NCBI GenBank assembly: GCA_027604505.1
Contig: JADIIX010000003.1
Coordinates: 62,001 to 126,000 of the forward strand
From: Gonapodya sp. JEL0774
Taxonomy: Eukaryota
DNA: 64,000 bases
Direction of reading: 5' to 3'
Part shown: positions 1-64,000 of the stretch, in pieces
How the letters are laid out: the number at the start of each line of letters is the position of its first letter
Position numbering within the stretch: the first letter of the stretch is position 1
Translations under genes and position numbers: made by a program
The notes under the pieces: model-generated
Seen by the model: the letters and a program-made list of their open reading frames with translations, nothing else
What the model was told of the DNA's origin: nothing
Database searches by the model: none

Positions 1-11474: not shown

Positions 11475-14400
11475 ATGGACGTGGATGCTCAAACTTTCCC
11501 AACGCCCGAGGCGGCGATTGGAGTACACCAACGCACAGTTTCCTCGCCTGCCCAGCCTGCCACTGTTCCAACCCCATACATCCTCTATTTCGGACATTTG
11601 GGTAACTCGCATCCGGATCCAGTGTCTCCTGGTGTGCAGTACCCTCAGAGGGATGAAGAAATCAGTCTGTCTGAGCCAATGATGGTTCGGGAACTGAGAC
11701 TCGTTCCAAGAGGGCTTAAACCTGTTCCGTCATATTCAGAACTGGGGTGAGTTCTGATTAACTCATTTCATCCGAAAAGGCGAGATTAAGGGTGGAGTTG
11801 TCGGGGGCAACCGGTCCCAACCACCGTATACGAATTGCCCTTTTCGGCCCGAGATGTCTCGAGATATCTCGAAATGGCCCGAGGGAAATGTCGAGACACA
11901 TCATACTTTTCCGTGTATGTGCACTCGCGTGTGCAAGCCCGTGCTGAATATATCTCGAGTTTTGTGTCGTCTCAGAAAGGCACCTTTTTTCGTTATGTCA
12001 GATATTTTCTAAATATGTTTTTCACTTGTCAATTTCAGTCGAACGAGTCCGTCCACTTTCCCGGTGGACGTGTTTTACCTCACTAGTACACCCATCGCTC
12101 CCTCTGACCCTCAATTGCAACCACATTCTGGATCCTTGCCGACGAGTTCCTCGGAGGGTTCTTCGCACACGGCGAATTCTGTTAATGACACACCCTCTAT
12201 CACGTCGCGCTGGGAGCTTTTGACCAAGAAACCGGTAAAATACGATGAACACCACAAGGTCCAGAGCATGTACACAAGCAAGTTTACCGGCACGGGAAGA
12301 CCAGTAAGTCAGCATTCTACCACACGATTGGGGCGAGCGGTAGACTCAAATCTCATGCTGTCATCTGGAACCATCGGGGAATGATGGCTTTAAATCTCTG
12401 ACCTCATTGCTGTTCTTCACATCCTTCCCTCCGACTTTGGCGATCATGAATGTGTTTAGATAGCTACCAGAGCTCTCCGCTTTCGTGGAAGTTTCGATTG
12501 TTTGTCGGTATGCGTCCTTGGCTGGACTGTTGCAGATGTGCGCCGGGGGCGAGATCCCGCTAAGACAGGTCGAGAGAGAGAAACTTCTCAACAAGGAACC
12601 GATGAAGCCAACCGATCGGATAGATTGCTCTCTAACGGATCTTCAGCATTGGCTGCTATAGTTCCCATAACGTCGGGTTTCGCAGACGTTCGCGCTAGCG
12701 ACGCAGGGCTGCCAACTCCCGAACTTGCTGTACGGGTGTCGCAGACTCAGCAAGTCCTTGAAGCCCAACATGCTAGAGTAGAAAGTGGATCGGTAGTACA
12801 GGAGAATCCGGGCCGAACAGTGCTCACTCAGCAAGATGGTGAATTTCACAGGAGGAATCCGTCGTCTCTTCCTGTTCCTGGCAGTCGTCAGGAGTACTCG
12901 TCGGATGCAGTTCGTGAACCCCTAGAGTCACTCGAGAGGGTTCATCCTCGGCAATCACAATCAAGTGGTAACGGCAGCTCTTGGTCGCGAGAGCGGCCGC
13001 CCGCTCGTGATCCCTCCCCTCGTGGTCGCGATCAAGAGCTCAATAGTATGCGAGATCGTGAATATTCTACTCGCCCTGCAGCTAGAAGTTCGCGATCCAG
13101 GTCACCACCAGCCAGAAGGGACAGTCGGGACAGACTTGGACTTCCAGCTCTAGCTGAACGGGACTTGCGTGATCGAGAAATTCGCGACCAACGTGAAAGG
13201 GAACGGAACGAAAGAGAGCGTGAACGGGAGCAGCGGAAGGAGCGAGAACTCCGCGAGCAGCGAGAACGAGAACGAGATCAGCGGGAACGGGAAAGGCAGC
13301 AGGCACGGGAGATTGGGACTGAAGAGATGAGTGTGACATGGGATCAGGGGGACGGAGGTGAACCTGGCAAGACGGACGACGGAAAATCTCAACAACCAGT
13401 AGCGGTGGAAGATTTCGATGAGGTGAAGCGAACTTCCGGTTACACCAAACCGAAAAGACAACCCCCATTGGAAGGCGTAATAATAGGATATGAAGATTTG
13501 GCGAAGTCTTGTGTGAGTTCAGCTGTGCAAGTTATCAAATTTGGGTGTCCCTCCAACCTGTCTTCTATGCTGCTCAGCCTCCCCTCCAGCCGCCCTCATC
13601 CACTCTATCGTCGATCCCAGCACCTCCCAGTACAGCGTATCCGGCCTTTCTTGCCCGTGCCTCGCTTTTGCGTTCTCATCTTTCCCGAGATCCATCGAAT
13701 AACGGTGGTGAAGATCCACCACAGTTAACAAAAGTTAGGGAGTGGGGTGGGGTGTTGGCGGACATGCTTGCCGGGGATGATGGTGGCAAGTGGGTGGTTA
13801 ACGGCTTGGCAGGCTGGATGAGGCAAGAAGCCGGAGGGCTGAGTGCATTGAATCGTGAGGATGTGGTGTACATTCTCGAAAACCGTTCCCTCGGACGCTG
13901 ACGAGAATTACATCACCGCAAATTCTCCAGCCGCTCTGGTCGATATTGGCAGCGCAGTATATTACGCTCTAAACCCTCGGGGATGTTGGCAATCAATGCG
14001 ACTTTTTAGAATCGGTCTCGAGTTATTCTGCTTGATGAGTCGCTGCGGGGGCCCAATTGCGCGGGAGGTTCTGGTAAGAAGGCTGAAGGTGTCGATGCCT
14101 TCACTACCATTAGGGTCTAATGCATTTGCCGACAGCGAGTTGGTTGCTTGCCATTGCTTGTGCAGCTATCAACTCATACCCTCTCCACATCACCGTTGCG
14201 GTCGTTGGCTCTCCAAGCACTTCTCGATGCTCTCGATGAGCCCCAGGTCGCGGAGGCCCTTTTGGGCTGGGAAAATTGTCCGCCAGTAGATGACGATCTT
14301 TACGGGTCTCAAATCCTTCCTATGTTAGTTGCACCCACCGGGGAAAAGGGAGTCGGTGCTCGAATTTCGAGGCAAGCTGTGTTGATTGCTCGGAAAGTGG

Positions 14401-17400
14401 CGGCTTACGAAGCGGTAGCAGGGTTACAAGAGGTCGCACAAATCATTAAGATCAGGGAACCTTGTGGAACTCCTCTTGCCGACAACTCGGACAAGCAAGG
14501 TGTCATGGAGTACCGAGACGCAGACCATCAGAATTCGAAGGGTCCTCAGAGATCGTTCTCCTTGGATACATTGAATATGGACGGCCCTGACCTTCCGAAC
14601 CCTCTCACAACTGCCGCAGCATGTCTTGACGTCATCGCAACTGCCAGCGCGACCACCATTGGATGGTATGAAAATGACCTTGTTGATGACTTCGGCATCC
14701 GCCTTGGCAAAGTTCCTCGGTGTTTCAGTGTCCGATACTTGGATCAGCGACAATTTGTCCCTTCAGTACTCACTGTGCTCACCTCTGATCTTTTTAAAGG
14801 GACCATTGAGAAAATATCTGTTGCAGATTCGGAATTTGAACCAGATCAAAACATCGCACTGAGCATTATGGCCGCCGTGACTCGGATATTTGCCTCGCTG
14901 CTCTCTTCCCGCGAGGGCATTCTGTGGCTTTGCACAGAGTCGGGTCTCCAACTCGTTAGTGGACTATTTGCAGCCGCCACCCCTACTGCATCGGTGATGC
15001 ACGATGAGATGATTATTGAAACCTCAGAGAATAGTTCGAATGATTGGTATGCGGACTTAGTTGAGAGAACTCCGCCATTGTCGCAGGTGGCGCAGACCTC
15101 GGGCCTTGGATTTGGGAAGATGACTGAGAAGCACTGGGATTATCGTGACGATGAGGATATCCTTGCTGCGAGGAGGGTGTCCTCGGTGGAAGCTGCTGTG
15201 GCAACCGAAACAATTCCAAGTCATTCTGTATCCGGGGGCTGGGCTGATGTAGGACAACTGATGGTGATGCTGATTTATCACCTCTACGCCGCTGGACTCG
15301 TTCGACAGCTTGTTGAGCTCATCAAATCAACTTTACGAGTCAATGCAATAGGTTCTATTCATGTGCCGGGTCTGAGTAATCTCAGGATTGCAGACAAGCT
15401 TCAAAAGCTGAACCTGATATGCGTCACCCCTGTCGGACGGTGTGCCGCAGCTTGGGCAGTGCATCTCTTTGAAGGCTACAAATCTATCCTGTCAATTGTG
15501 AACTCCGTCGCGGAGCCAAAGGAGTTCAATTCGATAACCTATCAAAGCTTGGATGAGAAAATAGACCCCATTTATTTGGCTGGACTCGAACTGCTGCGTT
15601 GTCTGAGTCAAACCTCTGTGGGAGCTAGTGACCTTTTGGACAGGGGAAATTACGTGCATCTGCATGCGATCGCTGAAGGAGCGTCATCGTTCTCGCCTAA
15701 GGAGCTCCAGCCCGTTGTGCGGATTAATGCATCTTTGGGGACACAACTTGCAAGCAACACTCTTGAAGGTATTAATGTCATCGTTCAGACTCTTACTGCA
15801 GAAACAGGTGGTTTGCGGACACTGCAACCAATTTTACTTGATCGGTCGTCTTTGACTCTAGCCGTCATCTGCTTACGAGCCATTTCTATGTTCGTTAGTC
15901 AAGATGCTGCAGGCTGGAATATGTGGGGACTCTTGAGGGTGTGGGAGAAACTTGACATTGTTGCGTCGAATGTGAAAGCTGCTGAGAAGCACCGTGGCGT
16001 CGGCCTCATAGTGGGCTCCGAACTTGCTGAGACTTTGGAGGTTCGTCGGAGTTTCATAGCGTGGATCATTAGTCTTCTCGAAGTTGCTTCGGATAAGTTG
16101 GCAGAGCTGCAGATTGATGCACCTGCATCCAAGCAAAACGGATCAAAGGATCAGCTTCGTCGTCATCGAAACAGTTTGGTTAATGGAACTGGATCCTCTA
16201 CCCCTAAAGTCGGACCCGATAAAGCTGGAGTTTTTGCTCCAATGGATATTGATGACCCTGCCAACCGAGAACGAATGGACGCTACCGACTCATCCAAAAA
16301 TAAATCGGCAACTTCTCATGCAATTGCTTCCCCGGGAATATCTCTAGATGACCTGCAGACGCAGTCCGCATTAGTGGACCTAATCGAAATATGCGTCTGT
16401 TTAGTAAACAAAGTCACCTCTGTGTGTTACGATGTTGGGGTTCCGCAGATAGCGCTCGGCACCACACGAGAATGTGTTCCAATTGGTGCATTGGACGAGA
16501 ACATGGTACCATATGTTCAATTTACAAACGAACTGCTCTCCTCAAAGACTGGTCGGGACTTAGATCGGATGTCTTCATTGATGCGACCTGTCTCAGTCAT
16601 GTCAATCGTCACACCTGGACTCTTGAAGGCCTACGGCACTTTGGAGCGACTGAATATCTCGCGGTTCTATTTTGCGGGGGGAGCACTTGCAACAGCCAGC
16701 ATCGTCTTCGGATCTGGCGCGAATCTCTCAGATCTCTCTGAATCTGAACACCAGCAGAAAATTTCTCCCACTAACACCTATTGGAATGTGCTTCAAGTGA
16801 AGCAGATGATAGTCAGCTTCCTTAAGGAGACCACGTCGTTCATTATTTCCGAGGTTTCCCAGACACAAAAGTCAACTGATATCGTCGAAGCAGCTATTCG
16901 TGGAGTCGCGCGTTTATCGGTCAAGGACCTGACTGAAGATCGAGAAACTCCGGAGTTGGATGTAATTGTCGTTCCGCACTATTTTGAGCCTCCAGTCAAG
17001 GTTATTGACGAAATTTTGAATGGATTTATGTGGGAGAGCACCGAGAACATTCTGCACGCTGCTCAGTTGCTGAACGACCTTCTCCCTTCATGCTTGCCGA
17101 TAGTTCAAACGAGCTCGGAAGACGATGAAAATGAGGACGATCTCACCGTAGAAGATCTTTCCAGACAGGCTCGGGCTCTCAGAATTTATTGGCAGAGGAA
17201 TTTGGTTCCACATGTTGGGGGGCTTTGTAAGGCTATTCGTGTCTTGGGAGCAACCAGCACGAGGGAGCTCCACCTAGCGACGCGAGCACTTGTATGTCAG
17301 TTAGTGGACTTGGACTTGGAGGACGTCGGAGTCGCTCGAAGTATTTTGAGTGTCATCGTTGAGGAATTGGAAATGACCTATGAAAATGTCAAGGCGGTCG

Positions 17401-19699
17401 TCACACCGTTCCGAAACCGAATTATTCCCGAGACGGGCGCTCCACTGGACGAAGACCTTGAGCGGAACTCGATTCTCCGCGTGACCACACCTCTGGCACG
17501 ATGGCTCAGCATCTTATCAGCTGCTACAAGTATTTCTTCGGGAAAAGCCTATTTTTTGATGTGCTCCTCAGATACATCAAGTGGAATTCCATTCGCGGAG
17601 CGCATAGTTCCCTTGCTTCTGCAATTACCAGACCTTCTCTCTACTGGAAACATTGTTGCAGATCTCGGACTCGAAATTCTGGCTTCACTCTGTGATCAGC
17701 GCTTGTCATTACTCGGTGGCGACTACGATGAGCATCCGCAGCAGAACAATCAATCACCCTCCGAATATGTGAAAGCAGTGACTACTGCCACATCCAGCGC
17801 AGTTCCATCGGATAGCACCATCGCAAAGATATCATCAACCCTCTTAGAGGTCATCACCCGAGTCAAGGACGTCCGGCTGCAGCTTCAAATCATTCTGTTC
17901 TTGGTGAACGCATTTGAATCCAACAAGGTGGCTGAGGTTGTCTGTACCACTCCGCACCTTCACGGTCTTATCTGCGAGCTCGCAGATTGGATTCTGCGGG
18001 AGCTTTTGTCGGGGGTTTCGGACAAAACCCGGAGTATGGATCCCGTGGCAGTCGAAGGGGCACTTCAGGGCTTGACATTCATCCGGATGGTGCTCGACCG
18101 ATCTGGACAGCATTCGGAGTTTGAATGGAGTCCACTGTTGGCGGCATTTGCCGATGATATTCGTAAGTATGAGTGGAGACTCCAGCAGCTCAAATCCGTG
18201 TCCAGAGGAGCCGCTGAAATCGCACAAAGCACGGCGAACTCTTTTCAGCTTCAGCAGCAGCGGATGGCAGAACGAGGCACACAGGTGCTCGAGGACGAAG
18301 AAGAATCCATTATCGATCCCATGATATTCACGACCATCTCCGACCTAGCTGAGTACATTGGGGAGATCTTATCCAGCCCGTCAGGCACTGCTGCGCCAAG
18401 TCCGGCTACTGGTGTTGATGGCATGGGCGGGGAGGCAAAAGACTTGTCACCACTGAAAGACACGAAGAACAGAGGGTCTCAGAAGTTGATGATGTTGATG
18501 AAGCGTCGAATTATTATTTCATCAGGTAAAGAACGCTGTGCAAAGCCACAAATCCAGGCACGACTGTTAATATGGTCCTCCTTTTACATTTTTCTTTTAA
18601 GAACGTTATGAAAGCCTCCAGTTGTTTAATGTTGACGAGGAGTCAACCCTTCTATGGGAAGTTGGGGATGAGCCCACTGATCTGTACAAGCTTGCGAAGG
18701 AAGTTTTGCCTCCGACTGCACTCGAAGGTCGCTTCCGGATGTTCGATGACAGTGTGAGTTCGCTCGACACACAACACGGCCGACCATTACAGAGGCGCCA
18801 TCCTCCCAAACCCCATCGAACCTTTGTGAAGAACGATTTCCGGTGAGAGTTGTCTTGAGTGATGGGGGTTGTTGACGGTGTCGAATCTAAATCTTCATGC
18901 GAAATTGATGTTTGGAAGGAGCAACCACGCCTCTCGAAAGAACAACTCAAGCAGGCCACCTTCGATTCATGTGGATGACTTTGTCAAAGGCGCCAATTCA
19001 GGTTCATCGACCAACGCCGCCAACAGAGTGCATTTATCTGGGAGCTCTTGGCGCGACCCTCGGATTAATGACAACCAACCGCCGCGCCGAAATAGCGGTG
19101 GCTACTCGCACACACTTGGTGGTAATAGCTCACGATTCGCTGCATCTTCAAGTCGGGATGGACGTGGCCACGCGTCAACTCTCCCCCGGTCGTCAACATC
19201 GCACAAGCCTGCAGACACCACCACCGCACGATCCGCAGCCATTGCAAACGCAGTAGCTATCACAGCCGCGCAGTACGCTATGGGGCTTTCCGGATTCGGA
19301 GTTAACACGGCTGGCATGTTTGTTCAAAGTGGCAGTTGGGCTTACCCACAAGACTCATCAGACTCGCGATACACGGGGAGTTCGTGGATGAGTCCGTACG
19401 ATACGTGGGGAGGTTACGATGGGAGATATGAGACCACTGGATCTTCTGGCACTCAGGGGTATTCAGGCTCGGGGTCAGCTGGTTACTCAGTGGGAAGCGG
19501 CTACGTTGGTCCCGGTGCCAATGGCTTTGTTTCGTCGGGAGCTGGTGGATATTCGAACACCAGTAGCAACGCTGCCTACGCAAACTCGGTTGCGGGGAAC
19601 TACCCACACTCCGGAGCGGGGTACTCAAACTCAGGTGGTGGTTTTGATTACCCTGCGCCACCTCCACCACTGTCTTCCTCGTCACGGTACCGGCGCTAA
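11475..19699 (+). CDS. Virilizer/VIRMA-like m6A writer-complex subunit
   Basis: N-terminal VIR_N-like ILYFGHL...EPMMVRELRLVPRG, a large helical exon (14148-18525), and C-terminal RKNNSSRPPSIHVDDFV matching the virilizer NTSRPPSMHVDD motif, followed by a G/S/Y-rich tail. Confidence 0.8.
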
Positions 19700-19955
19700 T
19701 AATATCAATTTGCATGGGGATACGTTTCCCCGATTTCCCGGAGGAAATAGGTATGCAGAAGCTCAAACCAAATAATTTTTTGAGGACTGTAAATAGAACA
19801 TCGTCTCAATTCGGGCTGCAAAGAACCGTATTCTTCTCCCGTCGAACTGAAGATTTTGTATTCGGTTGCGAGTAATCAAAAATGTAGGTCGAGAGTAGGA
19901 GCTACAGTCTAATGAGATAGAACGGACGCACCGTGACTTGGTGTCCAAACATAAA

Positions 19956-22126
19956 TTAATCAATTGAGTCCCGTCTGGCTAAGACTTTAGGAGGGGTATC
20001 TAAACCCCGGGGAAATGTTCCCGGCGCCCTTCCCGCACCGCTCACACCACTCGCGCTCATATCACCTTCACCTTCACCTTCCGTGTCGGGATCCATTTCA
20101 ACTCCCCCAGAGCCTTCCTCTCCACCCATTCCAATATCCCCTCCGATAGTCCCACCACTTTGACGTTCCTGGTCAGGCCCCCCCCGTAACCAGTCCTTTG
20201 CAACCTCCATCCCCTCTCGGGCCTTTTGCAGCCTCTTGGAACCCAAACCCCACGGAACTTTTATAGTCACCCCCTCCGGCTCCACTGCCTGCTTCACGAT
20301 CCTCTCTCGGATCCATCTGGTGAGCATGGTCGTCAACCTGGGTAAATCTTTCACCTTCGTCTTGTGCCCGACTAGGGAGCGCACGTCGAGATCGAGTTGA
20401 AAGTCGGGGAGGAGAGATATCCGGAGAGAGATGTCAGTCGTGGTGGATTGAGGGTCCGTGGTAGGTGAAGTGGGAGATGCCGAGGAGGTCGGAGATGTGG
20501 GCGAGTGAGGAGGTGACAGTGACGTGGGAACACCAGCGGAGGGTGGTCGAGCAGTGGCATCCAGCACCGCAGGAGGCGTGGGTGGAGCAGATGCGACTCC
20601 GTCGACCACAATAGTACCTGGAAGGATATTACTGAGAAGCGCGCCAGTTGTGGACGAGAAAAACAAGTCCGCGCTTTCAGCAAGCGGGTCTATCGTGGGA
20701 GGTTGTAGTGGGGGTGGTGATCCGAACTCCCGGTCGAACCCAAAATCGGCTGTAGTTCGGGGTGGTCCCGAACCATTGGAGTACCCTGGCTGTGCGGGTC
20801 TAGATGTGGCGGATGCAGCAATCGGGACAGTTTCGGTAACAAATTCTAGTGTGATCTTTGCATACCAAGTACAAAACATCAGGGCGTGGTGGAAGTAAGA
20901 CATGAAGCGAACCAGTTCCCCGTGCCGGAAACTCGCCTCAGCCCCATTCAGTAACGAACAGGTCACCCACCTTGCCTTCAAACTTCACCACGCTTACAGT
21001 TAACTGTAGCGGTAACGACGCAATGAGAGGCTTCGGCCAATTGACGAGCACGGATGTGTCGAGACCCAACGTGATGTGGTCGTGGAGAATCAAGTCCAGT
21101 TCGACTCTCTAAGGGAAAGAATCACGGGGAAGCTAAAATTAGCAGAGCAGCCGACCTGTAACGAACGAACCAAAAGCAGCCCGTGCACGTCAAGTTGTCA
21201 GCTGCACGCCACAGTCTGACTCACCACGTTCGCCCCTCCCCTGGCTGGTCTGACTCTTGCTGCGGTAATTGTAGGGAATTCCTCGCCCATCGAAAAGTCG
21301 GTGATGGTGATAGGCCCCTGTGGTGGGCATCGGGGGAAGGTGTGGTGAGTTGTTGGAAACAGCATCCAGAGGCATCAGACTCGGCGAATAACCGCCGGTA
21401 GGTCTTGTGACATTGAGAAAGACAGGCACTGCTCGCTCCAGCGCACACAACTTCAAATTTCCATCCCTTGATACAATAACCGATCATCCCCGACTCTCCT
21501 CCAATCCTCAAATTCCCTCTCCCTGCTGCAGAAACCCCACGTCCCCCGTTCTTACACCCACCAACCACCCTGGCCTGGTCTCTGGATTCATCACCTCCCC
21601 AACCACCTCCACCACCCTCTCAACAAACACTTTGTCGCTCCTACACCGAGAAACGACTTGTGCAGCCAGAATGTTGAGCCAAACGCAGGATTCTGCGGGG
21701 AGGGAAGAGAGTTGGGCAGGTGTTGTGTATTGGGGACCAAGGAGGCGGGAGAGTGGGGGAGGGTTGGAAGGTGGGGGCTGGTCGTGTTTGATGTTGGCAA
21801 AGGCGAAAATGTGGGGGGAGATGAGTGCGAAGTGAGGAAGTGCTCACTTTTATCCGCACTACAGGCTTCTTCCCGTCTTTTGCACCGTCCCCCAATCCAG
21901 AAGCAGCCTCGACAACCCTCTTCGTCTCTCTCTCGCTTCTGAAAAACGCCGCGCGGAGCACCACGAATATGAGAAGAAGGAGGACGACTTGGCCGAGGAG
22001 GAACCCCAGAATTAGCGTGGGGAGGCTAAGGCTTGTTGGGACTAGAGGAGCGCGGGGGAGGGAGAGTGACAGAGTAGACAGAAGACGAAAAGTCGGTGGA
22101 AGTCAGTGGGATCAGGTACATGACAT
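19956..22126 (-). CDS. MMM1: ERMES complex subunit Mmm1 (TM + SMP lipid-transfer domain)
   Basis: TM segment GFLLGQVVLLLLIFVVLRAAFF, ESCVWLNILAAQV, and ISLLPDFQLDLDVRSLVGHKTKVKDLPRL. Confidence 0.85.
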
Positions 22127-22552
22127 TGAGAGTCAGAGCCGTCATGTATACACCAAGACTCCAACGTATCCCCGCACTGTAAAAGCGTACGAACGAGCTC
22201 TTACGTTCCTCCGCATATACTCTGTCACCTGTGTCCCGGTTCCCATCGGACCATGTCATCAAGCACCCAGCAAAATCCACATTGTCGGTATTGTCCACCA
22301 ACACCACATGACACTTGTTATCGAGGTCCAAATCAATCCTCACAAAATGACCTCACGGTTCCTCTTCTGATTGATCAGCAGTCATTTGCAGGATCCCACA
22401 TTCGTGTCTGCCCGAGGCAGAAACTCTCTCCGTGTCAGTGCACACGATTCTCATCCCCTCGCCCCTCCACACCACGGTGCTTTTGTTGCTGTTCAAATTT
22501 GTTTAGCTGTCATTGAATTTGGCGACAGGTTCGTCAAAGCTTGCGACCTCCA

Positions 22553-23686
22553 TCAAACCAGACCACAGGCCCTGGAAGCCACTGGAGCCTTTCCACATGC
22601 TTGCACCTTTCCCGCATGCTTGCACATCCCCCACGGGTCGAGCACAAAACGCTCACCTGCGCTCTTCCCCTGTTCCCCACTATCTCCAGTTCCGACTCTG
22701 GTTCCTGCTCCGACACTCACGCCTGTCGGTGACTTTCCGGTACTTTCACCGAGTGCAGGGATCGCGTCCTCGACCGCCTGTCCCGCGGAGGTATCGCCTA
22801 TCACAGGTTGTGCATGAGAATGGTGGGAAGGAGGAACTGCCAGGGGGGTGTAAGAGGAAGATGGTTGTGCGGATGGGGAAGAGGAGTGCGCGGGTGGGTG
22901 GGAGTGACTTAGCGCTTGTTGTTGTTGCGCTGGTGGTGGGGGTGGTAATGGAGATGTCGTCGTGGTAGAGGGGGCCGTATTTGAATGGGTATGCGATTCT
23001 GGATAACCGGTAGACGCTGCTCCGCCTCCTCCTCCACTGCCGTCGCCGGCGTACCCTCCCGATTGATATCCTGTCTGATATGCCCCTTGGTAAGAGTGAG
23101 GGTATGCGTTGTGGTGATGCGGGTGCGCGTTTTGGGAGTAGTGGGGTGGGAATGGGTAAGGATAGGGATAAGGGTACGGATACGGATACGGATTTGCGTG
23201 TACGTTGTAAGGATAACCGTCGTACGATGACGCGGGTTCGTATGGGACTGGATCAGGGTTGACGGGATGTTGGTGGAGTACGACAGTGGCGACAGTGACG
23301 AAGACGGTTTGAGTAAGTGGGGGCAGGGTGGTTGTCGGGGGGGGTGGTGGGGGAGGGAGGGGTGGACAGTGGNNNNNNNNNNGGGTGTGTGGGGGGGGGG
23401 GGGGGGGGGGTGGGACGAGCGGAGGTGCGGGCTCTGGGAGAGATGTACAGGTTGCGGACGAGACAAGCGAAGCGGTGTGGAAGGGGAGTTTGTGGGGTGT
23501 ATCTATGGAGACATGACTGTGAACGTGAAGAGCAGGGTCCGGATCAGGTTCCAGGGGATCGGAAGTTGAAGCCATTGCGGGTGGTAGATGTTGGAGCAAA
23601 CCACTGAGAGTAAGAATAGTTGGGGGGATTATTTGGGAAGAGGGAGAACTGAATGTGAGAACATGTGTAGAGTGTGGTTTGTGCAT
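22553..23686 (-). CDS. Hypothetical Pro/His/Tyr-rich protein (spans an assembly gap)
   Basis: 399-aa ORF with polyPro and (YP)n repeats. May have further 3' exons toward 22200. Confidence 0.45.
   Translation of the reverse strand: MHKPHSTHVLTFSSPSSQIIPPTILTLSGLLQHLPPAMASTSDPLEPDPDPALHVHSHVSIDTPHKLPFHTASLVSSATCTSLPEPAPPLVPPPPPPPPHTXXXXHCPPLPPPPPPPTTTLPPLTQTVFVTVATVVLHQHPVNPDPVPYEPASSYDGYPYNVHANPYPYPYPYPYPYPFPPHYSQNAHPHHHNAYPHSYQGAYQTGYQSGGYAGDGSGGGGGAASTGYPESHTHSNTAPSTTTTSPLPPPPPAQQQQALSHSHPPAHSSSPSAQPSSSYTPLAVPPSHHSHAQPVIGDTSAGQAVEDAIPALGESTGKSPTGVSVGAGTRVGTGDSGEQGKSAGERFVLDPWGMCKHAGKVQACGKAPVASRACGLV
23373..23382. other. Assembly gap (10 N) inside a G-rich tract
   Basis: nnnnnnnnnn next to a poly-G run. 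Confidence 0.99.
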
Positions 23687-25568
23687 CAGGATGGAATGAG
23701 CCTCCGTGCCACCGCCCGTCAAAGCTCGCCGCAATCGGCGAAAATGTGTCACTCTTGTCGCTGCCGGTGAGCAATGGACGAACTGTCAGGCAGTGTCGTT
23801 CAGGGTGTGGTGAGTTGAACGATCAGAGACAGGGGTGAAGGAATCCTCAACCACTACCGCATTCTGCCCATCCGACATCGACAAAGTCATAAACTGAGTT
23901 GCTCGGAGATGGTAAACCAAGTCAGATGCTCATGCCGAATGGGCAATTTCGCCCAATTGGAGCTTCGACTTTTGATTCCGCTTGTCCGAACTCAGTCTAA
24001 TCCGACACGGTTAGCTTTTCCGACCGCGAGCTGTGCATGGAATCAATATGACAATCCGTCCTCGAAATGATTGGTGCACTATGCAACGCAGTGATTTTCA
24101 GATGGCAGTTGGAATGTTGAGAGCATGTTCCTGTTGGCCGATTCCTGAGCGAATCCCCGAGAAAGAATTGGCTTTGATGGACTGAATTGCATCGGTTGCA
24201 TCCACAGCCAAAGGTGGAAATATGTCGCGGCAATCGCGAAAACTCTGAACATCGAATATTTGACAGGAAAGAAGGAAAAAGCACAAGGACGGCGTGGGAG
24301 ACAATGGGAGACACTCACGTGCGAACCAGAACTGACTCAGATTTGCTCCTCACTCCTTCAGTCGGGATCTCGTGTGGGCGTGGGGCTGGGGAACAGAATG
24401 CTGCTATTATGAACCACGTCACACCGACCCTGCAGACCACAGCACCATAATGGGTGTAAAACATTACGGATATAACACAACAATTCAAAGTTCCTATGTC
24501 GTCTCTTTACAATTATGACTTGAGGGGATTTGGAAATCCACCGGCGGGCTGGGACGTCACAGATCCGTCACACTTTCGAAAACATCCCCGTGTCGCAGTC
24601 GGAATCAGTAATGATCAGCATAGTTATTGAGTATATTAACAGAAATATATGTGCGTGGAGATCAGGCCATGCCTCCGCGTGGCTTCTCTGGGCACATCCG
24701 TATTCTGGAGTGCCCTATAAATTGTTCGCGAGTCCATCAGAATGTCAAAGTTTTGGTAAACGAATGGAAAACCATCCTTTGCAGGCCTCTTGCCATTTTG
24801 TGGTTGCGAGAACCATGCTTGTATAGCCTTACGGATCCATCTCTGTTTGGCGAAACAGAAATCATTGGTTTGCAGGAAGCAAAGTTGGCCAGGCTAGAAT
24901 TAGAGCGCTCACCTTGTTCTTGACATCGATTTCAAGTTCACGTCTCGGCTACAAAAAAAGTGTGACACAAACATTTGTTTCGTGGCTCGTTCCCTATCTC
25001 CGGTAATAGCAATATAATGACAGGCTCAATTGTGCGCCTTACCAGCCATCTCCTCTGGTGTTGGTTGCTGAGTTTGAAAAAGACTGTGATAAGTATTGGC
25101 AGATTATGGAGACAAAGTACATTTCATGTGTTCTCACATTGTAAAGGACATAGATCCGGCAACGGGGTTGTATCGGATGACATGTCATTTGACCCAATCT
25201 CAATGAGTTTCAGCATACTTGGCAATAAAGTTGGGTGGTGGAGACTTCGCTTCGCTGCAAACCTCTTTTTGGAGCCACGGCACTAAGGGGAGTGGCTTCC
25301 CCTGCCATTGTCGTGCGCCGTGCCCGACCGACGTGAGGATGGATCGACCCGTCCTCATCCCCAATCGTCTCAGCGAGACTGCGAGATTTTTTTGCTTTTC
25401 GTTCGCTTAGAGTGTGTTATTTCTCCGCGTCCGATCCGGTGCTTTCGTGTCATCCTTGTCGTTTCATTCCATCCCTCTTCACGGTCTCCCTCGAGCCACT
25501 TCATCCTGCCATCTTCCGCCCTGGGCCCCATTCCAACGTTGAGCTCTTTGTTCGTGTTTCTCTCGCCT

Positions 25569-26759
25569 ATGTCAACCGTGATCCAGCACCTTCAAGCACA
25601 GATCACCGCTTGCGTGTCAGCCCGATTGGCTCGGGATCGTATCGTGGACGAGCAGAACCGCGCACGGGATCGCAGGGAGCAGGAGTTGCAAGTACCGCAT
25701 AGACCGTCTTGAGCGTACCCTCGCTGCACTTATCCAACCTGGGACTGTGGATCCGGCCGCACCACCTTCCTCTGGGGCAGCTTCTACTCCTTCTTTGCAA
25801 CCTTCCACCTCCGATCTTCCACCTCCATATTTCGGGAACACTTTCGGACCCCGCACCACCCCCCACCCCCCCCCTCCCTCTGGTGACGCTGTTCTCCCCG
25901 ATAGAAACGCGGTGGGGGGTGCTCTCCATCGCGACACCTCGTTGTCACGGGACCATAATGGCAGTTCCTTACTCCCCGAAGCCTGCTCCGTAAAGATATC
26001 CTCAAGAAGCTTCCGAGACACCTTTGGTGTTCTCAGTACGTTCCCGATCGTATACCCGGGGGACCTCATGAATGGGATTCGAAGGCCCAATTCAAGGAGT
26101 TCTCCATCGGTGCCAAGATCGGAATCATCCTTGGCAAGGATCTGGAGCTATCGGCTCTTGCTGGTCCGGTTGATGTCCTCTTGCGGTCCGGCTCTGAACG
26201 TCTCTTTTGGAAAGCCTCGTGGAACCTCGTCGAGTCCCTCAGCACCCTCGGCATTTCGGAGCACAGCCACCGCGCCTACATCCAGTGGCTTCATCAATTT
26301 CAAACTCAATCTGATCCTTCAGTGGTCTGGCAGCAGCTGGTCGCCCTCGACGACATCATTCGCTCGGTCCAGCGGGTGGCGGGATTCGCCTTCGATGACG
26401 TTCGCATGATCGCCTTCGAATAGGCTATCACTGAGGCTCGCCGTGGCTCCCTTGTGCTCAAGTCTTTCGTCAGTAAATCAAATCAGCAAGCGTCGGGTGG
26501 CACGCCGAAGGTCTACTGCCACCTCTTCAACTCCAAGGACGTCTGCAAAGCCGCACCTTGCCGGTATCCACACATCTGCCGGGACTATGGTGGTCCTCAC
26601 ACCACATCCTCCTGCTCTGGAGCTGCAGCGCCCACTACTACCCCCGCTGCTGCCACCACAGTTGTACCTACAGGTGGTATTGGTATTAACCTTTCTGGAG
26701 CCCCCGTTGCCGGTCCCCCCATTACGTCTCAGCGGGCAGAAGCTGGAAGGCGGGCTTGA
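25569..26759 (+). mobile_element. Decayed gag-like ORF of a DIRS/Ngaro-type retroelement
   Basis: WQQLVALDDIIRS block and C-terminal CHLFNSKDVCKAAPCRYPHICRDYGGPHTTSSC zinc-binding motif. In-frame TAG at 26421 and upstream frameshifts; no RT or tyrosine recombinase follows. Confidence 0.6.
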
Positions 26760-26904
26760 GTTGGCTCGGGTCTCCGGATGGAGTGTTGGAGGCACGGACT
26801 TCGTGCTATGGTGTACCGCGGTTTCGCCCTTCTGGTAATCTGCTTCGTGAAATGATACGACCCAAGGACTCGCCTTGCTTTGAGAGGTTGGCTTTTAGGG
26901 CGGC

Positions 26905-26984
26905 TGAGTGGTGGTTCTCGTAATGAGATCGGTGCATATGGCCTTGAGTGGTGGTTCTCGTGATGGGATCGGTGCATATGGCCT
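26905..26984 (+). repeat. 40-bp tandem repeat x2
   Basis: TGAGTGGTGGTTCTCGTRATGRGATCGGTGCATATGGCCT twice, with 2 mismatches. Confidence 0.95.
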
Positions 26985-27156
26985 TTCTATGGGGGACTGT
27001 ATGAGCGTTTCACTTTTCTCTTGTTCTTTGATTAGCTACCTTCTAGTGCCTGAGATTTTACCATTCTGTGTTTGTTAGAAAAACCATGGTGCAGGGGCCC
27101 TATCCTGTCTTCGCATTCATTCAGTCCCTTGCAGTCATCCACTAGCACAAACCAAA

Positions 27157-30100
27157 ATGAAACGCCGCTCAACCGGTACTACAAATACCCGCCAGCCGCG
27201 CCAATCGCAACTTCCTTCTTCTCCCTTTGCTGCTGCTGCTGCTGCTGCTGCATCTGCGTCTGCACTTAAATTATCACAAATCAAATCCCATTCCAAGTCT
27301 CCTGTTGTGCCGGCATCAAAGAATTCATCACCTAACGCTCACTCGCAGATACCAAACTCATTGGTGGAATGCCCTGTATGTGCTTCCTTTGTCCAGCAGA
27401 CTCAAATCAATGCACATCTCGATACGGCATGTCCCGGTCCGGATTCCGCAATCGAATCCAACTCGGGGGCGATGAACAAGCCAAGCACCACCGATGAGTC
27501 AGAAATGATGATGGGAGTAGTGATGGCTCAAGGACCATCGTCTGACGTTTTGGACACTGATGCGAATGCAAGTGGAGACCTCGTCCACGAAGTAGCGATC
27601 ATCAGGGACTTGAAATTGAATGGAAACGAAAACGGAAGCGATAACGGACATCGGACTCCTCCCCACACGCTCCTAAACCCCGTGAAGACCACCGTCATCG
27701 CCTCTACCCACACTCACACTTCGAGCACCATGCCCCCCCCACCAAACCCATATCCGAATCCCAACCCTCTTAAACGCCCTTACTCTCAGTCCACCCCCGC
27801 CCCTTTCTCCTTATCCTCCCACGACGCTACCAATACACACCCCAACCCGCTATCCTCCACATTACAACCTGTCAACCCCTTCTCGCTCTCCTCCAAACGC
27901 CTCCGTACCGACATGGAGGACAAATCCCGACCGCTTTCCGAAGTAGCCCGGCCTAGCGTGTGGGATGATGTCTTTGGGCAGGAGGAGGTGGGTTTGGTGG
28001 GCGAGATGGGGAAAGGGGCCGTGGCTGGGTCGCCGGGGTGTGGAATGTGAACTTGTCTGGGAAATGAAACAAGCTTGTGACAAAGCGTGCTGTGGTGTTA
28101 AAAGATGTTACAGGTGTGCCAAGGCCTTTGAGTTCAGTCAGGCCCATTTTATCGTCTTTCGTTTACCTGTGTCAAACGCTGTTTCTCATCCGCTCCATCA
28201 CGTCCTCATTGTCCCCTATCCCCTTGCTTCCTCCCATAAGCTTGTCGGCCCCAATTCCCTCCTCCGCATGCTCGTCGAGGAGAAGAGAGTGCCTAGTGTG
28301 GTGTTTTGGGGACCGCCAGGTAAATACTCTGTTGCAAAGCACACGGGAGCTCCAAAGTTCGGGTTGGCTGAGAGTAGATTGGTGTGGACGACCGTGAATC
28401 GAGTGTTCTGTTGTGAAAAATCTGGAGAAAGCGAAGTAGGGGAAATTGAACGTCGCATGCATCAGTAACAGCCATGTGCTGGTCTGCTATAAATCTGATC
28501 ACACCTTCCCCTGTCGCCACCACACAATTTGCACCACTCACCTGTTTGTGCGTTAGGAACGGGCAAGACCTGTCTCGCTCGCATCATTGCGAAGGCTCAG
28601 GGGGGTTTTTACAGGGGTGAGTGAACCTGCTCTGCCTCTATTCTTGTATTTCGGGCCCTGTTTCGCCCGTTTGTCGAGCCCGTGGTGAAATATCTTGCGA
28701 AAACTATCCACTCGTTGCTTAAAACCAACTACGAACCACCATCATGCAATGCCCCAATTCCACAACATATTCCTGGTACTCCTCCTCCTCAGAACTTTCC
28801 GCCGTGACCGACAACCTTCCTGCTGCCAAAAAGCACATTGACGACGCCCTGCAGTACCGCCGCACCCACCCCGACTCCCCACGACCCTTGGTGTTTGTGG
28901 ACGAGGTGCATAGGTTCACGAAGGCTCAACAAGACTTTTTCTTACCAGGCGTTGAGAAAGGGGACTACACGTGAGTTGGCCGGAAGGTGACATAGAGGAG
29001 ATGCCCTACGGGGAGCTTTGCGCCTAGGTGGAAATTGCAGACGCAATTTTGTGGAATGATGCTGAACCCATTTTCCGTCCCAACCGCTAATCTCGCCACC
29101 ATAACGATTCCATCTGCCCAAACTGCCCACCAGTCTTTTATCCGCGACCACCGAGAACCCCTCCTTCCGCATCAATGCCGCTCTCCTCTCCCGCTGTCGC
29201 GTCTTCACGCTCTCCAAACTCACACCCGAGTCTATTGAGCGCGTGGTGGTACGGGGGGCTCGATTGAAAATCGCCAGGGTCCTCGAAGGGTGGAGATGTG
29301 TGGTGGGGGAGGTGGATACGCAAGGCAACCTGATGAATCAAACGGAGGGGTTGGATGACGAAGGAGAAGCGGTGTGCTCGCCGAGTGGATCGGCCGAGAC
29401 GGGGTCCACTTCCACCACTCCAGCTCTCGGTACCCCTACGGCAGTTGCCTCGGCGCCCCCACCACCGACCCTGTACCTCCACCCCACCGTCCCCACACTC
29501 CTCTCGCACTCATCGGACGGTGACGCTCGGGCGGCGCTTAACGCGTTAGACATGGCGGTGGACATTGTGGTGGCGAGGTACCGGACTGAGGTGAGAGAGG
29601 GGAGGACGTGGCTTTCAGTGGAGCCCGCAGAGGTGAGGGAAGCGCTGCAGAAGACGCACTTGGTGTACGATCAGAAGGGGGATCAGGTGGGTTTAGGTGT
29701 GTAGGTGAGCACAGGGTACGCATAAAAGGCACTGATGGGCATGTAAAATGGGATTCTGCCGCCGAAAGCATTACGAGGTGATCTCGGCGCTGCATAAGAG
29801 TATGCGAGGTGGGGATGCTGACGCAGCTGTGTATTGGTGAGTGAGAACGGCCACCGGTACTCCACTCGTCTCCGCACGATCAACTAAGCACCCACCGTTC
29901 TCACCGGTCCAACACACGTCACCAAGGCTGGGTCGCATGCTCTACGCCGGTGAAGACCCCCTCTACATTGCCCGCCGCCTGGTACGCTTTGCTGCCGAGG
30001 ACGTAGGGATGGCTGACCCGTCCGCGCTTCCTCTGGCGATCGCAGCGTGGCAGTCTGCCCAGTATTTGGGCATGCCTGAGTGTGATGCGGCGTTGGGGGA

Positions 30101-30681
30101 GTGTGCGGTGTATTTGGCGAGGGCGAACAAGAGTGTCGAGGTGTACAGGGGAATGGCCAAGGTGGGTGTCGTGCCGGCAGGGGCTTGCTTGGGGTTGTTT
30201 TGGAATCCCATTTATTCTTGACTGTGTCCCTGTGCATGGGGCTTTATTGATGTGATCGAACTTCTGCACCATTAGGTGAAGGAGTACGTCCAAAAGGAGC
30301 GTGCGTGGCCGGTCCCGTTACATCTGAGGTGAGAGGTGCTCGACGTCCGGTAGTGTTTGGAGTTATTCACTCAGGATGTGATGTCTGTGTGTTGCGTCCA
30401 TGAATGGATTGTCCGGGCAACGTATCGTTGTTTGAAATGTCTCAGGAACGCTCCGACATCGCTAATGAAAGAGTTGGGATACTCTGAAGGATACCAGTAT
30501 AATCCTGGTGAGCTTGTGCGGTATTGAGCTTGTGCGGTACTTTCTAAGCTGGATCTCCTAATGTGCGCTTATTTGTGTTTGACCTTTCCGACCCGTGGAA
30601 CATACAGACTTTGCGGATCGAGGAGAACCAGTGACGCAGGAATATTTGCCTCCCGAAATGAGAGGTGTCAAGTTTCTGTGA
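27157..30681 (+). CDS. MGS1: Mgs1/WRNIP1 AAA+ ATPase with UBZ zinc finger
   Basis: CPVCASFVQQTQINAHLDTAC (UBZ4), FWGPPG|TGKT, VFVDEVHRFTKAQQDFFLP, ATTENPSFRIN, RMLYAGEDPLYIARRLVRFAAEDVG. Confidence 0.95.
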
Positions 30682-31203
30682 ATTTTGCTGGAGCGAGAGT
30701 ACCGAATTGAGGGGTCTTTTTGTGCAGGTGATTGTTGAGAGATAAACCATTATTGATATCTGTAATGTTTGCACTTGTTGTCCTTGTTTGTTAGAACTCA
30801 GATATTGATGTTGATTACCACATACAGACATAGGTTTATAAGGATGACGAATCAGGAGGGAATGCCAGTATGTAGCCGTATCGTACGGGACAGATGTTTC
30901 AACGATCGGAATTGGTCCCGCTCAATCAAGTTATGTATTATTATAGATTAAAGTACAGAGAATGTAAAGATTGTTTCTTGTTGTAATCTCTGTGAGTGTG
31001 CCAGGCGCAACCGTGATCTTAGTTGTAAGCAGTGTAGCCTGCGATCAGTACTGACTGAGAGGATATTTTATATCTCTGTACACAGCTCCAAGAAAGTGGG
31101 TTTCATTCCTCTGATCAGCGACAAATAAATAATATTTTGACTTTTTTAAGTTTGATATCACGTGGAAGCCCATTGAAGGTTCATCCGAGTGGGGACCAGG
31201 GGC

Positions 31204-33999
31204 ATGTGGTGGAGGAATCTTTACCACAAGAAATACAAACGCGATAAATTTGCTCCCTACGTCTGTCGTTGTGAGAGTTTCTCGTAGTAGTTACCCCGTG
31301 GACAAAGTAGTGGACGGTACCGAAGATGAGCGTAAGAAGAATTCCATCCCTGCCGGTGAGCTTATCGCGAATCAGTGCTGCCTGACGGTGTCTCACGGAA
31401 TCGGTTCCGTGCTCGCTTCTTCCTCGATGACATGTGACTTCATCTGTTTCACAACTCTCAGGGCGTTGTAGGCTGGTTCTCAAACGCGATCGGGACGTCG
31501 AAGTCAACTTCAGGCGTGTCAAACGGTTCGGCAGACCTGTCCTCGTCCAAGAACTCTACGAAGAAGCGGAGGCTAAAGCGACAAGACACTATGGACTTTG
31601 ATGGTGCTGACGATAGCTCTGGAAAAGGAAGAATCGCCAGGGGTGCCTACTCTCATGCCCTCCCCATCCACACTGAAATTACATTCAGCCCCTTCGATAA
31701 GGACTACGGCTCTGAGATCTCGGGGACAGTCTCTGAATCGCCCAAAGGATCACCGTCAGCAGAGAAAACGAGTAGCGAAGCTACCGAGAAGAGTCCGAGT
31801 GAGATAGAAAGTGAGGAGGAAGCAGCAGTTGCCAAGGAGCACAAAGAGCGGGCACAACGGAGAGTCGCAACTGGTGACAAGCTTGATCTGAAAGGATTTT
31901 GGAACTTGTCGATGTTGTTGCTGTGAGTGCCATCTTCATGAATCGCGACACATCAGTCTTTAAATTATCTCCCAAAAGTGGAGTTCAAAACCTTCGCCTC
32001 ATCGCTGAAAATTATATCAAATACGGACTTTTGATAACCACTCAGCATTACGAAATTGTACGTGTTTTGGCTATCAGAAAGAGCATTTCGATATCAGCTC
32101 ATCGGTTGTTGTTCCCCCACATAGTCCATTGGAGATTTGGCGTGCGTCGCCATCTGCTTGGGCTTAATGCCTCTCCACCTATTGTTTGCTGTTTTCATTG
32201 AAAAGCTTGCGCTGCGATTCACTGATGCCCACATTCGTCGTCGAGCAGTGGACCTGGCCACCCCATCCAACCCCGCAAACTATCAGTCAAACCAAAATGG
32301 AACATCAAACGGAAAGCAAACCGTCAGTGAAACTACACCTCTTCTTTACACTCAGTCGACACCTGCTACGGAAGACCTTCCGTTCACACTCACCGTTCTC
32401 ATACCTATTTTGGGATATACGAACGCCCTCATTCAAATCTTTGTGCCAATCTTCATTATCTGGAACATCATGTTCCACCCGGCTCCTGCTACCATCGCTC
32501 TCTTTTTTCCCCTCATCCTCTTTTTGAAACTCCTGTCCTACTACTGGGTCAACGAGGCTCTCCGCACTGAATATCTTCGCAACTCAGCTGCATCTGCAGC
32601 GGCCAGAGTTCGTTTGGCTTCGAATGATGCCAAGCCTCCTTTAGTGCCCACTCCGCCGTCGCCGAATCCGTCGAGACCGCCCGTGACGGTGTCGCACGCT
32701 TTTTACTTCTGGGTTGCTCCTACCTTGTGCTACCAGATCTCGTACCCGAGGACGAAGAGGGTACGGAGGACCTATGTGATGAAAAGAGTTTTGGAGATGG
32801 CGGTGGTTGGTCTTTTCATTTGGTTTTTGATAGAGCAGTATGCCATGCCGACTCTGAAGGTATGTTGCCTAGCAGAACGTGAAGCGGCTTCCCCCATGTT
32901 CACCGTCCATTCTGAAAATTGGATCAAAGAATGCAATGCAGCCAATGAGTGACCTTAGTTGGCCTAAAGTGTTTGAGAGGGTTTTGAAACTCAGCTTCTC
33001 CTCTCTGTAAGTGTTCTCACGATCAATCCTCAGTGTAAAGTACTGACGAAACTCCATATGATTTGTCTACCCTCGCTGATCTTGATTTCGCATGCCCCGT
33101 TTTTAAACTGACAGCTACATCTGGCTCGGTGGATTTTATTTCTTCTTCCATTCATTTCTCAACTTCACCGCGGAGGTTGGTCTGATGTTGATGTTGGATC
33201 AAGCCATGTGCACCGTTTCAATATTAGTATTACTTTCATTTCATTAGCTCCTTCGTTTTGGGGACCGCCAATTTTACCTGCCGTGGTGGAACAGCGCCTC
33301 GATTGGAGAGTACTGGCGATTATGGAATATTCCTGTGTACACCTGGGCCAAACGCCACGTGTACCTTCCCATGGTTCTCAACCTTGGATGGAAGCCATGG
33401 GCGGCGCAGTTGGTCGTGTTTTTGGTGTCTGCGGTGCTACATGAGGTTGTGGTGAGTTTTTATGGATTGGTCCCTGCATTGACTTTCACCCTGCATTTAC
33501 TTTCACAATGACAGGTCGGTATTCCAACCCACCTTCTCTACGGCTGGGCTTTCATCGCGATGGCTGGCCAAATCCCACTCATCTGGCTCACGCAATCGCT
33601 ACAAAACCTCCGACTGCGATGGGGACGGATTGCCAGAAGAGCGAGTATGGTTGGTGTGCCAAGGCTGGGGAGACCAGCGGCTGATGTTGTGGATACAGTG
33701 AGTGAACGGGAGGGTTGGTTTATCTTGTTGTGCATGTTTGGCTCTCGTGGTAACAGGTCACGTTCCACCCGTTTACCACGTTGGAAACAAACAAACAAAC
33801 AAAAAAAGTCGGGCAATATGATATTCTGGATTTCGTTTTGTATCGTAGGACAGGTGCGTTCCTTATTGGTCATGTTGTGCGAAACCGGTCTGTGTTCAAA
33901 ACATATTATTGCGTCCGTTTCGTTTCCTCCAATGGCCAGCCTCTTGCGATTATGTTGTATTACCGCGAGTGGAACAGAAAATACGGTACAGGGGCCTGA
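31204..33999 (+). CDS. MBOAT acyl-CoA:diacylglycerol acyltransferase, DGAT1 type
   Basis: YFWVAPTLCYQISYPRT, FYLPWWNSASIGEYWRLWNIPV, SAVLHE, GNMIFWISFCIVGQPL. Start uncertain. Confidence 0.88.
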
Positions 34000-34343
34000 G
34001 TTGTGGACATAGTCATTGTCGGCCATCATTGGACAGCATATGGTTTTGGTTTGGATGTTTTGCTCGATTGAAACGTGTCTGCGTTTGTAAATGCCAGGGA
34101 TTCTAATTCTACCACAAGCTCTAGAATATTGCTTCCGAGATTGCTCTCTTTCGTTCTGATGTAATTGGTCTTAAAAATCATTTTTTTTTTTGTTTCAAAA
34201 CACCGAGATCAGTCAACCGCGAACGTTCAAGGGACACATTACGACGCGTCATCATGGTGTTCTGTGGGACACGATTGGACCAAAAGGTACTGAAGATGAA
34301 TCGATGTTCAGTCATGAATTCCTTACGCGGGTACACAATGTCA

Positions 34344-35292
34344 CTACGACCTCAGAGAGCTGGTGCTCGTTCCCAACTCCCTCCATCCTGCCGTCTCCAG
34401 GTGTGGTAAGCTTCTATGCCGCGACGGGTCGACACCGGCGTAGGCAGCGAGGAGAATCTGCAGCACGTCTCCGTGAGCTGCAAGAATGTGAACGGTGTAG
34501 GTAGGAGTGGGCGAAGAGGGAGGAGCTATTTTAGTTGCAACAATGGTCTCAACGACGCGAGATGAGCGACAGAGGACGGCAAGCACGTCCTCGACGTTGC
34601 GAGAGTTTCTGCTGGGCAGGACAGTGGAGGTTTCTCCTGGCTCCTGGTCGGTATCGGCATCGGATATTGTCGATCCATTCTTGTCTGCTTTGAAACCAAC
34701 GCCGAGCGTCGAAAGTTCGTGGGGTCGATCAGGACCAGCAATGTAGTTCGAGTTCCACCACCTGGAAAGTTGAGACGGTGCGGGTAACATTTCATCTTCT
34801 CTCCACACATCCTTGTAGTGCACGTCTGGCCCAAGATCCCAATCGCCAAAAAATCGCTCACGAAGGTCGGGATGCACGATTAGGTTGTTGCATACAGAAA
34901 ACACACTGTTCGATTTGAATTCTTCGGAAAGCGCGTCCACTACTATGCGTGCCGTTGTACGCGCACGGAGAAACGGTGAAGAATGTACATAAATGTGAAC
35001 ACTCTGGTGTGAGGAGTGCTGGGCTTGAGGGAATCGGGCACGAAGAAATTCTGCAAACGCGAGCGCTGATTCCTGAGCCTGGGACCTGCCGAGGTCAGAA
35101 AGATCGTAAGAGTTCGGACCAACGGAGGGGGAGGAAACGATGAGGCCTAATAATGCAAATTCCTTGGTGCTCCCATTGAAATGATTCCAAGAGCAATTGT
35201 GGAAGGAACACACCTTGCACGTTGGCTTCAGATTGGCCATGTCTGAACGCAAAGATGGAAGTGGTGGGAGGAATTGGACACAGAGGGGCCAT
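34344..35292 (-). CDS. Histidine phosphatase / phosphoglycerate mutase-family protein
   Basis: FRHGQSEANVQG|LIVS, SSPFLRARTTA, LRERFFGDWD, AAHGDVLQIL; one intron. Confidence 0.9.
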
Positions 35293-35750
35293 TGATTGAT
35301 CACTTCAACAACAGTTGTACGTGTGGACTGATAAGGCGAACTCGTGGGTACGGCGACTATGTAATGTACATACACAACCCAGGATTGTGAGCAAACAATA
35401 AAAGATTCGGACGGCAAGCATCAGAGGAAAGCGGAACAAAAAGCATTTTCTTGTTTTCTTTTTGTTCGGAAATGGACCGAAATTTCATTCTGCGACGCCC
35501 CTGGCCGCCTTCCTGAGGTCCCCTGGCCGCCGTCACAAGAGGCTAAACGATCACTGAGAACATCAACTACATTTTCACCACACGCCTGCATTAATCGCGA
35601 TATTCTGAAGTTGGAAACTAGCGCTCAAGCTCTCTTGTGCCTGCCAAGCGCGTGACTCGTGTGATTCTCCACCCTTGGAAGCCGTGACTCTACGTGGGCC
35701 ATTGCCTCCTCGAGATCGCAGACGCTATTTCAGCGGTCGCCCGCATTGGA

Positions 35751-38283
35751 ATGGACGCACAAACTCCAGACACGCCTAGAATGTCAGAGGCTTCCACTGC
35801 TGTTGGGTCTGACCGGGAAGGTCCTGCAACCACTACCCTGAACTTCCCCGTCATCCTTCCGCCGCCATCTTCCGTGCATCCTGGCTCCAGCTCGAGAGCC
35901 ACTGAAACCAAACAAAGCATAGCTGTGCCTCCTTCGCTTACGATTGAGCCGACTGAGCGCTCCCGACGCAAATCGACCACTTCTGCCAAAACTCCCAGGT
36001 CTCCGACACAACCCACCACACCAAACTCCCTCCACGCGGTCGCCTCACGTCCTCCCGGAACCTCATCCCTATACCCACTCACAGTACAGCAGGCTTCTTT
36101 GCCACCTGTTGAACATATCATTCACCTTCCGTCCTCACTGGAAATGAATGAGCAGAGCTCGGCACCCATCCGCTCGTTTCTGGGCCGTGCCATTGACTAC
36201 TGGCGAACTCTGTTAACGTACCTGGGACCGGGATACATGATTGCTGTAGGTTACATGGATCCAGGCAATTGGGCGACAGATCTGGCTGGTGGGTATTACA
36301 AGAATGGTTGCGCGAAGCTGAATTCATACTGCCCAGAACCGCAAAAGGGGTTTGTTGCACCTTCAGTGACGGGTGTAAGCATCACAGCGTGGAGGAGATG
36401 ACGACTCCCGACATTCTTGTTTTTCTCATTCTTCGCTGAAGTTCCAACCAAACCATTCTTGATGGATGGCCATCCAGCTTCACTCGTCTGCTGGGCGGAG
36501 TTATTCTTCGGACTTCAGATTTCGCTGATACTCTTCCATACCCTTATTTATCCCTTAAGCCGGCTCCACATTCAATTACAGTCTCCTTCACATCGTCCTC
36601 ATCTCCAACCTCATGGCAGTCCTCCTCCAGTCCCTGGCTATCAAGCTCGGCATCGCCACCGACCGCGACCTTGCCGCCAACTGCCGTGCCAACTTCAACC
36701 CCCGTGTCAACTTTGTGTTGTGGCTCCTCGCCGAGTTTGCAATCATCGCCACCGACCTCGCCGAAGTCATCGGGACCGCCATCGCTCTGAACCTGCTCTT
36801 CAACGTTCCCGTTTTGTGGGGCGTGTTCATCACGGGATTGGATGTACTGGTCATTCTACTTGGGTGGCAAGAGCGCACCCTCCGTTTCTTTGAGATGGGC
36901 ATAGGCCTCCTCGTGGCAGGCGTGGGAGTGTGTTTTACAGTACTCCTTGTTGACTCCAGACCCAATTTCGGAGACCTCATGGTAGGGTTTGTTCCCACTC
37001 CAAAGCTTTTCTCGGAGCCTGGCATGCTCTATCTGGCAATGGGCATCATTGGAGCCACCATTATGCCCCACAACCTCTACCTCCATTCCAACATCGTTCT
37101 GTACAGGAGGCGGGAGGCAGAAGCGCTTGCCAAGAGCGAAAAGGAGAAGGAGAAGGAAGGCGCACATCTCTCCAAGAGCGTTTCTGGGTCGTCTGAAAGT
37201 GGTGATGTGTACCGGCCAAGAGCTCACTCCCCCAATCCTCGCACTGGTACCGTCGGTGTCGATGTCGCAGGCGCTCACCGCATTTCTTCTGGAACGTCCG
37301 ATGATGAAGTTGAGATGAAATTGGCGCGCGAGGGAAAGGGCGGCGGCACTAGAGGTACATTTGTCGGCGAGTCGGTTGCGACTCCAAGACGAGGCGCTGC
37401 CCCAGAGGCATCGTCGGGAGACTTGAGAACAGCAGAGCCTGGGGAGGGCGAAGCCGCTGTGATCGTGGTCGGGACGATTCCCGCTTCCCATATCCCCGGT
37501 TCGGTTCGGTCTGCAGGATCGGACGTTGGAGATCTTCGCCGTACGACGGTGTCGCTTGACTCGGCGGACGGTTCCGGCTTCGAACATGACCCCATGACTC
37601 ACCTACCCACAACGCTCCACTTCACTATTCTCGATGGTGTTCTGGCTCTCACCTTCGCACTATTTGTCAACGCCGCCATCTTGTCAGTTTCGGCTGCGGC
37701 GTTCAACTCCCGCGGCGTGCCAGTTGATGAACTGCAAGACGCGTATCGTCTCATGAACGAAACACTTGGTGCGACGGCGGGCACCTTGTTTGCCCTTGCG
37801 CTGCTCTTTGCCGGACAAAGTTCCACCATCACTGGTACATTGGCGGGTCAGGTGGTAATGGAAGGATTCTTGGGGCCGGCGGTGGTCGGGAAAGTGAAGC
37901 CCTGGGCGCGCCGGCTCGTCACACGTGGATGCGCCATTTTGCCAGCTGCCATTGTGTGCATCGTGCGCGGAGAGTCGGGTGTCAATGACCTGCTGGTTGC
38001 GAGTCAGGTTGCTCTATCGGTGCAGCTTCCCTTTGCTGTGTGGCCTCTTGTGTGGTTTACGGCGAGAGGAAGTGTAATGGGTGTGCGACGGAGGCGGAAA
38101 GAAGGGTATAGGGAGTTGGCGGGTGGGGATCCGGAGCAGGACGACTCAGCGGAACAGGAGCACGAAGTGGACATGCGTTTTGTGAACTCATGGTGGATAA
38201 CGGTACTTGCCGTTCTGGTGGCAAGTCTTTTGACAGGACTCAATGTGTGGTTGTTGGTGCAGGTTGCACTGGGCCAAAGTTGA
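35751..38283 (+). CDS. NRAMP-family divalent metal transporter (Smf1/MntH-like)
   Basis: [54 protein letters not shown]. Confidence 0.95.
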
Positions 38284-38524
38284 TTTGTTCCACGTTTTAA
38301 CAATAATGTATCACTGCTGACTTGCATCCTGCCACCTTTTTTACAGTATTCATCTAGAATTGCATGTAAATATCTCAATTCTTTTGCTCCACACGCATGA
38401 TCCGATTTCACGTGCGATTTGATCGGTGAGATTGATTTTAGCTCGTTGGGATCCAGGATAAACCGGGATGTGCCGACCGTGTGAGGTTATGAGGCCCCAC
38501 GAATATCCGACGCCCAGGAACCGA

Positions 38525-39399
38525 ATGTCCACAACTTCACGACGTGAACAGGAAGAAGAGCCCCTACTCGCCGACAGCGAACCGCGTACGAAATCCAAAG
38601 GCTCATCGGTCGCTAGATTCGCCCTCTACTCGCTCGGTGCAATCTTCATTTCACTCATCGTTCTCTCTGTGGCAGACATGGGTTGGTACGTAGTAGTGCC
38701 TGATGCCCAGCAACCTGTTGACGCCTGCGCCTCATCTCACTTTCGGTCCGCTTCGGGCAAATAACGGGTTTGCAGGGACGTTTCTCGGGATATTGCTGTA
38801 AATGCCCCAATCAAGTACGCAGCGACTGTTTTGAATGATGTAGCTACGTGGCCACGATGGGATGTTGACTTGAAGAAGTGGTGAGTGATTGAGTACCCCG
38901 GGAATTTCGGAAAAACTGCCCATTGATCATCGGATTGCCTTGTTCGTCTGTCGGGATGCCAGTGATTTAGATAAAGGAGCAACTCAGCCCGCGATTGGAG
39001 TAACAGGAACACTTCACATGAAATTTGGAATGTCATTTCCCATGTCGTTTGTCGATGTGAATCTGCCAGGTACGATGCCAGTTGTCGGACCCCGTCTCAT
39101 TGAGGCACACCTCTTACGAGTACTCGCTTCCAGATCGAGTCGCCTACAGCACTCCATTCACGGGAGCTAATCTGAATTGGTATTGGCAATTCCCCGCGGA
39201 GAAGCGTACAGACACTCAATTCACTACTCAGATGGGAGTGTCGTGCACCGGGCCACTTTGCTGGGCGTATGGGTTGATGCTGAAGAATCCAAGTTTGAAA
39301 GCTTTCGATAAGTGTCTTCCACTCCTGAAACAATGTATTGAGGGCGAGGCAACGGGCAACCCCGTTCCCTTTGTTCCGGACCCAGATCCGACGAAGTAG
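38525..39399 (+). CDS. Membrane-anchored protein, possibly SRPBCC/START-like ligand-binding fold
   Basis: N-terminal TM helix, then INAPIKYAATVLNDVATWPRWD, resembling an SRPBCC start; about 3 introns. Confidence 0.5.
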
Positions 39400-40030
39400 A
39401 GATTTTCATGGCAGCTTTGGAGCCACACATTCCGTTGTAAATTTTCCAATATCACGTCTTTCCATCCGTTTACAGTTTATCATTTCACACATCGCGTATT
39501 CAGACAAGGGACATCTGCAAATCCTCCTCGACTTGAACACGTGTACTAAATGCAATACAAAAAGGTTCATTTATTCATTAGTTTTTTGCGATGTTGATAC
39601 AAGCATTTTTGGAGTTAGCAGTTGATTTCCGATGTGTGTAAAGATATGGATAAGATGGAAGTCGTGTGAAGCAATCAGGTGAAAACTATGCACAGTTGTC
39701 GATACTCGAAAAGATTACCCCAAGTGAAACAACGACCAAACTCCTCCATCACGCAGGATTACCATCCCCTGAAGGGAGGACAGTCACATGTTGGGTCAGC
39801 GAACAACGTGACAAGACAATCAATTCCTTCGGTCGCTCACCTTCCGAAAGGCGGTGGTGGTGGTCCAATCGAATTAGTTCCAGCATTGGGTGGCTGGAAC
39901 CGCGACGACATTCTGTCCGAATACTCGCGACTCGTTACTGACTGGTAGATCCGATTGGTCGCAGTCGTGTTGGGGTTTGTGGATCTTTGTGTAACCATGT
40001 TGCTGGTCTATCAGGTCCCGTTTGCCAGAG

Positions 40031-42333
40031 TCATTTCACATTGCTGAGAAGTTGTTCTCGACGATGACCACTCACCGCTTCCCTCATCCAGTGCGATCCC
40101 CCAGATGTCTCGTAGCTGTTGTACGACGAGACCCTCGACATGGCGGTATTCACATCCGAAAGCATGGCGGTATAATAGGCGCGGTCCGAAATCAGCGTCG
40201 CTGGATCATTTGGAGTCATTGCCGGATCAGGCAGTGTCCCGTCGACACCTCGGATAAGAAGCTCGAGCTCGGCCTTCACGGGTTGTAGGGTTTCCCTCGC
40301 CGTACTGTAGTTCCGGCCCTCTGCATTCTGGGAGGCGGCCTTGATGGCATCAGACACACGGAGGCGGATGATTTCCCGGACGACTGCGCGGCGGCGGAGT
40401 GGCTTTGGGGTCGCTGCAGAATCTTCTGTGCGGAGCACCGTAAGAGGCGCTGGCAAGCGAGCGATGACAACGCGAGGTGATGATTCCGCGGCTCCGATCG
40501 CCCGGAACGAACCCTCCACAATCTCGAGGACCGGTTGCGCTCCCAGCGTCTGCGTTCTCGGCAGAACCGATTGAAACACGACCACCTTCTTCTCTCCATA
40601 GATCATGTCGGCATACTTCACTGTGACTTGCTTCCTGTTGGAGCTGAGGACATCTTCGCTCGCCTGACTCCCCGACTTTACGTTGGTAAATGTGACGTCA
40701 CCGGGACAGTTGTAGGTGGTGACGAAATCCTGGACGCATTGGCCTGACAGGGCTCCGAGAGCGCCGGCCATAGCGGGTCTAACCGAGAGTTGGTGTAGCA
40801 ATCAGCGGCATATACATTTTTGAATTGTGGCAAGATTTGACTCACCTGAACGCATCCACGCTCTCTGCGTAGTTGAACGAGCCGCTAGTCCGGGCCGAGA
40901 TCTGCGACAGCAAGTTGGAGTCGTGACCCGTTCCGAAACCGAAGCTGTAAATAGGGCAGCTGGCAGACAAAACAAGTATTGTAAATCAGATCGGTTGAGT
41001 CTATTCACGCCGTGTTCTGACAAGCGTGTCGTCGCCTGCTCACTTCATATCAGCAGCTCCTGCAACATGAGCAGTCCAATCTTGACCTTCCGTGTCTTGC
41101 CCATCGCTCATCAAAAATATGGCCTTGACTGTGTTTCTTTGCGTGCGCTTGGCCATGATGTCGATACCGAGCCGCAAACCCAGAGCAATGTTCGTGCCAC
41201 CACCCGCGTTGAGGCTTCGAATGGCGTCTGGTTGCGGGTTTTGGATTACGAAGCTTGAATTTATTTCGAGGTCGAAAATGAGAATTCACCTTCCAATCTG
41301 TCTCTGTTCTGTGGAGACACGCAGACAAGGGGCAGCACTTCCCGGACCTGTGTGTCGAACGCCACGAGTGACAATCTGTCACCTGGGCTCATTTCCTCAA
41401 TCATGAATTTGAGCGTTTGGCGAACTGCATCCATTTTTGAGCCGCTCATAGAACCGGACTTGTCGAGAACTGCCACCAGGTCACAGGGTGGTCGAGTGGT
41501 GGTGACCCTCTCGGGGGGAGCAGACTTTGCCTGAATAAAGCACGCGAACGTTGCTGGCCCTGTTTCGCGGGTAAGGTCACTGTGAGGAAGTGACTGGACA
41601 AACAAATGACAGGGGGCTAACACAATACCCTGTTGATTTGCAGGAATCGAGTCGAACTCGGACTCAAAAGAGTACTCCAGAAGACTCTGTTGGTCCACGT
41701 CAGCTACAGCTACTTGACTGGCCACTTCCGGTAACGGATCATCGCGAGTGGGATCGTGTGGGGTGAAAATCGAGAAGCGGTCGCTGTTCCGGCCGACAAA
41801 GGCGGCTTGCTGTTGCTGTGGAGGTCCGCGGTTGTATAACCAACCATGATTCAAATTAATTTGAGGAGGAGGCACGGGAGCGGTATGGGCTGCTGGTGCT
41901 ATCGGTGGACCAGGCATGGCCATGTCGGGGAAGTCCTGTGTGGAGTTGCGGTGATTTGACAAGTCAAGTTGAGAGAATGCCGCGGCAAAAAATTTGGTCA
42001 TTACAAACTTTTTTGCAAATGCCGCACTTTTTCTGGTTGGAAGCGATATTCTGGTTGTAACAGCGCATGTGAAGGAGGTGACCACAACCTGTTGGTTTGC
42101 TATTTGCTTCAGAATCAACCACGGAATGAGTGCGAAATAGGCTCCATTCTCTCACCAGGATTGAATATGGGTTCTCCGCCCCGCAGTTCCATTCTGCCGA
42201 GGCAGATGTAACAGTCGTCCCTCTGTCCTCCGGATTGAGACGGTGGAGCGGACAGCACACCCTCCGCGGGCGATACAGTCAAGAGGGGACCCGAGCTCTG
42301 AGGTGAATTCGTGTTCTGGTTGTTGGCAGACAT
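40031..42333 (-). CDS. RING-H2 + von Willebrand A domain protein (putative E3 ligase)
   Basis: CYICLG...P|GCGHLLHMRC...CGIC, vWA MIDAS DLVAVLDKSGSM, GDRLSLVAFD, FGFGCGSVS; C-terminal helical region. Confidence 0.88.
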
Positions 42334-43881
42334 GGCGTTCAAAGAGTTCTGTTGGATTCTTTGTGCCGGTCAAGTCTGCTTGGACTTTATGGGACTCGGT
42401 TTGGAGTATGCTGTGGCCCCACTTCAAGCAAACTCCACAGCTGAATATCAAGCCTCACCCTAAGAGCCACTCAACAACGTGATAGGAAGAGCTTGGCGTG
42501 AGAAGCCCACTCTCACAAAATAATGGCTGCCCGAAGGAGATCTTCGGCACTACACAATGCTAGGAAATTTTCACAAAATAATGGCAGCCCAGTCTCGAGA
42601 CACCTCTTACCCTATAATATTTGTCTCGCCGACGCTCTTGCACAAATCACCCAGTAAGGGCCTGCGCAGTGGGACACTTCACAAAACACACGAGTAGAGA
42701 TAAAAAACAATACCAGGCTTTGTAACGAATAAGCAGAAAATAGATCTGACTCAGCAGTGGTCTAACCGATCCTTTGCGTCAGGCACCTCCTCCTTCATTT
42801 GCCCCTTTCCGCTGGATACCACATATGAAAAGCACTTGCGTTCTTTACTGTAACGAGAAATGTTGACGTGACGGAGACAGCTACGAGGCTGGATCGCCGG
42901 TATCAGCATTGCGCGACTGCAAACTTGGCCTGACACACCCTTTCACTGATGACAATACTGCTTTGTTCCATATCACATGCGTAGCCGAACTCTTCGAGCT
43001 CAGCCAAAGAGGTCTCCAGCAACCGCGAATGGTGGCGGAGTGCCATCAAATTTCATAGTCTACCTTTCCACTCACTAGAGCATGTACATCATACTACTGA
43101 AGGTGCCGTGGACGTTCTCCAAGTATTTCGTGATACCGCTGAGAACTTTGCAATTGGGCGAGAGTCCCACCTCCGATCAAAAAGTGCAGATGTGAGCCGA
43201 TGAATTTGTTTCTATCATATTCTACTGTGGGATTCCGCTGCTCACCGAGCCATCACCTTTTTTGCTGAAGCTGCAAATGCGGATTTGGCGTGTACCGCCG
43301 TTATTGTGTCTTCATATGAAAGAGTTGTATTTGCAATTGCTATCCTACATCCACGTCGGCAATGAACAGGGAGAAGAAGACTATTGAATTGTCGCTGTTG
43401 TGTCTGGAAACGTAGATACAAGCCCACATTATAGTTTGCATCGATGGCCGCTCTGATCATCGAACAAGACAAGACCTCAAATCAAGTTCGCGTGGTTACC
43501 AAAGAACTCAGCATGCAACGGCCTTCTGAGCTGGGATTGTCGACTGGTCCGACTTGGGTGCAGATTCCGGATATAGTGTTTCATTTGTTTACCCGAGGGT
43601 CTGTAGCCGTGCCAAGAAGAATTATCGATCCCGTCCGGTGCCCTTGCAGACAGAATCGGATGCGCATAAACGGACACTTCGACACATCCCGTTTTTCCCG
43701 CTGAGTCTCGTCCGGATTCTCAGTACCACAAACGCTATTTCATTGTTTATAAAAGAAATGCATCGATCGTTGTCTATTTCAGTCCGCCTTCTCCCGTTCT
43801 CCCTCTATTCTTCCCCTCTTCAATCAATCCATCTCATTGCACACCTCGACCTCCTTCTTTCCACTATACGATCAAGAATCA

Positions 43882-46800
43882 ATGACGCTTCCAAAACAGT
43901 ACGACGCTCATAGTGTCATCAAGCTCGACGAAATCAAGCAGGAAGAAACCAAACCCTTGCCGCTTGCACGCCATCTCTCGACAAGGTCTCTCACCTCGCA
44001 ATTTGGATTGTCCGGTGAGTCGCACGTGGAGAGATGAAACAACCTGAATACCGTTGTGCTCGAACTCAAACTACGGGGCTCGGTTATTTTGGTAGCTGCG
44101 GAGCTTGCTCCTTTCCTGAACAAGGTCCGACGACTCGCGATAGAGAAGGGTTACGACAAAAAGGAAGCAACGCTCGTATGGCGGGACGTGAGAGTCGTCG
44201 GGAGCAAATCATTGGTTTCGGAGGGGATTCCAAATTTCCTCGAGGTAGGCGACTTTAGAGTGTTGCCTTTCTGGTGGTTACACATCTCAATCGCACTTTC
44301 TTGGCTTCCAGGCCTGCTTAGCACCTTTCCTCGCCCCGTACGCAATATTCAAATCACTCACGCAGAAGGTTGATCCCACAGACACTTCAGCGACCATCCT
44401 CCATCCCACCAGCGGGTTCCTACGGCCAGGAGAAATGCTGCTCGTTCTTGGAAAACCCGGTTCAGGAACGGCACCGTTTGTGAGAGTTCTGGGTAAGACT
44501 CCGGGAAGGATAGCGACATTATACAAGGAAGTGTCTGGTGATATTACGATCAACGGGATGGAGAATGGAGAGTTCAAGGTACGCTTGCCGCGTGATGTAT
44601 AGCAAACTTCTTTGCACTCTGTGTAGATGTAAGTCGGCTCAAGTTTGTGTGCTTGTTTCAACAGAGACTCTACCAAAACGAGGTGCTCTACAGTGGAGGT
44701 ATGTTCCATATCGGAGGTTCGACTTGGTAAACTCGTATCATTTCCCCTTATCGTATTGTTTGGTCTTGTTCGATCAGACAACGATCTCCACATTCCTAGT
44801 TTGACTGTCAGGGAAACACTCGCCGTAGCCACCGAATTCAAAATCGGGGCTTCCACAGCCGAAGAGGGCGTGCAGAATGTACGAAACGAATACATGGAAT
44901 TCGTGGAAGAATGGTTGGGAATGAGTAGGGCCATGGACACCATCGTCGGCAATGAGTTTCTGCGAGGCGTCAGTGGTGGAGAAAAGAAGCGGGTGTCAAG
45001 TAAGCCCCCATCAGTCCTGTAACACACACTCGTACTCATTCTGAAAATTCCGCGTCGCAGTTGCTGAACAGTTCTTGGGATCCGCCGCGCTGAACGTTTG
45101 GGACCAAACGACGAGAGGCCTCGACTCCACTTACGCTCTTCAAGTTATCAAGGGGCTGAGACTCGTAACGAGTGCCCAGAAGCGAACCACGGTGGTGCAC
45201 AGTGAGTGTCACTTTGTGGATGCTATGAAACCACAGGTTCCGCGCTCAATACTCAGAACAACTCGCCCTCAATGAATCGTCAGTCACTCAAACCGGTGAC
45301 TCCATCTTCAAACTCTTCGACCGGGTAGCTCTTTTTGCCGAAGGTCGAACGATCTATAGTGGACCCACCTCTCAGGCCCACGAATACTTCCGCAAACTGG
45401 GGTTCCGGCCCCTCCCTCGACAGAGCACTCCCGACTTCCTCAACTCAGTGACTGAATTGAAGGAAAGGGTATTGGCGGATGGCGTAGACCCAAACAGTGT
45501 ACCGTCCACCGCACAGGAGTTTGAGGATGTATGGCTCAAGTCTGAGGTGGGTTGAGAACGTTGAAGATTCTGCACATTTCAAGTACTTATGAACACGGTC
45601 TTTTTCTATTTATACGTAGAATTATCGAGAAATGATGTCGGAGTTGGCCGAAGTCGAACAGCAAAACCTGAAAAAGAAAGTAGCGGAATCTTTCGACGCA
45701 GCAGAAAAGGCGTACCGCAGAGAAACATCCAGTGCTTCCCAGGACTCCGTCTACGCAAGGAGCAATTGGGAACAATTCAAAGTCGCTCTCAAACGCGAGA
45801 TTCTTCTTATGAACGGGCAACGACAAGAGGTCATTTCGAACGCAATCTACGTTATCCTCATTGCAATTGTGCTATCGTCGGTCAGCTACCAAATGCCCCT
45901 CACACCACTGGGTGCCTTGGCACGTGCTGGTCTTGTCTTTTTCGCTTTGTGGGTGTTTCTTGAGTGTCGTCACTTTAACGTTGTTTTCAACTTGTTCTTT
46001 TCTGTGGGTTGCAGGCTCTTCAGCGCAGTACAAACTCAGACGGACGTACCTGCCTTGGTCTCGGGGCGATCTTACGTTTACAAACACAAAGAATGGTCTT
46101 TCTATCATGCGGGAATTCGCTTCGTAAGTGGTTCGCCGATTCCAACGGCCCTCACCGTGGCTTCAATGTTTATGGCATAATTTAATTCTTCTTAATAGAT
46201 CTCATGGTGTGCTGCCGACGTACCAACTCGTGTCATCAACACTATCACTTTCGGAACAATACTTTACTGGATGGCTGGACTGAATCCCCAGGCTTCTCGT
46301 TTCTTCATATTTTTATTGGTCGTCTTTTTCACTGGATTCGCTTACGCTGGGTTCAGTCGGTGAGCGTGTGGTGACCCGCGGTCCTGCTGTAAATATTCTT
46401 ATAATTCACCGTCAACATGCTTGTATCCTAGGTTCATCACAGCTATTTCACCAAACGAAGATACTGCTATTCGCATGAACGCCGTTTATCTTATCCCGTG
46501 TCTCAGTAAGTTCCCTTTCATCAGGCAGAGTAGGGACTCACTAGTTGAGCTGCACCTTGCCATCAGTCTACAGCGGATTCTTGATTCCTTATCCACAAGT
46601 ACATCCTTGGTTTGTTTGGTTTGTCTGGTTGAACCCGTTGGCATACGGGTACCGAGGTATGTAGAGGTGACGCCGGCCAATATTTTGGGCAATACATCGT
46701 CGACCTAACAGTTTGCTGTTACAGCTCTCATGGGTAACGAGTTCCGTGGGCTGACTTTCCAATGTGAAGGTGTTTCAGTCGTGCCACCGTATCCTGATGT

Positions 46801-49599
46801 CAGTGATGCGTACAAGACTTGCAACGTTGCGGGTGCCACTCCTGGCAGTCTGCTCATCGACGGCAGTGACTACGTTTACCAAGCTTTCGGATTCACGGCA
46901 TATTCTTCAACCGTTTGGTGGAACTTCGGGGCTGTTGCTGGGCTCTTCGTCATTTCGATTCTGATGGCCGTGAGAGAAAGCCTTTTAGAAAAGTTTTTTT
47001 CTTGCATTCTAAAGTATGAACTTTCCATAGGTTGTTGTCTCGGAGATCGCTGAGTTTGGGGCCAGCGGAATCAACAGCATGATTTACAAGAAAGGCAAAT
47101 TGCCCCGTCACCTCGAGAAAGCTGACGACACCTCGGTGGAGATCAACGAAAACGCAGTTACTCGCGTCGCTTCTCTTGAGATGAGCAATAGCCTCAACTT
47201 AACCTGGCGAGGGCTGAGCTATTGGATCACTCTTCCAACCGGAGAGCGTCAACTCTTGACAAACATCTCCGGTGCTGCCCGCCCCGGTCGAATGCTCGCC
47301 CTCATGGGATTTACGGGCGCCGGTAAAACTACCCTTCAAGATGTGCTTACTCGGCGAAAGACAGACGGACGGATCGAAGGGTCCGTGTATGTTGGTTCTC
47401 TGCCACAAACCTCTGGATTCAAGCGAATCATGGGATACGCAGAACGTGAGTCTCAAATTCTGGCCTTTCGTGAATGAGTGTTGTGCTCTTTGTGATTCCG
47501 TCACTCCTATTCAGAAATGGACGTTCACACTCCGACAAGCACGATTCGCGAAGCGTTGCGATTCTCCGCTTACCTTCGTCAACCCCCGGAAGTTTCTGTC
47601 GAGGAAAAGAACCGATTTGTTGAAGAGGTAACTTTTGTTATTATCACTGATTGCACTTTCCGAATATGACGATCGTTTTATCTTAGATCATCGAACTAAT
47701 GGGCTTGACCGATATCGCAGATGCTCTGGTCGGCAAGCTGGAGACAGGGGTGGGCATCAATCTCACCGATCGTAAGCGTCTCACAATTGCAATAGAGCTT
47801 TGTGCTCGCCCCGAGTTCCTCGTACTTGATGAGGTGTGTTTCGCCTCTGGCTATATTGTCGATTCAATTCTCTTAGTGTATTTCCTTGGCAGCCGACGTC
47901 TGGCCTCGACTCCTTCGCAGCTTTCCAGATTGTTAAGCTTCTGAAGAAACTCGTGAGCTTCTATTACCTGTAAAACTACTTGCGATACTCTGACATGTGC
48001 TTGTTTAAACACAGGCCGAGAAGGGGCAGGTGGTTCTTTGCACGATTCACCAACCTTCCGCGATCCTCTTCGAGCACTTTGATGATCTTTTGATGCTTGG
48101 TCCTGGTGGTAAAACTCTTTACTATGGAGAGATCGGGCCGAGTTCCAAAATTGTCACGAGCTATTTTGAAAAGCGCGGCGCAGCACCCTATGACCCGAAC
48201 GAGAATCCCGCCGAGTACGTTATGGATGCCGGTAATGGTTTGAGGAATGACGACATCGAAGCCTCAGTCGATTGGGTTGCGCTCTGGAAGGAATCTGAGG
48301 AAGCCAATGCTCTGGAAGCTATGATAGATAGACTTCGCAACATCCCAGTGGACGATGGGGCTCAGGAGTTGCAGAAGAAAGAGTACAGTCTAAACACACT
48401 ACAAGTGAGATGATCATCCGTTTTCTCCTCTTCCTGTTAGTTACGTACTCATCATTCAAAAACTTCCAACTCTTAGCAAATTCCAATTGTCTTGGAGCGA
48501 ATGATGTTGGCATACTATCGCAACCCCGACTACACTTTCGGCAGGGTGACAGTCGCTCTGATCAACACACTTATATTGAGTTTCTCGTACTACCAAGTCA
48601 GTCACGATGCAGGGGGAGTATCCAACCGCATCTACGCAATCTTCAATGCAGCCACGTCTGCTGTTGCCACGATTATGGTGAGCAGCTCCGATGTACATTC
48701 AGGATGCGATCTTGCTTACCCCCCGCGCCGTAGATATCACTACCTCACTTCCTTGAGCTGAAGAAGTACTTTAAGCGTGAAAACGCTCAGGGTTTCTATA
48801 ATTGGTTTTCCTTTTGCACCGCTATTACAATCGCTGAAGTGGGTATTGACTCGCTAAAATTGATTTGATGAACTTCACTCATTGGCCTCCAACATTTAGA
48901 TTCCGTACACAATTATCCAGTCCACTGTATACTTCGTGATCTTCTATTATGTCATTGGCCTGTCCAAGTCATTAGCAGACGGTGCGGTCTTCTGGGCATT
49001 CTTCACTCTCCTCCAATTCTTCGCCGTGTCGATCGGCCAGTGGATGTCGGCTTTGTTACCCAACCTTCCCTTGGTCACTGTCCTGGCATCTCTTATTACG
49101 ACAGTTTTCCCAGGATTTGCGGGCGTTGGTACACCCATATCGCTCATCCCGAAATTCTGGTATTGGATGTATTACCTTGACCCTTATTGTGAGTTGGTAA
49201 TCGTTTGTAGAGTTGATCAGCATTTGGGATTAATCCGCGATCTCGTTTATTCTAGACTACTTTAGCGAGGCGACTTTGGAGACGGAAATGCACGGCCTGA
49301 ATATCCAATGCCAGGACTCCGAGTTCCTTCGTTTCGCACCCCCTCCCAACAACACCTGCGAATCGTACATGGCCCCTTACTTTGCCGCAGGAGGACCTGG
49401 TTACCTGCAAGACCCTACTTCTACCACCCTGTGTGGACTTTGCCAAAGCGCAAGCGGTGAAGCTACTCTGGCAAACCAGTTCTCATTTTCTCACGACAAC
49501 ATTTGGCGCAACTTTGGCATTCTCGTCGCAATGATCGTCATGAATCGGGTGTTGTTATACGTGTTTATGAGGAGGAACGCTATGGTGTCTGCCAAGTAA
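43882..49599 (+). CDS. Full-size ABCG/PDR-type multidrug ABC transporter (many introns)
   Basis: NBD1 LVLGKPGSG...[10 protein letters not shown]...[13 protein letters not shown]2 [12 protein letters not shown]...[10 protein letters not shown]...LDEPTSGLDS, CTIHQPS; PDR-type cysteine extracellular loops. Confidence 0.95.
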
Positions 49600-50030
49600 C
49601 CGCATTTAGTGAAGGGATAAGTGCACCTTGGGTCCCAAACTTCAGTTGCAATCTCGTTGGATATACGGCAAACTCGGTCGCAAACCACTGATAGATTAGA
49701 ATGGTCATATTTTCTCCGCATCGCATAAATTGAATACATAGATAGTCTCAGTGACGCTTTGCTGCCTGTGTGAATCAACGTGAAAGTTCTTGCAAGCACA
49801 TCCTTCGCTCTCGTTCATGCAATTATCACCCGCTACAAATGTGGATGAAAACCGTGTATAAAAGTGGTGGTGGCGTACGATCCCAGACTACTTCAACTCC
49901 AGTCGCCACAACTTCTACTATGTAACAATTGTAACCCCTCCAGGAGGATATCCACGATCTGAACCAGGGTATGAGGAGAAGTCTTCAAAGAGTACCCGCC
50001 TTAGAAGTTGTCACCCTCACCATCCAAAAA

Positions 50031-50197
50031 CACGGCAAAACAGCAGGTCCCTCAAATAGGAGGTGAGACCTTCACTTATCGACAAGTCTTCGGACCTCTG
50101 TCATCTAGAAAATTGGAAACGATACAGAGAAGATTAGCATGGCTCCCTGTGCAAGGATGACACGCAAGTTCTGAGATGGATCTCAAATTTTTTTTTT
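50031..50197. repeat. Repeat A, inverted copy of about 58138-58304
   Basis: Identical by eye to the reverse complement of the U6 locus, including 50 bp upstream. Confidence 0.97.
50081..50192 (+). ncRNA. U6 spliceosomal snRNA copy lacking the downstream B-box (possibly non-expressed)
   Basis: 5' UUCG hairpin (GACAAGTCTTCGGACCTCTGTC), ACAGAGA box, AGATTAGCATGG, CCTGTGCAAGGATGACACGC, T10 terminator. Confidence 0.9.
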
Positions 50198-50470
50198 CTA
50201 TTCCCATAGTCTCTCTTCTCCCCGGGACTCAAGTCACTCTCCTACTCACTCTCCTGGTCACTCTCCCCGGGACTCATGTCGTCTCCTACGCTTAGAGTCA
50301 TCCATCTCAGGACTTGGGAGACTAACGTCACTGGAGTCTGGCTGAAATAGAGACGGACTTCAGTCACAGCGTACTACACAAGTCACTGTTGGGTGTCGAC
50401 AAGTCTGTTCAGTACTCCCGTTTCCCACCGCATGATGAACATATGTACATATCAACATATGATACACCTA
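50198..50470. repeat. Repeat B, inverted copy of 52737-53013
   Basis: 273 bp, differing by 1 substitution and a 4-bp CCGG indel. Confidence 0.97.
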
Positions 50471-50915
50471 TTGACATAACTCCCCGCAAATCAAGCCCGA
50501 GCCACGGTCTTGTCATTCTCGGTAACAGTCGGAGAAGGGGAGCATTGCTCACAACCATTGCTATTGTCAACGGCCTCACCGAGCTCATTTCACATGCGTA
50601 AGCCGTGCCGTGGCCCCGATCATCTCAAGCTGGCCAAAGAAGCACGTAAAATCCGCGAAACTCGAACGCAACACAGGTTGATCGAAGCATGCGAATGCGT
50701 ATAGCCGTACTTTTTACACAGAAAACATTTCAAATTGAGAGGCGGAGTCACGCGGAGCTTCATATCGAACTGTCCTGACCGTACCTGGCGCCACGTTTCT
50801 CATCAACGGAATAACGACCTTTACCCGTCTCTGCAATATATCAGCGCCTTCGATCTTGCATCATTTACCCTCTTGATCACTGAAAAGTATTGACTGCAAT
50901 TACATCACCGACACT

Positions 50916-51983
50916 ATGAAGTTCGAAGAGTTCAATCCTGCCCGCGACATGCCAAGTCTCTCGGGGAAATGCATTCTCATCACTGGAGGTGAACATTGAT
51001 GTTTCGCACTGGAAGGGTGGAGAGTTCTGTTACCTATTTAATATCTGCCTGTCGGAAAAACTTCCCGGCCGTATTACTCACTAGGCACTGCGGGACTCGG
51101 CAAAGACGTCGTTCTCGCGCTCGCCAAGATACAAAATCCTCCATCGAGAGTATACTTTACTGGCCGCGCTGTATCAACTGACAAGGCAGCTGCAGTCGAA
51201 ACAGAGTTCTTGGACGCCCTCCCACTTCAAGCCAAGTCCACCAGCAAGGCGGTCTTTGTGCCTTGCGATCTCGCATCGCTCGCAAATGTGAAACAAGCAG
51301 CTGGATTGCTCGTAACATATCTCCAAGAGAACGACCCCGCTGCCACACCTCCGCGCCTTGATGTTGTCATTTGCAATGCCGGGATCATGGCTGTCCCTCC
51401 ATCGGTCACCAAGGACGGCTTCGAGATTCAGTTCGGGACAAATTACATGGGTCACGCACTGCTCGTCAAGCTTCTCCTTTCAAACCTTGTTGCCGCCAAA
51501 GGTCGCATCGTCTCGGTAACGTCGCAGGGACAGGGGTTCGCTGACATCATTCCAGGCGGTATTGCGTTCTCCAGTCTCTTGTCGGAACAAACTGGATCTG
51601 GCTTTGGGTTCTTGGGGACCTGGAAGAAGTACGGTCAATCGAAGCTAGCCAATGTCCTTTTTGCACGTGAGATTGCCCGACGGTACCCCGACGTCACAGC
51701 CATCTCCATTCACCCTGGCGTAGTTAATACGGGTCTCGTTTCTACGCTTGGTTTCTGGAACAACCTGTTGGTGAAAGTAGGCGCTCGTTTCAATTCCCCC
51801 GAAGATGGCATCAAGAACCATCTGTGGGCCATTGGGTCGGAGAAGTCGGCTGTTAAAAACGGAGGTTACTATGAGCCCGTGGGAGAGCCTGGAAGGAAAA
51901 CGAGATACAATGAGGACAGTGAGCTGGCAGCAAAGTTGTGGGACTGGACGGAGAAGGAGCTGGGGAAGTGGACTACGACGTAA
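50916..51983 (+). CDS. Short-chain dehydrogenase/reductase (retinol dehydrogenase/WWOX-like)
   Basis: ILITG|GTAGLG, CNAGIM, QFGTNYMGH, YGQSKLAN, IHPGVVNT; one intron. Confidence 0.93.
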
Positions 51984-52736
51984 ACATTGCAGCAAGTGAC
52001 TACGTATCATTGCATTTGAGTTATTGTTCTCATTTTATATATAAGTGTCTGAGACCGTTGAATCCACAGACGCAGACACTATAGCCACAACCGACTTGTT
52101 CATTCTCGGGTAACATCTGCCGAACATGAATATCATAAGGCCCCTTGACGACTCTTTCTCCGAAGTTATTCTGTAAGTGAAAGCCACGTTCTATGCGTGC
52201 CGGATGACCTCCAATGTAGGTGCACGAGGTGCACTGTGTTCGGTTCCATGATCCAATATTGTGGAATCGATGGAACCACCTTCACTAAAACTTCCAAGCT
52301 CGCAGAGCAAATGGAAATCATGACGCTGTGGTAGTTACGCAATGGTGTGGTGAATGTATAATGTGTGCATGCCTGATGAGTGGAACTCATCGTTCAAATG
52401 CTGTAAGGTACCCTGTACGTGCAAATGATCACTCCCACTCCACCAAAATTCCAAATGTGCATGTAAATATTTGATTCTGTGAAACAGCTACTCCAGAGCG
52501 GTACTCTTAGTGTCTTTGACAATACTTCCTTTCGCGCAGCCTTCAAAGCTGCTATATCGCCTCGCCCTTTTCTACAGTAACGCTAAATATAATATCTGTG
52601 GGTGTGGCGTGTTTTTGGTATATGGTGATATGATATAGTACGGCAGATTCACAAAAACCGTTCCCAAACCTCTGGATCAACTGCCACGCATGAATCACCA
52701 CCCATCGGCTCAACAATACGTTTATTTCGTAATGTC

Positions 52737-53013
52737 TAGGTGTATCATATGTTGATATGTACATATGTTCATCATGCGGTGGGAGACGGGAGTACTGAAC
52801 AGACTTGTCGACACCCAACAGTGACTTGTGTAGTACGCTGTGACTGAAGTCCGTCTCTATTTCAGCCAGACTCCAGTGACGTTAGTCTCCCAAGTCCTGA
52901 GATGGATGACTCTAAGCGTAGGAGACGACATGAGTCCCGGGGAGAGTGACCAGGAGAGTGAGTAGGAGAGTGACTTGAGTCCCGGCCGGGGAGAAGAGAG
53001 ACTATGGGAATAG
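52737..53013. repeat. Repeat B', inverted partner of 50198-50470
   Basis: Reverse-complement match, read directly. Confidence 0.97.
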
Positions 53014-53760
53014 GAGAAGGCACCCTCAGACCCTGAGGCTCCTGCGGCACACCTGTGGGATGTCGTCAATATGTGGTACGATCACCACAACACCCCACAC
53101 GGACATCCCCGTCAGGCTGATGTTACAATGACACGAGGAGAAAAAAAATTACGAAGCGGTTGATTTGGAGGCATTGTGTGCCAACGTCGACTTGAATCTC
53201 GGCCTGCCTTCTGTTGCTGGCCTCAAGCAGTGGTAGGGGACGGCTTTTCTCGTCGTCGGCGATGGCTGGACAGCAAGCCCGTGGATGGATTATTGATTCC
53301 GGCGGTTGGTCCAATGTTCGGACCACTTGCTCATCTGAAGGGCAATAACCTAAAGGTGGTATACGTATATGTTATACAGGGCATTGCTGTACATCAATTT
53401 AAAAACTTAGGGCACGAAAGAAACCCTGAAGAGTCGGAGCACTCCTTGGGAATGGGGTGGTGCCTGATCAGGCAATCTGGCGGCGGATTCAGTTTGAACC
53501 TTCTTAGGGAACATTCCTGTTTCCCTACTGAAAATCGGCGTCAATACGAATGGAAGAAACACAACAATCTCACCCGAAATTGAGAAAGGAATGCATGACT
53601 CTCGAGCAAGTGAGACCTTCCATCTTGCTTCACGAGGAGGTTTGCGACGACTCCCCTCACTCCAAATCAACGTGATTCGTCACCTGTTTCGTTTCAAAAG
53701 CTCCCTCTCCTCCTCATATCCGATATTCAGAACCATCTGAAGACCGGGCCTCTCTCTCAC

Positions 53761-56700
53761 GTGTTCCGGGACATTACCTTTGCTCCATCTCAAGAAGTCC
53801 ACATTCCAGGCACCTGGGCAAATTTACACACGAACGAGACTCTTGATGCAGAAAACCTCGACACTGCACTTATCCCCCAGGTTTCAGTGAAACTGTCGGA
53901 GGGGCTTGTGGAGTTTCCCTTACCGAATGCCTACTTCTCATCGCTCGAGTATTGGCATGCGAACCGCCTGGACCGCACAGCAGGGTCTGAAGTCCTCCGG
54001 CACTCCAAAAGTACGCAGGGTGGAGCAGCGAACTTCCTCTTTACTTCAAAGCAGTGGATTCGTCTTCACTTGCACTCCCCAACCATTCCTGACCACCATG
54101 CTCCAACTCTGCCAGCATCTCTCTTCTCCACCCTGACCAATAATTCTTCATCTGCTCTTGCCATGGAACCTAGGCGGAAATCGGGTGCTTTTGCGCAGGG
54201 TGTGGCGCGGCGTGTTGCAGGTGACCTACCGGAACAGGATCGGGATGACTACTGGAGGAAACTCTATTTGGCATGGTGGCTCCTGCTGAATTTGAGGCTC
54301 AACGCAACAGATTTGAGTGGTATTGTGGACGTGGCTCCAACAGCGCAAGGCTGGGTCAGTTTTCCAAAGCACAGGAAATCCTTTGTCGACAGTCTCACCA
54401 AGATACTGCGGGACCAAAATTGTGCTCAGCTCGCTCTGTATGTTGGCCAAAGTCTACGAGAACTGAATGACAAGCTAAAACTGTCAAAGCTGGCTACACT
54501 CTGTCAACGGTTCGAAGTTGCCCATGGTATTTTTATAGCCCGAACATTCGGCAGGTGGAGATCAGGGGTACTCGTCAGACTCTCCAAACCACCACATAGG
54601 CAGTTCCAATCTGTCATGTTGCTGGATATTCTTGGAGTGTGGAGTGTTGGCCTCTTGCTGAAACACCACGATGCTGGTGCCGTGGTCGTTGTTGGTGGGG
54701 ATGTTCGAACCCTGGAATCAGAGGCAGCACTCGCAACCATCAGCAATCAACTTGGAGACGCAGTGAATGTGGTCTGCCACACCGTGGTTGATCTTTTTGA
54801 GCCCCCTTTCAATCCGGACGGCAGCGTTCGTGCTCAGACAATTGATTTGCTCAACAACTTGATCCGTCGAAAACTACTTGGCCAAGAGCGGCAACCAATA
54901 AAGGACAGCTTCAGCGCTATTAGCTGCTGGGAGGAATCCGAACCCGATGTTGTCTTCCCGCTGATTGTTATTGTGATGCGTGTGTCAGACTTTTGGCAAG
55001 CCGTCCGAAACGGAGCGCTTCTGGAGCAGCAGTTGGTTGGACTGTTCTTCGGGATCCTCAATGGACAGTGGGATGAACTGGCGCAAGTGGAAGTTGACGA
55101 TGACTTTGTTCTCGGTGACAACGGAGACAACTTTGATGGTGCATTCGACGCATCGGAAGTGGAGTCAGCGGCGCAAGCAAAACCCACCGGGAAAACCAGT
55201 GCTCGCATTTTCTCGCCAAAAGTCAAGATTATCCTGGAATTTGCGTCGTCAAATGTGCATCCCCTGAAAAGTCGCACGTTCTTGTCGTCCTGTCTCAACA
55301 ACATAGCCGATTCGACTGGTGGAATCCTCGCGACCATTCACCCAGATCGGTTGACTCGCAGACCAAATGAAGTACGCGAGGTACTTTCCGCTTTGCGTGC
55401 TAAAGGCCTCACATGGGAACTTCTGCATCGAAACGGAACGAGATGGTCAAAGTAGTTGAGGAGAAGGTGATGAAGCAAGTGGAGCAGGGCCGAGCTCTCG
55501 CCCAGCAACAAGCGTTTTACACCAGGTCACAGATGTTCCAGCGCCGAGTCTTGGCTTCACTCCTTTCTTTCACTTGCACTTCCACCTCACACAGTTCGCT
55601 CTTGGAAGTACAAGCGGGATTCCGTCGTGTGGAGTTTCCGATAAAAGGAATTGCGCGAACAAGCCCTGTGGCGTGGTGAGTTGCTCCTTTGCATAATCTT
55701 GCTTCTTTGTATGGGGGGAAATGGCCTACGGGCGGTGGGACTCATTTGGGTAGATTCGAGATTTCGATCGACTTTTAGCAACACCGGTGATTTCTTCATT
55801 TCTAGGGGAGCACGGGAACCATCTGAGCTATCGATTACCACTCAAACTTCCTTCTTGAAATCCATCGTGGGACAGGAACAACTCCATGTCGTTCCTTTGG
55901 AGGCCGTGACTGCCTCCGAAGCAGACGGTGGCCGTGTGCTTGAATTCATTCAGTCTTGCGAGAGGAATGCTATCGTCGTTGCAGTCTCGTTGGATCGTAT
56001 TAGTCGTTCAACATCGGGCCTCCAAAGTATCCTGGAACTGTGCTCAGCGAAAAGCATCCGGATCATTGTCCTCCTTTGGCACCTCGAGTCGTTTCTCCAG
56101 CTGAGGGGCTCTCTCTCTTCTTGTGCTCCACGTGACATAGCTGGATGGCGAACAGAATTTGCTCGCACGGTGCTTGGACTCCAATTCTCCTGGGATCCAG
56201 ATGTTGCGCTGGCTCACCTCCCTGAACTTGAGTTCTGCGCATCCAGTTCTTACACCATGCCGCTTTGCTTTCCAGGCGACCTTGTACACCTCGGAATAGG
56301 TAACGCAGCGATGAGGATGGAGCTTCAGTTCGGTGAAGATTTTGCCAAAAGTGGAGCACGAAGAGGAAGGGAGGCTGCAAGGTTTGAGCGTCCGGTGGAA
56401 CAAGATATCTTGAGGCTCGAGATGAAAACAGACGTAAGGAACGGTCTCTTGACACCCCGAGCCCAGGATGCCGTTGGCAATGTTGCGCAAAAATTTTTCC
56501 CGGGAGCGTCCATCGAAGTTTTGTCGAGCTCAAACCCCATTGACTGCTTCTGTGTCCATCTCCCTCCTGGAACTCCCCACGCCAGTGACTGCCAGTGCCC
56601 CTGTCGCGGATGTCAGAGACTTCGACCGTGTATTTCACCTGATTGTTGTGCTGACAGAGAGCTCACACCCTGCACATGCTCTTTGCTGTGTTCTTGCACC

Positions 56701-57066
56701 TGTTTGTCGTGTCACAGGGTTTCTGTTGAGGCCGAGTTGCAGTCCGATCCAGACATTTCAACAAGCGACGGTGTGGTCGTGTCAGGAACAGAGGAGAGCA
56801 GGAAGCGGGAAGTGGAGCAAGCTCAGGAAGGGGACTCGGAAGACGCGGATGACGGTTCTGCTGTACCTTGTATTACGCTGTGTGGACGGAATCGGTCGGC
56901 AAAGACAAAGTGGTGCTCCAAAGAATGCTATGTTGATTACAGCAGGAACAACGGGCACGTCGTACGCACCTGTGACTTTTCCGGCTGCACAAACATATGT
57001 CCACCCGGTGCAGGTTTGAAATGCGAGAGTCACGTGTGGCGATGTGCAAAATTGGGGAAGCGTTGA
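53761..57066 (+). pseudogene. Tandem serine-recombinase (resolvase-like) domain protein with Cys-rich C-terminus; one frameshift, one intron, decayed 5' extension
   Basis: Domain 1: VIVMRVS(54985)...LEQQ...IHPDRLTR(55345), then helix-E-like QVEQGRALAQQQAFY in the -1 frame. Domain 2: IKGIARTS(55662)P-VAW|intron 55676-55805|GAREPSELSITTQ...VSLDRISR(55993). CxC-rich tail. Confidence 0.7.
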
Positions 57067-57576
57067 CCCAGGCTGGGTGTACGATTGGAGGGAAGTATGT
57101 TAATGGGTGTTTTGAATAGGCGTTATGATCCGGACGTGTGACTTGTAGTGCGAGTAGAATGAACAGACTTGTTGACACAACGGTACCGTCCAACATCTCG
57201 AGAACCACCAGCTCCCGAGTTACGACAGCTTACGCCGCACCTCTCATAGTTGGTGGTTCTGTTGCGAGGGTAGGCGTATACAGAGCGGGTCCAGTACCCT
57301 AGAGAGTCCCCGGCACGGGTTTGTCCGACCTCATTCTCTCACCTTCCCCGAGGCACGTTGACTCCACAGTATCCACCGACCACGTAGAGCACCTTTTCAT
57401 TGTGTTTGATGTTTTCGATTCGAGTCGGATGTTGGAGCAGCTCGCAGTGGGCGAGAAAGGTGGTGCGAGAGGAAAGAAGGTCAGCAACCGCGAGACCGAG
57501 AGCGAATGTTGATTCGGCCATGAAAGCAGTTGCGGCGCCATCACACACTCTGGGCGAAGCTATAATCACAGTTTCT

Positions 57577-57662
57577 GATTGGACGGAGACGAAAGATTGG
57601 ACGGAGGCGACAGATTGGACGGAGATGAAAAATTGGACGGAGACGGAAGATTGTACGGAGAA
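57577..57662 (+). repeat. 18-bp minisatellite x5 (GATTGGACGGAGACGAAA consensus)
   Basis: Five imperfect in-frame units; VQSxxS repeats on the minus strand. Confidence 0.93.
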
Positions 57663-58083
57663 CTGCGTCCAGTACATGACATTGAACGATCATTGCAGCC
57701 GACGCGCTAACCTTTACCCAGAGCTGATTCGATCAGCTATCCTCCTTTTTTCCATCGTTCACATATCATCATCCCGTTTGAGACCCACGACAGGGGTCGT
57801 CGCCGCTATGGCTGTCCGGTTCTCTCAGTCCAGTGACAGGTAGGTGTCTGATATCCAACCACACCAGAAGGCCACTCCCGTCCATCAAGTATCCAGTCCA
57901 TCTTTTTTATTGATTTTGCCGTGCTCGGGTAGTGAGAACGGGGGTAGGTGATGAGTGAATGCGGATCGTTGCTTGGGCGTTGGACCCACATATGTACAGC
58001 ACAAGTTCTTTTTTCCCCTGCCGACTGGACTGACACGCACAGCAACACTGAATGGAATGCTCATCAGAATCTGTGGAGAGCGA

Positions 58084-58093
58084 GGATCGAACC
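58084..58093 (-). promoter_or_regulatory. Pol III B-box downstream of U6
   Basis: GGTTCGATCC on the minus strand, about 28 nt past the T26 terminator; no tRNA stem around it. Confidence 0.75.
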
Positions 58094-58121
58094 ACCCATC
58101 TTCCTTGCCCCGGGCTAAGAC

Positions 58122-58147
<26 letters not shown>
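58122..58147 (-). terminator. Pol III terminator (T26 on minus strand)
   Basis: 26-A run on the + strand immediately 3' of U6. Confidence 0.85.
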
Positions 58148-58152
<5 letters not shown>

Positions 58153-58254
58153 GATCCATCTCAGAACTTGCGTGTCATCCTTGCACAGGGAGCCATGCTA
58201 ATCTTCTCTGTATCGTTTCCAATTTTCTAGATGACAGAGGTCCGAAGACTTGTC
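58144..58254 (-). ncRNA. U6 spliceosomal snRNA gene
   Basis: Reverse complement: GACAAGTCTTCGGACCTCTGTC...AATTGGAAACGATACAGAGAAGATTAGCATGGCTCCCTGTGCAAGGATGACACGCAA...TTTT. Internal A-box-like TAGAAAATTGG and downstream B-box. Confidence 0.93.
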
Positions 58255-59564
58255 GATAAGTGAAGGTCTCACCTCCTATTTGAGGGACCTGCTGTTTTGC
58301 CGTGCATACCACACAGGCCGCAGTCGTTGCGCCACACTGTCTGCCGCAGCACTTTCTCGTTGCACTCATTCTTCAGTCCAACGATTTGTGACTCTTTCCC
58401 TCCGTCTCAACCGTGATGTTCAACTCATGTGATTCCAGCACGGTGGCGATCGCGAACTTGGCACTCGCCAATCCCCCTCTTTCCCTTGATCCATCCCACA
58501 AGCTGTGCCGTCTTGTTTTCTCATCGTCATGTCGTACCCGCCCCCTCGGATTCTTCCCCTAATGCCCACCTCGCCACTCAACTGCGAAAGACACACCGCC
58601 GGGAATTGATTGGGACCTCGGATGTTGAGACCTCGGTCTTTGATGTGCCAAACTGTTGCTCCATTCAGTGCCCAAACTTGACATTCACTAGAGAGCCTCC
58701 AATCTTTTTGCACAAGGGATCATCATTGCTAATGAAATCTCGTGACGGCAAAGAATTTCACGCTGAATCCTCCGATGGGTGCAAACCACGGCATTCTGAC
58801 CTACCCCCTCCACTCCGTTGAGATTACCCACTTGAACGTTACTCGAAACCCTCACATCTGCAGCGACTAACCGGGCGCTCGCGCTCACTTCGAAATCACG
58901 TGAACCAACTTTTCCCAACTCCACTCGTTTCTCTCCGCCAATTTGACCTGCCGGAGAAGCAACCCTCGAACGCGCGCTCCGTCTATAAATCTCCTGTGAA
59001 ATGACTTGCCCTGAACTGCAGCTATAAGTGCTATTGCATCGCGTCTCGGACACCGCCCCACTGTGCACATTTGGGACATCCTGGAGCACACGTTCGTCTC
59101 CAAAAAGTGTTGCCAACGGCACCGCAAATCAGTAAATGAAGATCCCGAGCGAACGAAACCTCAGATTTATCATTTATGTAGTCCACCCGCCATAACGAAC
59201 ACGAAGAGTTTCGGAATCTCATCACATCAGGCCTCCCTCGAGTTGGAGCCACTCCTCAACAATACACCAAAACGACGTGCGGGACTTTGTTGCGGAAATT
59301 GTTGACGTCACAAGTACATCTTCATGAGCCGGTTCTGTACAGACTAGTATATCATCGGTAGAACGTAGTTACGAGATGCTAACCTTGTGAAATGAGATTC
59401 GACATAGGTTGTGAAACCGTGTCGACGGGAAGAATGCCCAATCAGTGTAATTTACCCAAGTAGGCTCTTGAGGAGGTACCCAACGTAATTCGTGGGAGTG
59501 GGAGTGCGGGTGGTGTTCGGCCTGCACATTCCGACCTTCCCCACCACGAACCAAATCCATCACC

Positions 59565-61461
59565 ATGGGATTCGACTACAGCATCCTCGTCAACATCAAA
59601 GTCGACATTCGTCCCGATGGCATATGCATCCTCACGTTGAACAGGTACCCCCTTGTTCTAGCCCCCCTGTTTCCCGCGGTGGACGTTCGGAATCCCCACA
59701 AAACCAACCCGGCTGCCCCCCCTACCCTATTTTTGTACATAGGCCCGAACGCATGAACTCGTGGAATGATTTCATGGCCATGGAACTTATTGTATGTGTA
59801 GGCTGGAGTGGGGAAAGAGCAAGAGTGGTTTTGGATTCAGGAGCTCTTGTGGTTTGAAACGATGTCCATCCCCATCACCAATTTCGATACCCACCCAACT
59901 CTGCCGCCAATCACGCTTGGCCTCGGACTATGGCCTCCTCACCTGCATTCTCTAACCCCTCACCCAACCCGCACCCCACCTCCTGTCCTCCCCTTTCCCC
60001 TCATATCTCCAGGTCGCCTTCGAAGAACTCGACCGCGACCCATCCGTCAAGGCCATCATCGTCGCCGGAGCCGGCCGCGCATTCTGCGCAGGCGCGGATC
60101 TGTCCCCTGCCGGTGCGAAAATTGCTGCGAGTCGAAGGGTGGACAGGATGAACCAGCACAGGGATTCGGGGGGGCAGGTCACGGCCAGGATCGCGAAATG
60201 TAGGAAACTCGTCGTGGCGGCAATTCATGGGCCGGCTGTGGGCGTCGGTATCACTATGGTGGGTCGTACTCTCGGTCGGACTTTTGACGGATTCGCAACT
60301 CACAGATTTGTGTCGCTGGTGTTCACAGACTCTCCCCATGGACATTCGAATCGTGTACAAGGGCGCAAAGATTGGGTGCGGCTCGGTGGTGTAGCTCTCG
60401 CCTTTCATACGCAGGGGATTCATTCACCAACAAACCCCCACTCAAACTCCAACCTACCCGTTTTCCTTCAGCTTTGTCTTTGTGCGGAGAGGAATATTAC
60501 CAGAAGCCGCGTCGTCCTGGTTCCTCCCACAACTCATCGGAAAGTCGCAAACGCAAGCCCTGTTCATGCCTGGACGGGTCCTCACGTGAGCGAGAGAGTC
60601 GCCTACACTCGTCGGGTCATTGCTCTGTCGAGGCTCAAATAGCACGACCGTGTTCCTCACTCACCCACTTTTGGAAAAGTGCCGACCATCATCTCTTTAA
60701 CGGGCTCTTCTTCGACCTCATCGATTCGCCGGACAAGGTTCTCCCTGCGGCTATCGAATTGGTTAAGGAAATCGTTCAGAACGCGAGTTTGGTGTCGATC
60801 GCGATTACAAAGGTGCGTTGGAGATACAACCTTGAATCTTGAAACCGGCATCTCGAAACTGTGGTTCACGTGGCTCGTCAGGCAATGGTCTGGCACGACC
60901 AGGGTTCACCAGAGGGACAGCATTTGCTCGACTCCAAGGTTAGTGCGGGTTGTATCCTAATATTCGTCGCTTGCTATTTGGGCTTACATATGTGTTTCTG
61001 AAAAGGGCATCCTCTACACTGGTAACGGAGCGGATTCTCGCGAAGGAACATCGTCGTTCCTGGAAAAGAGGTGTGCTGGAACGTCGTGATTTCTCTTCGT
61101 AAACATCCACGATGACTCTCTATAACATTGAATTACTAGAATTCCCGAGTTTCCTGGTCGGATCGACGGGCCCAGTGGAACATACGGTGAGTCGCTCGTA
61201 CCCGTTCTTTGGATTCGCTCATTCACCTCAACCACTGATACATTCAGGCCTTCCAAGCTACTATCCGTGGTGGAACTCTCAAGACATTAGCAGTCCCGAT
61301 TGGGTGAGCTGAGTCGCAGCGCTCCTCGCACTGGGGATTCACTCTGGCTGGTAGACCTTTGCTGACCACGGTTGTCTACTACGCAGCCCACCGACCGTGC
61401 TTCGCAGCTCGCGCTGCTCGCACAATTCCGCAAAATTGAGGCGGAGAACAGCAAATTGTAG
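59565..61461 (+). CDS. Enoyl-CoA hydratase/isomerase (crotonase), predicted peroxisomal (SKL)
   Basis: ILTLN|RPERMNSW, GAGRAFCAGADL, VAAIHGPAVGVGITM, FVRRGILPEAASSWFLP. Final exon ends AENSKL*. Confidence 0.9.
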
Positions 61462-61710
61462 ATGGAAGTCTACAAGGTCGGTTGGGGTGGCCAGCTGCTG
61501 ACGTTCTGGGAGCCGGAATGCATGTATTTTAACCCAAACAAGAGGTGGTCTACAGTTGTGCTTACTCGCAACTACTGAAATCCATTATTAGGAGTGGGGG
61601 AGAGATGCATCCAGAAAGCCAAACTCCGATAACAAAAATGTTCTATCCTTTCCATCACCTTGTCCTTCTGATCAAACATAGCATCATTAAATGTCCCCCA
61701 ACCTTCAGTC

Positions 61711-62687
61711 TCATTCCTCAGTCACTTGATATGACTGCAACCGCCTCTGCTGTTCCTCTCGCACTTGGTCCTGTTTCCGATGCACCTTCGCCGATTCGTT
61801 GACTTTGAATCCAAATATCCTAGGCACATATCGTTCTGCAGGTTTTGATGGTACAAGGTTCGGATACACCTGAAGCAGCAAGTGCGGAAGGGTTGTTCCA
61901 AAGTAGGATCCGTCGATTCCGGCGTGTCGTCGGAGGGGGGGGTGGTACAAGTCCTCGCACTTTGGGCAATAAATCTTCACCGAATTTTCCATGGGCACAT
62001 CCGACAGCCCAGCTGGCAGGACGGGCTGATTGTGACAGAGCACTCGTGGACAACGTCCAAACTCTGCCCGTCGGAATTTCTCAACCATTTTGGCCAAACC
62101 TCGTGAGGTAATGACATATCGAGCATGTATCAGTCCATAAAGATGCCGCGCTGATCGTTCAACCTCTGCCCGTGTATCGTCGTCCAGTTCTTCTTCAAGT
62201 GCGTCGGTTATGAGGTCCAGTGCCAGCTGGTAGTGTGTGACCTCTGTGTTTAGTCCTGTCAAATTGAAGCGGTCGAGGATATACTCCTCGTCAATCTCAG
62301 AGAAAAATTCGTTTCCTTTCAGAGACAAGAACCACTGCGGGAAACGGACGGCAAAGGAGACGTTAGCCACACCCTTCATCCGACCTCTGCAATCCCCACA
62401 CTCCACTTCTTCTAGCGTTTCCTACAGCTATCCCGGTGATAGGGAGAATCAACCCAAACGTGCCAGTTATGCCATGCCTTACTAACCTCAATCCAATATT
62501 TGGTGTAATCGTCTGATGCCGCATCCTCCATGCCCGCTGAAGATATCACGGATCCGATACCACCAGGCACAACTGAAGTCTCGTTACTCATCAGTGCACC
62601 CAGTCCTGCCATGCTCTGTCCTCCTCCGGTGGGTTCCTCTTCAGACTCCTCAGAGGTCTCCCCCGTTCGCCCCGGCTGGTGCCCCAT
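61711..62687 (-). CDS. CKB1: Casein kinase II regulatory (beta) subunit
   Basis: YWIE|WFLSLKGNEFFSEIDEEYILDRFNLTGL, LYGLIHARY, FGRCPRVLC, KIYCPKC, IDGSYFGTT, YVPRIFGFK. Intron 62486-62335. The frame is open upstream to 62990, so the start may be earlier. Confidence 0.93.
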
Positions 62688-63317
62688 GGTAGCCAGTTTT
62701 GAAACGTCTTCCGGGAGTGATTGACTGCGAGGCCTCTTTTCCGCCTTCTCCGTGTCTAGATCGCGAGAACGATCAACCACGCCAATGTCCAAGGAACCTT
62801 CTTCGGAGGTTCGCTTCCGCTTCAGGCGGTTGGCAGCTTTCCGGATCACCGGCTGAATGCGCTGAGGCAGCGAAGAATCCGTTTTTGTATCGTCCAGGCT
62901 CGCGATTAAGCGCGAAGACCGGACGTGATAGGACGAGGTGAGAGCAACGAGGGGTTGGATGCCCAGAGAACGGCCAGGAAGTGAACCCAAGGACCGCTGA
63001 AAAGGGAATCGATCGAATGTTTTCTTGGCGGACGCGGCAAAGTGTCTGGACGGACGTCTGTTACCGCGAATGTCCGGCGAGTAAACGGCACAATGGAACA
63101 GTCTGGAGCCTTGGAATCCTGAATGTGTGGGCGGGGCCTCGTGATTCGGAGCTCACTGGCGCTGCTTGATTCTGAATCACCCTCTCAAGTTCGTCGCTAC
63201 GGTGCGATTCACTGGTGACCGTCGTTGAACGTTTGGAATGACAAACCCTCTCCCCTCACAGGTTTGGGCTTTGGTCACCATATCAACAACCCACTGTATT
63301 TGTATGTTATTCTCCAT

Positions 63318-64000
63318 TTAAATTTTCGAGGCGGAAGCCTTCAACTCAGCTCCTCTTCGTCTATATTCCTCAATGTTAGAAGGCCAGAGAGGATCGGAGC
63401 TGACATCGGTGTGCTGCCACCAGGGGTAGTTAGATGGTAGGCCGTACTTTCCATTTGCTGGATCGTTCTTTACATTGAGACGGCCTGCAAATGCAGGAGG
63501 TCTCTTCTCTAAGAACGAAACGGCTCCTGTGCGTTGAAGAATAAAGTCAGTTGCATGCTCGTGCAGGCCACCAGAAGGTGAAGGTACGACGGACCTTCCA
63601 ATCGATCAGTGCCAGTGCTGGTGTGGTGAAGCATCTGGGAGTCAAGCAGATGCTGGCCTTCTGGAGTTTCGGCACCGTGCCAGACCAGTGCTTTGGTTAT
63701 CGCTGTTGACACAACAGAACATTCCACTGCGATTTCTTTCGCCAGTGCAAGTGCTGCAGGCAACACCTGTTCCGCCTTGTCGACAATCTCGGTAAAGAGG
63801 CCTTGAAACAGATGGTTTGATGCGGGAAGCACACGCCCAGTCATCATGAGAGCAAGGGAGCGTGACTTGCCGATGAGTTGTGGGAGGAAGTATGACGACG
63901 CCGCCTGCAAGTTTGCGTGAAAAGAATGGAAAGTTTGTGTTGCGCAACGCTGTCACACGTTGCTATGGTACGAATGGCGGCACTGAAGGCGAACTAACCT
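63318..64000 (-). CDS. Second enoyl-CoA hydratase/isomerase paralog, 3' part, ending SKI
   Basis: AASSYFLPQLIGKSRSLAL, ITKALVWHGAETPEGQHLLDS, GLPSNYPWW...ASASKI*. Runs off the right edge. Confidence 0.88.

Follow-up and report, generated by a model that had tools for sequence, protein, structure and literature searches.

According to a 2026 review, no eukaryotic DNA transposon other than IS607EU is known to employ a serine recombinase (PMC13565253). As far as the cited accounts describe them, IS607 and IS607EU encode a recombinase made of an N-terminal MerR HTH and a single catalytic domain, possess TnpB/Fanzor2, end in GG without TIR or TSD, and carry short direct motifs near both ends, with a 2-bp crossover (PMC6188088, PMC4058570, PMC3673617, PMC13565253). 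The locus studied here lies in a 64-kb window (64,000 nucleotides, the whole stretch analyzed) of Gonapodya sp. JEL0774. It resembles these systems in several respects: a eukaryote encodes a serine recombinase, a short motif is repeated directly close to either end, there is a candidate 2-bp crossover, and neither TIR nor TSD is found in the junction sequences at 52737/58304 or 50031/50470. In contrast with IS607 and IS607EU, two catalytic domains are found in one chain of ~1,100 residues, with a Cys-rich tail and an intron. Moreover, no MerR HTH was detected in ORF1, ORF2 or the homologues P0002 and P0004, where Resolvase is the only Pfam match, and no TnpB-type Pfam match came from the scanned ORFs and frames of 52737-58121. 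The termini do not show GG, and the ends, unlike those of IS607 and IS607EU, resemble each other over ~120 bp.

Table 1. Features of the locus (positions in the window).
Feature	Positions	Strand	Basis or remark
Piece A of the 440-bp unit: 50 bp upstream, U6 and T10	50031-50197	+	Inverted match to 58138-58304, 167/167 identical (BLASTN)
U6 copy without nearby downstream B box	50081-50192	+	Rfam RF00026
Piece B of the 440-bp unit, from the upstream region of the recombinase gene	50198-50470	-	Match to 52737-53013
Old repeat copy 1, complete, spanning junction 50470/50471	50385-50510	-	nhmmer, flank test, two-block pattern
Block 1 of the old repeat	50464-50478	-	New break of the long copy maps within it, beside AA at 50471-50472
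Host short-chain dehydrogenase gene	50916-51983	+	Pfam adh_short, E 2.7e-12; start codon from sequence
Piece B in the long segment, starting with truncated old repeat	52737-53013	+	Outer ~40 bp and AA absent
Tandem double serine-recombinase gene with Cys-rich tail	53761-57066	+	Pfam Resolvase in both halves; homologues P0002-P0004; 5' bound provisional
Serine-recombinase domain 1	54973-55420	+	VMRVS at 54973, PDRLTRR at 55342; aligned to P0002, P0004
Frameshift past domain 1, ahead of the long helix	55410-55455	+	Conserved residues resume in another frame
Serine-recombinase domain 2, intron-split	55647-56090	+	GIARTSP at 55647, LDRISRS at 55990
Predicted 130-nt GT-AG intron, in phase	55676-55805	+	Sequence; identical splice in NCBI model P0001
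Two Cys/His-rich clusters	56560-57040	+	Cluster 1 Cys/His invariant in 4/4 sequences; cluster 2 in 3/4 proteins
Old repeat copy 2	57064-57184	+	Begins with the stop codon of the recombinase gene
Pol III B box, 29 nt past the U6 T run	58084-58093	-	GGTTCGANNC, 2 times on both strands of 64 kb
T26 terminator tract	58122-58147	-	Contains one rearrangement junction
U6 with downstream B box	58143-58254	-	Rfam; B box

The presence of a serine-recombinase gene, already proposed from the sequence-only reading, is borne out by Pfam Resolvase: the exon of domain 2 scores 26.6 bits, above the 23.3-bit cut-off, and domain 1 scores 15.9 bits (E 0.014), under it. Three distant homologues were found, two of which are long enough to show both domains. 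The R-x-S nucleophile motif and the D-R-x-x-R motif of serine recombinases occur in each of the two domains, and likewise in those of P0002 (Pfam Resolvase 28.8 bits, in two stretches); P0004 also has both motifs, with E for D in domain 2. The top three Atlas matches are Resolvase (0.87-0.88; a lead only), and an Atlas search with the whole of P0002 returned no usable match. AF2 models were too poor for use (pLDDT 33.8 and 29.2), and Foldseek with these low-confidence models gave no match at E<=0.001. Searches of PDB sequences (no chain below E 0.8), of NCBIfam (no match below 0.3) and of a protein word index with each ORF as query were also without matches, and scans of viral contigs, metagenome contigs and prokaryote genomes found no locus of the family. 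The Cys/His-rich clusters, which have no Pfam match, are likely zinc-binding. The 993 codons contain one frameshift and no internal stop, for ~1.1 stops expected at 1% divergence, so that the frame was lost on a time scale matching that of the duplication described below. CpG depletion is marginal (o/e 0.80 vs 0.81-1.04 in 13 other windows). Programmed frameshifting was rejected on the sequences of the frames.

The 440-bp unit at 50031-50470 had been reported to mirror two distant parts of a 5.57-kb segment, joined in consistent order, and the alignments agree. Piece A is identical to its counterpart. Piece B differs from the reverse complement of 52737-53013 by one substitution (at 50422) and a 4-bp indel, the additional bases of which sit in the long copy (BLASTN, global alignment). 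The two pieces adjoin without spacer, in the order and strand of the long segment (global alignment). In total, the copies diverge by 1 substitution and 1 indel per 440 bp, plus a change in the T run (T10 in the short unit vs T26 in the long segment). The duplication is recent and DNA-based. The two copies of piece B are separated by a 2.27-kb spacer that holds the dehydrogenase gene, and BLASTN found no further dispersed copies within the 64-kb window. Folding of the 440-nt unit is no better than that of shuffled sequence (z -0.82).

An older repeat of ~120 bp connects 57064-57184 with 50385-50510 (nhmmer E 8e-4); it had initially emerged from a single query out of six, with E 0.0063. In a flank test done only after the match had been noticed, adding 50471-50570 lifted the alignment score against copy 2 from 19 to 32, a value reached or exceeded by 2/5000 random flanks, whereas 52637-52736 left it at 19, as without flank. 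The old repeat therefore extends 40 bp beyond the edge of the short unit and not beyond 52737. Because it continues only past that edge, 50470/50471 is taken as the old junction and 52737 as a new cut through the repeat; the right side of the short unit would be ancestral, since this edge runs into the older repeat, and 52737 a secondary break. A two-block pattern occurs in the window only at 50393-50478 and 57096-57178, and outside the two blocks the repeats are ~60-65% alike. In block 1, 13/15 bases are identical to 57096-57110; this pattern was derived from the two copies themselves, and two hits at 2 mismatches arose in 4/100 shuffles. This 15-bp conserved block is where the long copy has its new break, adjoining an AA found in both copies, which is a candidate crossover dinucleotide. 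Of the 8 bases leading up to and including 52736, 7 agree with those on the far side of the AA (chance 0.0033). GACTTGT is present twice at each end (52802, 52823, 57140, 57166), among 15 sites overall in the window. The 19-bp core of the repeat has one match in a viral contig, regarded as chance because that contig (L001) has no homologous protein.

In attL/attR and res layouts, two similar, directly oriented sites flank a recombinase gene. The present locus has this arrangement, as in prokaryotic serine-recombinase integrative elements and resolvase res sites (mechanism: PMC4058570). It differs from them in its eukaryotic host and in that neither inverted half-site symmetry nor an HTH or large-recombinase domain match was found. 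Canonical crossover sites, as described in the cited account, have inverted half-site symmetry (PMC4058570), unlike the old repeats, where none was seen around the AA by inspection of the alignment. Judging from the sequence features, the double serine-recombinase gene and the two old att-like repeats likely make up an element of ~4.4 kb, and the presence of the repeats likely signals a type of mobile element for which the searches returned no description in eukaryotes.

The locus carries two identical U6 genes (81.4 bits each with the Rfam model, both spanning model positions 1-105). In yeast SNR6, the B block stands downstream of the terminator, a layout like that of the right U6 copy (PMC5855946). 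The latter is likely the working copy. In 50190-50900, past the left copy, no GTTCGANNC was found, with a relaxed match only, at 50680; the left copy is likely weak or silent. The right U6 has a host-type promoter layout and is not part of the repeat-bounded unit of 4.4 kb, which lies ~1 kb downstream of it; both points argue against the earlier claim that the element mobilizes U6. U6 retrogenes and U6-LINE chimeras begin at U6 +1 and have a TSD; such an origin was rejected, the copy carrying 50 bp of upstream sequence and T10, without TSD. Rfam found no other RNA in 49500-59500, and there is no tRNA in the window. As a separate observation, piece B matches the 3' part of U6 at 16/17 positions, a score reached by 0/2000 shuffles and by 2/401 overlapping background windows (one locus); these background windows undercut a role of piece B as a target mimic.

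It can be proposed, at about even chances, that the 440-bp unit is the scar of one recent local rearrangement beside a likely mobile element of ~4.4 kb, U6 being a host gene. The two repeats would once have been the left and right junctions of the element, in direct orientation, with AA as common crossover. A break at the AA of the left repeat would then have been joined to the look-alike site at 52736, with loss of two bases, and repair synthesis with template switches, one of them in the U6 T tract, would have duplicated 273 bp of the element end and 167 bp of U6. Serine recombinases cut at a central dinucleotide and leave 2-nt 3' overhangs (PMC4058570). That the recombinase itself made the break is possible but on balance doubtful, and is the least certain step. 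Two ancestral layouts can be considered, which require the same three new junctions and in both of which U6 would be a bystander: either a block of 5.6 kb was moved and inverted, to which we lean, or, somewhat less probably, the 2.3-kb dehydrogenase spacer was inverted and U6 copied in as filler. Points against this proposal include the similarity of only ~60-65% between the old repeats outside the two blocks, their lack of half-site symmetry, the post hoc nature of the flank test, the sub-threshold Pfam score of domain 1, the lack of PDB matches and the marginal CpG depletion; in addition, 2/3 of the new junctions fall outside any candidate recombination site, and in yeast, insertions of two fragments from one locus in the same orientation are described as very rare (PMC11724301).

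The strongest competing explanation, which we consider rather unlikely, dispenses with the recombinase: template switching or break repair would have copied two nearby pieces by accident. On this view, the gene would belong to the host, either domesticated or dead, and the repeat would be an old local duplication that plays no part in mobility. The 7/8 microhomology at 52736 and the junction in the T26 tract suffice for template switching, and multi-fragment templated insertions are known from yeast (PMC11724301). As in the templated insertions described there, nearby pieces of 100-300 bp are copied, with microhomology at one junction; here, however, one break falls at a candidate recombination site. 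Domesticated serine-recombinase genes have been described in yeast (PMC2715888, PMC3673617), and the family members P0001-P0004 are each a singleton cluster, so that a high copy number is not indicated. Nevertheless, an accident leaves unexplained why a repeat should flank the gene, beginning right at the stop codon, and why the cut should fall in the best-conserved block of this repeat. Moreover, fold-back priming on the microhomology should have retained the two lost bases.

In the sequence-only reading, 52737-58304 was seen as an autonomous element that transposes whole, U6 included, with the 440-bp piece as a recent non-autonomous deletion derivative. Such a Ds-like derivative could have arisen by new insertion or by abortive gap repair at the donor. 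The short unit is made up precisely of both ends of the long segment, in unchanged order, and the latter contains the whole U6 unit, from -50 through the B box. Abortive gap repair does yield such derivatives, and in known Ac/Ds pairs, too, the short unit represents the near-identical ends of a long neighbor (PMC3814204). Unlike in those pairs, the shared ends are not true termini here: the 52737 end bisects an older repeat whose continuation adjoins the short unit. Given the position of U6 beyond the repeat-bounded unit, the absence of TIR, TSD and common junction dinucleotide at 52737/58304 and 50031/50470, the frameshifted gene and the lack of a further copy within 64 kb, this model appears improbable; among the alternatives put forward with it, a one-off rearrangement fits best. 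Dada-U6 offers a parallel, as a mobile element associated with U6 and with internally deleted derivatives. According to the cited description, however, Dada uses a DDE transposase and is inserted inside U6 with a 6-7-bp TSD, whereas a serine recombinase is found here and both U6 genes are whole (PMC3706591); Pfam detected no DDE transposase at the locus. Readings based on TIR or TSD were rejected on the junction sequences. Helitrons have 5' TC and 3' CTRR ends and a Rep-helicase; the ends here are different and no Rep-helicase Pfam match was found.

An assembly artefact is very improbable. An N gap does exist elsewhere in the window, but the closest one to the locus (23373-23382) is more than 26 kb away, with no N in between; the copies can be told apart by a substitution, a 4-bp indel and the length of the T run, and three unique junctions would each require read support. 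Least probable of all is that the short unit is an empty allele and that the U6 terminator received 53014-58121 as an insertion, perhaps a retrocopy with a poly(A) tail: read in the sense of the gene, the putative insert closes with an A26 run, but the B box lies inside it, the recombinase gene retains its intron, no TSD is present, and piece B is not naive host DNA because it includes part of the repeat pairing with 57064-57184. This option had already been less favored, on the argument that a decayed reading frame runs through 53013, for which no support was found: the three plus frames of 52737-53960 gave 0 Pfam matches, and in tblastn none of the three homologues aligns there (best E 0.11, minus strand).

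More tentatively, the locus may represent a second class of transposon that relies on a serine recombinase in eukaryotes, of a build unrelated to IS607EU. A chain with two catalytic domains (a covalent dimer) and zinc modules would recombine ~120-bp att-like sites bracketing its own gene, and would recently have cut the left site and rearranged the U6 locus. Among the matches listed in literature searches, none describes a eukaryotic serine recombinase of tandem double build; Repbase entries, which lay outside the search, might contain the family. The architecture is unlike that of IS607EU, and the locus supplies candidate DNA sites and a candidate crossover for it, the first as far as searched, so that a direct test of mobility is possible. 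If true, a single-chain double recombinase working in the nucleus would interest genome engineers. The U6 duplication would be an ordinary by-product, which illustrates how a Pol III gene may be copied with loss of its B box.

The 440-bp short unit (50031-50470) is an inverted, internally deleted copy of the 5.6-kb segment at 52737-58304 that contains the recombinase gene and U6, as the sequence-only reading had proposed. The reverse complement of 58138-58304 is identical to 50031-50197 (167/167, BLASTN), that of 52737-53013 differs from 50198-50470 by 1 substitution and one 4-bp indel, and a global alignment shows the unit to lack 5,124 bp of the long segment, with the order kept. The indel is a tandem CCGG duplication (52982-52991). 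The U6 T run counts 26 in the long segment vs 10 in the short unit. No additional copy of the duplicated sequence was found within the 64-kb window.

An old repeat of about 120 bp helps to order the junctions. From the recombinase stop codon on, 57064-57179 resembles minus-strand 50510-50392 (nhmmer, E 0.0063 in 1 of 6 queries, E 8e-4 when re-run; all statistics on the repeat are post hoc). The match spans the short unit's edge (50470/50471), extends 40 bp further, and ends at the long copy's edge (52737). The alignment scores 32 with the 50471-50570 flank and 19 with the 52637-52736 flank or without flank; random flanks reached 32 in 2 of 5000 cases. A two-block pattern derived from the pair occurs in the window only at 50393-50478 and 57096-57178; outside the conserved blocks, the repeats are 60-65% alike. 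Since the old repeat continues past 50470/50471 and stops at 52737, the former junction is very probably old, with the short-unit side ancestral, and 52736/52737 would hence be new. The layout before the event would hence have been two direct repeats about 4.4 kb apart around the recombinase gene, and U6 lying 1 kb beyond this unit. Between the second repeat copy and U6 are four to five tandem repeats of 18 bp (57577-57666).

The break lies within the 15-bp conserved block of the old repeat and adjoins an AA, found at the equivalent place in both repeats (50471-50472, minus strand, and 57102-57103) and absent from the long copy. The eight bases up to 52736 match those past the AA at 7/8 positions (chance 0.0033, offsets up to 3 allowed); three of the next four agree with the four starting at 58305. 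Serine recombinases cleave at a central dinucleotide, leaving 2-nt 3' overhangs (excerpt of PMC4058570). Our overall reading, to which we give equal weight for and against, is that of an att-like-bounded recombinase element near U6, followed by one recent local rearrangement. The element would have inserted long ago; then, in a single event, part of the locus would have been inverted and 273 bp and 167 bp duplicated. A cut at the AA, followed by joining to a similar site whose central bases do not pair, would account for the two missing bases, although it is doubtful that the recombinase itself made the break. In one scenario, the block of U6 plus gene would first have stood where the short unit is now and have shifted to 52737-58304; in the other, the dehydrogenase spacer would have been inverted and U6 copied in as filler. 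Each requires three new junctions, and the 3/4 agreement at 58305 tips the balance slightly towards the former. An accident independent of the recombinase is rather unlikely. Plain microhomology-mediated repair fits the 52736 break too, the AA site has no inverted half-site symmetry, and the remaining two junctions (T tract; 50 bp upstream of U6) are outside any candidate recombination site.

The sequence-only reading had described a serine-recombinase element carrying U6, with the short unit as its non-autonomous derivative. Both duplications stand, but U6 as cargo is not supported: it lies outside the repeat-bounded unit, and the old repeat stops at 52737, a new junction, so that such an element is improbable. 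U6 was probably duplicated only once, as a by-product of the rearrangement. A misassembly is very improbable. The two U6 genes are identical and full-length (Rfam). A B-box core lies 29 nt beyond the T run of the right copy and none is found near the left one; the pattern occurs twice in the window, both strands counted. The right copy shares the downstream B block of SNR6, essential in yeast and variable across fungi (excerpt of PMC5855946). On this difference between the copies, the sequence left of 58122 would be the native downstream region of U6, which counts against insertion at the terminator; an empty allele is very improbable.

Compared with the Rfam consensus, both U6 copies have one extra U ahead of the conserved CCCUG and an enlarged 5' stem-loop. 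After the terminator, 58075-58121 (-) is loosely tRNA-like: its beginning resembles an A box, about 25 nt ahead of the B box, and its end is CCA; ARAGORN made no tRNA call there. A stretch at 52891-52907 (and 50300-50316) agrees with the 3' part of U6 in 16/17 bases. It runs opposite to 58154-58170, and the two lie comparably far from the end of the segment (154 vs 134 bp); the match score was reached by 0/2000 shuffles and 2/401 background windows. A second 16/17 match (25442-25458, antisense on the + strand), with no Rfam family, is probably due to chance.

The object of interest is the double serine-recombinase gene with its candidate recombination sites.

Principal features of the recombinase/U6 locus
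Feature	Position	Strand	Basis or detail
Double serine-recombinase gene	53761-57066	+	two domains in tandem
Recombinase domain 1 motifs	VMRVS 54973, PDRLTRR 55342	+	sequence
Recombinase domain 2 motifs	GIARTSP 55647, LDRISRS 55990	+	sequence; domain split by intron
Two Cys/His clusters	C-terminal to domain 2		window protein
Old repeat, copy 1	50385-50510	-	
Old repeat, copy 2	57064-57184	+	
U6, left copy	50081-50192		Rfam
U6, right copy	58143-58254		Rfam

Domain 2 (26.6 bits) exceeds the Pfam Resolvase cut-off of 23.3 bits and domain 1 (15.9 bits) falls under it. The domain 2 intron, 130 nt and in-phase, is also used by P0001, the NCBI model of the gene, whose label, Gonapodya sp., identifies the host as a fungus. 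In P0001 (53595-61458), the gene is fused across U6 with that of the enoyl-CoA hydratase downstream, and conserved Cys residues are dropped; this fusion is likely a mis-annotation. The model also skips, via a doubtful intron and with loss of conserved residues, the one frameshift (about 55410-55455, between domain 1 and the helix after it). Because 993 codons hold 0 internal stops (about 1.1 expected at 1% neutral divergence), loss of the frame was probably recent, unless the frameshift is a sequencing error. The reading frame earlier said to run through 53013 could not be confirmed, and predicted recombinase folds were too poor for use. Among 1.84 billion representatives, the homologue search gave 3 matches, P0001 and the distant P0002 and P0003; a profile search added P0004. 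Both domains are present in P0002 (1,105 aa) and P0004 (928 aa), and the N-terminus of P0003 (442 aa) lies within domain 2. The homologues share about 21-25% identity overall with the window protein, and each family member (P0001-P0004) is a singleton in clustering. On balance, the gene appears to belong to a mobile element. As to movement, no second copy was found in the 64-kb window, and no empty site or homologue locus in the viral and metagenome contigs and prokaryote genomes scanned; CpG depletion is marginal.

In its working, the putative element is closest to serine-recombinase integrative elements. Identity with IS607EU was rejected, the MerR HTH and TnpB being missing from the ORFs and frames scanned, the GG ends absent and the catalytic domains two (excerpts of PMC3673617 and PMC6188088), as was identity with Dada, a DDE element sited within U6 with TSD (excerpt of PMC3706591). 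According to an excerpt of a 2026 review (PMC13565253), IS607EU is the sole DNA transposon of eukaryotes known to use a serine recombinase. The open literature searched gave no account of a tandem arrangement in eukaryotes, Repbase and subscription papers being outside this scope. That the element represents a new class in eukaryotes is a tentative proposal.

Near this locus, enoyl-CoA hydratase paralogues (59956-61458, +, and 63306-63907, -; protein identity 47-59%) form an older inverted duplication flanking a CK2-beta gene. Elsewhere, 40 bp are tandemly duplicated at 26905-26984 with 95% identity.

Follow-up and report, generated by a model that had tools for sequence, protein, structure and literature searches.

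What occupies the 5.7 kb between two CGTG tetramers in the genome of an early-branching fungus, and did it arrive there as a mobile element? The locus lies in Gonapodya sp. JEL0774 (assembly GCA_027604505.1, contig JADIIX010000003.1, positions 62,001-126,000, forward strand); the whole stretch that was analyzed, hereafter the window, is 64,000 nt long, and all coordinates given below are positions within it. The proposed element, a decayed piece of fungal DNA, extends from 52608 to 58304 (~5.7 kb). An earlier note on this DNA had suggested excision and integration through a circle, driven by a serine recombinase (SR) or an IS607-type enzyme acting at a very short core. That reading is partly supported: the SR gene, the right end at CGTG shared with a second copy, and the symmetry of the predicted empty site speak for it, whereas the IS607 type and a plain circle junction are not supported. 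The reading preferred here, to which we assign a probability of roughly one half, is that 52608-58304 is a decayed fungal mobile element that carries a gene with two SR catalytic domains and a full-length U6 gene, and that moved via the GT in CGTG and a circle. A new family of SR-driven fungal mobile elements, with a putative circle and a putative core, is likely.

The Recombinase Gene and its Relatives

The expectation that an SR gene would be found within the element was borne out. A broken gene at 53595-57066 (plus strand) codes for an N-terminal region without assigned family, two tandem SR catalytic domains (domain 1 at about 54960-55430 and domain 2 at about 55640-56080, both on the plus strand) and a Cys-rich tail; it has a frameshift near 55430-55450 and a likely intron at 55676-55805. 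The two-domain protein exceeds 900 residues, about 390 of which precede domain 1. The SR catalytic motifs, i.e., the R-x-S nucleophile and D-R-x-x-R, are present in both domains: domain 1 is invariant in 4/4 sequences at R407, S409, Q424, E493, S496-497, R505, and D529-R530-x-T-R533, and domain 2 has RTS and D/E-R-x-x-R in all three full sequences. The Pfam Resolvase family (PF00239) matches domain 2 of the window (E 5.6e-6) and domain 1 of the relative P0003 (E 5.5e-6). With a low-confidence model of P0003 domain 2, all of the top five rows of a VIA-align fold comparison were SRs (Z 9.7-7.9), the best match being a serine integrase (Z 9.7, rmsd 3.5, 122 aligned), and the Atlas model, also of low confidence, aligns both domains with Resolvase clusters. 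The fold model of domain 1 of the window is too poor to be informative (mean pLDDT 35.7); in its comparison SRs appear at rank 30 and rank 33 only (Z 5.1). Foldseek gave no match for P0003 at E<=0.001 and no SR among the matches listed, Atlas gave no usable match for the relative P0002, PDB sequence searches returned no SR, and BLASTP of domain 1 against domain 2 gave no mutual alignment. Judged by its sequence, the gene product is a two-domain member of the serine recombinase superfamily.

The same architecture occurs in three relatives, found in Dissophora, in another assembly, and at a decayed metagenome locus, and the two-domain family occurs in two or more fungal lineages distant from each other. 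These relatives are few and scattered; P0002, on a 6.1-kb contig, and P0003, on a 10.2-kb contig, look intact, and one relative has decayed and contains nested repeats as well as a second copy facing the other way. A 5.8-kb relative locus, L001, has by eye a stop codon at the position of the domain-2 serine, and U6 was not found in it. Word-seeded protein searches returned no match, or just the gene model of the window, or just P0003. Locus scans confirmed 0/89 and 0/22 candidates in viral contigs, 0/18 in prokaryote genomes, and 0/261 and 1/64 in metagenomes.

Ends of the Proposed Element and the Predicted Empty Site

The CGTG at both boundaries was confirmed, at 52608-52611 (plus strand) and 58301-58304. 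The left tetramer is read directly from the sequence; its role in crossover is putative, as is that of its central GT (52609-52610, plus strand) as the crossover dinucleotide. On the plus strand, the left core is followed by segment X (52612-52736), the proposed left end, and by the non-coding upstream segment Y (52737-53013). The right-end arm together with the right core spans 58289-58304 (plus strand), the core lying 47-50 nt upstream of the U6 +1. No clear terminal inverted repeats were found inside the cores of 52608-58304, no target duplication past the 4-nt core at the element, and no host reading frame was seen to span the insertion point.

Outside the cores, the left flank arm (52596-52607, plus strand) and the right flank arm (58305-58316, plus strand), the putative target half-sites B and B′, are inverted repeats of one another, and the predicted empty site is symmetric around the central GT. 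The ungapped 12-nt arms match at 7/12 positions, the outer five perfectly. Among CGTG pairs in the window, 563/37,950 reach 7/12, and 20/37,950 do so with the outer five perfect, a criterion picked post hoc with the site already seen. The empty-site score was reached by 99, 10, 41, 289, and 1912 random pairs per 20,000 for arms of 10, 12, 13, 15, and 20 nt, respectively, and by 612/20,000 under free local alignment. The quasi-palindromic empty site is hence an inverted repeat above chance whose strength varies with arm length: the symmetry is modest at other lengths, and the score was defined post hoc. Such dyad symmetry fits an SR crossover site, described as an inverted repeat of half-sites around a central dinucleotide (PMC4058570). 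The right-end arm of the element also matches the left flank arm at 7/12 (1.5% by chance). The predicted circle junction is asymmetric, with a 1/12 arm match; the ends of IS607 are likewise described as unrelated to one another (PMC6188088).

The U6 Gene and the Repeat Family

A U6 snRNA gene lies within the element on the minus strand (58143-58254; RF00026, 81.4 bits vs. a gathering score of 44) and has a run of 26 T after it (an A-run at 58122-58147). An identical U6 (50081-50192, plus strand; RF00026, 81.4 bits) is found in a second, internally deleted copy. Both span model positions 1-105 without interruption; the 5′ stem is imperfect, and the internal stem-loop region contains one extra base. 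They are the only two U6 that Rfam finds in the 64 kb. A B-box-like motif (58083-58093, minus strand), absent from the deleted copy, lies 162 nt after the U6 +1 with one mismatch; with 5.1 such matches expected per window, it is suggestive by its position alone. Exact U6 patterns had no match in prokaryote or viral contigs, and no tRNA was found. A U2-like RNA in segment Y (16/17 match to the U6 3′ end) was rejected: Rfam gave no U2 match at E<=10, and the 16/17 match is within shuffled background over 10 kb. A U6atac-like match at 57458-57489 is at chance level (E 8.7).

A family of repeats with a unit of ~120 bp comprises R1 (52737-52820, plus strand, within segment Y), R2 (57066-57181, plus strand, directly after the stop codon of the recombinase gene), and R3 (outer part at 50471-50508). 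R2 is a diverged direct repeat of R1/R3 (R2 vs. 50388-50508, E 4.1e-4), and no structured RNA was found near the repeats in 5/5 folds (z -0.44 to 1.31). The two-domain protein, the U6 in both copies, and this repeat family are additional to what the earlier note had found.

The Deleted Copy and the Site at 50017-50044

The deleted copy lies at about 50031-50480 (minus strand) and joins segment Y to the U6 end, its internal join (50197/50198) falling at an A-rich microhomology. The reverse complement of 50031-50197 equals 58138-58304 at 167/167 positions, and segment Y and the deleted copy are identical at 272/273 aligned bases plus one 4-nt gap; the two copies differ by one substitution, the 4-nt gap, and the length of the T-run. 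They are inverted relative to each other, about 2-2.3 kb apart, and are the only two seen in the 64-kb window. The deleted copy stops at CGTG exactly as the long copy does, which provides independent support for the right end. As for the question raised earlier of whether other copies end at the same CGTG, the answer is affirmative for the right end only: on the left, identity starts at 52737, and the alternative boundary that had been named near this position is indeed where the two copies part. The second-copy confirmation therefore does not extend to the left end at 52608, and the deleted copy is devoid of 52629-52728.

The element-start motif (52608-52628) has one further match in the 64 kb, which lies on the minus strand (50017-50034) and includes a 3-nt gap; two matches were seen in 0/100 shuffles. 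The joined-ends match reported at 50017-50044 (28 nt, 3-nt gap) is real, given the 167/167 identity and the recurrence of this motif. Beyond the core, segment X′ of the deleted copy (49905-50030, minus strand) has a junction-like head and a diverged tail: the first 17 nt of segment X are common to 50017-50030, and its remainder is weakly like 49905-50016. The likeness of the whole 125-nt segment X to X′ arises by chance in 2/9,354 cases, that of the tail alone being marginal, and 49915-50016 is weakly like 52629-52728 (243/11,370 over 70 nt; 1813/11,374 over 50 nt). The caveat that 49960-50034 may be a diverged relative of the left-end flank thus holds. On the other side, the outer part of R3 (50471-50508, minus strand) resembles 57066-57102 (3/9,414 vs. 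R2) and shows no resemblance to segment X (2,484/9,414). Because the junction flank matches the left end over only 18 nt, is ~55-60% alike past that (vs. 99-100% in the shared parts), and belongs to a copy without 52629-52728, 50017-50044 probably does not represent a plain circle junction formed by the long copy. The diverged left-end flank, together with another flank like the DNA after the recombinase gene, makes a joined or target-like site of an older relative the most likely interpretation, recent sequence having been copied or integrated into this site.

Proposed Mechanism and Rival Explanations

In the preferred reading, the two-domain protein would be the mover. One chain would act as a ready-made cutting pair, two chains would supply four active sites, strands would exchange at the GT inside CGTG, and the element would leave as a circle and then enter a symmetric target. 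A second copy that is 99-100% identical, recent, and ends at CGTG argues for this reading; against it stand the distance of ~2 kb between the copies, as local rearrangement can mimic transposition, a second copy without the proposed left end and with an outer flank like 57066-57102, the asymmetric circle junction (1/12), a symmetry that is modest at other arm lengths, the poor fold model of the window's domain 1, the Foldseek search with no SR among the matches listed, and the L001 locus, in which U6 was not found. A bolder version, which we put forward very tentatively, is that this is a eukaryotic DNA transposon of a new class, in which a single-chain two-domain SR would home upstream of U6, the element carrying its own U6 so that insertion is harmless, and the unlike domains suiting asymmetric sites.

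Phage integrases treat tRNA genes in a comparable way, their insertion leaving a working gene. An integrase homing to U6 would be a possible though rather unlikely explanation, in which the motif at -64 to -47 would belong to the host DNA upstream of U6 and serve as the natural target, and the element would bring its own U6 and arm to keep the gene working; 50017-50197 would then be a hybrid of host arm and element arm, and the long copy would sit in a secondary site. The core 47-50 nt before the U6 +1 agrees with this, as do X and X′, which are alike in a short block at the core and diverged otherwise, as paralogous promoters would be; moreover, the human U6 PSE is described ~50 bp upstream, with a PSE-like sequence in yeast (PMC5855946), and transposons are known to target U6 (PMC8869645). 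However, no displaced host U6 is seen beyond the deleted copy, Rfam giving two U6 in 64 kb, no U6 was found in L001, and the yeast-type downstream B-box candidate of the long copy means that the upstream element may be dispensable (PMC5855946).

It is also conceivable, and in our view improbable, that the host's own U6 and B box merely lie beside a decayed recombinase gene, that CGTG is not an enzyme site, and that the short copy arose through microhomologies, by gene conversion or template switching between older paralogous segments lying close by in inverted orientation. In line with this, the short copy is flanked on both sides by sequence similar to diverged parts of the long region, it is joined internally at an A-rich microhomology, and the copies are inverted, 2.3 kb apart; yet the end of identity, the flank symmetry, and the motif of 18 nt would have to coincide by chance at one 4-mer, and the recombinase gene between both cores would be left unexplained. 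The 12-nt arms, as inverted repeats at the outer edges, could instead be the imperfect terminal inverted repeats of an element spanning 52596-58316, with a truncated short copy and, by eye, a similar short motif again at 58332-58349; this is very unlikely, as the second copy stops at CGTG without the arm and no duplicated target is seen by eye beside the arms. That the inverted short copy is an assembly or amplification chimera is very unlikely: near-identical inverted segments do lie close together, but one substitution, the T-run length, and a 4-nt gap set the copies apart, both flanks show separate diverged similarity, and the two-domain family is real either way.

Comparison with Known Systems

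IS607-family elements, including eukaryotic Fanzor2 and six SR genes of Saccharomyces kluyveri, are described as free of terminal inverted repeats and target duplication and as exchanging strands at a short core via a proposed circle (PMC6188088; PMC4058570; PMC3627910; PMC2715888). The element studied here shares with them an SR catalytic domain, an apparent absence of both features, and a putative exchange at a short core. On the other hand, TnpA of IS607 combines an N-terminal HTH with a single C-terminal catalytic domain, and it comes with an adjacent TnpB and a GG core, whereas the element has two internal catalytic domains, an intron, a Cys-rich tail, a putative GT core, and a U6 gene. 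No HTH family was matched at E<=1 (Pfam) and no IS607 model at E<=0.5 (NCBIfam), and no TnpB/Fanzor2 family was found in the five larger ORFs of the element that were scanned. TnpB is dispensable in IS607. GACTTGT, counted with the IS607 trait of short direct repeats near the ends in mind, occurs nine times on the plus strand of the window, five of them inside the element, 50-1160 nt from the cores. The IS607 type was not borne out, given two catalytic domains, no N-terminal HTH, and no TnpB match.

Large serine recombinases (phage integrases; TnpX of Tn4451) are also large, with a Cys-rich C-terminal part and a symmetric target, and they integrate and excise a circle, as would the element by analogy. 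Unlike theirs, its catalytic domain is doubled and not N-terminal, and its gene is eukaryotic with an intron; the Recombinase (PF07508) and zinc-ribbon (PF13408) domains that come after the N-terminal catalytic domain in large serine recombinases had no Pfam match in P0002, P0003, or the ORFs of the window, although very distant forms could escape. Cryptons and Starships are fungal recombinase elements described with short flanking direct repeats that reflect target microhomology (PMC13465315). They use a tyrosine recombinase, whereas the element is of serine type; no tyrosine recombinase was found, the recombinase matches being all of Resolvase type. Dada transposons use a DDE enzyme. Dada-U6 elements insert within U6 and duplicate 6-7 bp (PMC8869645); the element is similarly tied to U6 snRNA genes, but its U6 is whole and internal, and the break lies upstream. 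As far as sequence can tell, the element is neither IS607, nor a standard large SR, nor Dada.

Implications

Eukaryotic serine recombinases in the accounts cited here are all IS607-like. If the preferred reading is true, eukaryotes would have a previously undescribed kind of jumping gene, and their mobile DNA would gain, beside the DDE, tyrosine, and HUH enzymes, a further class of recombinase, namely an intron-bearing family whose members have two catalytic domains in one chain. The intact-looking P0002 and P0003 leave the enzyme open to testing; a cutting pair that occurs naturally in one chain would be relevant to the assembly of SR synapses and could be suited to engineering genomes at asymmetric targets. 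For fungi, a mobile U6 gene would be a route to U6 copy-number variation.

A two-domain recombinase gene and its relatives

The element between the two CGTG cores (52608-58304) lies in intron-containing fungal DNA, in which an ABC-transporter-like gene (labelled by eye) ends near 49600 and a short-chain dehydrogenase gene (Pfam) occupies 51210-51983. Two of its reading frames, 53761-55455 (E 0.076) and 55651-57066 (E 9.8e-5), both match the Resolvase family weakly. At E ≤ 0.001, a HMMER search with the first ORF against 1.84 billion representatives found three proteins. One is the window's own model; the other two, P0002 (928 aa) and P0003 (922 aa, from Dissophora globulifera), score weakly (E about 9e-4). 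The public record P0001, labelled Gonapodya sp. JEL0774, is nearly letter-for-letter the same as the element's frames, and its gene model wrongly fuses the recombinase gene with a downstream enoyl-CoA hydratase gene. Two hydratase-like genes (59950-61460, the fused one, and 63300-63910) face each other. In the window, the recombinase gene shifts frame near 55449 and contains a likely intron (55676-55805), and is thus broken.

Alignment reveals a common architecture: about 390 N-terminal residues of unknown kind sharing a W..R.DR motif, a first serine recombinase (SR) domain, a helix, a second SR domain, a further region and a Cys-rich tail. In domain 1, R407, S409, Q424, E493, R505 and D529-R530-x-T-R533 are kept in all four sequences. 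The low-confidence P0003 model (mean pLDDT 35.9) contains two alternating strand-helix domains, and the five best matches to its domain 2 fold among 48,161 chains are SRs (for the top match, Z 9.7, rmsd 3.5, 122 aligned); both domains of the Atlas model align to Resolvase clusters, below the Atlas naming bar. For domain 1 of the window protein itself, a poor model (mean pLDDT 35.7) placed SRs at ranks 30 and 33. One of 64 candidates from a metagenome scan, the 5.8-kb locus L001, is matched by P0002 (E 2e-30 and 4e-13) and contains stops, a 95-bp perfect inverted repeat (1307-1401/2102-2196) and, on the opposite strand at 5603-5758, the Cys-rich tail of a second family member (E 1e-11).

Several further features were observed. 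The N-terminal motif region of L001 is duplicated (1885-1983 and 2298-2615), and this locus, like the window, has an inverted local duplication beside its two-domain SR gene. In the window, frames broken up by stops precede the recombinase start (52930-53590) and may be 5′ exons or the decayed remains of another gene, an extra Cys/His-rich stretch without Pfam match (56870-57060), absent from P0002 and P0003, ends the protein, and a tandem 18-bp repeat of about five units (57577-57666) lies between the recombinase gene and U6.

Proposed element ends and the CGTG core

The two-domain family is much firmer than the element ends, for which all inference comes from two copies within this window. 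CGTG is indeed present at both boundaries claimed in the earlier note (52608-52611 and 58301-58304). Self-comparison related the reverse complements of 50198-50480 and 50031-50197 to 52729-53013 and 58138-58304, respectively, which reveals an inverted short copy (50031-50480, minus strand); its two parts meet at an A-rich microhomology, which makes it an internal deletion derivative. The first part agrees with 52737-53013 (segment Y) at 272/273 aligned bases and shows a single gap of 4 nt, and the second is identical throughout (167/167). Identity ceases exactly at CGTG, so that the right end of the second copy coincides with that of the first. Past this core, the start of the long copy recurs with a 3-nt gap; the 64 kb thus contain this motif two times, a number that none of 100 shuffles gave.

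The flanks of the long copy form imperfect inverted repeats. The score of the 12-nt arms is reached by 10 of 20,000 random pairs, and those of arms of 10, 13, 15 and 20 nt by 99, 41, 289 and 1912 of 20,000, respectively. Without gaps, the flanks match about the central GT at 7 of 12 positions, the outer five perfectly; 563 of 37,950 CGTG pairs reach 7/12, and 20 also have the outer five perfect. The observation is thus real, and the symmetry of the predicted empty site exceeds chance by a modest margin that varies with arm length. Among five half-sites, three are mutually alike (7/12, 7/12 and 4/12), and the other two make up a separate class (8/12); speculatively, two such classes would fit a recombinase whose halves differ. 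In the right flank, a short direct repeat (58309-58323/58332-58349) contains the half-site motif and is a possible accessory site.

The earlier note also placed the joined-ends junction of a circle at 50017-50044. The match itself is real. Compared with the proposed left end (X, 52612-52736), the sequence past the short copy's core (X′, 49905-50030) is only weakly alike beyond its first 18 nt (49905-50016; 243/11,370 background segments for 70 nt, 1813/11,374 for 50 nt) and more clearly so with the head included (2/9,354). The shared parts of the two copies are 99-100% alike, unlike this diverged tail, which bears out the caveat of a diverged relative. X is missing from the short copy's other side, where the flank (50471-50508) is similar to 57066-57102, directly after the recombinase stop (3/9,414), and the whole match of this ~120-bp repeat has an E of 4.1e-4. 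The short copy thus runs from an old flank through recent Y and the recent U6 end to CGTG, and then into an old flank resembling X. The most economical explanation would be an older relative spanning joined ends (circle-derived or a tandem copy), or a joined-ends-like target, with recent sequence later overwriting or invading it; 50017-50044 would then not be the long copy's fresh circle junction. CGTG stays a real join point either way. A true junction copy having lost 3 nt is possible, because Y has small gaps too. Separately, 50500-50528 and 52083-52116, flanking the dehydrogenase gene, share a gapped direct similarity (1/12,690 background segments) and may represent a further decayed repeat.

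The U6 gene

Both copies carry an identical, full-length U6 (81.4 bits), with the core 47-50 nt upstream of its +1. The long copy also has a B-box-like motif 162 nt downstream of +1, as in the yeast U6 layout (PMC5855946); since such motifs are common by chance, it can do no more than hint at a captured genomic U6 gene. U6 was not found in L001, and may thus be cargo of the window's lineage only. The U6 start (58244-58254) shares an 8-11 nt motif with members of the ~120-bp repeat family, R1-R3 (52799-52809, 57163-57173), and its 5′ stem is imperfect; the U6 5′ end may have become joined to element sequence. An inverted match of 16/17 nt links Y (52891-52907, plus strand) to the U6 3′ end (58154-58170, minus strand); Rfam found no U2 there, and the score lies within the shuffled background over 10 kb.

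Mechanism and relation to known systems

Strand exchange by SRs takes place at a dinucleotide in the centre of a site built from two half-sites, with four subunits acting jointly (PMC4058570); IS607 leaves no duplication and has been proposed to travel as a circle (PMC6188088). Here, one two-domain chain would provide the cutting pair, and two chains would bring the two CGTG sites together in a synapse; strand exchange at GT would release a 5.7-kb circle carrying the gene and U6 and restore the symmetric site. We give an SR-driven element with a CGTG core a probability of about one half. A version of this element that homes to U6 is unlikely, local rearrangement is just as doubtful, and all other explanations jointly are improbable.

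The element would work like IS607 or large-SR elements, and fill the same role as Cryptons, which use tyrosine recombinases (PMC13465315). On the features tested, it falls outside IS607, large SRs, Dada and Cryptons alike. The earlier interpretation is partly supported: an SR gene lies inside, a second copy stops at the same CGTG and the predicted empty site is symmetric, whereas the element is not of the IS607 type and 50017-50044 is probably not a fresh circle junction. The eukaryotic SRs described in PMC2715888 and PMC3627910 are IS607-like, and the main text of a survey of fungal cut-and-paste transposons contains none of the words resolvase, serine and recombinase (PMC5751038). Literature titles and abstract openings showed no fungal SR family with two catalytic domains, although an earlier description may exist elsewhere, for instance in Repbase, supplements or subscription papers. 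The window likely holds a decayed, U6-carrying representative of a new family of SR mobile elements in fungi.

Follow-up and report, generated by a model that had tools for sequence, protein, structure and literature searches.

A tandem-domain serine-recombinase gene within a putative mobile element of the fungus Gonapodya sp. JEL0774

The recombinase gene and its reading frames

The early-diverging fungus Gonapodya sp. JEL0774 carries, in the 64-kb stretch of DNA analyzed here (the window), a recombinase gene of ~1,090 codons whose neighbors are spliced eukaryotic genes. As read from its sequence, the gene encodes exactly two serine-recombinase catalytic domains plus a Cys-rich tail. A noncoding segment lies to its left and a U6 snRNA gene to its right, and copies of both are found joined together elsewhere in the window (Table 1).

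How do the parts of this gene fit together? The open reading frame (ORF) listing of the region gives three overlapping frames (53614-55455, 55404-55679, and 55645-57066), and the read-through protein model counts 1,078 amino acids from 53701, with a short 5' exon in addition. Removal of the GT-AG intron 55676-55805 fuses the second frame to the third in frame. This intron is also present in the deposited gene model, P0001, and its splice sites resemble those of the eight introns of the neighboring gene; at 130 nt, it is longer than those introns (61 to 96 nt). Both the intron and the eukaryotic nature of the gene had been proposed in a preliminary description of this DNA, and both stand, the splicing being sound and the adjacent genes being spliced too. 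The same description had the gene run from 53761 to 57066. The stop is confirmed but the start is not, the frame being open already from 53614. A short 5' exon likely lies at ~53550-53640. The deposited model takes 53595-53639 for it, and an alternative GT-AG pair, 53610-53730, preserves the frame.

The gene is interrupted by a single frameshift near 55450. It had been announced beforehand and can now be placed, by alignment, between RWS (last nucleotide, 55449) and VVEEK (first nucleotide, 55452). It is real in the present sequence, because the frames on both sides align to an intact relative, P0002 (described below). Unless it is a sequence error, the present gene copy is probably dead. P0001 is 99% identical to the product of the recombinase gene and is the only member of its 90% cluster. 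Its gene structure was rejected: it bridges the frameshift by an intron, 55351-55406, that deletes residues conserved in P0002, and it skips most of the Cys-rich tail. It also joins the recombinase gene to a downstream enoyl-CoA hydratase gene. We judge the model to be a prediction artifact.

Table 1. Features of the locus, by position in the window
Feature	Position	Strand	Remarks
Short inverted copy, both long-unit ends joined	50031..50480	-	Without 53014-58137; likely a nonautonomous derivative
Second U6 copy, within the short unit, without downstream B box	50081..50192	+	Rfam; B-box pattern
Putative full-length mobile element: left end, recombinase gene, U6 at right end	52729..58304	.	5.57 kb; limits from ends shared with the short copy
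Left-end segment, noncoding	52729..53013	+	97 to 98% identical to inverted 50198-50480
19-nt direct repeat, copy 1, with the 11-nt motif inside; candidate site for recombinase binding	52796..52814	+	18/19 identical to 57160-57178; putative function
17-nt stretch like the U6 3' region, inverted relative to the right-end U6	52891..52907	+	16/17 match; 7 of 2,482 background tiles as good; suggestive only
Putative short 5' coding exon	53550..53639	+	Limits uncertain: 53550-53609 or 53595-53639
N-terminal region, ~410 aa, no assignable domain	53701..54942	+	No Pfam, PHROG, or PDB match
Serine-recombinase domain 1, helix-E-like segment included	54943..55530	+	Pfam E, 0.013; HHalign, 67%; z, 12.5 to P0002
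Frameshift, mutation or sequence error	55450..55452	+	Frames on either side align to P0002
Serine-recombinase domain 2, approximate end	55641..56400	+	Pfam, 27 bits; HHalign, 93%; PHROG invertase and integrase families
Spliceosomal GT-AG intron, 130 nt	55676..55805	+	Restores frame; also in deposited model P0001
Cys cluster 1, CxC rich, predicted multizinc module	56545..56716	+	Cys spacing conserved in 3/3 proteins; no Pfam match
Cys cluster 2 (two predicted zinc fingers) and stop codon	56869..57066	+	Conserved in 3/3 proteins; no significant Pfam match
19-nt direct repeat, copy 2	57160..57178	+	18/19 identical to 52796-52814
B-box-like Pol III promoter element, 3' of the U6 terminator	58084..58093	-	Sole strict-pattern match in the 64-kb window
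U6 snRNA gene, full length	58143..58254	-	Rfam RF00026, 81.4 bits; 5' start overlaps 11-nt motif

Catalytic domains, tail, and relatives of the protein

Relatives of the protein are rare. A phmmer search with the last exon against 1.84 billion representatives returned three matches, of which one is P0001, the gene's own model, and two are other proteins, P0002 (1,105 amino acids) and P0003 (442 amino acids). P0002 is uninterrupted, is ~25 to 30% identical to the window protein, and is colinear with it from domain 1 onward, with z scores of 12.5 for domain 1, 4.7 for domain 2, and 21.6 for the tail (0 of 300 shuffles reach each score). The N-terminal 400 amino acids of the window protein and P0002 are not significantly alike (z of ≤0.5). 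P0003 corresponds to the tail plus the latter half of domain 2. Because the intact P0002 has an identical domain order, the two-domain protein represents a family. Word-indexed protein searches returned the queries themselves or nothing. No relatives were found in IMG/VR, JGI metagenomes, GTDB, or plasmids, collections of mostly prokaryotic data for which the pattern searches are insensitive; a single pattern match in the JGI metagenomes was rejected as a chance bacterial match.

Do both domains look like serine recombinases? The two motif sets named in the preliminary description could each be located, set 1 with its arginine at 54979, serine at 54985-54987, and DRLTR at 55345-55359, and set 2 with its arginine at 55656, serine at 55662-55664, and DRISR at 55993-56007. 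Domain 1 contains an acidic insert of ~50 amino acids as well as the frameshift, and domain 2 is split by the intron directly after the catalytic serine. The R-x-S nucleophile and D-R-x-x-R motifs occur in both domains of the window protein and of P0002, the catalytic serines thereby being retained in all four; D-R-x-x-R is also found in P0003, whose sequence begins past the first motif. Domain 1 of both full-length proteins keeps R-x-S, the helix-A Gln, E-x-x-S, the Arg that follows, D-R-x-x-R, and the helix-E Arg. In domain 2 of both, R-x-S, the Gln, and D-R-x-x-R are kept, and the remaining motif residues are not clearly conserved. These include the arginines after strand 2 and in helix E, which are present in domain 1 of both proteins but not clearly in domain 2, and one conserved arginine is missing from domain 2 of P0002 and P0003. 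With domain 1 complete and domain 2 lacking clear counterparts of the other arginines, the pair is probably asymmetric, and domain 2 may retain only part of its activity.

Profile comparisons point the same way for the number of domains. Domain 2 passes the curated cutoff of Pfam Resolvase PF00239 (23.3 bits) with 27.0 bits on 55807-56100 (E = 5.4e-6), and domain 1 falls below it with 16 bits on 54940-55452 (E = 0.013). P0002 is over the cutoff, with 28.8 bits in two stretches. HMMER run without filters finds two domains in each full-length protein, the window protein and P0002 alike, so that the tandem arrangement first proposed for this gene recurs in its intact relative. HHalign, run in 130-amino-acid windows (33 for the window protein and 34 for P0002), peaks at 67% over domain 1 and 93% over domain 2 of the window protein and at 86% and 80% in P0002. 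A third, degenerate recombinase copy (GVLVRLSK, near 54565) had also been suggested. It was rejected, there being no HMM domain at that place and HHalign staying at ≤1% in every window before domain 1.

To which serine recombinases are the domains closest? The reference set consisted of 88 distinct bacterial serine-recombinase domains. A rough sorting of the 95 hits, based on locus and length, gave an IS607 group (14 distinct sequences), a large-recombinase group (42), and a small-recombinase group (21), with 14 hits omitted; some truncated large recombinases ended up among the small ones, and the IS607 sequences all derive from one bacterial phylum. For both domains, the scores against small and large serine recombinases far exceed those against IS607 TnpA. 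With the IS607 profile (14 sequences from that one phylum), HHalign never exceeds 6% and bit scores are negative, and NF033518 has no match in the product of the recombinase gene. An IS607 origin, considered on the strength of a likeness in helix E, is therefore not supported.

Other searches gave less. The PHROG matches were to one integrase family and one invertase family. ESM Atlas returned a resolvase cluster (0.78), which is no more than a lead, and had no match for P0002, and sequence searches of the PDB gave nothing significant. AlphaFold single-sequence models had mean pLDDT values of 35.7 and 34.2, too poor to inform, and Foldseek with the first of them found nothing at an E of 0.001. 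The N-terminal region had no match in Pfam (three tiles), PHROG (whole ORF), or PDB.

The Cys-rich tail holds 24 Cys and 5 His in 176 amino acids. Across all three proteins, it has 24 to 27 Cys in two clusters, with their spacing conserved. From this arrangement we infer that the tail binds zinc. Pfam scans of the gene product and its relatives found no helix-turn-helix (HTH) family and no OTU domain, nor did HTH_7, Recombinase, or zinc-ribbon domains appear in the window ORFs, P0002, or P0003 at E values up to 10. The suggestion that a Cys-rich tail takes the place of an HTH is thus upheld by its composition, by the scans, and by its recurrence in P0002.

A long unit and a short inverted copy

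The window holds two units with common ends and different flanks. By self-comparison, 50031-50197 equals inverted 58138-58304 at 167 of 167 nt, and 50198-50480 equals inverted 52729-53013 at 97 to 98%. Since the two pieces lie side by side in the short unit and flank the gene in the long unit, 50031-50480 amounts to the reverse complement of 52729-58304 minus 53014-58137. It lies ~2.2 kb from the long unit, in new flanks, and is ~1% diverged overall. Assembly collapse is unlikely, since the copies differ by substitutions, indels, and the length of a T run. A staggered-break inversion does not fit the order of the two pieces and was rejected as the origin of the short unit.

What do the ends look like? 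The left limit of the long unit is uncertain between 52728 and 52737. No terminal inverted repeat is present at the long unit and no target duplication of at least 3 nt; the short unit has only two 3-nt matches. GT or TG stands at both ends of both copies, possibly by chance, and the right end reads GTG in both, not GG. The absence of target duplications and terminal inverted repeats is the pattern of elements moved by serine or tyrosine recombinases, as excerpted accounts of these describe (PMC3627910, PMC6188088). The short unit shows the pattern of an internally deleted, nonautonomous transposon derivative, which it likely is. The left-end segment contains short tandem internal repeats with periods of 8 and 12 nt. 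It has no Rfam match, and its folding z scores of -2.6 to +0.2 (relative to simple shuffles) do not clearly indicate a structured RNA. No other transposase ORF was found inside the long unit, TnpB/Fanzor2 had no match among the ORFs scanned inside and beside it, and no DDE family matched in Pfam scans.

The 167-nt piece shared by the two units consists of the full U6 snRNA gene and 50 nt of upstream DNA. Because the upstream 50 nt are included, the short unit must have been copied as DNA, and an origin as a U6 retro-chimera was rejected on the same ground. In fungi, U6 genes can rely on B blocks that lie downstream (PMC5855946). In the long unit, a B-box match lies ~30 nt past the U6 terminator, and the short unit has none. 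We located it with a strict pattern that we take to represent the B box. Since the B box is absent from the short unit, the short unit is the derived form and the long unit the parent; the long unit likely spawned this deleted 450-bp copy.

An 11-nt motif has five matches in the 64 kb, all within the two units. One site is close to the left end, another follows shortly after the gene (within the 18/19 repeat), and a third lies over the U6 start (58246-58256). Two of the three independent sites lie within ~70 nt of an end, the motif having been picked post hoc. The wider similarity between the left end and the region behind the gene is not convincing, as a match this good arises in 6 of 300 shuffles, and 1 of 374 window tiles outscores it. 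The U6 gene is probably cargo that was acquired at the right end; alternatively, it is a neighbor that serves as a surrogate end.

Interpretation and comparison with known systems

We favor, with a probability of roughly 0.55, the reading that 52729-58304, with U6 inside, is a DNA transposon whose movement depends on a serine recombinase acting as a single-chain pseudo-dimer. A transposon family had been guessed at in the preliminary description, and the guess gains support from the end-matched, internally deleted copy without a target duplication. The case for mobility rests on this one derivative copy, which is 2.2 kb away, and a local templated duplication could give the same picture. The unit likely represents a type of eukaryotic jumping gene that has not been described before.

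How might such an element move? Serine recombinases make staggered 2-bp cuts and swap strands across an identical dinucleotide, and no duplication results (PMC6188088). In the element considered here, (i) the two domains of one chain would pair as a pseudo-dimer suited to asymmetric ends, with domain 2 perhaps cutting less or serving as a scaffold; (ii) two chains would form a synapse with four active sites; (iii) the predicted zinc fingers of the tail would replace the HTH and bind short motifs near the ends, for which the 11-nt motif is a candidate; and (iv) staggered 2-bp cuts and subunit rotation would give excision and reinsertion without target duplication, the element leaving as a circle and reentering at a matching dinucleotide.

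Could the gene instead be an immobile host gene, domesticated or orphan, and the 450-bp copy an unrelated, repair-type duplication templated from both sides of it? The introns would suit such a gene, the copy is local, and a second coding copy was not seen in protein searches, the 90% cluster of P0001 having its single member. We consider this unlikely. Each side of the gene contributed exactly one piece to the copy, with order and orientation kept; the frameshift and the ~25 to 30% identity to the relative suit a decaying mobile gene better; and the catalytic serines have been kept in both domains of both full-length proteins.

A further possibility, to which we give less credence, is a mobile element that truly ends at the 19-nt direct repeats (52796 and 57160), with U6 as a host neighbor that was a one-time surrogate end or a preferred insertion neighborhood. 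The 18/19 repeat closely brackets the gene, and the identical 11-nt core stands at the U6 start. Small-RNA genes are known safe targets, and the ends of Dada elements have short motifs in common with U6, as reported in part of PMC3706591. Such an element is hard to reconcile with the short copy, which runs ~60 nt past the left repeat and 48 nt past the U6 motif, and the U6 gene is unsplit, with no direct-orientation fragment of its 3' region at the far end.

Two last readings have little to commend them. Inverted repeats of 287 and 167 nt enclose the dehydrogenase gene (50481-52728) and the whole 50031-58304 block, and weak matches to a PHROG invertase family might suggest a site-specific invertase that flips one or the other, but a single inverted local insertion accounts for both repeats together, and repeats hundreds of nucleotides long are unlike the short sites of bacterial invertases (~26 bp). 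It is just as improbable that the recombinase gene is cargo of an element moved in trans by another enzyme of the rolling-circle or tyrosine-recombinase type, which the missing target duplication and a CTAG near one end of the long unit (minus strand) would fit, because the short copy has CTAT there, the shared sequence continues beyond it, and the long unit contains no other transposase ORF that we could find.

If the transposon reading is taken further, the element would represent a new eukaryotic DNA-transposon superfamily, separate from IS607 and only the second known to employ a serine recombinase. Its transposase would be a natural single-chain asymmetric dimer aimed by eukaryotic zinc fingers, and in this genome the element would carry, or home on, U6. 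We regard the odds of this fuller proposal as even. If it is true, a second, structurally unrelated serine-recombinase family would add a superfamily to the classification of eukaryotic transposons. Strand exchange by serine recombinases is thought to require rotation of subunit pairs, and two catalytic domains fused in one chain therefore pose a mechanistic puzzle. The natural fusion renders the rotation question testable and shows a route to asymmetric recombinases for nonpalindromic sites, a long-standing aim of genome engineering. The link to U6 suggests a strategy of safe-harbor insertion or promoter capture, which until now has been observed with other enzymes.

How does this compare with what has been described? 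We found no description of a tandem-domain eukaryotic serine-recombinase family in full-text searches of a literature collection that covers few subscription papers and leaves Repbase reports and supplements outside. According to a 2026 review, IS607EU is the only known eukaryotic DNA transposon using a serine recombinase (PMC13565253), and the eukaryotic serine recombinases described in excerpts of PMC3627910, PMC3673617, and PMC2715888 are of the IS607 type; PMC6431247 and PMC10680173, so far as their excerpts go, concern bacteria. IS607 and IS607EU resemble the present element in that the transposase is likely a serine recombinase, terminal inverted repeats and target duplications are absent, short repeated motifs lie near the ends, and the occurrence in eukaryotes includes fungi (PMC13565253, PMC3627910, PMC3673617, PMC6188088, PMC2715888). 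IS607 TnpA, as these sources present it, has one catalytic domain after an N-terminal MerR-type HTH, travels with TnpB/Fanzor2, and has GG ends, whereas here there are two catalytic domains in ~1,090 amino acids, a C-terminal Cys-rich tail, no TnpB, and no GG at the right end. The HHalign values (≤6% to the IS607 profile versus 67 to 93% to other serine recombinases) separate the two as well.

Dada elements share the link to U6, short subterminal motifs in common with it, internally deleted derivatives, and Cys-rich fingers, but they use a DDE transposase, split U6, and leave duplications of 6 to 7 bp, whereas here U6 lies whole within the copied unit and no duplication is seen (PMC3706591, in the part consulted). 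Cryptons are likewise eukaryotic (fungal) elements with a conservative site-specific recombinase and no target duplication, as outlined in passages of PMC13565253 and PMC3627910; theirs is of the tyrosine-recombinase superfamily and the present one a serine recombinase.

The best profile matches are to the small serine recombinases (resolvases and invertases) and the large ones (phage integrases and CcrA/CcrB), with which the catalytic motifs are held in common. Those proteins are prokaryotic and intronless, with one catalytic domain per chain, in contrast to the two domains and the introns found here. Small resolvases and invertases are single-domain proteins of ~200 amino acids with a C-terminal HTH, unlike the ~1,090 to 1,105 amino acids, two domains, and Cys-rich tail of this family. 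In the large serine recombinases, the catalytic domain is followed by a Recombinase domain and a zinc-ribbon/coiled-coil region, for which there is no such Pfam match here. CcrA and CcrB, which are paired and separately encoded, offer a precedent for two unlike recombinase subunits.

Likenesses between parts of the putative element and the U6 region

The left end of the putative element, which carries the recombinase gene and, at its right end, a U6 snRNA gene, aligns loosely and colinearly at 52760-52915 with 58146-58296, comprising the U6 sense strand and upstream DNA, an alignment whose score is equaled by 7 to 82 of 2482 background tiles, depending on the scoring. The left end has the look of an inverted right-end copy that has decayed. 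A second likeness, with 12 of 13 nt identical, links 53608-53620, where the recombinase gene's first intron has its candidate 5′ splice site, to the DNA directly upstream of U6, and this one may be due to chance.

Also within the putative element is a tandem repeat with an 18-nt period (57577-57661, 4.7 copies). It is contained in an ORF of 151 codons (57388-57843) for which a Pfam search returned no significant match.

Neighboring genes

Positions of neighboring genes in the window
Gene	Position	Strand	Pfam or basis
Membrane protein, intron-containing (3′ end)	48500-49600	+	read by eye
Short-chain dehydrogenase	50917-51983	+	PF00106
Enoyl-CoA hydratase-like 1	59956-61458	+	
Casein kinase II beta subunit	61711-62421	-	PF01214
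Enoyl-CoA hydratase-like 2	63509-63952	-	

The two enoyl-CoA hydratase-like genes are related and face each other (a 41-nt match, 88%), and the deposited model P0001 wrongly joins the recombinase to the first of them. The casein kinase gene is an ordinary eukaryotic neighbor. The dehydrogenase gene is enclosed by inverted repeats of 287 nt and is therefore open to inversion by homologous recombination. The short unit (50031-50480), in which both ends of the putative element are joined, sits 430 nt past the stop of the membrane-protein gene, which we take to resemble a fungal ABC transporter.
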